DNA of 64,000 nt from Eledone cirrhosa (Eukaryota): the NCBI GenBank assembly GCA_964016885.1, contig OZ024742.1:105834001-105898000 (forward strand), written 5' to 3'. Below are positions 1-64,000 of the stretch, piece by piece (the stretch's first letter is position 1; every line of letters begins with the position of its first letter). Below the pieces are notes generated by a model, which saw nothing but the letters and a program-made list of their open reading frames with translations, ran no database searches and was not told the origin of the DNA. The position numbers and the translations under genes are program-made.

Positions 1-469
1 TACTAAACATCTCACAATTGTTGATTATTTCGATAATTAATACACAAAGGCAACTTATTCTTCTTTGAAATATGCTCACTCTGTTTTGGTTGGGTCAACC
101 GTCAAGGAATAACTTCCTCCTACCAATCATGATGGTCCAGAAATGGTACCTGTGCATTTAACTTTCTCCTTTAAGCCCCACCACACACATACAAACACAC
201 TCACAAAGATTTAAGAAGTGAAAGTGGACGAGTCAACCTATAATATATGTACTAGCTACAGCATAAGAACAGGTATTACCAGCAGGGAAAGTCTTTGTGG
301 TTTCTCGACCAGTTAAAGTAGCAGCCACATCTCCTTCAAGTCACACCATACTGCAATTTAAAAACAAATGCAAGGACCAAATGGATAATCTAGTCTGAAA
401 ATAGATGAGATTGTCGCGATTGAAATTAAAGATATTCTGCTTCAACAACAACTGATTTGTCAAAATATA

Positions 470-685
470 TAATGGTTTCTTATATAGGCACAAGGCCAGA
501 AATTTTGGGAGGAGGGGAAAGTCGATTAAATCGACCCTAGTGCGTGACTGGTACTTTATTTTATCGACCCTGGAAGGATGAAAGGCAAAGTTAACCTCGG
601 CGGGATTTGAACTCAGATCATAAAGGACCGTAACTCTATGCTGCAAAGCATGGCGTCCGACCCTTTACCGATACTGCCAATCCAT
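470..685 (-). mobile_element. Abundant tRNA-derived SINE (representative copy)
   Basis: Consensus GAGTTCAAATCCCGCCGAGG..TTTGCCTTTCATCC..GGGTCGATAAAATAAAGTACCAG. Further copies near 1920-2075, 3440-3540, 5605-5750, 9640-9860, 16090-16420, 29265-29400, 30880-31035 and 63160-63290. Confidence 0.8.
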
Positions 686-3249
686 ATATAATCTCACACA
701 GAAATATAAGCCTTATAGATAGAATCTTATAGGTAGAATAACACGTTGAGAAGTTGCAGAAGTAAAAATATACTTGCCAGTCCATAACCCTAAACTCTAT
801 GCCTTTGTTCGTGAATACTGAGACTCTGGTCTAACTATTCATCCTCTTCCCATCTTCATAAAAGAAACTTTATGATTCTTGAATTCCTGAACTTCCCAGA
901 AGACAATCCTGTTCAGGAAAAGAAGAACCCTACTTCGTCACTTCCTTTTCCTAACAATTATCTCCCTAGTGACACAAGAAAACAGTTTCCTTTTGCTAGC
1001 CACCAATCCTTTTTTTAAATGTCATGATCCCTATTTTAAACGCCCACTTTATATGTGTTCATAGTTAAGTGTATGTCAATTCGTATGTTGATTTTCAAAA
1101 TGTAAGATTTTTAACAATACAAATTATATCTATTGTGTTAACTTTTTAAATATATGTTAAAACCCTCTAAACCTCTGTTAGTTTCCTAAAGCTGGTTTTG
1201 CTTATTCAAGTGGTATTAGCGCTCGAATGATATATCTCCGCAAAAAAAAAACAGAAATACATGCTGATGTATCGTCAATAGTAGCTTAGTTTCTCATCGT
1301 TCTACCACCGTTTCAGTCATGCCACCCACATACTTCACCTGTTTTATTTTCTAACATACTGCTTCAGAACTGTGTTCCGAAATATATTCTATTCTCCCTT
1401 TTCAGACGGTAGGGATGTGTTCTTTTATCCATCTATGAGAGAAGTCTGTGTTTTAAGGAAATTTTGTTGCTATTTACAGTAGTTCGAGTGGTCACGTAGA
1501 TGGACCATCGTCAACTCATTTTGTTTTCTTTTTTGCTTGGTAGAAACCGCAGAGCACTGGAGTTGATGTAAATAAGTACCAGCAATATAATAAGTACCAG
1601 CAGTAAAATAGATACATGTTTAAACTATGAAAAGTGGTGAATTCTAACATTTCTCTCAGACCAATCACCTGCATGTATTCTATTTTTTGTTCTTATGGTT
1701 TAATTAATCGATCATATCTCAGGCCTAAAGTATGAAACCAATACCAGATTCTCTTATTTCTGAGAACGTGGTCATTTTTATTCAGGTAACAAACCTACTG
1801 CATATAACATATTCCAGTCTCTATTACACATTGAATTCTCTTGAAAATAACTTTCTGTGAAATGAAATTATGAAAACATATTTTGTAATAACCGAATTTT
1901 TGATACTGGCGTAATATCACTAATTTTGGAAGAGGAAACATTTGATTACATGGATCTTACTATTACTTTATTTTTATTGACCCTGGAAGAATCAAGGGTA
2001 AAGTTGATCTCGGTTAGATTTGAATGCCAGGCGTAAAGGGCAGTAACTAAATACCACAAATAGTTTTGATCGTTGCTCGTACTTTTTCAGGCTGTAATAC
2101 ATTAAATTCTATACAAAATGATTTTTTAAAAACAAAATTACAGAATAATTATATTACGTTATATTTGCAATATATTGAATTCTTTTTTAAATGACTTTAT
2201 ATATACAAAAATAATCATGAAATATCCTGTAATATATTAAACTCTACTTGAAATGATTGTTCGTGAAATATGTGCAATCTATAGATTATTAGATTTTATT
2301 TAAATGATTTCATATGAAGAAAAATTATTACATTATTAATTTTATTCTAATCAGGGGAAATGTTTTCCATTATGTGTTTTTACTTATATTTTCTAAAGAC
2401 AAATCCACGAGTCAACGAAAGAGCATCTACATAGTAGTTCGCTTTTCTAGAAACAGCGACCAATTCTTTCTCAGGCCGTCTTAAAACAGAACGAATGAGA
2501 TATGTATCGACAGTCAAACTAGATGATCATGTTTACTGGATCAGATCTGACTTGGGAGATAAACAACAACGTGTACAGCAGCAAGAGAGGCAACAGCAGC
2601 AGCAAATCAATCACTGGACATACAAAACTTTACTCTTAACATTCCATAAGGAAATTGCAGTATTTAAATATTTAAAGTAAAGACTTAAATTTCTAATGCA
2701 GTTATAATATTGTTTTGTACTTTTCAAGAATGTCTTGCCAATGTACTTTCATGTAATACAGAACGATAGGAGTTTACTTACACATTTTTAATTAAAATTT
2801 AAACTAGCTGTGATCAAGATTTGAATTAAAAAACAACTAGAAATGGCATGAATGTCGCAACGCCCAAATCCACCCACTCATTTACTTTTACTGTCCAACA
2901 AAGTCTCCTAAGCTTCTTAATGTCTAATTGGCAAATCATTATTCTTTTTTCTCTTCTAACGCATGACCGGTGTTGTAGATTTCGCGCATTATTCGACGTT
3001 TTAGATACACATCAGTGGTTTTCTAGAATGTTCTGATAATAGTCCTTTGCTCCACCCTACCATCAGATGTCGTGACAAGGGGTTTTTGAGAGACTGTGAG
3101 GTTTTTTTTCTTCATTGTTTTCTCTTTATATTGTCTTTTTCTGTATTTAAATTTTATATTGTGAGTGTTGGGCATATTCTAAACGTATGTTGCCGCATCC
3201 TGGGAGCGAACATCAAAACTGTGGGACAGAGGAAAACATTCTTTGTGCA

Positions 3250-3343
<94 letters not shown>

Positions 3344-3649
3344 TATGTGTATGTGTGTGTGCGTGCGTTTGTGTGTGTGTATGTATGTGTATCTTTGTGT
3401 GTGTGTATCTGAATTCATCGGTGCAAATGTTTGTGACTGTATCAATACTTTGCCTTTCATCCTTACGGGGTCGATAAAATAAAGTACCAGTAATACACTG
3501 GGTATTTGCTGGCCTTGTGCCAAAACTAGAAACGATTATGTGTATATTCTATTTGTGTTTTTGTGGTTTTGTGGTTAAATATGCTTGTAAACACCCTCAT
3601 GCACGCAAACATACAGTGAATACACCACACACAGACACAGACACAGACA

Positions 3650-3766
<117 letters not shown>

Positions 3767-5073
3767 ACAGACAAACAATATAAGTTAATGTAAGGAGACA
3801 TCTAAGTGAACGCCCGTCTCGCTAGAAATAACAGCTAAAAATACCCCGAAATCATAGGGGAGTGTCACGTTGGAAAAGGTGGTTTGGGCAAAATATTTAT
3901 ATCACGTAGTTCCAATTCACTCCTCAGGCAAAAATAAGTTGTATTTGTACTTCAAAGAGCTAACCATGTCACACACTTTGCCACCCCGTATCTTCTTGAG
4001 AATTACGTTAAGAGTACACGTGTCTGTGGAATGCTCGCTCACTTGCACGTTAATTTCACAGGTAGTCTGTCCCGTTGGTTAAACAATTGGAACACTTGTC
4101 ATCGGAATTAACGGCGGTCAAATACACACACACACACATACACACACGTGTGTGTGTATGTGTGTGTGGTACGATAGAAGCGAAAGACCTGTTCCTCACA
4201 TGATAGTCACCCGATTCGACCCATAGGCAGAATCTAAGAAAAAATATGAACAACAAAAAAAACAAACAGTTTTGAAGCTGGGCACAGGTGTGTCTTCTGA
4301 AGGTAGATTAGGGAGGACATTGCAAACTAATGAGTCATATCTAAATTATATTGTGTTACCATTGTCAACAGGTAGTTTACAAATAGGCCAGCCTTGAATG
4401 GGGATATCTATGATTAAAGGGATTCTAGTCGTGACCCCTATTATCTATTTTAAGGCAGAGAGTAATCTGAGCTATATTACCCAATATGTCCTTTCTTATT
4501 TAAGTTGGTAGGATATGATCTGAGGACGATTTCGCTGCTATCTCTCGCAGATCGAAAGACCACGTGCTGATATTATTAGACATTTCTCAGCCCTGTTTGA
4601 ACAGATCAATGCTCAAATGCATTCAAACATGACCTTCCTGTCTCTCTAAAGTATTTTAAGGCATTGCGCATGCTGAACTTTGAAGGTATATGGTAAATGG
4701 GCTTTAACTATTTACGGAGTTGTAGGGGCACCGTCGTGACACATGGAGTGTTTTGGGTTATTTTAAACCTGGCGGAGCTCGTCCCCCCAGTTCTTCATAT
4801 ATCAGAGAGAGAGAGAGAAGGGGGTTGGAAGGTGGTTGACTCCTGTATCGGTCTGGTACTGAATTTATCGAATTCCAAAGGCTAATTTGACCTGAACGGG
4901 TTTTGAACTTGGGGTATAATTAGCTAGAACAAACACCGAAGCATTTTTAATCCGACGCTCAAACCACTCTACCAATTCAGTTAATGAAGTAGCAGTCAAA
5001 TATGCTGTCTATTAAATGACTTATTTGTTGCTCAAAATATTTAGATATCTAATGTTGAGATATTTCTGATGTA

Positions 5074-5270
5074 CGAGGTTTGGCTGAAAGTAGAAAGGCT
5101 GACCAAGATACTCTCATGGAATGACCAAATGAGGTTTACTTTTCAACATAGTCCCTGGAAAGAAACAACGCAGTTAGTAATAAGAAGAGTTGAAATTAAT
5201 TCATGTAATATTTCACAGCTTTAGCATCAATCCTACATAGTCAGTCCATGAATTTTACAGCCGACCCTCG
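5074..5270. mobile_element. Mariner-type MITE
   Basis: TA-CGAGGTTTGGCTGAAAG...TTTTACAGCCGACCCTCG-TA: imperfect TIRs with TA target duplication. Confidence 0.7.
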
Positions 5271-7106
5271 TATATGCTCGCGAATATTTGTAAACAGCGA
5301 GACGTCGGTGTGGATGAATAGGTTATATGTTAAGAAAGCCTGTTTGATATTTGGTAAGGAAAAAAACCTTGCATTCGAAGTCAGGGAGACTATTAGCCGG
5401 CGGTGATCGACAGAAGAGGAATTGAAGATGATAGGGATGATATGGAACCAAATGAAAAGCAAAGCCCATGACAGAACACATAGGACAACTGCAGCGGAAA
5501 ACCTATATTGTGCTAGCAATCCTAACAAGAAATGATTATGGTGATGATGATGATTGAATGAATTATACTTCTGTCTACATATATGCCACCATGCTTGCCT
5601 GTTAGTCATTAGAACGTCGGGTAGAATGTTTTGTTTGTGGTATTCGTTCTGGTTATTTGCGCACTCTGAGTTTAAATCCCGTCCAGGTCAATTTTGCTTT
5701 TCATTCTTTCGAGATCGATAAAAAAGCACTCACCCTACACTGGGGTCGATTCTTCCTCTCTCTCTTTTTCTCACTCTCTCACAATTTCTTTCATGAACAA
5801 AAATGAAATCATCCTTTATTCAATATACAAAATCTTAAAATGTCACTAAAGGCCATTGACATTACATAAAAACAATTGAGCTGTATCTAATAAACACAAA
5901 ATACGGGAAGAGACAAAATAAAGGGAAGGAACCAGGAAGAAGTAAAAAGAAAATGAAAAGGAGAAAAAGCTGCTATGTTGGGACCAGGAGAGAGGATGGA
6001 CTCCGCCAGCTTTAAAATGCCCAAGATTTGCTGTATGTCACTACGGCGTCCCTATGACTCCATCAGGAGTTATTGGACCATAAGTATATGCTTATGTTAT
6101 AAATCATTATTTAGTTCAAGGTGGCAGAAGAAGGTCTATGGTATTTATAATCAAGTCAAGCCGATAATATCGATGCAGCTGGTTTTTAGCGGGAAGCCCA
6201 ACAGGTTAATGGCTACATGGATAAGGTGGATAAAGAAGAATAGCCATCGTTTTGTTGTCATTGTTGTTTTATTTTATGTTTTTGTTTTTATTGTCATTGT
6301 TGTTGTTTAATCCCTAGGCTGAACATACTTTGATCAACGATATTTAACACCTGACCATCCCGCCCATTTTTCAGGTATTGTGTGCCCTGTACCACCTTAT
6401 CCAATGTGTCCTGTTTTAAGAGAGATGTAGCTGCTATTTCTTGCAGGTCGAGTAACCATGTAGACGATCCTTTGTTGGCTATTCTTTTTTTTCTTTTTCT
6501 TTTAGTTGGCGACGGTGAGGAATAGTTATAGCAGCTGCATTGTCCCAGTTGGTAAACACTGCCCTAATATGTGTCATACTTGAGATTTGTAGATAGATGG
6601 TCGTATTTTCTCGTCTATGGTATATTATTTAGGCCATATTGTACATGTGTGGTTGCCTGTAAGTAAGACGAGATGATCATGACTGAACGTCTTTGATCAG
6701 AGCTCTGCACAATCAAGTTTGATCTGGGGCTAAATTACAACATCAATGGCAGATAAACAAAAACATAAACTTATGGATTGACAAACACATAGCTAGCTAG
6801 ATAGACAGAGGGCTAGATAGACACACGCACACTAACAAACAAATATAAATATATGTATGTATGGCACTTAAAAGTGTGAGAGTCCAAAACACAGAAAATA
6901 ACTGTAATAACAGCCGATCACTATAGATAATAGTTGAGAAATTGGGTAAATTACACATAGATGCACACAACTAAGAATGGTTTTCCAAAGAGGCGTGGGA
7001 AGAAACCAGTCAGTTAAATAAAGTAGCCAATACATAAGTAAAGAATGAAACAGTTCTAGTCCTGTAGAAGTCCGTTCTCTCTCTCTCTCCCTCTCTCTCT
7101 CTCTCT

Positions 7107-7432
<326 letters not shown>

Positions 7433-7581
7433 ATATATATATATATATGTTTATCCCGGGTTCAATCGGGGTTAACCACAGTAAGTAAGGTACTCAATAC
7501 ATAGCAGAATGAAACAGTTCTTGTCCTGTATGAGCCATTTCTATATTAAATATATATATGTATATATATATATATATATAA

Positions 7582-7652
<71 letters not shown>

Positions 7653-8019
7653 TGTGTGTGTGTGTGTGCGCGTGTGTGTATGCATGCATACGCGCGTATG
7701 TGTGTAGATAAGGTAGATAGATATCAGATGACCATCACAAAGCGACAAGGTAAAATTTGAAAGCAATGATAATATATTCTGAACAATTTGGAGTTGTTGT
7801 TGCTATTTATTATTTTCTTTTTTCTTCTTTTCATCCTTTGCATGTGGAATGAGATGAACAGTAAAGTGAGATAACCCAGCTTCCGGTCAGCCTGTTTCAA
7901 CCCAGGATTCGCCACACCTTTTATACGAGACGAATGAAACAACATTAAGGCAGGTGTCCGGAAATGGCCCAGTAATTCACCGAGCACCTTCTGCTTACAC
8001 TTATTACCATTTGATGCTG

Positions 8020-8035
8020 GCAGCTGCTGTTGCAG

Positions 8036-8066
<31 letters not shown>

Positions 8067-8140
8067 CAGTGTTGTTGATGCTGCTGTTGTTGTTGTTGTT
8101 ATTGGTGGTGGTGATGGTGGTGTTGGTTTGTAGGTGTCAG

Positions 8141-8207
<67 letters not shown>

Positions 8208-9085
8208 GGTGGTGGTGGTATTGTTGTTGTTGTTATTGTTGTTGTTTTCTGTTTTTTCTATTGTTACTAAGCTTGTTGTTCTTGTTGCCGTTGCCGGCTG
8301 ATGTTGCTGTTGCTGTTGTTGCTGTTATGGGTGCGACGCAGTGATGCTGATGTTGTTGTTGTTGTTGTTGTTGTAGTGGTGGTGGTGATGATGGTGGCGG
8401 TGGTAGTTGTTGTTGGTGCTGTTGTTGTTGTGGTGGTGGTGGTGGTGTTGGTGGCAGTGGTAGTAGTTGTTGGTGCTATTGTTGTTGTTGTGGTGGTGGT
8501 GGTGGTAGTGATAGTGGCGGTGGTAGTAGTTGTTGGTGCTGCTGTTGTTGTTGTTGTTGTGGTGGTGGTGGTAGTAGTTGTTGGTGCTGTTGTTGTTTTT
8601 GTTGTTGTGGTGGTGGTGATGGTGACAGTGGTAGTAGTTGTTAGTGCTGTTGTTGTTGTTGTGGTTGTGGTGGTGATAGTGGCAGTGGTAGTAATTGTTG
8701 TAGTTGTTGTGGTGGTGGTGGTGGTGATGGTGGCAGTGGTAGTAGTTGTTGTTGGTGCTGTTGTTGTAGTTGTTGTTGTGGTGATGGTGGTGATGGTGGC
8801 AGTGGTAGTAGTTGTTGTTGGTGCTGTTGTTGTAGTTGTTGTTGTGGTGGTGGTGGTGATGGTGGCAGTGGTAGTAGTTGTTGTTGGTGCTGTTGTTGTA
8901 GTTGTTGTTGTGGTGGTAGTGACGGTGGCAGTGGTAGCAGTTGTTGGTGCTGCTGTTGTTGTTGTGGTGGTGGTGGTGGCAGTGGTAGTAATTGTTGTAG
9001 TTGTTGTTGTGGTGGTGGTGGTGATGGTGGCAGTGGTAGTAATTGTTGTAGTTGTTGTTGTGGTGGTGGTGGTGGTACTACTGCT
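8020..9085. repeat. Compound (GTT/GGT/GTA)n trinucleotide array with a higher-order period of about 60 bp
   Basis: Recurrent GTGATGGTGGCAGTGGTAGTAGTTGTT..GGTGCT blocks. Confidence 0.9.
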
Positions 9086-9949
9086 GTTGCTGATCATGAT
9101 TATGACGGCTGTGGTCATGATGATGAAAGCACACAGCAGAGAACAACCTAGAAACGTGTATGATCGCTCGATCTGATAAATAGAAGTCAAGCGTCAAATG
9201 GTTGGAAACGATCTCCATCGTTTCAGTTGTTCGAGGAACAGAACAGCCTGCTTCTGAAATTAACGTGTTAGAAGCTGAGTATTCCAGACGCTTGTACCTT
9301 TAACATTATTCCCAGGGAGAATCAACGTGACACTGTGTGTGACAAGGCTTGTCCATCCAATGGACTTTCAAACAGTTTCCATCTATTTAATTTCACTTAC
9401 AAGGCGTAGGTCAACACGAGGCTCGGATTAACGACACTTCGCCAAGTTTCCACGCACTGGGATCGAACTCGGGACCTAATGATTGCAAAACGAACTTCTT
9501 TACCATTCGGCCATCCCCCGTCCACAGGACACATAATAGTGTTTAATTCAATACAGAGGGGTGACAAGGATTCTCTGTGCCCTGGAGCAAATGCATATTT
9601 TGTGTTCCAGTTAACAGTCATTTTATAGACGATAGAAAGGAGGTGGATTGGCAGTATCGGTAGAGCATCGGATTTCATGTTTTGTGGCATAGAGTTACGG
9701 CCCTTTACGTTCTACGTTCAAATCGCGCGTAGTTAGCTTTGCCTTTCATCCTTATGGTCGATAAAACGAATTACAAGTAACGCACAGGGGTCGATTTAAT
9801 CGACTTTCCTCTCGTCTCAAATTGCTGGCCTTGTGCCCCAACCAGAAACCATTATATAGATGATAGAAAAAGCGGTGGATTGTCAGCTCATAAGGCAAAT
9901 TTTTTACAGTATTTGCTTCGGCTCTTTACGTTTTCAGTTCAAACTCCAC

Positions 9950-10027
9950 CAGCTCCCACACACCACTAGCTCCCACACACTACTAGCTCCCACACACTAC
10001 TAGCTCCCACACACTACTAGCTCCCAC
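9950..10027. repeat. Short tandem repeat CTAGCTCCCACACACTA, about 4 copies
   Basis: Seen directly in the sequence. Confidence 0.85.
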
Positions 10028-10473
10028 GCTCAACTAAAGCCCCTCCCTTTAACACTATTGAAACTGAATAAAAATGCCCCCCGAAAACTGTATGAAAAGA
10101 GTTTCTAAAATATATAAAGCTCATGTTAATCAAATGGTCTCTCACGAATCAGTTTGAAACCCTTACACCTAGGGACTCCAATAACAAAATCCCCGTTTAT
10201 AAAGTAGAAAATAGGAGCAGAATGTCTAAGCCGTAAATCCTATTTGTTAACACCCCCGCCTACAGAAAACTATCAATGTAAATATGGACTCTATATACAG
10301 TGAACGTGGAGATTAAGCCAGACAATTGGCCACGGTCGACTATCAAAAGCCAAAAGCAGGTGCATACGTGTATGTATGTGTGTGGGGTATGCATGTATAT
10401 ATATATATATGTATGAGCATGTATGTATGTATGTATGTATATATATACATATATATATACACATACGTATATT

Positions 10474-10530
<57 letters not shown>

Positions 10531-11209
10531 GTATGTATATATACACACATACACACACTTATATTATTTTAAATAACTCAAAACTGGCAATAAATTCAGA
10601 ATTCCCAAGAAAAATGCTTTTTTTTTGTCCAACTAACATAGTTTACTATATTTAAATAGCTTGCTCGGTCAATTGTACCTTTTAAAAATCACCTGCATTT
10701 AAACGATCTTTTTAGGCCACGTAAAAAAAAAGAAAAGAAAAGAAAAAAGTAAAAGAAAACAAAGTATCTACCTTGTTTATTACAATTGCATATGATTCGA
10801 CTCCGCCTCTGCTTTTACTCAGGATTTTAAATGAAAAGAAAGAAAACTTTATTTCCATTGACCGGAAGTGTATCGTGCATTAACTATGCTTTGACACTTG
10901 AACTTTTTCTGACCGAAGTGAGAAAGTACGAGAATTCACAATTGTTAAAAAAAGTATTTTCCTATTTCCACTTTGCTGAGAGAAAAAAAGGTTGAAACGT
11001 GTTATATTTTGGTAAAAGACACTTTGCCAAATAATGGGATGAAGTTGGTGGGCAGTGAGGACAAAAGCCGTGGGAAAAAAAGGACAAAAGTCGTGATTAT
11101 TCGGATTTGTTCCGGTCAAGCTGTCCATACCGGACATAGTTAAGAAGAAGGAGGAGGAGGATATAAACCCCTCCCCCATAACAACAACAACGCCAACAAT
11201 AATAATAAT

Positions 11210-11545
11210 AATTGTTTCTACTTTTGGCACAAGACCAGCAAATATTACTGGTACTTTATTTTATCGACCCCGTTAGGATGAAAGGCAAAGTTAACCTTGA
11301 AGGGATTTGAACTCAGACCGTAAAGGGGCGTAACTATGCTGGAAAGCATGGCGTCCGACACTCCACCGATACTGCCAATGATAATAATAATTGTTTCTAC
11401 TTTTGGCCAGTACATTACTGGTACTTTATTTTATCGACCCCGTAAGGATGAAAGGCAAAGTTAACTTCGGTGGGATTTGAACTCAGATCGTAAAGGGACG
11501 TAACTATTTGCTGCAAAGCATGGCGTCTGATGCTTTACCGATAAT
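11210..11545 (-). mobile_element. Tandem dimer of the same SINE
   Basis: Two consecutive copies of about 175 bp (11210-11382, 11383-11545). Confidence 0.8.
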
Positions 11546-11964
11546 AACACCCAAAACAACAATAACTAAAAAGCGAAGATATATATATATATAAATAATT
11601 GTATAATTATCTTATTAGTTCGAACTATTAGGTGTGAGGTCCATGCTGAAATCAGTATAATATACACAACAATTGGTGCTTAGTATTTGAATTATTGTTG
11701 TTGTTTCCAACGTGTGTTTGATATTATAATCCTAAGTAAATTATATTTGACAGAAAAAGGATGGGATGGTCACAGCTGGAACATTTTTGATAAAAATATT
11801 GTTTGATCTGAGCCGACCGGGACTAAATAAAAAAAACATTGTAAAAATGCTCATAGCTTCACTCATATAATTACACACACGACACGGCGACGACGCGTCC
11901 GCATACAGTTAAAAATGCATGCAAGTATATATATACACACATACACACACACATACACACACAC

Positions 11965-12060
<96 letters not shown>

Positions 12061-12386
12061 ATATATATATATATATATATACAGCAAGTCCCCACCTTAC
12101 GAACATCCTATTTACGAACTTATGGTGCAGATACGAACAGTCGCATTAAGGAAAAAAAAAATGTCTGTTTGAAATTCGCGATTTTTGTGGGCTCCTTCGG
12201 GCCCTGGGTTCCTTCGGGCCCTGGGTTCCTTCGTTTGCAGTATAAAACCATGCTGCAATCGTACCTACGCTATGGGATACAATTCTGTTTTCGTAGAATT
12301 GAAAAAGTAATTATTTTCTTTAACAATTTATTGTCATTAGCTTTACAGTATTTAAATTCATTATTGCATGTTATATATACCTCTAT

Positions 12387-12507
<121 letters not shown>

Positions 12508-12541
12508 GTATATGTATATATATGTTGTAGTTATATATATA

Positions 12542-12630
12542 TATTGTAGTTGCTGTCGTTTTTACTTGTGGTGTTGTTATTGTTGTTGTTATAGTTAGTA
12601 GTAGTAGTAGTAGTAGTGGTTGTGGTTGTC

Positions 12631-12704
<74 letters not shown>

Positions 12705-12882
12705 TGATCGTCTAACACAGTACATACCAATAAGCCCAGATATGTTACCTTGATACGGCAGGTTTCCATATATATATATACTGTATATATATATATATAT
12801 ATATATATATCATTCATATGGAAACCTGCCGTATCAAGGTAACATATCTGGGCTTATTGGTATGTACTGTGTTAGACGATCA

Positions 12883-12962
<80 letters not shown>

Positions 12963-13051
12963 GACAACCACAACCACTACTACTACTACTACTACTAACT
13001 ATAACAACAACAATAACAACACTACAAGTAAAAACGACAGCAACTACAATA
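12542..13051. repeat. Fold-back inverted duplication (arms about 230 bp, (TA)n centre)
   Basis: 12542-12771 is the reverse complement of 12816-13051, including the (TAG)n tract. The ORF track shows the same METCRIKVTY peptide on both strands. Confidence 0.9.
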
Positions 13052-13509
13052 ACATTAACAACAGCAACGCCACTAACATCATCAACAACAACAATTGCAG
13101 CGCCATTATGACAACAACTAATGTTACGGAGAGAATAAGTTGCTTCTATTTTCATGAAACAATTAGATGCGAGGTTAAAGTTGCTAACTTAACCCGAACT
13201 ATAATGAAATAATGGATCAGATAAGTTGTGAGGGAAGTGATAGGTTCTTTCTCTTTCGGCCTTATCGCATGATATATCCATTTGAGCTCGGCTGAAGAAA
13301 TCGACCCAGCGTAACTACATTATCTGTCTCTGCTCACAGATTGTTCTTGAAAGTTCCTAGTGTATTCCCGACCCCTTTTCTTTGATACATGTAACCCACG
13401 TAAATAAAAATATATTTATGTATATGTGTATGTATATATACACACATATACACACACATATATATATAAATAAATGTGTGTGCGTATGTATACAAATACG
13501 CACACATGC

Positions 13510-13542
<33 letters not shown>

Positions 13543-13676
13543 TATATATGTGTGTATGTATATATATATATATAAATATATATATAAATATATATATATA
13601 TATATGTGTGTGTGTATGTATGTATATATATATGTATATGTGTATGTATGTATGTATATATGTGTGTGTGTATGTA

Positions 13677-13724
<48 letters not shown>

Positions 13725-14035
13725 AACATACATATGTGTGCGCGTGCCCATATGCATGTGTATGTATAGACCATATCCTCAGCTCATTAGTAATGAACCA
13801 TTTAACGTATCAAAGTTTAATTGGTAAATTACTTCTAGGAGATTTTGGTATACATTAACATGCATATCCACACACACACACACATATATATATATGTATA
13901 CACACATAAACATATATATATATATATATATACGCCTCCACATATCCGTAGATATATACGTATTATAAATGCATATATTTGTAATGGTCTCATATATTCG
14001 TTCATAAAGAAGAGGAGAGAGGAGAGAGAGAAAAA

Positions 14036-14081
<46 letters not shown>

Positions 14082-14574
14082 TGGGGAGGGAGCCAGAATG
14101 AGAGAGAATGAATGAGAGAGAATGAATGAGAGGCTTTGAGAGATACGAGGCTTTTAATTTAGATGCTTGTCAGAGATAAGTATTGCTTTATTCCTGACAT
14201 TGCGGCCTATTTAGAAGTTAAGGGAATCTTTAAGCGGTCTTTAATTAGTTGAACCTATCAGATGTATACGACCCACAAAGCATGTATTATGTGGCTCAAT
14301 GGATAAGGCGTTTTCTTGAGAACCACCTACTGAAATATGGCTCAACAAGTTGTCTGGGGAAAATGAAAGAATCTTAACTTGGTCATTCAACTTGCCAGAA
14401 ATAGCGGCTTAATCTCATTGAGATTACACTCTGCCCTCATACAGAATTGAGGGACACATTAGATAATGTAGTTCGAAGTAGACTATTCTCAGGGTCGTGG
14501 TGGAACTGTAGATTAGAGCAATGTAATATCTCACTCTAATTATCTCTGTTGTGAAGTCATTATCGGATTATTCT

Positions 14575-14752
14575 TTGATGTTATCCGGAACGTATATGCA
14601 ACGAAGACACTCACATGGCAACTGTAAAAAAAAAAAAAAAAATGAAAAGTGTAAGATGGTATTGTTATGCAACAAGATCTGGTGGACTGATGAAGACCAT
14701 CTTTCTAGGAACAGTTCAGGATAAAAAAAAGAAATGAATGGATAACAGCAAG
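14575..14752 (+). mobile_element. RTE-like LINE C-terminal fragment
   Basis: ATVK...RWY..ATRSGGLMKTIFLGTVQ...WMDN-like motif. Confidence 0.5.
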
Positions 14753-15571
14753 TACAGTACCACCCCTGTCAAACTCCTCACCCGACACTCTTCTCGACTA
14801 AGAGTCCGGCTGCATCGGCGCCTGTCAAGGTGCACGCGACATACACCGCACCAGATAAATGAACCACCACTCGGCAACGGCCCCATCGCTTCTCCATCGA
14901 GTGAGCGAAGAAACTACAGAAGTGACCGTTTTTCATCGATGCAAACGCGCACGGTATCCGACCACGGCTGGACAACAAGACATCCCTTGACCATGGGTCA
15001 GCTAAATACGATTAGGATTAAAATAACAAACAAAATTAAACAAACAAGTAACAACAACACCAACACAGTTTGAGATGACAAACACGATAAATTCATGATG
15101 TTCAGATCTCGAATCCTACGAGTGTTCAGCTTCAACATTTTAATATTCAATAGTTATTTATTTACTTGTTGGTCAATGTCACCAATAATGGTGGCAATAG
15201 CGCTGGACGTATTTAAGTTTTTTAGTCGAGGATTGGTATACCATATATGCCAAGATTATCGGCTATCTGAACAATCATGCTACGAGTTTTGTATGTTGAT
15301 ACATTAATGGTTTACATAAGAGAACACCTATAGTTCATGCCGATTACTGACAAGTGGAAGTGGTTAAAGATAAGAATGATATTTATATATTCATTTCTAA
15401 GACATAATTACATAACTGTTCCTCTATTAAATGTACTAGCGACTTTGGAGAATTAACTATTTACAGGGGAAAATGTAGGGTTAAAACCCAGGATCTTGCG
15501 ATTGGAAAGCCAACTTCTTATTGTAGCAAAATAACTGAGATAGGAAATGCATTGTATGTCTAAATCTTAAA

Positions 15572-15672
<101 letters not shown>

Positions 15673-16710
15673 CCATTATTATGGTTAATTTTCTGGCTTT
15701 ATTCATATCACAATTGGTGAACTATAACATTATTTGTGACATGTTTCCAATAATTCTACATTTCTGTTTACGAGGGACGAGAAGGGAATTTTGCTAAGAA
15801 GATGCAAAACAAATATCTCAAGAAACGTAATTTGTAAAGCACCAGTAGTTAAATATTTGTTTTTTTGTTACTATTAAGTTCAAAGTTAGTTATTTTATTA
15901 AACTTCTCATAATTATTGATTATTTTGATAATTAGTATTGTTAATTAAAATACAAAGGCAGTATACTATTGTTAGAAATATGCTCATGAAAGAGTCAAAC
16001 TAATATTTAACAAATAATTTCTTACGTCAATGTAATTACCGCGGTGATATAAACCTCATCTCACAGAGGTTCAAGCATAAACATTTAAGCGACAGAGTTT
16101 TTCTTATCGACCTGGAAGAATAAGAGGAAAAGTTGATTTGAATCCAGAACTTAAAGAACCAGACGAAATACCGGATTGCAATTCGTCCAGAGTTGTAGCT
16201 ACTCTGACAATCTGGCACCTTTCCTGCTCCCAAATAATGTTTTCTAATTTAGACAAAAGGCCAGCAATTTGAGAGGAACGGAAAGTCGATTACACCGATT
16301 CCAGAATTTGATTGGATTATTATCTCTTCGATCATCGAAGAGTGGGATTTGAACTCAGAACGTAAAGAATCGGAATAAATACAGCAAAGCATTTTGTCCG
16401 ATGCTCTAACGAACGATTCTTCCAGAAGCATCACCTTTCCACCCCAAATTTTAGCTGTCTCTTAACTGCACTAATTGGTATCTTCCGCTGTTTTATTTAT
16501 GTATTTCAAAAAATAAGATGGGCATGCTTGCATCTCTCTCTCCACCCCTCTCTCTCTGATACACACACGTACAAACACACACACGCACACAGAAATATAC
16601 ACAAGCACAGATATGTGCGTCAGCATGTTTTTGTAAAGACCGCTTATATTCTATTCTCATTAAAGCTTATGTTAGACGTATGTGTATCTGCGTATCAATA
16701 TGCATACCAG

Positions 16711-16813
<103 letters not shown>

Positions 16814-16944
16814 GAATGATTTTCTCCGTGTGTGTTCCTATGCCTTTTTTCGCATGTTTATATGTATGAAAAAAATCAACACGGAAAAGTAACACAGTAG
16901 AACAATACAATACAATGATGATACATATTAGTTTAGTAGGAAAA

Positions 16945-16985
16945 TATTCTTATCGTTTCGGACAGTAGTCTTTCATCAGAGGATA
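16945..16985 (-). ncRNA. Hammerhead motif, family B, diverged copy
   Basis: Minus strand reads TATCCT-CTGATGA-aaGACtactGTCc-GAAA-CGA-TA-AGAATA. Flanks are homologous to 18380-18560. Confidence 0.55.
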
Positions 16986-17375
16986 GAATGAGAGAAAGAA
17001 AAAGAAACAGAAAGATAGGAGAGAATAAAAAAGGAAGGAAATGGGAAGAAATTTGTTTACAGAAGGAAAGTACGTATGCAGTGAGGTATTTTAGAAGACT
17101 GCATTTCAGATCGAGATTCGTGTATTAAAAATTTGGTTGACTTGCGAGGTATTTTGGAATTTGAAATTCGCAAATATTATCGCTACTGAGACATAAAATT
17201 TGAACAAAGACACTTATGCACAATTGAACCACGCATCACTCGTCTCTGTCCTCATTTTCCAGTCTCCAGGGGGTGATTTTTAAATTAAATTATCATTATG
17301 GATACAAACCATTATTATAGTTATCTGCAGTGTGGCGATTATAGATTCACACACACACACACACATATATATATA

Positions 17376-17406
<31 letters not shown>

Positions 17407-17970
17407 TGCTCATTTTTTGTCGATTCTATTGAGTGATGAATAGCTCCTGTTTTATTTTAACATGTCTATTGAGCACTTTTATTCGATATGTGTATTTCCA
17501 CATTTTCTCGAATAGTTTTCGCGGATGTAGAGGTTATCTCCCTTGCCGAATTCCATGTGCGTATTTAGCCTGGGTTTAGCCATCTTATCCGTTCGGACGA
17601 AGCTCGTTGAAGAAGTAAATTTCCTGTCCCCTGAATTCTAGAAGTCTTATATATTTATATGTGAGCTGATAGAGTACAGTTTAAGGATTTACAGAAACCC
17701 AAGAAGCTAGATTTAACACCTTTCTAGTGGGTCCGGGTATGATTTTACATTCATTTAAATTATTAATTTATTGATATTTTTTATCTGAGTGTCCCGAATC
17801 TTCCGTTATCGATTTTTTCGATCGTGCGGTTGATTATAGACTTGTTCTATGTGTGACGGTATTTTAACGATAGTTATAGCTCTGATTTATCTAAATCAGC
17901 GAGCACTCTGCCGCTCATATCGAATTTTGTTTATCGTGAACTCGTGCGCCGATTTTTCGATACTCGATCA

Positions 17971-18053
<83 letters not shown>

Positions 18054-18334
18054 TGCAGAAGTTATATTTAATTTATTGGGATTCCAACAAGCTTAACAGT
18101 TTATAACTGACAGTTTACTGGAGTAAATATTCAATATATTAATAAATGGAAACTATATTTATAAAACCATAATTATTTTATTATATATATTTCAAGGACA
18201 ACCAAGGCAGTCTTGGTGCGCTTTCATCAGATAAAATACAAGATTTGTTTTATAAATATTGACATAACCGTGGAAAAACAACCTTGACAGTTGAAAGTTC
18301 GCTGGATATCCAGCGAACTTTCAACCGTCAAGGT
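18054..18334 (-). mobile_element. HHR fold-back element, family A, copy 1 (single arm ending in a 54-nt palindrome)
   Basis: Homologous to 42350-42773 and 63373-63824. Palindrome ACCTTGAC...GGATATCC...GTCAAGGT at 18281-18334. Flanked by (TA)n and (TG)n. Confidence 0.75.
18174..18238 (-). ncRNA. Minimal type I hammerhead ribozyme (family A)
   Basis: Minus strand reads TATTTTAT-CTGATGA-aagcgcaccaag actgc cttggttgtcctt-GAAA-TATATA-TA^ATAAAATA. Perfect 8-bp stem I, long stem II, palindromic stem III, AUA triplet. Confidence 0.85.
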
Positions 18335-18359
18335 GTGTGTGTGTAAAAAGTAAACAGAA

Positions 18360-19500
18360 ATAACAAAGCAAGCGACACAATGCAATGAGGAAATATATAA
18401 GTTTATCGCTTGAAATAAGTGGAAAAGAGTCTCAACGTTTCGGACACTAGTCTTTCATCAGAAGACAGAATGAGAAATAAAAGATGAGATTGAAAGATAA
18501 AGAATGAAGAGGAAAGAACAGAAAAAGGATTGAAAAAAAAATACAAAAAAGCACACGTGCGTATTCAGTCAGCCATTTTGGAGAGAAGCTGGTCACGGGT
18601 ACCTCAATCGTTAGAGAGGTTTAGGAAGGAAGGTAATCTGTGTATTTGGGGTGGACATGTGTATGCGTGCGTGAGTGTATGTGTGCATATATGTGTGTTC
18701 GTTGATTTGTGCTGAGGTTTGAATGATGGGCGTTGGACCGTGATAGGCTGGCTGCTGTGAGAGTGTGGAGATGTGAGTGTGCGCGTGTGGACTGACCAGC
18801 GTAGAGAGATGTATATAAATGTATATGAATTTGTGCGTATACACACACTCACACACACACATAAATACATACATATACACACAAACACACATACACACAC
18901 ATATACACATACACACAAACACATACACATACACAAACACACATACACACACAAACACACAAATACATACATATACACACAAACACACATACACACACAT
19001 ACACATACATACACACATACACACATACACAAACACATACCCATACACAAACACACATACACACAAAAACACACGACACACACACACACACACATGCACA
19101 CACACATACACGCACACACAAAAAGGGCTGTATAGAAAAGGACGTGGTAGCGAATAAAACCGTTGCCTTATATATTTCATTTCGTGGTATGTCCGTAAGA
19201 GAAACTGCATAGCTTCGGGTAGGACGATATGGTGGTACAACTGCAAACGGCTGAAATACGAAGTGGGAAGTCACTCTGTGTGTTAAGGTGGCTAGAGACA
19301 GAAGGTAGTGGAGGGGAGTAAATGTTGGGAAACATACAACAACGACGGTGCCACAGCCGCGGCACTGAGTGCCACGTGAACATAGACGCACGCGCAAGAG
19401 ATATAAGTGCACATACACCCTCAAGCATGAGTCATGGAATAAGGGTGTCGGTGATGTATGCGGGCATATGCATACATCAGAAAGTGTAGGATTTCGATGG
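18360..19500 (-). mobile_element. Second decayed copy of the same Neptune-like PLE 3' end
   Basis: 19120-19340 is homologous to 28510-28740 (FAVVPPYR...AVSLT.IPRN.IYK). HHR at 18429-18466. Confidence 0.65.
18429..18466 (-). ncRNA. Ultra-minimal hammerhead ribozyme (family B, 3' end of Neptune-like PLE remnant)
   Basis: Minus strand reads GTCTT-CTGATGA-aaGACtagtGTCc-GAAA-CG-TT^GAGAC. Stem III is reduced to the palindrome AACGTT. Confidence 0.7.
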
Positions 19501-19967
19501 TTATGTGCAGTGGTGGACTGGCCAGGTGGCCAGGTTACCCAATGGCAAGTGGGCCATAGGGGCCCACGTTAGCATTGCAAGAGCCCACAGTAGCATTGCA
19601 GGGCCCACTGTAGTACTTTAGGGACCAATGCTTTGCTTTAAAAAATACCTCAAATCTAAGAGAAAGAATAACATTTAAAAAAATTAAATAAAACAATTAA
19701 GCGAAGCATTTGGTGAACCAATTCCCCAGGGAATTACTAGAAACCAAAATATACGATAGTGAAAATAGCTGGAATCAGTGTTTGTACTTTCTACTAAATT
19801 TAAAGCTTAGTGTATTCATTTATGCATGCAAACATACATATATAGACACAAACACACAAGCATACACACACACATACATATATATACTTACACACGAACT
19901 ACTGATAAAATAATATTTGGTATCAATGGGTTAAAGACATCTGTCAAATCAATTAGTGGAGAAGGTA

Positions 19968-20035
<68 letters not shown>

Positions 20036-20122
20036 CCAGTAATTCACTGGGTGATTGCTGGCCTTGTGCCAAACGTAGAAACAATTATTCTTAACTCTGA
20101 AGCCGAGAATCATTCGGTTTCC

Positions 20123-21668
20123 TAAATAGAATTTTAGTCTACGACTTCAGTTATACCATAAACGTGGTTTTGTCTTTGCGTGTAATTGTTCACATCGCTC
20201 CACATAATGACCTATTATCTTTGTTTTTTCCGTTCATTGCCAGAGAACGTCTCCATGAACCACCTAATAGAATATTAGTCTACGACTTCATTTATACCAT
20301 AAACGTGGTTTTGTCTTTGCGTGTAATTGTTTTCACCGCTCCAAATAATGACGTTTTATCTTCGTTTTTTTCCGTTCTTTGCCAGGGAACGTTTCCACGA
20401 ACCAAAGTATCGTCTTCCTGTTTTCCTTCGGTTGCAACGTTTTTCGAAATATTTACTTCTGCGTTCACAGATTGATTTTTTTTAGTTTCAGAAGATCCCG
20501 TTAAGGGTGAAAGCAGCGATTCTTTGCTTAAACTTTAATCTGTTATTTTAATAAATATTTGCTCTACGGTTCTTATATATTTGATATATATTTATCCTTA
20601 TTGGGTTTTAGTCTTCAAAATTATTTTATTACTATTTGGCTCCCTCGATTGAGCACTCTATTGACTTATATTCATCATGCAGAAACAACATCTAAATATT
20701 TCTACAAAGAACATACCCATACCAAGCAGGAAAACATACCTAAAACTCCTGATACAGAAAACAGACGCGTTCATTAAAAGGTTGCGTTGGCGTGCCTTTT
20801 ATTTCGATAATCAGGGAAAAGCGGACAACAAACAGGATAAATTTGGGTTTAAAACCTACAATAACCCTCCGAGTAACCCAGCATTGCTACCCTTCGAAAA
20901 TGATGTCTTGGAACTCATACGGAGTATCAAATTTCGGAAAAGGAGCAATTCCTTCCAGCAGGAACTGAAGAATAGAATTCGTTCTATTAAGAATTCTAAT
21001 GCCGTACACGTCCACTCCGACAAAACTGGCAATCTATTTCAAGTGGAGCGCAGTACATACCATCAACTGCTACATAATGCTGTAACTAAGGATTACCGTA
21101 AAACTAATCGGAACTTCATTAATGACAACGATGCTGGGTTTAAAATCACCTCTGATCTCAACATCCTAGACCGGACTGAACCTCTGGACCACACACACAC
21201 TTTACCCTGAAGGATCACAAATCCAATTTCCCGAACAACCCCTCTATTCGGCTTATTAACCCCACGAAGTCTGATTTAGGTAGAGTTACTAAAAGGATTT
21301 TAGATAGAATTATACCTGAAATTAGAAGTTTGGCCCCTCTTGAACTGTTGAACAATTCTTTCGCAGTGATTGATTGGTTCAACGGCATACGCAACAAGGA
21401 ACATTGCCGTTTTATCCAATTCGACATCAATAATTACTACTCCTCCATCACTTTACCACTTCTCTTTAGAGCTATCAATTTCGCTAAAACACTCACGGTG
21501 GTTAAGGATTTCGAAGTTGATGTCATCCTCAATGCCCGTAAGTCGGTGATTAATTTCGACGGCTCTATTTGGATTAAAACATCTAATAATATCCCATTTC
21601 ACTTGAGTATGGGCGCCAGCGATTCTGCGGAGGTTACTGATCTTATCGGCCTTTTCCTTCTTTTTTTT

Positions 21669-21670
<2 letters not shown>
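20123..21670 (+). mobile_element. Penelope-like retroelement (Naiad-type): 5' region and partial RT, frameshifted and 3'-truncated at (CA)n
   Basis: ORFs 20677-21210 and 21330-21670 contain KNIPIPS, KRLRWRAFYF, SDKTGN, TLKDHK, RLINPTKSDLG, FIQFDINNYYSSI and MGASDSAEVTDLIG. A tandem duplication of about 140 bp lies at 20123-20404. Confidence 0.85.
20484..20534 (+). ncRNA. Hammerhead-like motif with variant core (CAGAAGA) upstream of a PLE ORF
   Basis: AGTTT-CAGAAGA-tCCCgttaaGGGt-GAAA-GCA gcgattctt TGC-TT^AAACT. All three stems pair, but U4 is replaced by A. Confidence 0.5.
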
Positions 21671-21752
<82 letters not shown>

Positions 21753-22419
21753 TGAGTTAGTGTGAAAGACCAAAGGTGATTATTGAAAGTCTCTGGATTT
21801 CGTAAAATATATATTTTTTATTGGAGAAAGTAAGATATTTTTCCACAAAAATTTGATTGCACTGTTTTGTTTCCACTTATGTATTTTTTGAAAATGTTAT
21901 TTATTCATTATAAAAATCAAATGATAGTTTAGGGAACACCCAAATCATTTAGAAGTCGACCTTAAGTAGGAACAATAACATTAAGACATGAACGACACTA
22001 CAACGCTTTGTTTTGAACATTTTTAAAGTAGGTTTATAGGTTTGTCTCTGTGGCCTAGTGGTGGGTTCAATCCTGATCAAGAGGTACATGTAACCTTTTT
22101 CAGTTTTTATTTTACAACCCATATAAAAAAAACTGAAAAGATTTACCGGGAACACTACTCCCGACAGGAATCGAACTTCAGACCAGGATCACCATCGTCT
22201 GTGATTTCCCCAGCTGGCCACCGAGACAACTACAGAGGCATATTGAAAATCGATAATTATAAACCTACTTCCAAAATCACAGTTAAAAAGAGGTGGTGTC
22301 GTTCCTAAAGCTATTAGTAATATTTGGGGTCGACTTCTGGTCATTATTGAAAGTCTCTGGATTTCGCAAAATACATAATATTTTTTATTGGAGAAGGTAA
22401 GATATTTTTCCGTCAGATT

Positions 22420-23282
22420 TACTTGTCAGATATGGCGGCCTTGGCCTCCGGTCCCCGATCTCGCTGGTTTTGCCGGTGTTTCTTTCATTGGTAACCTCGT
22501 GCCGCGTCCTCTTCAGCAGGGTTCTCCAAAACACAATAGAACCCTTTGTGTGGGACGTGGGACAGGCTGGGACTTAGCCCAGTAGACGTCCCGCCTCCTT
22601 CTCCCCCCGCTAACGTCAAGTCCCCCCAAAGCGTATGGGATGCCATCCAGTGCAGCCTGGCCTCAGATAGGCTCACGTGCCAGCTCGACCAGCACCACCT
22701 TGCCTGTTTTCGCGAGGTCTCCCAACCCCACAGTGGTGCCAGGCTCTATGCCTTGCCCTCCTTCTCCACTGACACGCAGCTGGATAACGATAGCCCGCGC
22801 ATCGGCGTTTCCTTGAGGCTTGGACTCCGGATCTGCGAGTCACATAAATGTTGCGTGGATCCACCGTGGACGCTTTCGGCGCCCACCAGCTTTCCTTTCT
22901 CCACAGTGCCGGCCGCCTTCCACACCATGCTGCCCTCAACGGTGTCATTAAGCATGGCTTGGACGCTGCAGGCTCCCCCTCCCAGCACGAGCGGGGGGGG
23001 GGGGGAGGGGGCTGGACCGGACCGAGGGGATGGCACAAGGCCAGACGGTATGACCATCTCCCCGTTTCGGTGGTAAATCCCTCATCTGGGATGCCACTTG
23101 CAGCGACACTTTCTTCAGTCGCAACCTGGTGCAGTCTGCGACTAACCCAGGTACTGCTGCACGTCGGGCTGAGGAGGCCTTACTCTCCAAGTACCAGTCG
23201 CTCTCCGACAGGTTCACGGTCGTGCCATTGGCAGAGGAGGCTTCTCGTGTCCCTGGCCTTAGGGCTACCTCCCTATTCACCA

Positions 23283-23285
<3 letters not shown>
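22420..23285 (+). mobile_element. CRE-clade-like non-LTR retrotransposon fragment (Zn knuckle and restriction-like endonuclease)
   Basis: RIGVSLRLGLRIC, HHAALNGVIK, RGDGTRPDGMTISPF, GKSLIWDATCSDTF, AARRAEEA..KY, VPLA across frames. Confidence 0.8.
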
Positions 23286-23336
<51 letters not shown>

Positions 23337-23684
23337 TCGCCTCCTTCACCACATCTTCTACGGCTTCGATATGAATACCCCCTCCACCTCTGTGGTATTT
23401 TCTTCGGGGTTATAAGAGGCTTAGCTCTGTTTCTCGACCGTTATATCGCGTGACTATCTCCCCCTCCGCCTTTTGGGTTTCTTTGTCACGTCGTGTAGAC
23501 GCGTTCTTGAGACTAGTAAAATGAGGTATCCTCTTGATAAGTCGGCAGACCTCGCAGGGACTCTATATCTTTATGATGTATTGTTTTTGTTTATGCCACG
23601 AAACTACGTAGTCGAGGAATCTAGGAGAAGTTTAGGTATGATACATTTTATTACTAATTATATCTAAATGTTCCTTCTCTCTTC

Positions 23685-24100
<416 letters not shown>

Positions 24101-25195
24101 ACCTGGAGTTGCACCCGATAGATAGTATTAGCAATTGGAAAGACCAATGGAAACACTGTTTCCACGGTTCGATTAGACGAAAGTCGATCGAGTAAGATAT
24201 ATAGATAGATATATTATAAAAACAGATTAAAGTTTAAGCTTTCTATATATATATATAATCCTTATCGAGCCCTTTTAAGATTTTAGTCTTCACATTTATT
24301 ATTACTATATATATATATATATAAAGTAAGTCCATAGAATTATTAGATAAAATATATACAGTATTTCTTCTCCCAATCAGCATAAATCAACCACACAAAA
24401 TCATTTAAACGAGGCTATAAGTTTAAAATATACTTATGAAGAAACAATCGATAAATGATATAGCTTTTTATCCACGACTAACAGCTTCAAAAAATTTACC
24501 TAGTATTCCTAATAGCCTGTAGAAATTGACTAGACATATAGTTAACCATACATAATTAGGTACAAAATCAAAGTTAGAAGAAAAAATGTACATAAACCTT
24601 ACCAAAATCATCAAAATATCTTTACCCCCAGCAGCTTCATTCCATTTTTGGAATATCCGATCTTGGATAAATCAACGAGGTTTGGAAATCATCAGGAGAT
24701 AACTCAAATGGACAAAGGTTTTTCTTACATGATCCCCGCCAGAAACGAATTCAAAATGGCTAAGAATCATCACGTGTATATATATATATATATATACACA
24801 CACATGATGGCGTCATTTCCAATTTTTTTTAAATGTAAACAATTTCTTTAACTGCTGGCGGTCGATTGCTGTGGTGAGATTATAATGAGGCTTTATTATT
24901 AAATAACCGGTTGTGAAAAGTTTCAGGAAGGCGATGAAACGTTCGTAAATCAGCACTTAATGCATCAATGTATTTGGTGGCTATTTTAATAAATAATCTG
25001 CTTCTAGTGTAATTGTTATTTTTAACACAATAGGATTTTGTATACATGCTTGTTTGGAAAATTCTTTCAAAGGGGTATGACACATAGCCTTTTTGTATTG
25101 CTTATTATAATAAATTACCCTATTTTGAGCTGTGTTTAACTTCTCCACCTATCGTTATAATTTTTTATATTGTTTTTGTAAAAAAACGATATTTA

Positions 25196-25329
<134 letters not shown>

Positions 25330-26136
25330 TAATATATATATGTGTGTGTTTGTGTCTGTGTCTGTGTCTGTGTGCGCGCGCGTGTGTATTTGTGTCTGTG
25401 TCTGTGTGTGCATGTGTTATCTGATACACAGTTGATATAATCTCAAATAACCCAAATTTAGTTTATCAACGCCATCTACCTTGGTCTCATTATCAAGAAA
25501 TCCGCTACAGGACATTATAAAGACATAACTATGATATCTTCCATAGACAATCTCTTGCCTGTCTGAGTGTAAATGGCTGCAATATATTACAAATATTTCA
25601 TTGTTAATGGAAATTTCCCTCTCTATTGAAGAAAGAAGATAAAAGCCTAGCGGATATCGTTAGCTACTCTCAAAGAAAAAGGGTGTATTTTCAGTTAGGT
25701 ATTCGTATTTGCCCTTAAATATGGTCGTGTATCTTGAGTAGTGACCGAGAGGAACACATACTTTATTATTATTAATCTCCCCTAAGGTTGAGATAACATT
25801 TCGTCGTTTGAACTGCTGCTATTTCTAGTGGCAGGACATTGACCTGTCCACCCTGCCTTCTGTCTTTACACACGGCACTAGACAAATTTGTTTATTTCCT
25901 CATTCACTCTCATCCGGGAAGAGTTTTGTATGGCGTCAGTTTGTGATTTGAACTCGGGAATTTTATATTCTCCGAGCGAGAAGAGCCTTCTGAAGAGAGT
26001 CCCCTTCTCAATGAAAATCCGCTTGGATTATCCGTTTATTTTGGGATTTGAAACCGCGCGGTAAAGGCACATATAGTACGTACAGCGAACTTTTTAAAAT
26101 TTATTTTAAAACCTTTTCTCTATTTGCTAAACCTTG

Positions 26137-26207
<71 letters not shown>

Positions 26208-26213
26208 AAATAT

Positions 26214-26305
<92 letters not shown>

Positions 26306-26333
26306 GCGTGCGTGTGTCTGTCTGTGTGTGTAT

Positions 26334-26369
<36 letters not shown>

Positions 26370-26460
26370 ATATATAAACATGTATATATGCGTATATATA
26401 CATGTATATATATATGTATATATATGTATATGTGTATATATATATGTATATATATATATG

Positions 26461-26492
<32 letters not shown>

Positions 26493-26494
26493 TA

Positions 26495-27165
26495 TGATAA
26501 TAAGGGCGCTGCGGAGTTGCAAATGGGTTACATATGAAGTTTGTCCTTCATCAGTGATCTTCCAACCATCATAGGCATTTCATCGCTTTAAAGACCATAT
26601 ACCTCCGGTTGGTGCAAGCAACGGCTAAAAAAAGTCGTTGGGACACGTAAATAGAGGGGACGCGAGGGTAAACAAACAAAATGGTGAAGCAACAGAAAGT
26701 GAGGAAGAAAGAGACAAGTCCCAGATTTCTATGAATTTAAATTCGGTGAAATCGTGAACGAGAGAATAAAGACCATCAAACCTGGTTGAAATGTGAGCAA
26801 GGAAGGAATTTCGCACAGGTCTAACGGGAGGAAGAAGGGGTCTGGTCTGCGAATTCGGTAAACATAAGTTCTGTGAAATCGTAGACGAGAGAGAGAAAAA
26901 ATTCGGACCAGCTTGGCCAAGCGTGCGAGAGAAAAGAATTACACACAGGTCAAATGGGAAGAAAGAGGAGGAGGAGAGGTAGTGACAGAGAATGAGTGAG
27001 TGAAGGGTGAGGAAGAGGCTAACAGAGAGAGAGACTGCTAGAAAGGGTAAAGATACATAGAACGAAAAAGACGAGTAGCAGCAGAGGTAAAAATATGTGT
27101 AAATATGATAATAAGGGCGCTGCGGAGTTGCAAATGGGTTACATATGAAAAAAGTTTGTCCTTTA
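26495..27165. mobile_element. Unclassified interspersed repeat (family C) with a terminal direct repeat; inverted homologues at 41400-41778 and 42128-42290
   Basis: GATAATAAGGGCGCTGCGGAGTTGCAAATGGGTTACATATGAA occurs at both ends. (TA)n flanks. Confidence 0.6.
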
Positions 27166-27184
27166 TATATATAAGAAAGTGAGG

Positions 27185-27225
<41 letters not shown>

Positions 27226-27269
27226 GTGAGGTTTTTTTTTTTTACAAAATGAAAAATAACCGAGGTGTC

Positions 27270-27316
<47 letters not shown>

Positions 27317-27492
27317 AAATAACACTAGGCTGGAATGGTGTAATTCCTTAAAAGGTTTATTATACTATGATCATTTCAATGACCGGGTTCAGTATGAATC
27401 TGGTCATTGAATTGATGAGTGCTCTCCATAATATTACATCGAGGTTGACCAAACGGAATGACCAGTTCTATCCAGTGGTGAACCAACAAACC

Positions 27493-27540
<48 letters not shown>

Positions 27541-27636
27541 CGCATATATAAATAATTCATACATGTATATATAAATTATACATACATGTATATATATTTA
27601 TATACATGCCTATATATATATATATATATACAAATA

Positions 27637-27948
27637 CAGGTAAGTTGCGCACCAAAGTATTACAAACAATTTAGTATACATGCACATGGTATTGTATTCA
27701 TAACAAAAATATACTGAAATAACAAAGGTATCATTTTCATCATCCTATCATCTGTGATTTTAAGGTACTGACTGGTTGACACTTGATCATATCTCTGCCT
27801 CCGTTTTGTCTAGGGAGGTAGAGGTGGTCTACAACACAAAAAGACGATTGTAATTAAATTAAATATAAGTGAAAATTCAGTTCTTTGTTAATACAGTTAT
27901 TACGTTAAGACATTTAATGCTTTGGTGCGCGACTTAAGGCCCACCCTG
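27637..27948. mobile_element. Tc1/mariner-type MITE
   Basis: TA-CAGG..TAAGTTGCGCACCAAAGTATTA and TAATGCTTTGGTGCGCGACTTA..CCCTG-TA form imperfect TIRs. Confidence 0.65.
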
Positions 27949-27955
27949 TATATAC

Positions 27956-28024
<69 letters not shown>

Positions 28025-28078
28025 AACACACATACACACACACATACACACGCATACACACACACACACACACACACT

Positions 28079-28128
<50 letters not shown>

Positions 28129-28129
28129 A

Positions 28130-29245
28130 AACGTAGACAGAAAGACCACAGTAAAATGAAGGAATATATTAGTTTAACACTTGGTAAAATAGAAAAATAA
28201 TTTTATGCTTTCGGAAACTAGTCTATCATCAGAAGATAAAATGAGAAAGAAAATATGAAATAGAAAGAGGAAGGAAAACAAACATTTTTTAAAGAAAAAC
28301 GTGTCAACCATTTTAGAGAAATGCTGGTCCATGGGTATCTTATGTTTAGAAAGGGAGGTAATCATTGTATATTTTAAGTGGACATGCGTGAATTGACCAG
28401 TGTAGGGAGGTGGATAAATATGCATATGAAATTCTGCATATGAAATATGCATATTTCATATGCATATTTCATATGCATATTTCATATGCATATGAAATTC
28501 TGCACTCAGAAGGGGTTGTACAGAAAAGGAGGCGGTAGCTAATACGGTCATTGCTTATATATTTTATTTCGTGGTATGGCTGTAAGAGAAACTGCAGAGC
28601 TTCGGATATGGCGATAGGGTGGTACAACCGCAAACAGCCGAACTATGAAGTGTGAAGTCACTACATGCGTGGGGGTGGCTAGAGTCGGGAGGTGGTTAGG
28701 GCGGAATGAAGGTTGGGAAACATTTAACATCAACAACGATGGTATGTGCGGGCGTACGCACATATGCGTGCATGCATCAGAAAGTGTAGGATTTTGAAGG
28801 TTATGTGAGTGCAGAGATATATATGAGTAAGGTGGTATATACGGGTGTTGTAAATGTGAGTGTGTATTGTGGAGGAGCTGGAGTTGAGTGTGTGTATGTG
28901 TATGTGTTTGTGTGTGAGAGCAAGGATAACGGGAGGCTATTGGTGTATATGGACTTGCAATGGGAACTCCGGGGGGCATAGACGACGTTGGTAGAGGTAC
29001 AGGCGAAGGAATGGCGAATGCAAAAAAAAATGGTTCGCACCTGCGAGGGTGGTGAGATTTGTTTTGTAATGACAGGTATTACAGCACGACAGACAGTAGC
29101 AGGAACGAGAGCCACGTGGAGTCATAGGGGGTAGTGGAAGGAACTGTGCACAAGAAGATCACGAAGATTACGGGTTCGTTTAAAGGCCGTGATGGGTGAT
29201 GGGTTAGGAAAGAAGCGAGAAGTGACGGGATCGGAAACGATAGTT
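28130..29245 (-). mobile_element. Decayed PLE 3' portion (Neptune-like linker, Cys knuckle and GIY-YIG remnant)
   Basis: PITAFKRTRNLRDLLVHS, then SCYCLSCCNTC, then IRHSFACTSTNVVY across frames. Degenerate HHR downstream. Confidence 0.7.
28201..28240 (-). ncRNA. Degenerate hammerhead motif, family B
   Basis: CTGATGA-tagactagtttcc-GAAA is retained but the stems are eroded. Same position relative to the PLE remnant as 18429-18466. Confidence 0.4.
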
Positions 29246-29605
29246 CGGCCTGGTGTTAAACTGAGAGTGGTTAGAACATCGGATAGAATGTTTTCCAGTA
29301 TTCTTTCTAGTTCCCTATGCTCTGAGTTCAAATCAGACCGAGTTCAACTATGCCGTTCATTCTTTCGAGGTCGATAAAATAGAGTACAAGCCCGGCAATA
29401 AGATCAATTCTTCCTATATATCACTTTTTCTCTTTTTCTCTGTCGCTCTCTTTCCTTACTCTGGAAGAAATTGGCCGTATAGATATCTGGAGAGGAAGTG
29501 GACTCCACCAGCTCCAAACAATATGCCTAAGAAACGCCGTATATCACTACAGCCCACCTACGACTCTATCAGAAATTACGAGGGAAAAGGAAACAAAATA
29601 TATGC

Positions 29606-29729
<124 letters not shown>

Positions 29730-30279
29730 CTATATATATATCTGTGTATGTGCGTATGTGTGTGTATGTGTGTGTATGTGCGTTTGTATACAAATTAATC
29801 TAAATATAAATTTAATGGGGAAAAACATTATTAAAATGGTTTAACTTTAACGAGTCAATTTGGCTACGGGCTGCTATCATTCTGCAACTAAATGTAATTA
29901 TTCAAGCAGGTGGTTCGAAAGGAATGTGTCGAGTAATAGGGAATCACAAATGTTATTTCCGAGGAAATATGTCTGCCTCCACCCATTCCCCATCACACCC
30001 GCTTCCACTTCATCTCATCCTTCTACTTCTGTTCCTTCACGTCTTTCACGTTTAAAAAACAAATAACAAAAACATTAGAATTGACTGTGCTCTTCTATAT
30101 TTGACATAACATTCCATACACATTCCTGTTAGAACAGTCTGGAAGCGAAAGATCTTGGTGTTATAGCGTGGGAACGGCGAAAATGTCTGTGTGTGTCTGT
30201 TGGAGGTCTGATCTCACGAATTACAAAGAACAATACAAGGTGGAGCTTCTATGCACCCACGTAAGTTCCGATCGCAAGC

Positions 30280-30610
30280 AGCGAATTGGCAGAGTCGTAA
30301 GAACGTCGGATAGAATGCTTTATGATATTCATTCCGGCTCTTTGCTCTCTGAGTTCAAATCCCGCCGAGGTCAACTTTGCCTTTCATCCTTTCGAGGTCG
30401 TCGATAAAAAAAAGTACCAGTTTAGAAATGGGGTGGATTCTTCTTCTATGTCTCTTTCTCATTTCCTCTCTCTCTCTCACGTTCTATCTTTCTCTGGAAG
30501 AAATCTGCTGTACTCAGGCCGGGAGTGGGATGGGCTCCGCCAGGCTTAAGATGCCCGAGATGTCAATTCGGCGTCTCCACGATTCTATCAGGAGTTATGG
30601 GACCATACAA
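30280..30610 (+). mobile_element. SINE with extended 3' module
   Basis: SINE head, CT-rich linker, then a CTCCGCCAG..GATGCCC..CGATTCTATCAGGAGTTATGGGAC module that also occurs near 5975-6080, 29460-29585 and 62990-63110. Confidence 0.7.
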
Positions 30611-32169
30611 GTTACAATCGAAGAAATTATGGAGAATACAACATCAACAACAACAGCAGCAGCAGCAGTAGCAACAACAGTGACAACAACAAGCTATAAG
30701 AAGAATGGGTCATGTATGTATGGTCCCGTAACTCGAAAGGGAGGCGTAGGGGCACTGTTTTGACACACGGCGTCTTGTGCACTTTTATACCAGGCAGAGC
30801 CCGTCTTCTCTCCAGGTGTGAATACAGTAGATTTCTTTCAGAGAAGGATACAGAGTGAGAGAAAGGAAGTGAGAAAGCTATAGAGGAAAAATCAACCCCA
30901 GTACGAGACGTACGAGGCGTACTTTTTTTTTAGCGACTTCGAAAAGATGAAATTCAAAGTTGACGCCGGCAGAATTTGAACTGAGAAAGCAGAGAGCCGA
31001 AACGAAATCCAACGTTCTAACGACTTCGCCAAATTCGTGTAACCACATGAATTTCTAGAAATAGACGCCAAATCGTTTTCAAGTCATATCCTACTACCTT
31101 AGAGTAGAGTTACCCACAGACACACTAGATATACAGTGTTTGAAAATATGAGGGAATACTATGTCTTCTCGATCAGAGCTGATCTGAAGCTAATCCACAG
31201 CACAAATACAGGCACACTCAATCGCACACACAGATACGTGTGTGTTTATGTGTGTGTATGTATATGTATATGTCTGGGAGTTTGTGTGTAGGTCCATGTC
31301 GATTCTTTCATATATGTCCAACATACAGACACATTTATTAATGTATATAACATATATTATCAATAACTGTTCTTATACAGACACACACATGCACACACAC
31401 ACACAAACGCGCGCGCGCACACCCACACACGCACACACGCACACACATATATATATATAATATATATATATAATATATATATATATTATATATACATATA
31501 TATATGTACTATGCGAACATGCCAGACAACAACACGACGGTAACATAGACAACATAGAAATTAGAATAATATCTAAACATAGAAATGACCCAGCAGATAG
31601 GAAAATCAGAGAGGCCAGCGAAATAGAACTTAGAAGGCCAAGGCTAAACAGGAAAAAATGAATGGAATAACAACAATACCCAAATAAACAATACTGACCT
31701 AAGAGAAGTATAAATAAATAAATAAATACATACAACAAGCACAATAACAACAAACACATATAAACACACACTAGTAAACTAAGATAGAATACAATAACCA
31801 ATACACAGTCACCTAAACACGAACACACATCAAACACTATACACACACGCAAACGCATGCGCAGAGAAGACAAAAAAAAAATAAACAGACTAAATAAAGA
31901 TGGCGTAGGCATACAATACAACAGGAGGAAACATAATAGCACCACTGACGATGTTGCAGATGTGCAACGAAAGAACTTTGTTAGACTATATATATGTGTT
32001 TGTGTCTATATCATATCTGTATTTTTGACCGGTGGTCAGTCAATGGTAACATTGAGGACCGAATAAATTAAATTAACCGATATAAAAGACACAGAAGCGA
32101 AAACCAACCAAACAGTGAGTGTGTTATTAATTCTGGCTATTATTACACAAATATGACCCTCCCAAGTAT

Positions 32170-32250
<81 letters not shown>

Positions 32251-32288
32251 CCCTAATATTAGCCGTAGCGATACATATATATATATCG

Positions 32289-33696
32289 CTACGGCTAATA
32301 TTAGGGATAAGATTTTTAAAAACTATAGGAGGATGGCAAGAGCCTTTATTTATATATTTTAAATTTTCATTAGGTTTATGGTACGATTTATAAGAAGCAG
32401 TAGACAGATCTAGGTTTATATCTAGAAAATTAACATTAGAAAGGTTAGTGTCAATGGTAATTTTAAGATTAAAACTAGCGAAGGTTTTTATTAAGTCTTT
32501 CCTGAATCTATCTATAGTGGTATGGGAAAGTATTAGACCATCGTCGCGATAAAGCCCAAAGGTATGGTTAGGGAATTTCTCTTTAAGTGTGTGTAGGAGG
32601 AATAGGCCGACTAAATCACACACGTCAGCACTGTCAAAAGAACCCATTGAGACATCGAATGGGTTCTCTGGGTTAGATTATTTTACCCAAGTGTCATTAT
32701 TAGTAAATAGTAAAGTGTTTCTAGCATGCAAAATGACATTCTCTTCTATATCAGAAATATTGATAAACTTTCTAGCGAAATTTCAGGCTTTCGTTAAAAG
32801 AAGGTGAGTAATAGACGGGTAGAAGTCTACAATGTCAAATTGGGTGATCTAGAACTATTTTTATCTTTAATATTATTAAACCAATGTACTACGGAAGAGC
32901 TATTTATCCATTGGAGTAATTCAGACTTACTTCTAATATGTTTGTTTATATTATTTAATATTTTTTTGCTAGCAAAACCGATATCAGTCTTAGCAGGGTA
33001 GATTAATCTACAACTAGGACGATTAATAAAATCAGGTTTGTGATCTTTGAGTGTGATATAGGTATTACGTTTAGCAAGTTTTTCTGTTCTATTGTCTATT
33101 TTAAAAAAACTAGCTAATTCTTTAGCTTCCTTATTAATAGTATTATAGGTGTTTATATTAGCTATTTGGTATTTAGAGGTGATGTTATCTGTTAAGAGTT
33201 GGTCATGTAAGTTATTATTAACTTCGTATAAGTTTTTAGTTTTGTCAGAGAAAATGAACTTATTTTTAGAAGATTTGAATATTGAAATATCGTTAGATAG
33301 TTTAGATTGAAAAGGGTTAGAGTACTTACGGAATTTGATTTGGTTGATTAAATTAACTAAGTCTAGTTCAAAAGCGGTCATATCTTTAACTCTTTGCGGG
33401 TATTTATGAGACTTGATATCAAAATATTCTGTAGAGTCCGTGTTAAAGTGTCCATCGAAAATCAAAGCTTTCCATCTCATTCTTTTAACAACTTTCTCTA
33501 CTTTGTCTATCAACATTTTAGTGTAGGAAGTGTTAGAAGGTGTTGGGATATTCTTGATGGAGTAATCCAAATGATGTCTATCCATATTCAGTATTGGTTA
33601 AAAATCCTTTTGAATGAAGAGTGCTCGACTTTAAAGAGATAGAAGATGCCAATCTCATAAAAATGTAGAATATGCTACGATCATTCCCTTGGGAGC
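32289..33696 (-). mobile_element. Naiad-type PLE, 5' half (N-terminus and RT), frameshifted
   Basis: YSIKNIPTPS, KRMRWKA, SDKTKN, TLKDHKPDF, MGSFDSADVCDLVG, GLYRDDGL (catalytic motif), VNFLDINLDL, SCHPPIVFKNL. Confidence 0.9.
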
Positions 33697-34974
33697 AGCC
33701 GTAGGATCTCCACCCTCTCTTCCTCAGAAGCTATTTTCAATAAGGCATCCCCCTACTATAATAAAGCCCTTCAAAATAGCGGATTTAGCGAACCGATTAA
33801 GTACATACCCAACAATACTAACTCCTTTAAACATAATAATAGGAAAAGAAAAATAATCTGCAGTTAAAACTAATGTAGGCAAAACATTCCTAGAGCTCCT
33901 AGATAAACATTTCCCTAGAACACATAGATACTATAAAATCTTCAATAGAAACTGTGTCAAAATCAGCTACTCCTGCGGTCCCCCTATTAATTCTTATATC
34001 CTCAATAAGAAAATGCCCAGAGAACATCAAAATTGCTCCTGTAGAGTCAAAAGTGAATGCCTATTACAAGGTAAATGCAACACCAAAGCCATTGTATATG
34101 CGGCTAAAGTGACAACCACCAGCAACAACCTACCAGCCACCAGCGAACGATATGTGGGTATGACACAAGACAAATTCAAAACGCGTTATTACTCACATGT
34201 CGCATCTTTCCGACATCCTGAAAAAAAATTTACAACAGCTCTGGCTAGCAGAATATGGAATTTGAAATACCAAGGTATCCAATATAAATTAGATTGGTCA
34301 ATTTTGAACCAATCTAAAGAATATGCAAGAGGAACAAGAAGATGCGCACTCTGCATAAGTGAAAAATATTGGATTTTACAGAAACTTAAATCACCAAAAA
34401 CTGCCTAAATGCAAAAACAGAAATTTTCACCAGTTGCCCACGCATGAAATCACACTTGCTTTCCAGCTCACATAAACTTAACTCACTTTCAGATACTTAT
34501 CCTCCATAAAATCTTGTTCTTCACTTTCCTTAAATTACCTTCTTTACAGACTTCTCTTTCTGATTTACTTTTATTTTTATTTTTAACTTTATTTTTACTT
34601 CACATCCACCAGTGAGCCCCCCCCCCCAATGCTTTTTGCTTCACTTACTTTATATCTTCACAATTTTACATATTTTACTTCCTCATTTTCTTTCACTAGC
34701 TGATATCACCTGTCACTTGCGTTTTCAACTCCAGATATATTCTGTTGTCTCTCAGCCGCTTTTATGTATGTTTACTTGCGTATAATTTGTACTCATTTAT
34801 TCATACGGCCGGTTTTTATATTGTATCTATGCGTGTGAGCGTGCATGTGTGTGTATGCGTGTTTGTATAAGTATACAAATGCATTCGTATGTGCGCGTGT
34901 GTGTGTATATGTGTGTGTGTATATGTGTTTTTATATCTATGTTTTTTACATACTTATATATATGTGTGTGTGTG

Positions 34975-35039
<65 letters not shown>

Positions 35040-35835
35040 ATGTATATGTGTATATATATATATAGTCGCGTGCGTGCGTGTGATTAGATGTACATGTACG
35101 TATATATATATATGTGCTTCGTGTGTATGTATGCGCGCCTTTGTATGTATGTACGCATGTATGTGCTTTTGTCTGTACGTATTTATATATATATATATTT
35201 TTATATATATGTGTATGTACGAACCTATGTATGCTATTTTTTCTAGTGTTACTTTATAATTGATAACCCCTCTCTCTTACTTTCTCTTTGATTTACACTT
35301 GCATGTATGTGTGTGTTTATACGCGTGCTTTCATGCTTGTATGTGTATATATTTCAATCCTTAGTACCTGAGCCTGGATGTACGTTAACTCTATTATCTT
35401 ACAATTTCTTTTTCAACATATATCATATACGTATTTGTGGTTACACATACACTGATATGCTTGCCCTCATATATGTACTTACGCACACATTTTTTCACTA
35501 TACACATGCATATGTACATACACACATATGTACATTTGTGAGTGAATATACACACAATTATACACATACCCTAACTATATTTCCTTATTTTATTTTTATA
35601 TATCTCTTGTATTACTTTTATTTATATATATTTTTGCCCGTTAAACTTTTGCCTTTCTTGAGGAGATTTTTCAAATATTTCACTATGTTTTAAATTGCCT
35701 TGTCTGACGAACGAATGAGGACGTTTCTTGTATTCGTCTTATTCGGGAAACCTCTGGTAATGAGGTAATTATATTGTATTGTTTATTATACATTAAATTA
35801 AGCTCTGGTACTTACATAGAGCACTCTTCACTCCT
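33697..35835 (+). mobile_element. Naiad-type PLE, 3' half (thumb, GIY-YIG endonuclease, 3' UTR with HHR)
   Basis: SRRISTLSSSEAIF, KIFNRNCVKISYSC, NCSCR..CLLQGKC..IVY, RYVG..FKTRYYSH, RCALCISEK. The 3' end repeats GAGCACTCTTCA, which also lies upstream of the ORF start. Confidence 0.85.
35700..35771 (+). ncRNA. Type I hammerhead motif at the 3' end of the Naiad-type PLE
   Basis: CTGACGA(35704), stem II of about 11 bp (CGAATGAGGACG/CGTCTTATTCG), GAAA(35747), stem III CCTC/GAGG, GUA triplet 35765-35767. Stem I pairs poorly. Confidence 0.65.
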
Positions 35836-35870
35836 ATGACTTTTTCAATTTTCAACGGAAACTTCAATAC

Positions 35871-35976
<106 letters not shown>

Positions 35977-36319
35977 ATATATGTATGTATATCTATATAT
36001 ATAAAACTGATGTTGTCTGTGTGTCCTCATTTTTGCAAAGTCTATACAAATCCACATTTCTCCTCCGATTGACTTCAAACTTGCATTTATTTATTCCTTG
36101 CGGTCTAAAGATATTAACTGCCGCTTTTTTTTTCAATTTTCTGTTGTTAAAGGGGTGTTAGGCGCCGGTTATCCATCTCCGTCGCGCTCTTATAATATCT
36201 GTCTGTATGCCTGGCTGTCTGCATAAGGTCATTCTGACGTATTATCTTCGCTACATTCACACACAGACACGCGCGTGCGCGAACACACACACACACACAC
36301 AAGTATATGTGTTTTTATA

Positions 36320-36377
<58 letters not shown>

Positions 36378-36473
36378 CATATACAAACACATATACACAT
36401 AGATATACACACATATACAGATATATAAATAAACACATAAAAATATATGTATATATACACACACACACACATA

Positions 36474-36515
<42 letters not shown>

Positions 36516-36556
36516 CATACACACACACATATATATATATATGCATACATACACAC

Positions 36557-36921
<365 letters not shown>

Positions 36922-37264
36922 CGTCTTCCTGTTTAACTTCGGTTGCAAAGTTTCTCGAAAAATTTACTTCTGCGTTCACAGATTAAATATTTTAGTTTCA
37001 GAAGTTAGATGAATGGCGCACAAAGGGTTAATGTTTATTGGCAAGAAGTTTTTTGAATAATAAAAGACAGGTTAAAGCAAGCTACAATGTATATATATAT
37101 GTACAGCCGTACTATGAGTGGGAAATGAAATATCGTTTCATTTTTTCCGTTTATCGTTTTCGGTGCACCCGGCCGATTTACCCACTCGATATGCAAATTG
37201 GGCTACTCAGCCGTTAATATGCATAAGGTAAGTATATACGTTCAACAATCTGGCAGGAAGGTAT

Positions 37265-37307
37265 ACGTTGCTGACGATAGCTAACAAGCTTGAAACTAGT
37301 ACAGCGT
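37265..37307 (+). ncRNA. Minimal type I hammerhead ribozyme, unit 1
   Basis: ACGTTG-CTGACGA-tAGCtaacaaGCTt-GAAA-CTAG-TA^CAGCGT. Stem I ACGTTG/CAGCGT (6 bp including one G-U), stem II AGC/GCT, palindromic ACTAGT stem III, GUA cleavage triplet ending at 37301. Confidence 0.85.
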
Positions 37308-37680
37308 TCCTTTGTCAGTGTTGAACAAACGAGCAACGGTGGTTGCTAGACACTACGGCTTAATACGGGATGTTTGTTTACACCGAGCATTATAACAAAT
37401 GTTCGGTGAATCCATACGTGCATATATATATGTGTGCATCTATGTATATATATATATACATACTACTGTACGTCGGTATACATATATGTATGTACGTGTA
37501 CATACTTATATTTAAGTAACAGCCGTACTAAGAGTGGGAAATGAAATATCGTTTCATTTTTTCCGTTTATCGTTTTCGGTGCACCCGGCCGATTTACCCG
37601 CTCGATATGCAAATTGGGCTACTCAGCCGTTAATATGCATAAGGTAAGTATATACGTTCAACAATCTGGCAGGAAGGTAT

Positions 37681-37723
37681 ACGTTGCTGACGATAGCTAA
37701 CAAGCTTGAAACTAGTACAGCGT
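37681..37723 (+). ncRNA. Minimal type I hammerhead ribozyme, unit 2
   Basis: Identical to 37265-37307. Predicted cleavage after 37717, 416 nt downstream of the first site. Confidence 0.85.
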
Positions 37724-38010
37724 TCCTTTGTCAGTGTTGAACAAACGAGCAACGGTGGTTGCTAGACACTACGGCTTAATACGGGATGTTTGTTTACAAA
37801 CACACCGAGCATTATAATAAATGTTCGGTGAATCGATACGTGCATATATATATGTGTGCATCTATGTATATATATATATACATACTACTGTACGTCGGTA
37901 TACATATATGTATGTACGTGTACATACTTATATTTAAGTAACAGCCGTACTAAGAGTGGGAAATGAAATATCGTTTCATTTTTTCCGTTTATATATATAT
38001 ATATATATAT

Positions 38011-38421
<411 letters not shown>

Positions 38422-38527
38422 GCATGCCAATTCTAACACATATATGTCCTAGAAACGATCGTTAAATAATGAACTTTTTTTGTTTAATATAAGGAACTGT
38501 TTCATTGTTTTATTCATTATTTTTTTA

Positions 38528-38570
<43 letters not shown>

Positions 38571-39129
38571 TGTAGGTTGCTTTAACCTTTCTTTTATTAT
38601 TCAAAAAACTTCTTGCCAATAAACATTAACCCTTTGTGCGCCATTCATCTAACTTCTGAAACTAAAATATTTAATCTGTGAACGCAGAAGTAAATTTTTC
38701 GAGAAACTTTGCAACCGAAGGAAAACAAGAAGACGATATTTTGGTTCGTGAAGACGTTCCCTGGTAATGAACGGAAAAAGAGTAAGGATAATACGTCGTT
38801 ATGTGGACCGAGAAGAACAATTTCATGCAAAGACAAGACCAAGTTTATGGTATAAATGGAGTCGTTAGACTAATATTCTATTTAAAATAACAGAATGATT
38901 TCCAGCCCGGGAGTTTAAGAATGAAGTAAATAAAATTGAAAACGAAAATGTCAGTGGTTATTAAAATAGTAAAAGTAAATAGTGAAGATTTAGGCCAGTA
39001 CATACGTATGCCCCGACGGACATACACATACATACGCACACACAACAAATACATACACACCCACAAACACAGACACACACACACACACACGCACCCACGC
39101 ACGCGCGCACCGCGTATGTATAAACCTTA

Positions 39130-39551
39130 TGCATTTCTACAGTATTTTCCCCAAACTTAAGACATAGGTTACTTATGTACTCCGGATGGTCATGGGCACT
39201 TTCATTTTTCCAGATATTGATTATAGGGCCTCCCGGCAGATAACCCCCTTTAACCACTTCCTTGGAGTCGACTGAAGCACTGCAGTGCAATGCAACAAAA
39301 CGTTATAACTTCTGGAGTTCGCAACCGATTTTCACAAAACATGACACATGGGCTACGTTTGTCCTACAGATGAATGTGAACTCTCAGAATTGGCACATAT
39401 TGAGTAGGGGACCCCTGAGGGCAGAAACCCCCTTTTGGAAAAAGCCGCTGATTTTGTAAAAGTATAGCTTTCGAAGCAGCACTGAAGTATTGACATAAAT
39501 GGTATACACAACTGCTATTTAATACCCGAGCAACGCCGGGTACCTCTGCTA

Positions 39552-39552
<1 letters not shown>
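39130..39552 (+). mobile_element. Non-autonomous Helitron-like 3' end
   Basis: Subterminal hairpin TACCCGAGCAACGCCGGGTA (39523-39542) followed by terminal CTAG-T (39549-39553). Confidence 0.7.
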
Positions 39553-39592
<40 letters not shown>

Positions 39593-40113
39593 AACACACA
39601 CACACACACGCACACACACATATATATATATACATATACTATTTACACGCTTACAAATGTGAACACATTCAACACTGTACATACATTTGTATGTGTGAGT
39701 GAGTTAGTGAGTGTGTGTGTGCGTGTGTGCGTGTGTGCTTGTGTGCTTGTGTGTGCGCGCACGCGCCTGTGTGTGTGTGCTTGTATGTGTGTGTGTGTGT
39801 GTGTGTGTGTCGAAAGAGCAAGTCTTGCTTTAATAAAGTCTAGCAGAGCGTCGAAAATCAAAAGTAAAATAGACAGGTTGTTTGATAAGGTGTATAGAGA
39901 TGCAATGAAGCACAAAATCACTCCCCGAGGGAGGATGTAGTTATTCCTTTTATTATATGGCGGGGTGTATATATGTGGGGTGTATATATGTGGGGTATAT
40001 TTATGTGGGGTATAGTTGATAATTAGCGATTGCAAAGGTTTCCTTTTGATTGCATACCCACCCCCAAATATGTGCGTGTGCATGCGCTCGCTAAATGTAT
40101 ATACACACACACA

Positions 40114-40207
<94 letters not shown>

Positions 40208-40290
40208 CATACATATACACACATACACATACACACACACAAAGTTATATATCTATATGTATGTATGTACGTACGTATACATGTGTGGGT

Positions 40291-40338
<48 letters not shown>

Positions 40339-40710
40339 TTGTGTGTATACCTACACATGTATACGTACATAGATACATACATATATATATATATATATGT
40401 ATGTATATGTATGTATGTATATATATATATATATACATATACGTATATATGCCTCGTCTAGCGTAAAATGGTCTAACGTAAGTAACGACTAGGAAATCTA
40501 TACCAGTGAGCTAAGGTTGGGGGTGGGGGGTGGGGGGTGGTCACATTAGGATCAGTGCTTCATATCGTTGTTACTGTAGTAGTAGTAGTAGTGGTAGTAG
40601 TAGTAGGTTTTGTAGTAATAGTAGTAGTAGTTGTTGTAGTAGTAGTAGGTCTGGTAGTGGTTGTAGTGGTAGTAGTTGTTGTAGTAGTAGGTCTTGTAGT
40701 AGTAGTAGTA

Positions 40711-40777
<67 letters not shown>

Positions 40778-41059
40778 AAGTAGGTCTTGTAGTAGTAGAA
40801 GTAGTGGTAGTAGTAATAGTTGTAGTTGTATGTAATAAGGTTATCTGTGGTGTGTTTTTGAAATAGGCTCTAAGGTCAGAACTAGCGATACAGCCGTTGA
40901 AGAAGAAGAAGAAGAAGAAGAAGAAGAAGAAGAAGAAGAAGAAGAAGAAGAAGAAGAAGAAGAAGAAGAACAACAACAACAACAACAACAACAACAGCAA
41001 AAACAATAACGACAACTTTATGATTTGGCCATCATGTTTTGCTTGCTTGTATCCCTGAA

Positions 41060-41395
41060 CGGTTACTGCACCAGCTTCTGAAATTCCTACACTTAATTCA
41101 GCTTCCTGCCTTTCACCACTCGTTAACACGGTCCCGGGATACTTGAACATGTCCATCTGCTTCAATGGAACCCCACTCAGATATAGAGTGTACTGCGCCG
41201 GCTTCATTGAGAGGAAGTGTCCCAGTCTTTGCAGCACTGATTTTCCATTCCTGCGGTATAGCACTCGGCATCAAACCTATCAAGTGTGCTTGTTAGAGAT
41301 TATCTTCTGATGAGTTAAGTAATACCACGTCGTCTACAAATCCCAGCCGACTGATCCTACACCTGACTGTGGTGACACCACTTCCAGCCAGGCCA
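41060..41395 (-). mobile_element. RTE-like LINE RT fragment (catalytic region onward)
   Basis: LGFVDDVVLL, then LSGVPLKQMDMFKYPG. Confidence 0.65.
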
Positions 41396-41773
41396 AACGG
41401 GAGGAAGTAAAAGAGGGGGAGAAGCAGAGCACTCACTCACTCTCTGCTTCTCCCCTCTCTCACTTCCTCTCGTTTGGCCTGTGTGAAATCCTTTTCTCGC
41501 TCACATCTCACACAGGTCAGATGGTCTGTATCTCTCCTCGTCTATGACCTCACAGAACTTAAGTTCACAGATATCACGGACTTGTTTCTCCTCTTCCTAT
41601 CTTTCCGTTGCATTACCATCTTTGTTTGTTTAAATGTCTTGCTCGCTTCACCCTATTTTACGTGTCCCAATAAGTTTCTTTAGTTATTGCTCGCACCAAC
41701 CAGAGGTATATGATCTTTAAAGCGAAGAAATACCAATGAAGTCTGGAAGATCACTGATGAAGGACCAATTTAA

Positions 41774-41853
<80 letters not shown>

Positions 41854-41989
41854 TTTATCTACCTATCAAGCTACCTAGCTGGCTCACTCTTTTTTCTTTA
41901 CTAGAGTCGCTCTTTTAAACCAAAGGCGTTTGTAACATTCTGATTGTCTTTTTATGTGTTATATGTGTGTATGTGTGTGTGTGTGGTCA

Positions 41990-42128
41990 GCTTCTTGTTG
42001 CCCCGATGTCTCTACATGTATGCCCGAGTATTTGTGTTCAGATAAATGGTGCTAAATCACAACCATTCCATGTGCGAGTCGGACTCCACCAAGAGTATGT
42101 TCTATCACGTCTCTTGTGCATTATTTTC
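41990..42128 (+). mobile_element. RTE-like LINE RT fragment (QG-motif region)
   Basis: CVQINGAKSQPFHVRVGLHQEYVLSRLL matches the G(L/V)RQGCVLSPLLF motif. Confidence 0.65.
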
Positions 42129-42285
42129 ACTCTATCTTACGTGTCCCAATAACTTTCTTTAGTTATTGCTCGCACCAACCAGAGGTACATGATCTTTAAA
42201 GCGAAGAAATACCAATGAAGGCTGGAACATGACTGATGAAGGACCAATTTCATTTATATGTAACCCATGTGCAACCACGCAGCAC

Positions 42286-42349
<64 letters not shown>

Positions 42350-42391
42350 ATGATATTAAATAAATGGAAACTATATTTATAAAACCATATT

Positions 42392-42456
42392 TATTTTATT
42401 ATATATATTTCAAGGGCAACCAAGACACCATTGGTGCGCTTTCATCAGATAAAATA
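42392..42456 (-). ncRNA. Minimal type I hammerhead ribozyme (family A)
   Basis: Minus strand reads TATTTTAT-CTGATGA-aagcgcaccaatggtgtcttggttgccctt-GAAA-TATATA-TA^ATAAAATA. Confidence 0.8.
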
Positions 42457-42573
42457 CAAAGTTTGTTTTATGAATAGAGACGTTGGAAATTCACTGGATA
42501 GTCTATCCGGGGAATTTCCAACCGATAAGGTATGATTTTCATGGGTACGTCTCTATTTATAAAACAAACTTTG

Positions 42574-42638
42574 TATTTTATCTGATGAAAGCGCACCTAT
42601 GGTGTCTTGGTTGCTCTTGAAATATATATAATTAAATA
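42574..42638 (+). ncRNA. Minimal type I hammerhead ribozyme (family A)
   Basis: TATTTTAT-CTGATGA(42582)-aagcgcacc...ggttgctctt-GAAA(42619)-TATATA-TA^ATTAAATA. One mismatch in stem I. Confidence 0.75.
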
Positions 42639-42797
42639 AATATGGTTTTATAAATATAGTTTCCATTTATTTAATATCATTGAATATTTACTCCAGTAAG
42701 TTGTTGAGTGCTCTAAATCAGTTATAAACATTTATGTTTGTCGGACTTCCAACAAATTAAATACAACTTCTACACACACACACACACGCACACACAT

Positions 42798-42919
<122 letters not shown>

Positions 42920-43172
42920 GGAGACAGAGATTAATAGATTCAGCACAAGGTAGAAAGCTATCTCTAACTTAACAACGGAGCTATTGTAAGTTTGAAGTAT
43001 AGAAGTCAATAACACTCATACACACAATTAATAATAGATAATTGTTTAAAATGATCCCACTTTTCCTTTTCTCGTTTAAAATGAAACCCCTCTTCTTCTT
43101 CTTCTTCTTCTTCTTCTTCTTCTTCTTCTTCTTCTTCTTCTTCTTCTTCTTCTTCTTCTATAGAAGAAAATT

Positions 43173-43216
<44 letters not shown>

Positions 43217-43290
43217 TTCTGTGAGGGTGTGTTGTATTTATGAATTCAAATAATTTTCCGCCCTCTTTGAAATTATAAATTATCTTTTAA

Positions 43291-43362
<72 letters not shown>

Positions 43363-43368
43363 CTACAC

Positions 43369-43473
<105 letters not shown>

Positions 43474-43519
43474 ATATACACACATCTATTAATATACATA
43501 CGTACACGTAGAAACACAC

Positions 43520-43553
<34 letters not shown>

Positions 43554-44068
43554 TTATGTATAATTATATTGACTTCCACAACCTACTTAGTTATAATAGA
43601 TGTTTTCTTATATACTTTAACTTTTAATATATGCATTTAGGTCATTCACAGGAGTTTCTATCAAGATGCTTCTGTCATTGAAAGCCTACCAACTAGTTGC
43701 GCAAGTATTCGCAAACGTTCGTGGGAAATGCGCTAGGGCGATTGTGGAAATTCTCTCCCGTTGCTGAAAAATTTAGGCGTGAGAATGAAATAGCTTCCAT
43801 AATTAAGGATCTGAAGCTACTTCAGGTGTTTCGAACGGAGCTGCTTGAGACAACAATAACAACAACAACAACAACAACAACAAGAGCAAAAACAAGACAA
43901 TTAACAAAAAAAAGTGAAAACAACTGCAGCAACAATACCGAGAGCTCAACAGCAACTAACTAAACTCTGATTGGACAAAAGTTTCTGTCACGAGAGCAAA
44001 GTCGGCTGAGTTAATTTGGAGAAGACTAACCCTTTTACCTATCTATCTTTCTACCCCCCCCCCCTCTC

Positions 44069-44135
<67 letters not shown>

Positions 44136-44172
44136 CTCTCTATATATATCTATATATCTATCTATCTATCTT

Positions 44173-44280
<108 letters not shown>

Positions 44281-44451
44281 TTATTTATATATACATACTT
44301 AACCACATACGCGTATCTATAAAGATGAATGAGTGTCTGTGTATGTATGCATACACACACACACACACATATATAATATATATATATACGTACATATATA
44401 TACATATATATATGTATATATATATATATACATACATACATATACATATAC

Positions 44452-44525
<74 letters not shown>

Positions 44526-44776
44526 CTGTGCGTGCGTGTGCTTGAATACTTATTTCCCCACACACACCCACACACATAAACACACACATAAACACACACA
44601 CACCTACTAGTCATATATTTCTCTTATGTATGTTATTTATTTATTTATTGTTTAATTCTGCTAAGAAAATACCAGAATCTGTCAGTTATGTGACTGTATA
44701 TAAATTCCAAATCTAAGAATGCCAAAGCAATTTTCACACAATCTTTACGAACCTACATGAATACACACTCACATAC

Positions 44777-44855
<79 letters not shown>

Positions 44856-45229
44856 TTTATTTTACCCGCGAAGAAACACCTGGACAATTCATTTTGAAAC
44901 ATACCCCCTCCAATAAAAAAAGTAAAGAAACAAGATATACAACAATATGTTAATATATAAAAATGAAATACAGATGTCTAAATGAAAATAAAAGCCAGAA
45001 AACGTTTCCGTGAATTATTTAGCATTGTTGTCACCGATTACTACCGATTGTTAGACGATTGTACCGATGGCCAATTAAAAAAAAAAATCTTTTCAGGTGT
45101 ATATTATGTAAAACAGCCACATTCATTGTAATTAAAACGCGCGTATGTTAATTAAACCACATATGAACTACCAATAGGTTCATATATAATTAGGATTAAG
45201 TTTAGGCATACTTAACCTTGTTCTCTCTT

Positions 45230-45635
45230 GTCTTTAGTGGACGAGAGGGAAATGTTGCTCACCCCCATACTAATCCAAATTCAACCGTGAAAGCGCTTGG
45301 TTTAGTTAAGGTGTTCAGCTCACATTCGTGCAGTCGTGAGTTCAATTTATTGTCTTGCACTGAGTTAACAACCATGATAAACATATTCACTGGCAATAGT
45401 CGGCTGTGGTTGGTCTTCATGTACTTTTGCATGTCGTTTGAGCCCTCCTGCTGATCTACACTCTTTTCCACATGCTTGACAGGTATGATGTGTAGCATCT
45501 TCGACAGCAGCCTGGTAGTCAATCACTGGTCTCACTTTATGACTGAGAAGATGACCTTTGAGCCCAGCTTTGCTGAGCCAGTGTCTTGCACAGACGCTTC
45601 ATGTCAGCGCCATAGGAGGACCTTAGCTGTCTGGA
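45230..45635 (-). pseudogene. Decayed tandem C2H2 zinc fingers, probably the 3' end of an RTE-type LINE
   Basis: Minus strand reads CARHWLSKAGLKGHLLSH and TCQACGKECRSAGGLKRHAKVH (45417-45484). Interrupted by stops; no TGEKP linkers. Confidence 0.6.
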
Positions 45636-45703
45636 AATGTAACATACATACATACACACACACATACATACATACATAGATACCTTCATACATACATGTG
45701 TAT

Positions 45704-45780
<77 letters not shown>

Positions 45781-47799
45781 CTGTATATACATTAGCCACT
45801 GAGAATCGAATTCATGACCTTATGACTGTGAGCTGAACACCTGAACCACTATGTCACATGCCTTCTCAAGTTGAAAATATTTTGTGGTTGACCAATGCAA
45901 TGGAGGGAAGAGAGAGAAGGAGAAAAAGAATAAGAGCATGCGAGAGAAAACAGCCAGTAAATTATAACAGCAAAAATTAAAATCATTGACAGCTACTCCC
46001 TATTCTGTTGATGGATGAAACAACTGGTAAGCTCGTCGTCGAAATTGATAGAAGTCAAACAACATACACCAACTACAGAGACACGCCATTTAAAAAGAAA
46101 TTGAACAAGGATTGAACGATTTGAAACAACATAACTGCTGAAATGGAGATGATTGACAACTACTTAAATATGTTCAGCTAAATATGACCATCTAAACACG
46201 ACCAAAAGCGACCTGTGAAACACGATAATCTAAACACGATCAACTTAACACGATCAGCTAAACACGATATTCTAAACACGACCAACAACTACCTAAACAA
46301 CCATCCAAACACGAAGTGTAGAGTGGGGTGTTATTCATAAAATATTTGTCAGAAATATATTTACATCTCAATAAACAAGTTCGTTTTGAATCCAATTTAG
46401 AAAAGCTTAGAAATATAAATATATAAATATCTTCAATAAGGCCCAGGCTAACCAAAGGGAAGATCCTAGTAAATTACTTTAAAATAAAGAAACTTCACAT
46501 GCATTTCACCCCAATACAGTTTAAGTTCGCTGGTATTTCTAGTAACAGTTTTAGACTCGTCACCAAGTCTGTAATGTACAAATTGTTACCATCTTGTTAG
46601 TTCTACGTATGCGTACATCATTGTATACCATGCGGGATCGTTGAACGTAGGTAATGTTCAGCGACAGGTAAATATATCTTTTTTCTACTAATAATAATCA
46701 GAAAATCAGAACTCACTCTGAAGATCGACAAGTTTGGTCAGGATGAGCTATCTTAATTAATTAAGATAGTCAATTCTGTTCTTTTGTTGAGCCTTCTAGC
46801 TTTATGACACTTAACTCCTGAGGTGAGATGCTTGTGAAGTTTTTTTAATTTTATTTTAAAGTACTTTACTGGGATTTTTCCTTTGGTTAGTCTGTGCAAT
46901 TTAACTTTTTACATTGATAACGAAATAGCGAGAAAGCCGTAACTCAGTCGGCCCACCTGCGAAAATAGCATCTAAATTTCCCTCGAATTACACTCTACTG
47001 CTTAAAAAACAAACATGGACAAAATTGGTGATGTAGTTCTATATAAACTATGGCTGAGTAAAAAACACGAAATGCTCAGTGCTGTTGAAGTGAGTCATTT
47101 GCTCCTCCGTTTTTTAAAAAAAGTAACTGTTTCATCTCAAGGGAAGGGCACTGCCCATGCTTCTTTTCAACTAAAGGGAGGGAGAAAAGAAGGTATCATT
47201 TTGCTGGAAACTTGGCTCGAATACTTGTAAGAGTGTGTATCCACTAAAGGCATCAAACGACCAAGTGGTAGTGTTAAAGCAGGTGACGGGTTATGTTTAC
47301 TACTTAAGTAAGCCATAGTGGGATTGGAACCCTGAGCGCAGACAACCAGAACAAGTAATGCAAGTCCTTTCCTCCTACACTCTAACGACTCTATCAATTC
47401 TCAACCTAAATGAGGATACAAAGTAGCAATCATAGATAACACTGTCCTCATGTAATCATGATGCTAGTTGTTTCCGATAAAGATAGGGTTTCAGTAATTA
47501 ATACAGGAAACCGATGTGGGATTATTTATTCTGATCATTGTTCCATATTATTGGTTCTCAGTGTGCCGCCCTTAGTATAATGCCCGTGGGGTGGTTCTGG
47601 TAATGTGATGCAAATGTGGGATTGTTATTTAAAAAAATCGGAAACCCCTGTAGATTCAGAAACATTACTAAACGTTTGGAGAGAAAACTACACACCTGTG
47701 TTTGATTAAATATATTATATATGATAGAGGTGCGGTAAAAGCTGTATAATAAGAAGTAAAGCTATCTTCGAGTGGAATTGTGCGTCTCGATTGCAAATC

Positions 47800-48250
47800 A
47801 CGGTTTTAGCTATGTCACGTTAGTCACTAATAATTCCCAAACATGTTCCACCGACATGCCACTCTCAATGTCATAATAAAAGGGGGCCTCGACGTGGCCG
47901 GCTTCCCGTCGCAGCTGAAACTTGAAAGCTCCACCGTGGTGACGGTAAGCGCCCGATTGAATTATCCTCTTCCCGTTCGAAGGAGGTAAATCCCTCATCT
48001 GGGACGCACTCGCAATGCAGAAGACAGGAGGACAAGCAAATACCGGAGCTTGTCCGGCCGCTTCCTCTTTGCACAGATCGCTGTCGAGATCTTAGGCGTC
48101 CTCAGACCCTGAATAGCTGACCTCCTCCGCAAAATCGGATCGATAGCATCCCGTCTGAGGAAGGAGTCCCGCGGAGTGGAGTGGCTATTGCAGCAGGTGT
48201 CGCTGGCCATTGTCCGTGGAAATGCCTTTGCTGTTTTCTCCTCGTAGCAC
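47800..48250 (+). mobile_element. CRE-like RLE-domain fragment with C-terminus
   Basis: HATLNVIIKGGLDVAGFPS, HRGDGKRP, FPFEGGKSLIWDA, VSLAIVRGNA. Homologous to 22900-23110. Confidence 0.75.
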
Positions 48251-50324
48251 AGCCGAAACATCGTTCTGACCTAGGTGTAGAGTCTGTAACCCTCTCCCCT
48301 TCCACCCCCCACCCCTTCTTTCTTCCTTTGTCTAGTAGTCCTTGCTCTTCCCACCACTTTCCTCTCAATTATGGCATCTACAGCTCTTTCCAATACCGTT
48401 TTCTTTTTCTGTATATTTTAACCAAATAAAATTTGTATATCTTTTGGAAAACAAAAAGTTAAAAAGAGAAGCTGGATATGGCTGGAATAACTTCGGATCT
48501 ATTGTCTTGTTTTGAGAGTTTTTTTTACTTTTACTAAATCAATGTTGACCTGGATTATACTCCAACAACTGCAATTTTTTCATGTGCTTTCCCATCTGTT
48601 TCTCCCTTTTTCATATTTCTCACTATATTTTCTCATTCCCAAATACACAGTGTACCAATCTAGCGAATATACTTAAACTTAAGTGATTTGGGGTGGATAC
48701 CCACGTGACGGAGCCATATTTATCTTTAGTGTTTACAACTTATTAGTTTCTAACACTTTTCTGAATTTTGGGAGAATGTAGTCCCTAATATAAAAATTAG
48801 GATGGTCACTAGTCTTACCTAGGTCTAAACAACAACAACAACAACAACAACAACATCACTAGATAAATTTGGTTATCTTCAAGAGACTCAGTTTTATTTT
48901 CATATCACTTAGCCGGGTTTTAAAGGAGATGTTTATTATCAATTGAATTGATATTCATGTGACCAAATGGGATTCCTCTGAAAGATTTCTAGAGTAACTT
49001 AACTTGATAGAGTGAGTAGCTTCTATCTCGGGTGAATGAAAGACAATTTCAGTTGTATTCAAAGTCAGAATTTTAAGAAATGAAAGTTATATATTGTAAG
49101 AACGTTTAATTCGGTTTTCTTATGATTCAACCATATGTCATTCTTAATTTTTTTATATCTGAAATTTTTAGAACAATGGGTTAGCAAAATGAGTAGATCA
49201 TCGCTGTTGATAAATGGGCTATTGGGGTTTAGTATAATCGATTGTCCCCTTTATAGTCATGAACCTATTAGAAATCAACAAAGAACATGTCTCGTACCGT
49301 GGTTTAACAAATCAGCAGTGTGACTGATAAAAGTCCTTGTGAGATTTAATTTCACTTTGGGTTAAACACTTGCTTATATCAACCTTACTCTTCATTCTAA
49401 CTCTCAGATACCTGTCTGCTAGAAATAACAAATAAACTTCCCCAAATCGACCTCTAATGCCTTCAAAAATAGAGGATACATTGGGTAAATAAGCAAAAAA
49501 TAAACGAAACAATGGGTCGTCACGGCTTGAATGACTTTCATCATCTGTCTGTTCAACCAAGGCAGATATAGGGTTAACCTGTAAGAAAAGAGACATAAGG
49601 TTAGTTAAATGTATATTTTTAAGCGGATATCACAATCAATATTTGACCTCTGCTGACCAAGAATATTCCTCGTCTGGTACAGCACTCACCATAAATATCA
49701 GTAATATACTTGGGCTCATTCATATGACTAAACATCTTACCCCCCCCCCCCCCCAAAAAAAAAACACACCATCAAATAACAAAGGAATGATTAGCTTGAA
49801 GTCTTGTGAATAAAAATCAATATTTAAGTTTCAGATATGAAAGCAAAACCCCAAACAAATTAAATTAAAATTTCATATTTAATAACCATTATGTGCTTTA
49901 CCTCAGTATATTGCAACCATGGTAATCGATGACTCATGCATGAATGGAACTTTAGTTTGTAGATACATTGTCAGTCACCTGATAAAAACGTTTAGGTCTC
50001 ATGTGATGACTGAAGATATATTATGCTGTTTAAAATTAATTTAAGAAAGTTTCAACGTACTTTGAACCTCGTTTCCGCTCTAGTTGCTTTCCATTTTTCT
50101 CCTAACGTTCTTTTTTGTTGCCATTGTATTGTTGTTGTTATTGTTGTTATTATTGTTATTGTTCTTGTTCTTGTTAAAGAGAAGATTATCATTATTAATA
50201 AAGACAAAATTGTTATAAATATTGTTATTGATTTTGTTGTTTTTCTTTTGTAGTAATCGCAGTAATTATGGTATTGGAAGTAACACTTTTTATTGATGTT
50301 ATTGTTTTCATTGTTGTTGTAGCT

Positions 50325-50370
<46 letters not shown>

Positions 50371-50546
50371 CCATCATCATCATTATATTATTATTATTAT
50401 CATTATTATTATTAGTAGTAGTACTGGGAGAAGAAGGAGCATCATATTATTTTGATTGTTTTGTTGTTTATATTATGTTAACGAAAACGTAATAAAGGAA
50501 AAAGGTTTTTATCGTTGTAATTGTTTCGTATTAGAAGTTGCAGCAT

Positions 50547-50602
<56 letters not shown>

Positions 50603-51803
50603 TTTTGTCTCCATATCATACAGTTGCCTTACGCTAGGTCCATACAGTGTAAATAATTGCGGTTGATCTTTGCTGTTTGTTCGTTTAGTTGATTTTTAAT
50701 ATCGTTTGATAAAAGGCTCCTTTCATGACTGAAGGAATGTTGATTCAACTTATTCTCATACAGGGACGTGGGAGGTGTTGGGGGTTATATGGAAAGTATG
50801 CGTGATGCTCGTTTGGTTGCGTCGACAATCAAACAATGGCATCGTTCTATTTCCGGTGAAACGGCGATGAAATGTCTGCAAAATAAAACCGCCATGCTTG
50901 TTTGAATAAATCTCTAACAAGCCTGTTAACAACAACAGTTAATACTTAATATCTCACCGCCACTTAAATGGCTTCTGTGAAATACCACGTGATTGATATC
51001 AAAGGCAAGTAAGAAACCAATATTAGAAAGGAGTAATAATGATAATAACAATAAGAATAACAACAATAGCAACAGAAGAAGAAGAAGAAGAAGAAGAAGA
51101 AGAAGAAGAAGAAGAAGAAAAAGAAGAAGAAGAAGAAGAAGAAGAAGAAGAAGAAGAAGAAGAAGAAGAAGAAGAAGAAGAAGAAGAAGAAGAAGAAGAA
51201 GAAGAAGAACAACAACAACAACAACAACAACAACAAAAGCAACAACAACAACAATAAGACGAAGAAGAAATATTTAATTTTTTTGACCTGATAAAGCCGT
51301 CAAAGGGGATTTAACAAAGGTTTGATATGAAATATTAAAGTAAACAAATGTAGCATTAATACATAAACACACTCATATACATACAGAGACACACACTCGC
51401 ACATACATACACAGGCATTTGCACAGATACACACATGTGCCAATATCCATTACATACTTTCATTACATACTGCTTAAATCCACACAGACACACAGAGTTC
51501 AAATCATTGATATGTGTGTATATATAGGTATTTCTTCCTTTCTCTGTATATATATATATATAATAAACATATATACATATTTATATATATAAATATATAT
51601 ACCTATTTATATATATAAATATATATACATATATATATATGAACATATATACATATTTATACATATTTATACATATATATATATACATATTTATATATAT
51701 ATACATATTTATATATATACATATTTATATATATATACATATTTATATATATACATATATATAGATATGCATATTTATATATATAAATATATACATATAT
51801 ATA

Positions 51804-51864
<61 letters not shown>

Positions 51865-52173
51865 ATAATAAACATATACACATATTTATATATATAAACA
51901 TATATACATATTTATATATATATAAACATATATACATATTTTATATATATACATATATACACATATACATATTTATATATATAAATATATATACATTTAT
52001 ATATGTATACATATTTATACATATATACATATACATACATATACATATTTATATATAAACATATACATACATACACATTTATATATATATACATATACAT
52101 ACATACTTATATATATATGTATGAATGTATACATGCCTGTATATATATACATACACACACACACACATACACC

Positions 52174-52260
<87 letters not shown>

Positions 52261-52799
52261 GTAAATATATATATACATGCCTATATATATATATATAAAT
52301 GCATATACATACACACATACACACATATTATATATATATATGTATGTATATATACAAAAGCATATTTCTCTATATATATATACTGCAAGCATTGGTGTAT
52401 ACATATAGGCATGTATACATTCATACACATATTCAAAATATAGAAGCAGCTGGAGCTTTTCAACCGGAACAATGTTAGCTCATATCCGGAAACTGGCATT
52501 GTCCATATAATCTGACAAAGAATGGTGTAACTGTCACTGACCCAGTCTCCGCCCATTGATATGAACTAATTATCATAATGGGACATGGTCTATCTCAGGT
52601 GTGTGATGGACTTTCGTCGGCTCCGACGCCGAGTATTTCACTTGTTTGATCTACGAAACAACTTTCCCGTGAAATTCACGTGAAAGTTGTCGATTGGTAA
52701 TTGTTTTAAATTTATGTATTTTATGAAAAAGGAAAAGAAAAAAAATGATGTAAACGGAAGTAACGAGAAAGTGGGAGGAAGCGGCAGAATTTACACACC

Positions 52800-53175
52800 A
52801 GTCTCGGTAGTATATTTCAGCTGCGTCCCCCGGGCTCCTATTCTTCTGAATGTTGCAGACTAAAATTCTGCAGTTTAGGAGCCCAAGACACTGCGAATGG
52901 CACGAAAAACGAAGCTGCCAGTCAAGACTGGGTATCTTCACTCCCCTGCATTACGGGCAGCAGTGCTCAGGATTTTGACCGAAGTGACAAGGTTGGAGGC
53001 AAGGAACGTGTCGCAACATGTGGCGTCCCAGATTAGAGATTTACCCACTTTGAACAGGATCGATCTATCCTGTCTGAACGCTTGCCATCAAAAGTTTCGA
53101 GGTCGATAGGCTCCAGTTGTGATGAGAAATTGATCACGTCAAGGATCCTTCTGATGACGTCGTTCAACGTGTACA
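52800..53175 (-). mobile_element. CRE-like RLE-domain fragment
   Basis: Minus strand reads LFKVGKSLIWDATCCDTFLASNL..STAARNA. Confidence 0.7.
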
Positions 53176-54499
53176 CTATGTAAATTGTTTATCAATATTT
53201 AAAGCTTTCAGGAGGAAGGGATTTGCATGTTGTGGGATAAATGTCTAATGTGTCGAACTAAGTAAATTTCTAGGTTGCTTTATTCTCGATAACACGAAAT
53301 CAGTTGATGAGCCGTAGCTGGACTCCCACAGGATTAAACCTTGTCTATCTCGTTCTTAGACGGGTTTGATCAGCCTGCACTGAAAATCATAGAGAAAATT
53401 GAGTTTAAGATCGCTAAGAAAAATAGGGTGAGGGGTGGGCTGGTTCCTACGGTCTTCAGTATTTTGTGTGTTGTGATTTTGGTTTTCTTGCATGTGTTAG
53501 TAATGGTGTTAGGAAGGAGTATTTTCCATGTAATGATGTTTGTTTCATATACGTTCTTTGCATTACCGGAAAAGATGTGGGCATTAGGAGGTTGGTTGAA
53601 ATATGATATAATTATTTTGGGTGTGTAGAAAGGGATTAGAAAGGGGGCGAACAGGTAATACATATATTTAACTTCCACCTCGTGTACATTGCTCTTCTCA
53701 TTCGTTTGTAGAAACACATGACAAAGACAATGGAAAAAACAACGAAGGATCGGGCTGTCCTATTTCCCCAGTCAGCTTTTGGAACGGACTACTGTTTCGG
53801 TGCATTAAAGTTGATACCGCTCATTCCAGTGCACATGGGACGTTACAAAACAGAGACAGGACAAGTTGGGCCTTTTGGCGAATAAACAAATAAGATAAAA
53901 AGTATCCCAAGTTTATCAACTGATAAAAAAGGGAGAGAACGATGCGCGAGGGTTTAGCAAAAGGAGAAAAGAATGCAGGAAGAGAGAAACAAAGAAGAAT
54001 ATGGAGAGTAGTCCATATTGTAGTCAAAGATAAAAGGGAGAATAGAAGACGGACTTGGCTAAGTCATTAGAATAGGAATTCAATATAGAGGAGGGCCGCA
54101 CAGGGCAAAGACAATGGAAAAAAACAACGGAAAAACGGCCAGTCTCATCTCCTCAGTCAACCTCTGGAAATTACTAGGGTTTCGGATCAATTAAGGTTTG
54201 TACTACCCCATTCCAGTGCACATTGTGAAATATATATATTTGTCAGGTGGTGCTATTTAGTTAGACATGGCCTGGGCCAATACTGGCCGAAACCTATCAC
54301 AGTTGTCAAAGTTATATATGTGTGTGTTTGCGTGTGTGTAGCAAACATAACTGGAAAGGCAAAAGGAAAAGAGTGCTCTATTTAATGAAAAAGTGAAAAT
54401 CTATGATTCGTACACTCAACATGTACTGCGCTACATTGCTACCTTCGCCAGATGAATTAAGACTTTGAGTTGCCGCTCTGTCTGGTGTATTTTGAACCA

Positions 54500-54538
<39 letters not shown>

Positions 54539-54678
54539 CACACACAAACCCAGCCCCCCACCCACACACCCACACGCACACACAAACACACACACACACA
54601 TACACACACACATATATATATATAGTTCAAGATTTAAAATGACAAAGATATACAATTACGCAAAGTCGTATTAGTTTC

Positions 54679-54719
<41 letters not shown>

Positions 54720-55258
54720 AGCATACATACATACATGTATGCAGGTGAAGTGTATGATCGAAATGGGGAGAGCATGTATGTAAATGCAGTCATGTGAGAC
54801 AGGACTGCATGCATGCGTTTATATATATATATATATATGGGGGTGGGGTGTATGTGTGTGTGTGTGCACGCGTGTGTGTGTTTGTGTGCGTTTGTGTGTG
54901 CGGGCGTATGTATATTTGAGTATGTGTTTGTGTGTATGTAGAAACATGTGTATGAGATGGAAACGAAAAGTACTGCTGGAAAATGAAAAGGATTTATTGT
55001 AATTTAAAGAAAGATATTTTTTCCAGCACATTCCTGCATATATTTATATGATTTCATCCATATCCCACATTATCGCAGTTGCTCACCCCCTTTCATCCAT
55101 ATCTATCTCTCATATATTCAGAATGAATGGAATATAGTAACATGGAAATACTAGGTCGATTAATTTAATATCTCTACTACAAAAAAAAAACAGCAACAAA
55201 AACAAACAAACAATAAAGACGAAAATTAAAACGACGTCTTGCGAATATTTTAGAAACG

Positions 55259-55752
55259 ATTGAGCCAGTAAGTTCGCAACATTGAGCCTGTAAGTTCGCA
55301 ACATTGAGCCTGTAAGTTCGCAAAATTGAGCCTGTAAGTTCGCAACATTGTGCCTGTAAGTTCAACATTGAGCCTTTAAGTTCAACATTGAGCCTGTAAG
55401 TTCAACATTGAGCAAGTAAGTTCAACATTGAGCCTGTAAGTCCAACATTCAGCCTATAAGTTCAACGTTGAGCCTGTAAGTTCAACATTGAGTCTGTAAG
55501 TTAGCAGCATTGAGCCTGTAAGTTCAACTTTGAGCCTGTAAGTCCAACATTCAGCCTATAAGTTCAACGTTGAGCCTGTAAGTTCAACATTGAGTCTGTA
55601 AGTTAGCAGCATTGAGCCTGTAAGTTCAACATTGAGCCTGTAAGTCCAACATTCAGCCTATAAGTTCAACGTTGAGCCTGTAAGTTCAACATTGAGTCTG
55701 TAAGTTCGCAGCATTGAGCCTGTAAGTTCAACATTGAGTCTGTAGGTTCGCA
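55259..55752. repeat. Minisatellite, 20-22 bp unit AACATTGAGCCTGTAAGTTC(GC)
   Basis: About 24 head-to-tail copies without spacers. Variant units recur in higher-order blocks. Confidence 0.9.
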
Positions 55753-56369
55753 GCTTTCTGCCGGTATGTAAATGGCACGAGTGAATGGATCTACTCTCGG
55801 TATAGGCTGGAGAAGGAAAACCCGAAGAGGACCGTCATCCGGAGCGATTAGAGTTGACCATATGTTTGCGGGGTGCCCAAATATTTTAACTTTATTTTTT
55901 TTTAAATTTATTTTCTTCAAAATACATGAACGAGACCCCCCCCCCCCACGTTGAGCCTGCTGTCGCGTGACAGTGGCTCAAACGCTGAGAGGAGGAATAC
56001 CGTCCTCACTAAATGCACTATTATGAACAATGTAAAAATTACAACCACAACATCCAGCATCGGTAGCAACAACACTAACAAAGAAATTAGCAACAGCAAC
56101 AACGACAACATCACCACCACCAACAACAACTTGAACAATATCAGCATTAACAGCAATAGAAAGAACGAAACAAGTAAAAGAAACAACAACAACAACATCA
56201 GCAACAACGACAACATCACCACCACAACAACAATAATGTGAACAATGACACAACCAGCACCAGCAACAGCAGCTACAACAACAACAACATCAACAACGAG
56301 AACAATGAAAACCAACAGCAACAACGACTACAATGACATAAATAACATCTACAACAAAACGAACAATAA

Positions 56370-59160
56370 GAACACATTCGCTGCCGTGGCAGCTAAGAAA
56401 GGGCCATGTTTTCCTATGGCCCTGACTAATAAAGAAGAAGCACATCAAAGAAGCACATCAAACTTGAGAAAACCTGTGCCAACCTAAACGTCCCGACCGA
56501 AGTGATGGAAGCCGTCCAGCAGAGGACAATAGTATACAGATGCATTTCAGTGCGGACCCACAAAGTGGAAATAATCCTATAAGCTGAGGTGGAGGCTGCC
56601 CTGAAATGCATCCATGAGGACATAGAGTTCATAGGAAGGGGCAGGCGATTCGGCACCATCTTGGTGTTAAGTCTGAAGCCTTTGCTGTGAAACATTCAGC
56701 GGCTTCTTGCAAGACAGGCCAAATGGTGATGTACCCGTCCCCCACGAGCAGAAGGACAGTCAGGGTCCGCATTCTCAAGATCCCGTCAGGACTGGACTAG
56801 TGAGAGCTCCTGGAATGTGTGATTGAGGAGAGTACAGATGCTTCACCAATTGAAGTTACCAAAACGGCTAGAAAGGAATGGTCCGGGTGGATTTGCAGAT
56901 CCTTCTCCAAATGAAACCGGATCTGAAAATCATCCCGGATCACCTCCGCCTACAAAACAGGAAGGCCACAAAAATGGTTACTGAGGAAAAAAGGGCCACA
57001 CTGTTTCGTCTTCGGTGAAACTACATAACTGCGAGCCTTTTGCCTCCAGCTCAAAAATGCAGAGGACCGCAAACCTCCTTTGCAACCAAACCGGGGTGGA
57101 AACAATGCAGACACCACACACACACAACAAATACGAACACTTGCACAACACGGACACCACAACCACCATCACAATCACCCAAGCGCAAACAACTACAACA
57201 ACCACTAGAACAACACACAAAACTTCGTGTAAAAGGCCAACAAGGAATTGATGTCCCTCATAGCACGAAGTCAAGAAATAGAAAAGGAGGGGTAAATTTT
57301 TGACACCAGCACATTTCGCGTGCCAGATCCCATGATGGTACTATGTTATTTGGTGCATTCGAGAGTATTAGGAAGAGCTTTCCTCGGGACGTGGCAACCC
57401 CGAATGTTAAACCCACAAATAGACTATTAAAGGGGCTCCCCAAAGAAACCCCATCAAACATGGAAGTGGAACCACATAACCTCCACAAGCTCCTGGGTGG
57501 TAAGTAAACCTTTCCTCTCTTGTTTAACCAGCCAACATAACCATCTTAAGAGTAAGATGTTTGAATGTTCGTGGCCTGGGGTCGTCCTGGAAGCAGAGTC
57601 GTTTTCTGAACGACCTCAGGTCACTAGATATGTATGTCACTACCATCAGTGAGACCAAGATCTCCGAAACATGCACACTAGCGCCCATTTTCGGCGGCTA
57701 TCAGATCTGCGCATCTGTTAGTCGACCGGGAATGGGAGGCGGAGTGGCAGTGTTGTTTAGGAAAGGCCCGGATCTCGAGTAAGGACGATCTTTCTCGACC
57801 CAGACGTAAGCTGGAGGTTCTGGACGTGAGCAAAGGGGGTGCCTTTAGACTAGTGGCCATCTACGCTCCGAACGAGGCTGGACGGCCGAATTTCTTTAGG
57901 TGCCTGGAAACCTATCTAGGAACGTCTCGCCCTTTACTGTAAGCAGGGGACTGGAAGGGTATCTTAGATGTACGCTGGAGTTGTGTGAAAGTAGCTGATA
58001 GGAGTTTGGGGTGCAAAAACCACAAGCACCTGAAACCTGCTAGTCCCAACTAACTGATCAGGTACTGATTTCCCGAATGCGTCAGATTAGACCTGGATCA
58101 ACCGCATAGAGTCATCTAGATCGTATATAGATAGGTTTTTCGTTTGGTGAGCAGATAAGGATAGCATGGGTTGTCCATAATTCCGAGTGGTAGTCTATTC
58201 AGATCACAAATTTGTGATCTGCATAGACGACCTAGCTAGAACATGTGGGATAGGACCTGGTTAATGGAAGCTTATCATATCACTCCCGGTACGTAAAGCT
58301 TATAGAGACTGGGCCACCACTTTACTTAAGTGTAAGTTGACAGGGGTGTCAACAACATTGTGTAAGAACTATAAATAATTTGTAATGTTATTCATATAAC
58401 TGAAATTTTGTCTCTTTGACTGTGTCAAGAAAAGACCGGGACCGGGCGTCTGGCATCTGGAATGTTGCAAAATGCTCACTTCCCTCTGCCAGGCTGTAAA
58501 TGTGGTCAGTGGAAATTATACTGTAGAGTTATATAGATGATTTGTGGGAGATAAGTACGACAACGCTTTCGGAGAGGCTCTGGGCGTCGACGAAATCAAA
58601 CTGATCAGTCGGTTCCGCATGACTTTCGAGCCGGGGACTATGGACAAACTTCCAGAAATCCCTTGCTTGGCAGTGCTACAGAGCGGCACGGAAGTGCGGT
58701 CAGACGGACCTATCCGAGATGTGCGCCGAGCGACGAAAGCGTTTGTGGAGTTATGTCGAATAGCTGCCATTGCATGTATCACGGATCCGGCTATAGGCCG
58801 AGTTCATGGTGCAGATCGCCTCGCCGACTTCTTTTAGTCGGGATGGACAGGCAGTTTTCCTCTGCCTGGTGGCAGTAGCGAAAGAGATTGTGTGGTGGAT
58901 GAGGTTGAAAGGACTGAAGGTAGACACTTTTCTCTTCAACAGAAAGGTGAGGGTGGAGAAAGAAGTGCTTCCCGCTCCCCAATACATTTGTTAAATGGTG
59001 GGTAAATGTTGCGAGGGTGGCTCGTGTGAATGGGCTTACTCTAATCATGCATCTGTAGACTGGGTGATTTGGAGAGTAGAGGGGCGCCCACTCGGGTGCT
59101 CTTGGAGCGTCGGGTGGTTCAGTATTGGAGACGTCGAATAAGAGGGGAACAGAACAACAA
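56370..59160 (+). mobile_element. Decayed Tx1/L1-clade LINE: ORF1 remnant, APE endonuclease (57546-58330) and C-terminal Cys region; RT missing
   Basis: CLNVRGL, ISETK, GGGVAVLF, RLVAIYAPN, AGDW, SYIDR, SDHK, GPG.WKL; then PRC...ESV and LVAVAKEIVWWMRLKGL. Confidence 0.8.
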
Positions 59161-59264
59161 ATTAAATTCGGGGTGGGGTCTAGGATTTGAACCGAAAGTC
59201 TAGCGAGTTGGAACAAATGCCTCCAACAATAAGGAGTTTGTATGTGTGCGTGTGTGTGTGTGCG

Positions 59265-59321
<57 letters not shown>

Positions 59322-59509
59322 CGTGCGCGCGCGCGCGTGCGAGTGTGTACATATGCGTGGCAGAGAAATAGAAACAGACAGAATGAGAAAAAGAGCGAAT
59401 GCCGAGTAAAAGCAACATTGTTTGTGTATATGAATGTGTGAATTTGTGACAGGTGGAGACAGAAACAGCGAGATAAAGAGAAAGACAGATAGATAGACTG
59501 TAAGCAATG

Positions 59510-59543
<34 letters not shown>

Positions 59544-60662
59544 AGTGAAAGTGGATGAGACAGTGAGAGATGTATGTTTATGGTTTGTCAATATGCATGT
59601 ATGACAGACAGTGAACGAGATAGATAGGTAGAAAGAGAGAGAAAGAACAAGGGTGACAAGGGGAGAAAAATAGTGAAGTTGTGTGGGATATGAAATCATA
59701 TAAATATATGCAGGAATGTGTAGAAAAAATTTTCCTTTAAATTTCAATAAATCCTTTTGATTTTCAAGAAGTATTTTTCTTCCCATCTCACACATATTTA
59801 CACGCGCATACACACATACACGTCAACATATATACTCATATACAGACAGGTAGAGTTTCATATGTCTGAATTTACATAAGCACTCTCTCATTTTAATTAC
59901 AAAGCTGGACCTTCGTCAGTTTAGAGGAGGAGTATTCCAGTTTGGACAACAGAACAGCAAACTCGTAATTCTGTGTTCAAATGGCTGAGTTTTCAACAGA
60001 CATGTAGGCCCTTAACGTATTTCTCAGGGAGTTTCAGCGTAACACAGTGTGTGACAAGTTTCGCCGTTTGAACTAAAGGTACAATTCCCTTTTTTCAGCT
60101 CGGTAGAGTGGTGTAACGTGAAAAAAAGAACACAACACGTCTCGGTGGATCGAACTGACAACGTTAAGATCGCGAGCGGAACATCCTAACAACTAAGCCA
60201 CAAACCTTTAATTAGTTTTTAACTTATATACCCCACCTTCTATATACATATTTACAATAGAAGGAACATGGCTACTCAATCTGCAAGAAATATTAGTGAA
60301 ATCTCCCTCTGTCGTCTTCCAGAAAAAGGATACATATGCCAGACCTGTCAACTCTCTTCGTCCGACGGGGAGATCTCCCACCCACTTTGGTGTGGGTGAG
60401 AGATGTCTTCTCATGTGAAAATGGGTATAGTATTCATTATGGAAAATCTCCGCATTTTGCCTCATTTCTCACCGTTTTGGGGCACTTTGTTTCATGGTAC
60501 TCCTCGTTTGGGTTTTTAGGGAGTTGCAGGTCTGATATGCGTATATATGATAGTGGGCCCGACGGCCAATTTCAAACTGTTTCAGCAGCAAGATGAAAAA
60601 TTGACTGTCGAGCTAACTATCCTATAAGGATATCTATATTCTATTTTCCTTAATTATGGGAT

Positions 60663-60704
<42 letters not shown>

Positions 60705-61774
60705 TGTGTAAAATCTTAGTTACACAGATGCTATATTTAAGAATGGGGCTTAATCGAATTCAAAAACCTAGTCCTCGGTAATGAATGTTTGTTAGTTTGT
60801 ATTATTATCGCAACCATGTCCTCGGAGACTAAACCATTGGAATAATAACTCAGTTAGGTGCACTCCACACAATCGGGTGATGATAATGGGTGGGGATATA
60901 ACTTTTGATGTTGAGAAGAAAGGTGGGTCCTGTAACGCTAAAAATAATTCCAGAAGGAATGCATGTCGCTTGGCGAATGAACCCTGTGAGGGGGAAGGGT
61001 TCATGCAGTGGGAATCACTGCTTGTTTTCTACGGCAATGCATGACCATCTTGTTCGCTGGGATGTACCACCCAACTAAGGGTGTGAAATTTGTCCTCTTT
61101 CCCCTTTCATTAAAAAAAAAATTCTCATTCCTCAATTTTTTCTATCGCTCTTTTTCCTTTTTTGTTTGTTTATTATCTCTTTAGATAAATATAAATACCA
61201 AACACAGTTATATCTTATCTCGATGTCTGTTTCAATCCCTAGTTGAAGTATTTCTTTTTTAATCATTGTCTTTCTTTTTGGTCATTTGAAAACAAATGCT
61301 ACTCCCCCCTAGTCACCATGTGTCTTTGTATACGTTTATCTTTTCAATACTTCAGAATGTGACATATTTAGTAGTTACAGCGTGGAAGAATTATTTCTGC
61401 CCTTTAAAAATACATAAGTCTGTAAACATGTTCTTATATTTAACATGTATTTCTTTGTTAAAATTTCTGTCGCACTGTTTTCGACCTGGTCACTGACATA
61501 GTTTTTACTGTTGCCGTAGAGCAATGTCATTGAATAGATCGCAATGTCAGTGACAGTAAATAGATCGCAAGGGTAAATATTGAGTTATGCCTATAATCTT
61601 TCAATCTCAACGTAAATTTCCCAATCGCCAAATTAAGACAAATTTCCTCATCAAAGTTATATAATCGGTAAAGGCATTTTAAGAATCAAACTTCATGTGA
61701 GTAAATCCAACGAACAGCATGAATACGGTGGTACAGAGTAGATAAAGAATGATTTCTAATATTTTATAATAATG

Positions 61775-62120
61775 ATTTCTATTATAGGCTCAAGGCCAGC
61801 AATTTGGGAAGAGGGGAAAGTCGATTAAATCGACACAAGTGTGTTACTGGTACTTTATTTCGTCGACCCCGTAAGGATAAAAGGCAAAGCTAACCTCAGC
61901 AGGATTTGAACTTAGATCGTAAAGGGTCTTAATAATTTCTAAAATAGAGTACATAAATAATTGTTTCTACTTTTGGCACACGGCCAGCAATTATATCAGT
62001 GCATTACTGGTACTTTATTTTATCGACCCCGTAAGAATGAAAGGCAAAGCTAACCCCGGCGGGATTTGAACTCAGACTATAAAGGGCCGTACTCTATGCT
62101 GCAAAGCATGGTGTCCAAAG
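61775..62120 (-). mobile_element. Tandem SINE copies
   Basis: Same consensus as 470-685 and 11210-11545. Confidence 0.75.
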
Positions 62121-62387
62121 CTAAGATGCAAATTAAATTATTTTATACTTCTGATACACAAACATAAAAAAATAAAAGAAACAAAAAAAAAACACAAAAA
62201 AACAAAAAAAAAAAACAAAAAAAAACAAAAAAAAAACAAACAAATAGTAAAATAGTAATAACAAAAACCTTGCTCAAGCTCCATTATTCGTATATATAAT
62301 AGATGTATGTATATATGAATAATAGGGCTTGGGCAAGATTCTTTACTATTCGATTTTTTCTTTTATTTTGTTTGTTTTTGTTGAAAC

Positions 62388-62431
<44 letters not shown>

Positions 62432-63295
62432 AGGATGGATAGAAGAGAGTGATACACACATATATGTAGATAGATAGATAAATAGAGAGTGAGAGAGAGA
62501 AGGATAGGTAAGGGACAGTGATACACAAACACAGACACACATAAAAGTCTATTTAAAATCCATACTCACAATATCCTTTACATTTTCTACTATGAAATCA
62601 AACTACACTATTATATAAGAAACTCTGTCAATAACATAAATATGAACAATGTAGTAGACACTATAAAATAATATAGAACAATACGTTATAGAACAATGCA
62701 GAAATACCTTTGAACACAATATATACCGCGTATATTAACCAAAGTAAAAACAAACAAACCTCATATAAAGCTATTACTTGTGCGAAATACATACCTTGGC
62801 TTTATCAAAAACTCATAAAATATATTATGCGTTACACAAGACCATAAACTAACATCAATAGTTTATTGAAAAATTAGAAAAATTAAAAATCTATTAATAT
62901 AATTTTCACATGTAATCTCTGCCTGTTCGTCCCATTTGGAATGTCAAAATAGAACCCACCGCATATATCTATATAAGTATGTATAGTCCACTAACTCCTT
63001 ATAGAATCGTAGGGGCGCCGTATTGACATACGGCGTTTATTGGGCATTTTAAGCCTCGCGGGCCCATCCCTCTCCAGGCCAGAGTACAGTAGATTTCTTC
63101 CAGTGAAAGATAGAAAGTGAGAGAGAATGGAAATGAGAAAACGTTATAGAAGAAGAATCGCACTTTTTCATCGACCTCGAAAGGATGAAAGACAAAGTTG
63201 ACCACGATGGGATTTGAACTCAGAGAGCAAAGAGCCGGAACGAATACTGCAAAGCATTCTATCCGACATTCTATGACTCTGCCAATTAGCCTACC

Positions 63296-63373
<78 letters not shown>

Positions 63374-63412
63374 GATATTAACAAATGGAAACTATATTTA
63401 TAAAACCATATT

Positions 63413-63477
63413 TATTTTATTATACATATTTCAAGGATACCATGTTAAATTACGGTATGCCTTCATCAGACAAAATA
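63413..63477 (-). ncRNA. Minimal type I hammerhead ribozyme (family A)
   Basis: Minus strand reads TATTTTGT-CTGATGA-aggcataccgt aatttaac atggtatcctt-GAAA-TATGTA-TA^ATAAAATA. Confidence 0.8.
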
Positions 63478-63628
63478 CAATATATACCAGTTTTATAAAT
63501 AAACATTGACGTTACCCTTTCAAAATGCAACCGTTACTTTTGGAAGACATCAGGATAGTCTTCCAAAAGTAACGGTTGCATTTTGAAAGGGTAACGTCAA
63601 TGTTTATTTATAAAACTGGTATATATTG

Positions 63629-63693
63629 TATTTTGTCTGATGAAGGCATACCATAATTTAACATGGTATCCTTGAAATATGTCTAATAAAATA
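63629..63693 (+). ncRNA. Minimal type I hammerhead ribozyme (family A)
   Basis: TATTTTGT-CTGATGA(63637)-aggcataccat...atggtatcctt-GAAA(63674)-TATGTC-TA^ATAAAATA. Stem III carries a substitution. Confidence 0.7.
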
Positions 63694-63820
63694 AATATGG
63701 TTTTATAAATATAGTTTCCATTTGTTAATATCGTATATATACTCCAAATATTTGTCGAGTGCTTTATATCAGTTATAAAAATATTTGCTTGTTGTATCCC
63801 AACAATTTAAATAGAACTTT

Positions 63821-63871
<51 letters not shown>

Positions 63872-64000
63872 AAAAAGAGATGAAATCGAAAATGCAACTG
63901 GAGTCTTATTTTAAAAAAATATATATATATTTATTTGGTTCCTTTACCGATTTCGCAGTTCTTCTGCTTTTCAAAAGGTGAGTTGAGATGGAGGGTCGTG

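Follow-up and report, generated by a model that had tools for sequence, protein, structure and literature searches.

Within the 64,000-nucleotide stretch of Eledone cirrhosa DNA analysed here (contig OZ024742.1, positions 105,834,001 to 105,898,000; hereafter the window), three sequences beginning at 18054, 42350 and 63373 (copies 1, 2 and 3, respectively) match one another at 72-79% identity by BLAST. When aligned, they share the hammerhead ribozyme (HHR) core, stem I and a downstream block, and vary in stem II. The family's HHR cores in the window (CUGAUGA..GAAA) begin at -18230, -42448, +42582, -63469 and +63637, the sign denoting the strand. The locus therefore stands as the initial annotation had it in these respects: three copies with type I hammerhead cores and a shared end, two of which (copies 2 and 3) fold back to place an HHR on the opposite strand, copy 1 having a single HHR.

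Copy 3 is flanked by (TA)n target sequence on the left (63341..63372) and on the right (63825..63868), and is built of two arms matching the terminal repeat (pLTR) of L100, an element described below. The first (63373..63559, minus strand) runs from an inferred +1 at 63559 to what we term the short end at 63373, and is 89% identical to the L100 pLTR over 187 nt. The second (63558..63824, plus strand) runs from ~+12 to what we term the tail end, and is 91% identical over 263 nt to the 3' pLTR of L100. Each arm bears a type I hammerhead motif, at 63413..63477 on the minus strand (C3 at 63469, cleavage predicted after 63421) and at 63629..63693 on the plus strand (C3 at 63637, with one substitution in stem III). 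The arms meet head to head at 63558..63560 in a 3-nt microhomology, which includes an extra base at -1 (63560) that may be cap-templated. The whole of 63373..63824 had been annotated as a palindrome; this holds for 63365-63741, with arms of 184 bp each (63365-63548 and 63558-63741), and fails for the tail (63734-63824, plus strand), which opens with a TA run, lies unpaired outside the palindrome in one arm only, and occupies the interval between two inferred RT start sites (~83-90 nt). Folded as RNA, copy 3 reaches -290.5 kcal/mol (z = -41.8).

Copy 2 is an imperfect fold-back, its left arm being internally deleted: the short-end arm (42348..42502, minus strand) extends to +1 and has lost ~+21..+47, and the tail-end arm (42503..42772, plus strand) starts from +2. 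Its hammerhead motifs lie at 42392..42456 (minus strand, C3 at 42448) and 42574..42638 (plus strand, C3 at 42582). In copy 1, a tail-end arm starting from +3 (18054..18308, minus strand; motif at 18174..18238, minus strand, C3 at 18230) is joined to an inverted-arm stub of only ~26 nt (18307..18334, plus strand), which has no second HHR, through a zero-spacer palindromic junction. All copies had been said to abut (TA)n, but the tail end of copy 2 adjoins (CA)n first and (TA)n only beyond. Similarly, the GGATA placed at a hairpin pivot is indeed present at inverted junctions near that site, being the TATCC of the element read in antisense; the element encodes no such hairpin, and none was seen when L100, the parent, was inspected.

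We assessed the hammerhead itself in 22 representatives chosen from the commonest of 154 distinct motifs, which have the core, an NUH site and stems I-III, with 99.4% of 352 cells paired. Three pairs of stem II showed double changes, and the covariation score was reached by none of 500 shuffles, a score that reflects about three subfamilies, and hence few independent events, with inner stem II left unscored as its register shifts. These data support selection on the RNA structure, which had been proposed on seeing that stem II differs between copies yet pairs. Strong activity of the HHR as a monomer appears doubtful: the 10.1-11.1 pair is A-U in 22/22 sequences rather than G10.1-C11.1, stem III has only 2 bp, single-arm folds are non-significant (z = -0.9 to +0.4) with the full fold recovered in 0/5, and no HHR family was found among the Rfam matches listed (150 of 292 in the window), nor on the right arm of copy 3 at E<=10. 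In loop III the sequence forms a palindrome, or comes close to one, and a related family carries a different, full palindrome at this place, as expected for cleavage as a dimer. In read-through RNA of either strand the antisense arm is made first, and the predicted hairpin (-290 kcal/mol) would bury the HHR, so that the proposed self-cleavage whichever strand is transcribed is unlikely; long dsRNA would be the predicted product if the palindromes are transcribed.

Other hammerheads were encountered along the way. The related family just mentioned (L042:2265-2346, L084 and L101) is distinguished by its longer stem II and by GC within its palindromic loop III. A second minimal-HHR family with a short stem II occurs in the window at -18461, -16979 and -28232, the first of these right behind copy 1, and probably represents pLTR stubs of another Penelope-like element (PLE). 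A 416-bp unit is present twice in tandem at 37160-37992; both units contain a type I HHR, with cores at +37271 and +37687, whose loop III is palindromic, and the pair, which ends at (TA)n, resembles a non-LTR retrozyme dimer. Another perfect inverted repeat, with a (TA)n core, is found at 38103-38218; one of its arms recurs beside (TA)n in several loci, and it probably belongs to a different repeat family.

The family is genome-wide, with at least 408 to at least 2644 candidates per family query, of which 40 per query were scored. Among the 30 loci of the first family search, some run upstream into a common pyrimidine-rich stretch, and a query with this stretch retrieved copies that share up to 1.9 kb and reach the C-terminus of an endonuclease (EN) on the same strand. 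ORFs encoding RT and EN were found within 12 longer stretches that we fetched. One, in the 5'-truncated L099, is stop-free over 699 aa. L100, whose ends are complete, comprises in order an inverted 5'-truncated copy, a partial pLTR with tail, ~50 nt, the ATG, the ORF (with one frameshift), a 1.6-kb 3' UTR, a pLTR with HHR, the tail and (TA)n, and measures 4.15 kb from the ATG to the end of the tail.

Several features identify this element as a PLE. [quoted passage not shown] The pLTR of L100 is truncated and followed by a tail ahead of the ATG and is full at the 3' end, giving the partial tandem of PLEs. The inverted 5'-truncated copy with a tail at one end, and the HHR motif lying within the pLTR in sense to the ORF, are PLE traits as well. 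The ORF motifs (DKT, RWR rather than RWK, a CxCX5C linker, CxxC..E and N..CxH) follow the pattern of the Hydra clade, as does the (TA)n insertion preference. The Neptune clade was also considered as parent and dropped for Hydra after this motif test, since a pattern search of the ORF found the Hydra motifs and no CX2-5CxxC linker finger. At 4.15 kb the element exceeds the length usual for the Hydra clade (<3 kb), which is a described tendency and no strict criterion.

Compared with the L100 pLTR, to which the arms of copy 3 are 91% and 89% identical, copies 2 and 1 are more distant (77% and 72%, respectively). The tail-end arm of copy 2, assigned to subfamily B, matches at 95-96% identity the pLTRs that follow Hydra EN ends in L175-L178; among the 7 loci fetched, 4 have such a pLTR 0.8-1.9 kb downstream of a similar EN end, and one more is ambiguous. 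The corresponding arm of copy 1, assigned to subfamily C, is 87% identical to a pLTR located downstream of the 3' part of a same-orientation Hydra ORF in 1/2 loci (L180). No full-length parent was found for subfamilies B and C among the loci fetched (7 B, 2 C). Copy 3 is evidently a clipped 3' pLTR stub of a Hydra-clade PLE, as the suggested link to PLE inverted terminal repeats and the recommended search for an attached PLE ORF had anticipated, and copies 1 and 2 evidently represent sister subfamilies that also lead upstream to Hydra ORF ends. Insertion lengths grade continuously from ~100 nt up to full length, and the palindromes evidently are extreme truncations of one Hydra PLE family with at least three subfamilies. 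Thus, the element is a new family of a known clade and not an independent new element, and the idea of an undescribed non-autonomous element gives way to fragments of PLE terminal repeats, an outcome that the initial annotation had itself named as one that would overturn it.

The searches also returned relatives and neighbours of this family. L094:1-3133 and L097 (minus strand) represent a fourth Hydra subfamily, with an ORF ~81% identical, a different 3' UTR and a pLTR that retains the Inr-like motif. Other Hydra-like ORF remnants, 28-47% identical to the L099 protein, lie in the window at 20887-21662 (plus strand), 32249-33372 (minus strand) and 33863-34375 (plus strand). Loci L044-L047 (G000:C2, ~338.32-338.46 Mb) are four near-identical copies ~44 kb apart, probably a tandem segmental duplication, and at ~1960-2190 of L026 a fold-back of an unrelated HHR-bearing sequence is fused directly to the 3' UTR of the Hydra family.

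We next turn to the ends of the arms, as seen in top-scoring, and hence young and similar, copies. Arms terminate at either of two fixed 3' positions, tail and short, which are 83 nt apart and are each followed in the full element by a short TA run. A (TA)4+ tract adjoins 88/95 tail ends and 51/57 short ends, against a background of 9%. An adjacent inverted arm was present in 58/89 loci (one duplicate dropped), and these pairs nearly always combined unlike ends, with 51 tail+short, 1 tail+tail and 6 other (p = 2e-8 against an expectation of 1/3 tail+tail), in sets drawn with queries that select tail-bearing arms, where short+short pairs are invisible; a further tail+tail pair, L021, was scored as one-armed in this count. 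When 12 long insertions were collected with an upstream query, ignoring the 3' end, 9 had opposite ends, 1 was short+short and 2 had no inverted arm. In 5 of the 9 opposite-end insertions the long arm was the one without the tail, and the short arm carried it.

Among 31 subfamily B/C pairs, the short-end arm extended at least 5 nt further 5' in 13, the tail arm extended further in 14, and the two were approximately equal in 4. Since 30 of the 31 pairs have distinct junction coordinates, a count in which reuse of a few microhomology sites may leave the cases not fully independent, the palindrome was not amplified as a unit.

At their 5' side, the arms meet a wall. Of the 96 subfamily B/C arms, 25 begin at -3..+3 of a conserved Inr-like site; 8 reach beyond it in the 5' direction, and the remaining 63 begin on its 3' side. 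The base at -1 in the 29 arms starting at +1 was G in 18, A in 5, C in 3 and T in 3, compared with C in 49/51 arms that continue upstream of +1. G accordingly makes up 18/26 of the non-C bases at this position (p = 3e-6 if 0.25 is expected; the nulls measured were 0.11-0.20 across the A, AC and any-base classes), and in a smaller set with a lower score cut it was found in 15/27. Most of these extra Gs could alternatively belong to the partner arm, which does not hold for about four (L105, L122, L123 and L154). Reverse transcription of a cap leaves an extra G, so an extra G at the +1 wall is as expected for run-off on capped RNA. The transcription start at +1 and the cap are thus putative features, deduced from DNA. 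No comparable pile-up of 5' ends was seen at the HHR cleavage site, as 0/30 direct arms of subfamily B, obtained with tail-only queries, start within 3 nt of +130.

Taken together, these observations suggest that the palindromes are pLTR stubs of a Hydra-clade PLE, at the short extreme of an unbroken range of 5'-truncated insertions with inverted arms, and that they probably arise when both ends of a (TA)n break each prime reverse transcription. We consider this reading likely, and weighed it against three others.

The first keeps the same Hydra pLTR origin and derives the inverted arm by snap-back: the cDNA would fold near its 3' end, copy itself and join the far end of the target at an internal TA run. 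Such a route would suit the near-perfect identity of the two arms of copy 3, whose pivot can be drawn as a 9-nt loop closed by a 3-bp stem, and the rare alleles common to both arms in 10/37 loci; the same 37 loci also contain 36 family-polymorphic positions at which the arms disagree, as could result from two RNAs or recurrent mutation no less than from one RNA. Its geometry is also compatible with 18/31 pairs (the 14 with a longer tail arm and the 4 about equal), which fit either route. In copy 3, however, snap-back fails because the short-end arm alone has +1..+11 and the other arm alone has the tail, and the same mutual absence of sequence is found in 13/31 short pairs and in 5/9 long insertions. 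Moreover, a zero-spacer palindromic junction like that of copy 1 is impossible by simple fold-back, and the short end is also used by direct arms without a tail. Since arms hold sequence missing from their partners, snap-back is refuted as the sole route, and we regard it as an unlikely general explanation; the version put forward in the initial annotation, in which cDNA self-primes at the GGATA hairpin, can produce neither copy 3 nor 13/31 other pairs.

A second alternative is that the short palindromes constitute a distinct non-autonomous, retrozyme-like element that, once transcribed, cleaves itself and is returned to the genome as a whole by the Hydra protein. The high copy number of the short forms and the HHR covariation would agree with this, as would the derivation of animal retrozymes from PLE pLTRs (bioRxiv 10.64898/2026.07.22.740005). 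The near-uniqueness of the junction coordinates speaks against it, together with the graded lengths, the lack of arm starts at the cleavage site, the absence of tandem monomers and the predicted hairpin, which would mask both HHRs; we find it very unlikely.

The third would have the palindromes form after insertion, by recombination or deletion between neighbouring inverted copies or by gene conversion, or be assembly artefacts. Nested insertions are in fact dense in the same (TA)n tracts, and among the raw reads of two runs and the contigs examined none covers the whole of copy 3, but random deletion would hardly yield the strict pairing of tail and short ends or the +1 wall, the form is present at many loci on many contigs, and raw reads of both runs cross from left to right arm at other pivots (e.g., 63429>63709, with 8 and 28 reads from 3 starts each), making this the most improbable of the three. 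The short end followed by (TA)n was likewise recovered in 5318 and 6007 raw reads of the two runs, which are RAD reads, so that depth is not a copy number.

Priming from each side of a (TA)n break appears, then, to be the simplest single model, and its steps can be envisaged as follows. Pol II would start at +1 inside the upstream pLTR and yield a capped RNA. The EN would cut both strands of (TA)n, and each 3' end would anneal to one or the other UA run of the RNA, both primings probably taking place on one RNA molecule with each site used once. A single RNA would explain both the near-exclusive pairing of unlike ends and the rare alleles common to both arms. Where priming falls in the 5' pLTR, run-off would give a pair of short cDNAs measuring at most ~185 and ~275 nt, and where it falls in the 3' pLTR the arms would be long and extend into the ORF. 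Microhomology of 0-6 nt would then join both cDNAs at their 3' ends, so that inverted repeats stand head to head and each strand has an HHR. The HHR itself would be carried along with the pLTR; it is predicted to require dimerisation or help from a protein and to be masked in RNA that reads through the palindrome.

More tentatively, and with a little less than even confidence, we propose that the inverted ends and one-sided tails of PLEs are the footprint of symmetric twin priming, in which a dimeric RT-EN would use both ends of a (TA)n double-strand cut at two fixed UA sites on one capped RNA, with run-off at the cap producing thousands of back-to-back promoter-plus-ribozyme palindromes. Were this so, such palindromes could serve genome-wide to drive divergent transcription or to supply dsRNA for editing and RNAi. 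The family offers thousands of short, young junctions and a near-intact ORF, making the model testable through three countable signatures: two start sites used exclusively, an extra G at a 5' wall, and arms neither of which copies the other. Of note, palindromes of this kind are prone to misannotation as MITEs or microRNA hairpins. We found no account of twin priming for PLE inverted ends in the literature searched, the older key papers lying outside that search.

In L1 twin priming, one RNA is primed from two target ends, the products are joined through microhomology, and non-overlapping parts of the element become inverted. Unlike in L1, the primings deduced here lie 83 nt apart and copy the same region, and the outcome is a duplication. 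A closer biochemical parallel is Poseidon PAc, for which in vitro TPRT cuts and extends both target strands, two internal RT start sites bound the tail, and HHR cleavage is not needed (Frangieh et al. 2024; PMC11167929). The model proposed here fits this behaviour. PAc differs in that it starts at RNA sites non-homologous to the cut DNA, whereas both sites here carry a TA run matching the target, and in that its HHR overlaps the start of the ORF, whereas the ORF here begins ~50 nt past the tail (PMC11167929).

Among PLEs, the family conforms to the Hydra clade of C-terminal EN+ elements as described by Craig et al. (2021; PMC8557442) in its DKT, RW(K/R) and CxCX5C motifs, CxxC and CxH around E and N, the lack of a CX2-5CxxC finger, a type I HHR near the 3' end and (TA)n targets. 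It departs from the description given there in its length (4.2 kb with a 1.6-kb 3' UTR, against generally <3 kb), its clear pLTR and its ~83-nt tail, against a PLE-typical 30-40 bp. The same source lists Hydra-1_Obim of Octopus bimaculoides at 2507 bp with 'no pLTR' and a different HHR, and by eye it looks like a different family. PMC8557442 also describes inverted 5'-truncated copies, one-sided tails and (TA)n targeting in PLEs, and names the origin of their tandem and inverted repeats as an open problem.

The Penelope of D. virilis, the Adineta Penelopes and Naiads (PMC8557442, PMC3846280, PMC2377424) share the head-to-head inverted pLTR, the one-end tail, microhomology junctions, an Inr-like TCACT in the pLTR and solo pLTRs. 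An internal promoter has been described (PMC2377424), and for rotifer Penelopes palindromic inverted junctions and the Inr-like TCACT were reported in 2013 together with a proposal of self-priming on an antisense template (PMC3846280). Relative to what these sources describe, most insertions here lose the whole ORF, such that the arms meet as a palindrome of 350-470 bp, and the junctions speak against self-priming being the sole route. In Schistosoma mansoni, dual min-HHRs on opposite strands, 100-700 bp apart, were attributed by Cervera and de la Pena (2014; PMC4209133) to truncated PLEs. These have the same arrangement, a long helix II and a palindromic helix III; they belong to another PLE clade, and a highly conserved G-C is reported there, versus A10.1-U11.1 here. 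Non-LTR retrozymes, which have been described as PLE derivatives (bioRxiv 10.64898/2026.07.22.740005), are likewise non-coding, with a type I HHR and a PLE pLTR origin, but they are head-to-tail tandems, and the arms here stand head to head with unique junctions. Published descriptions of PLEs already cover inverted 5' copies, the one-sided tail, (TA)n targets and pairs of HHRs on opposite strands; the element itself is ordinary in kind, and its value lies in the mechanism that its junctions suggest.
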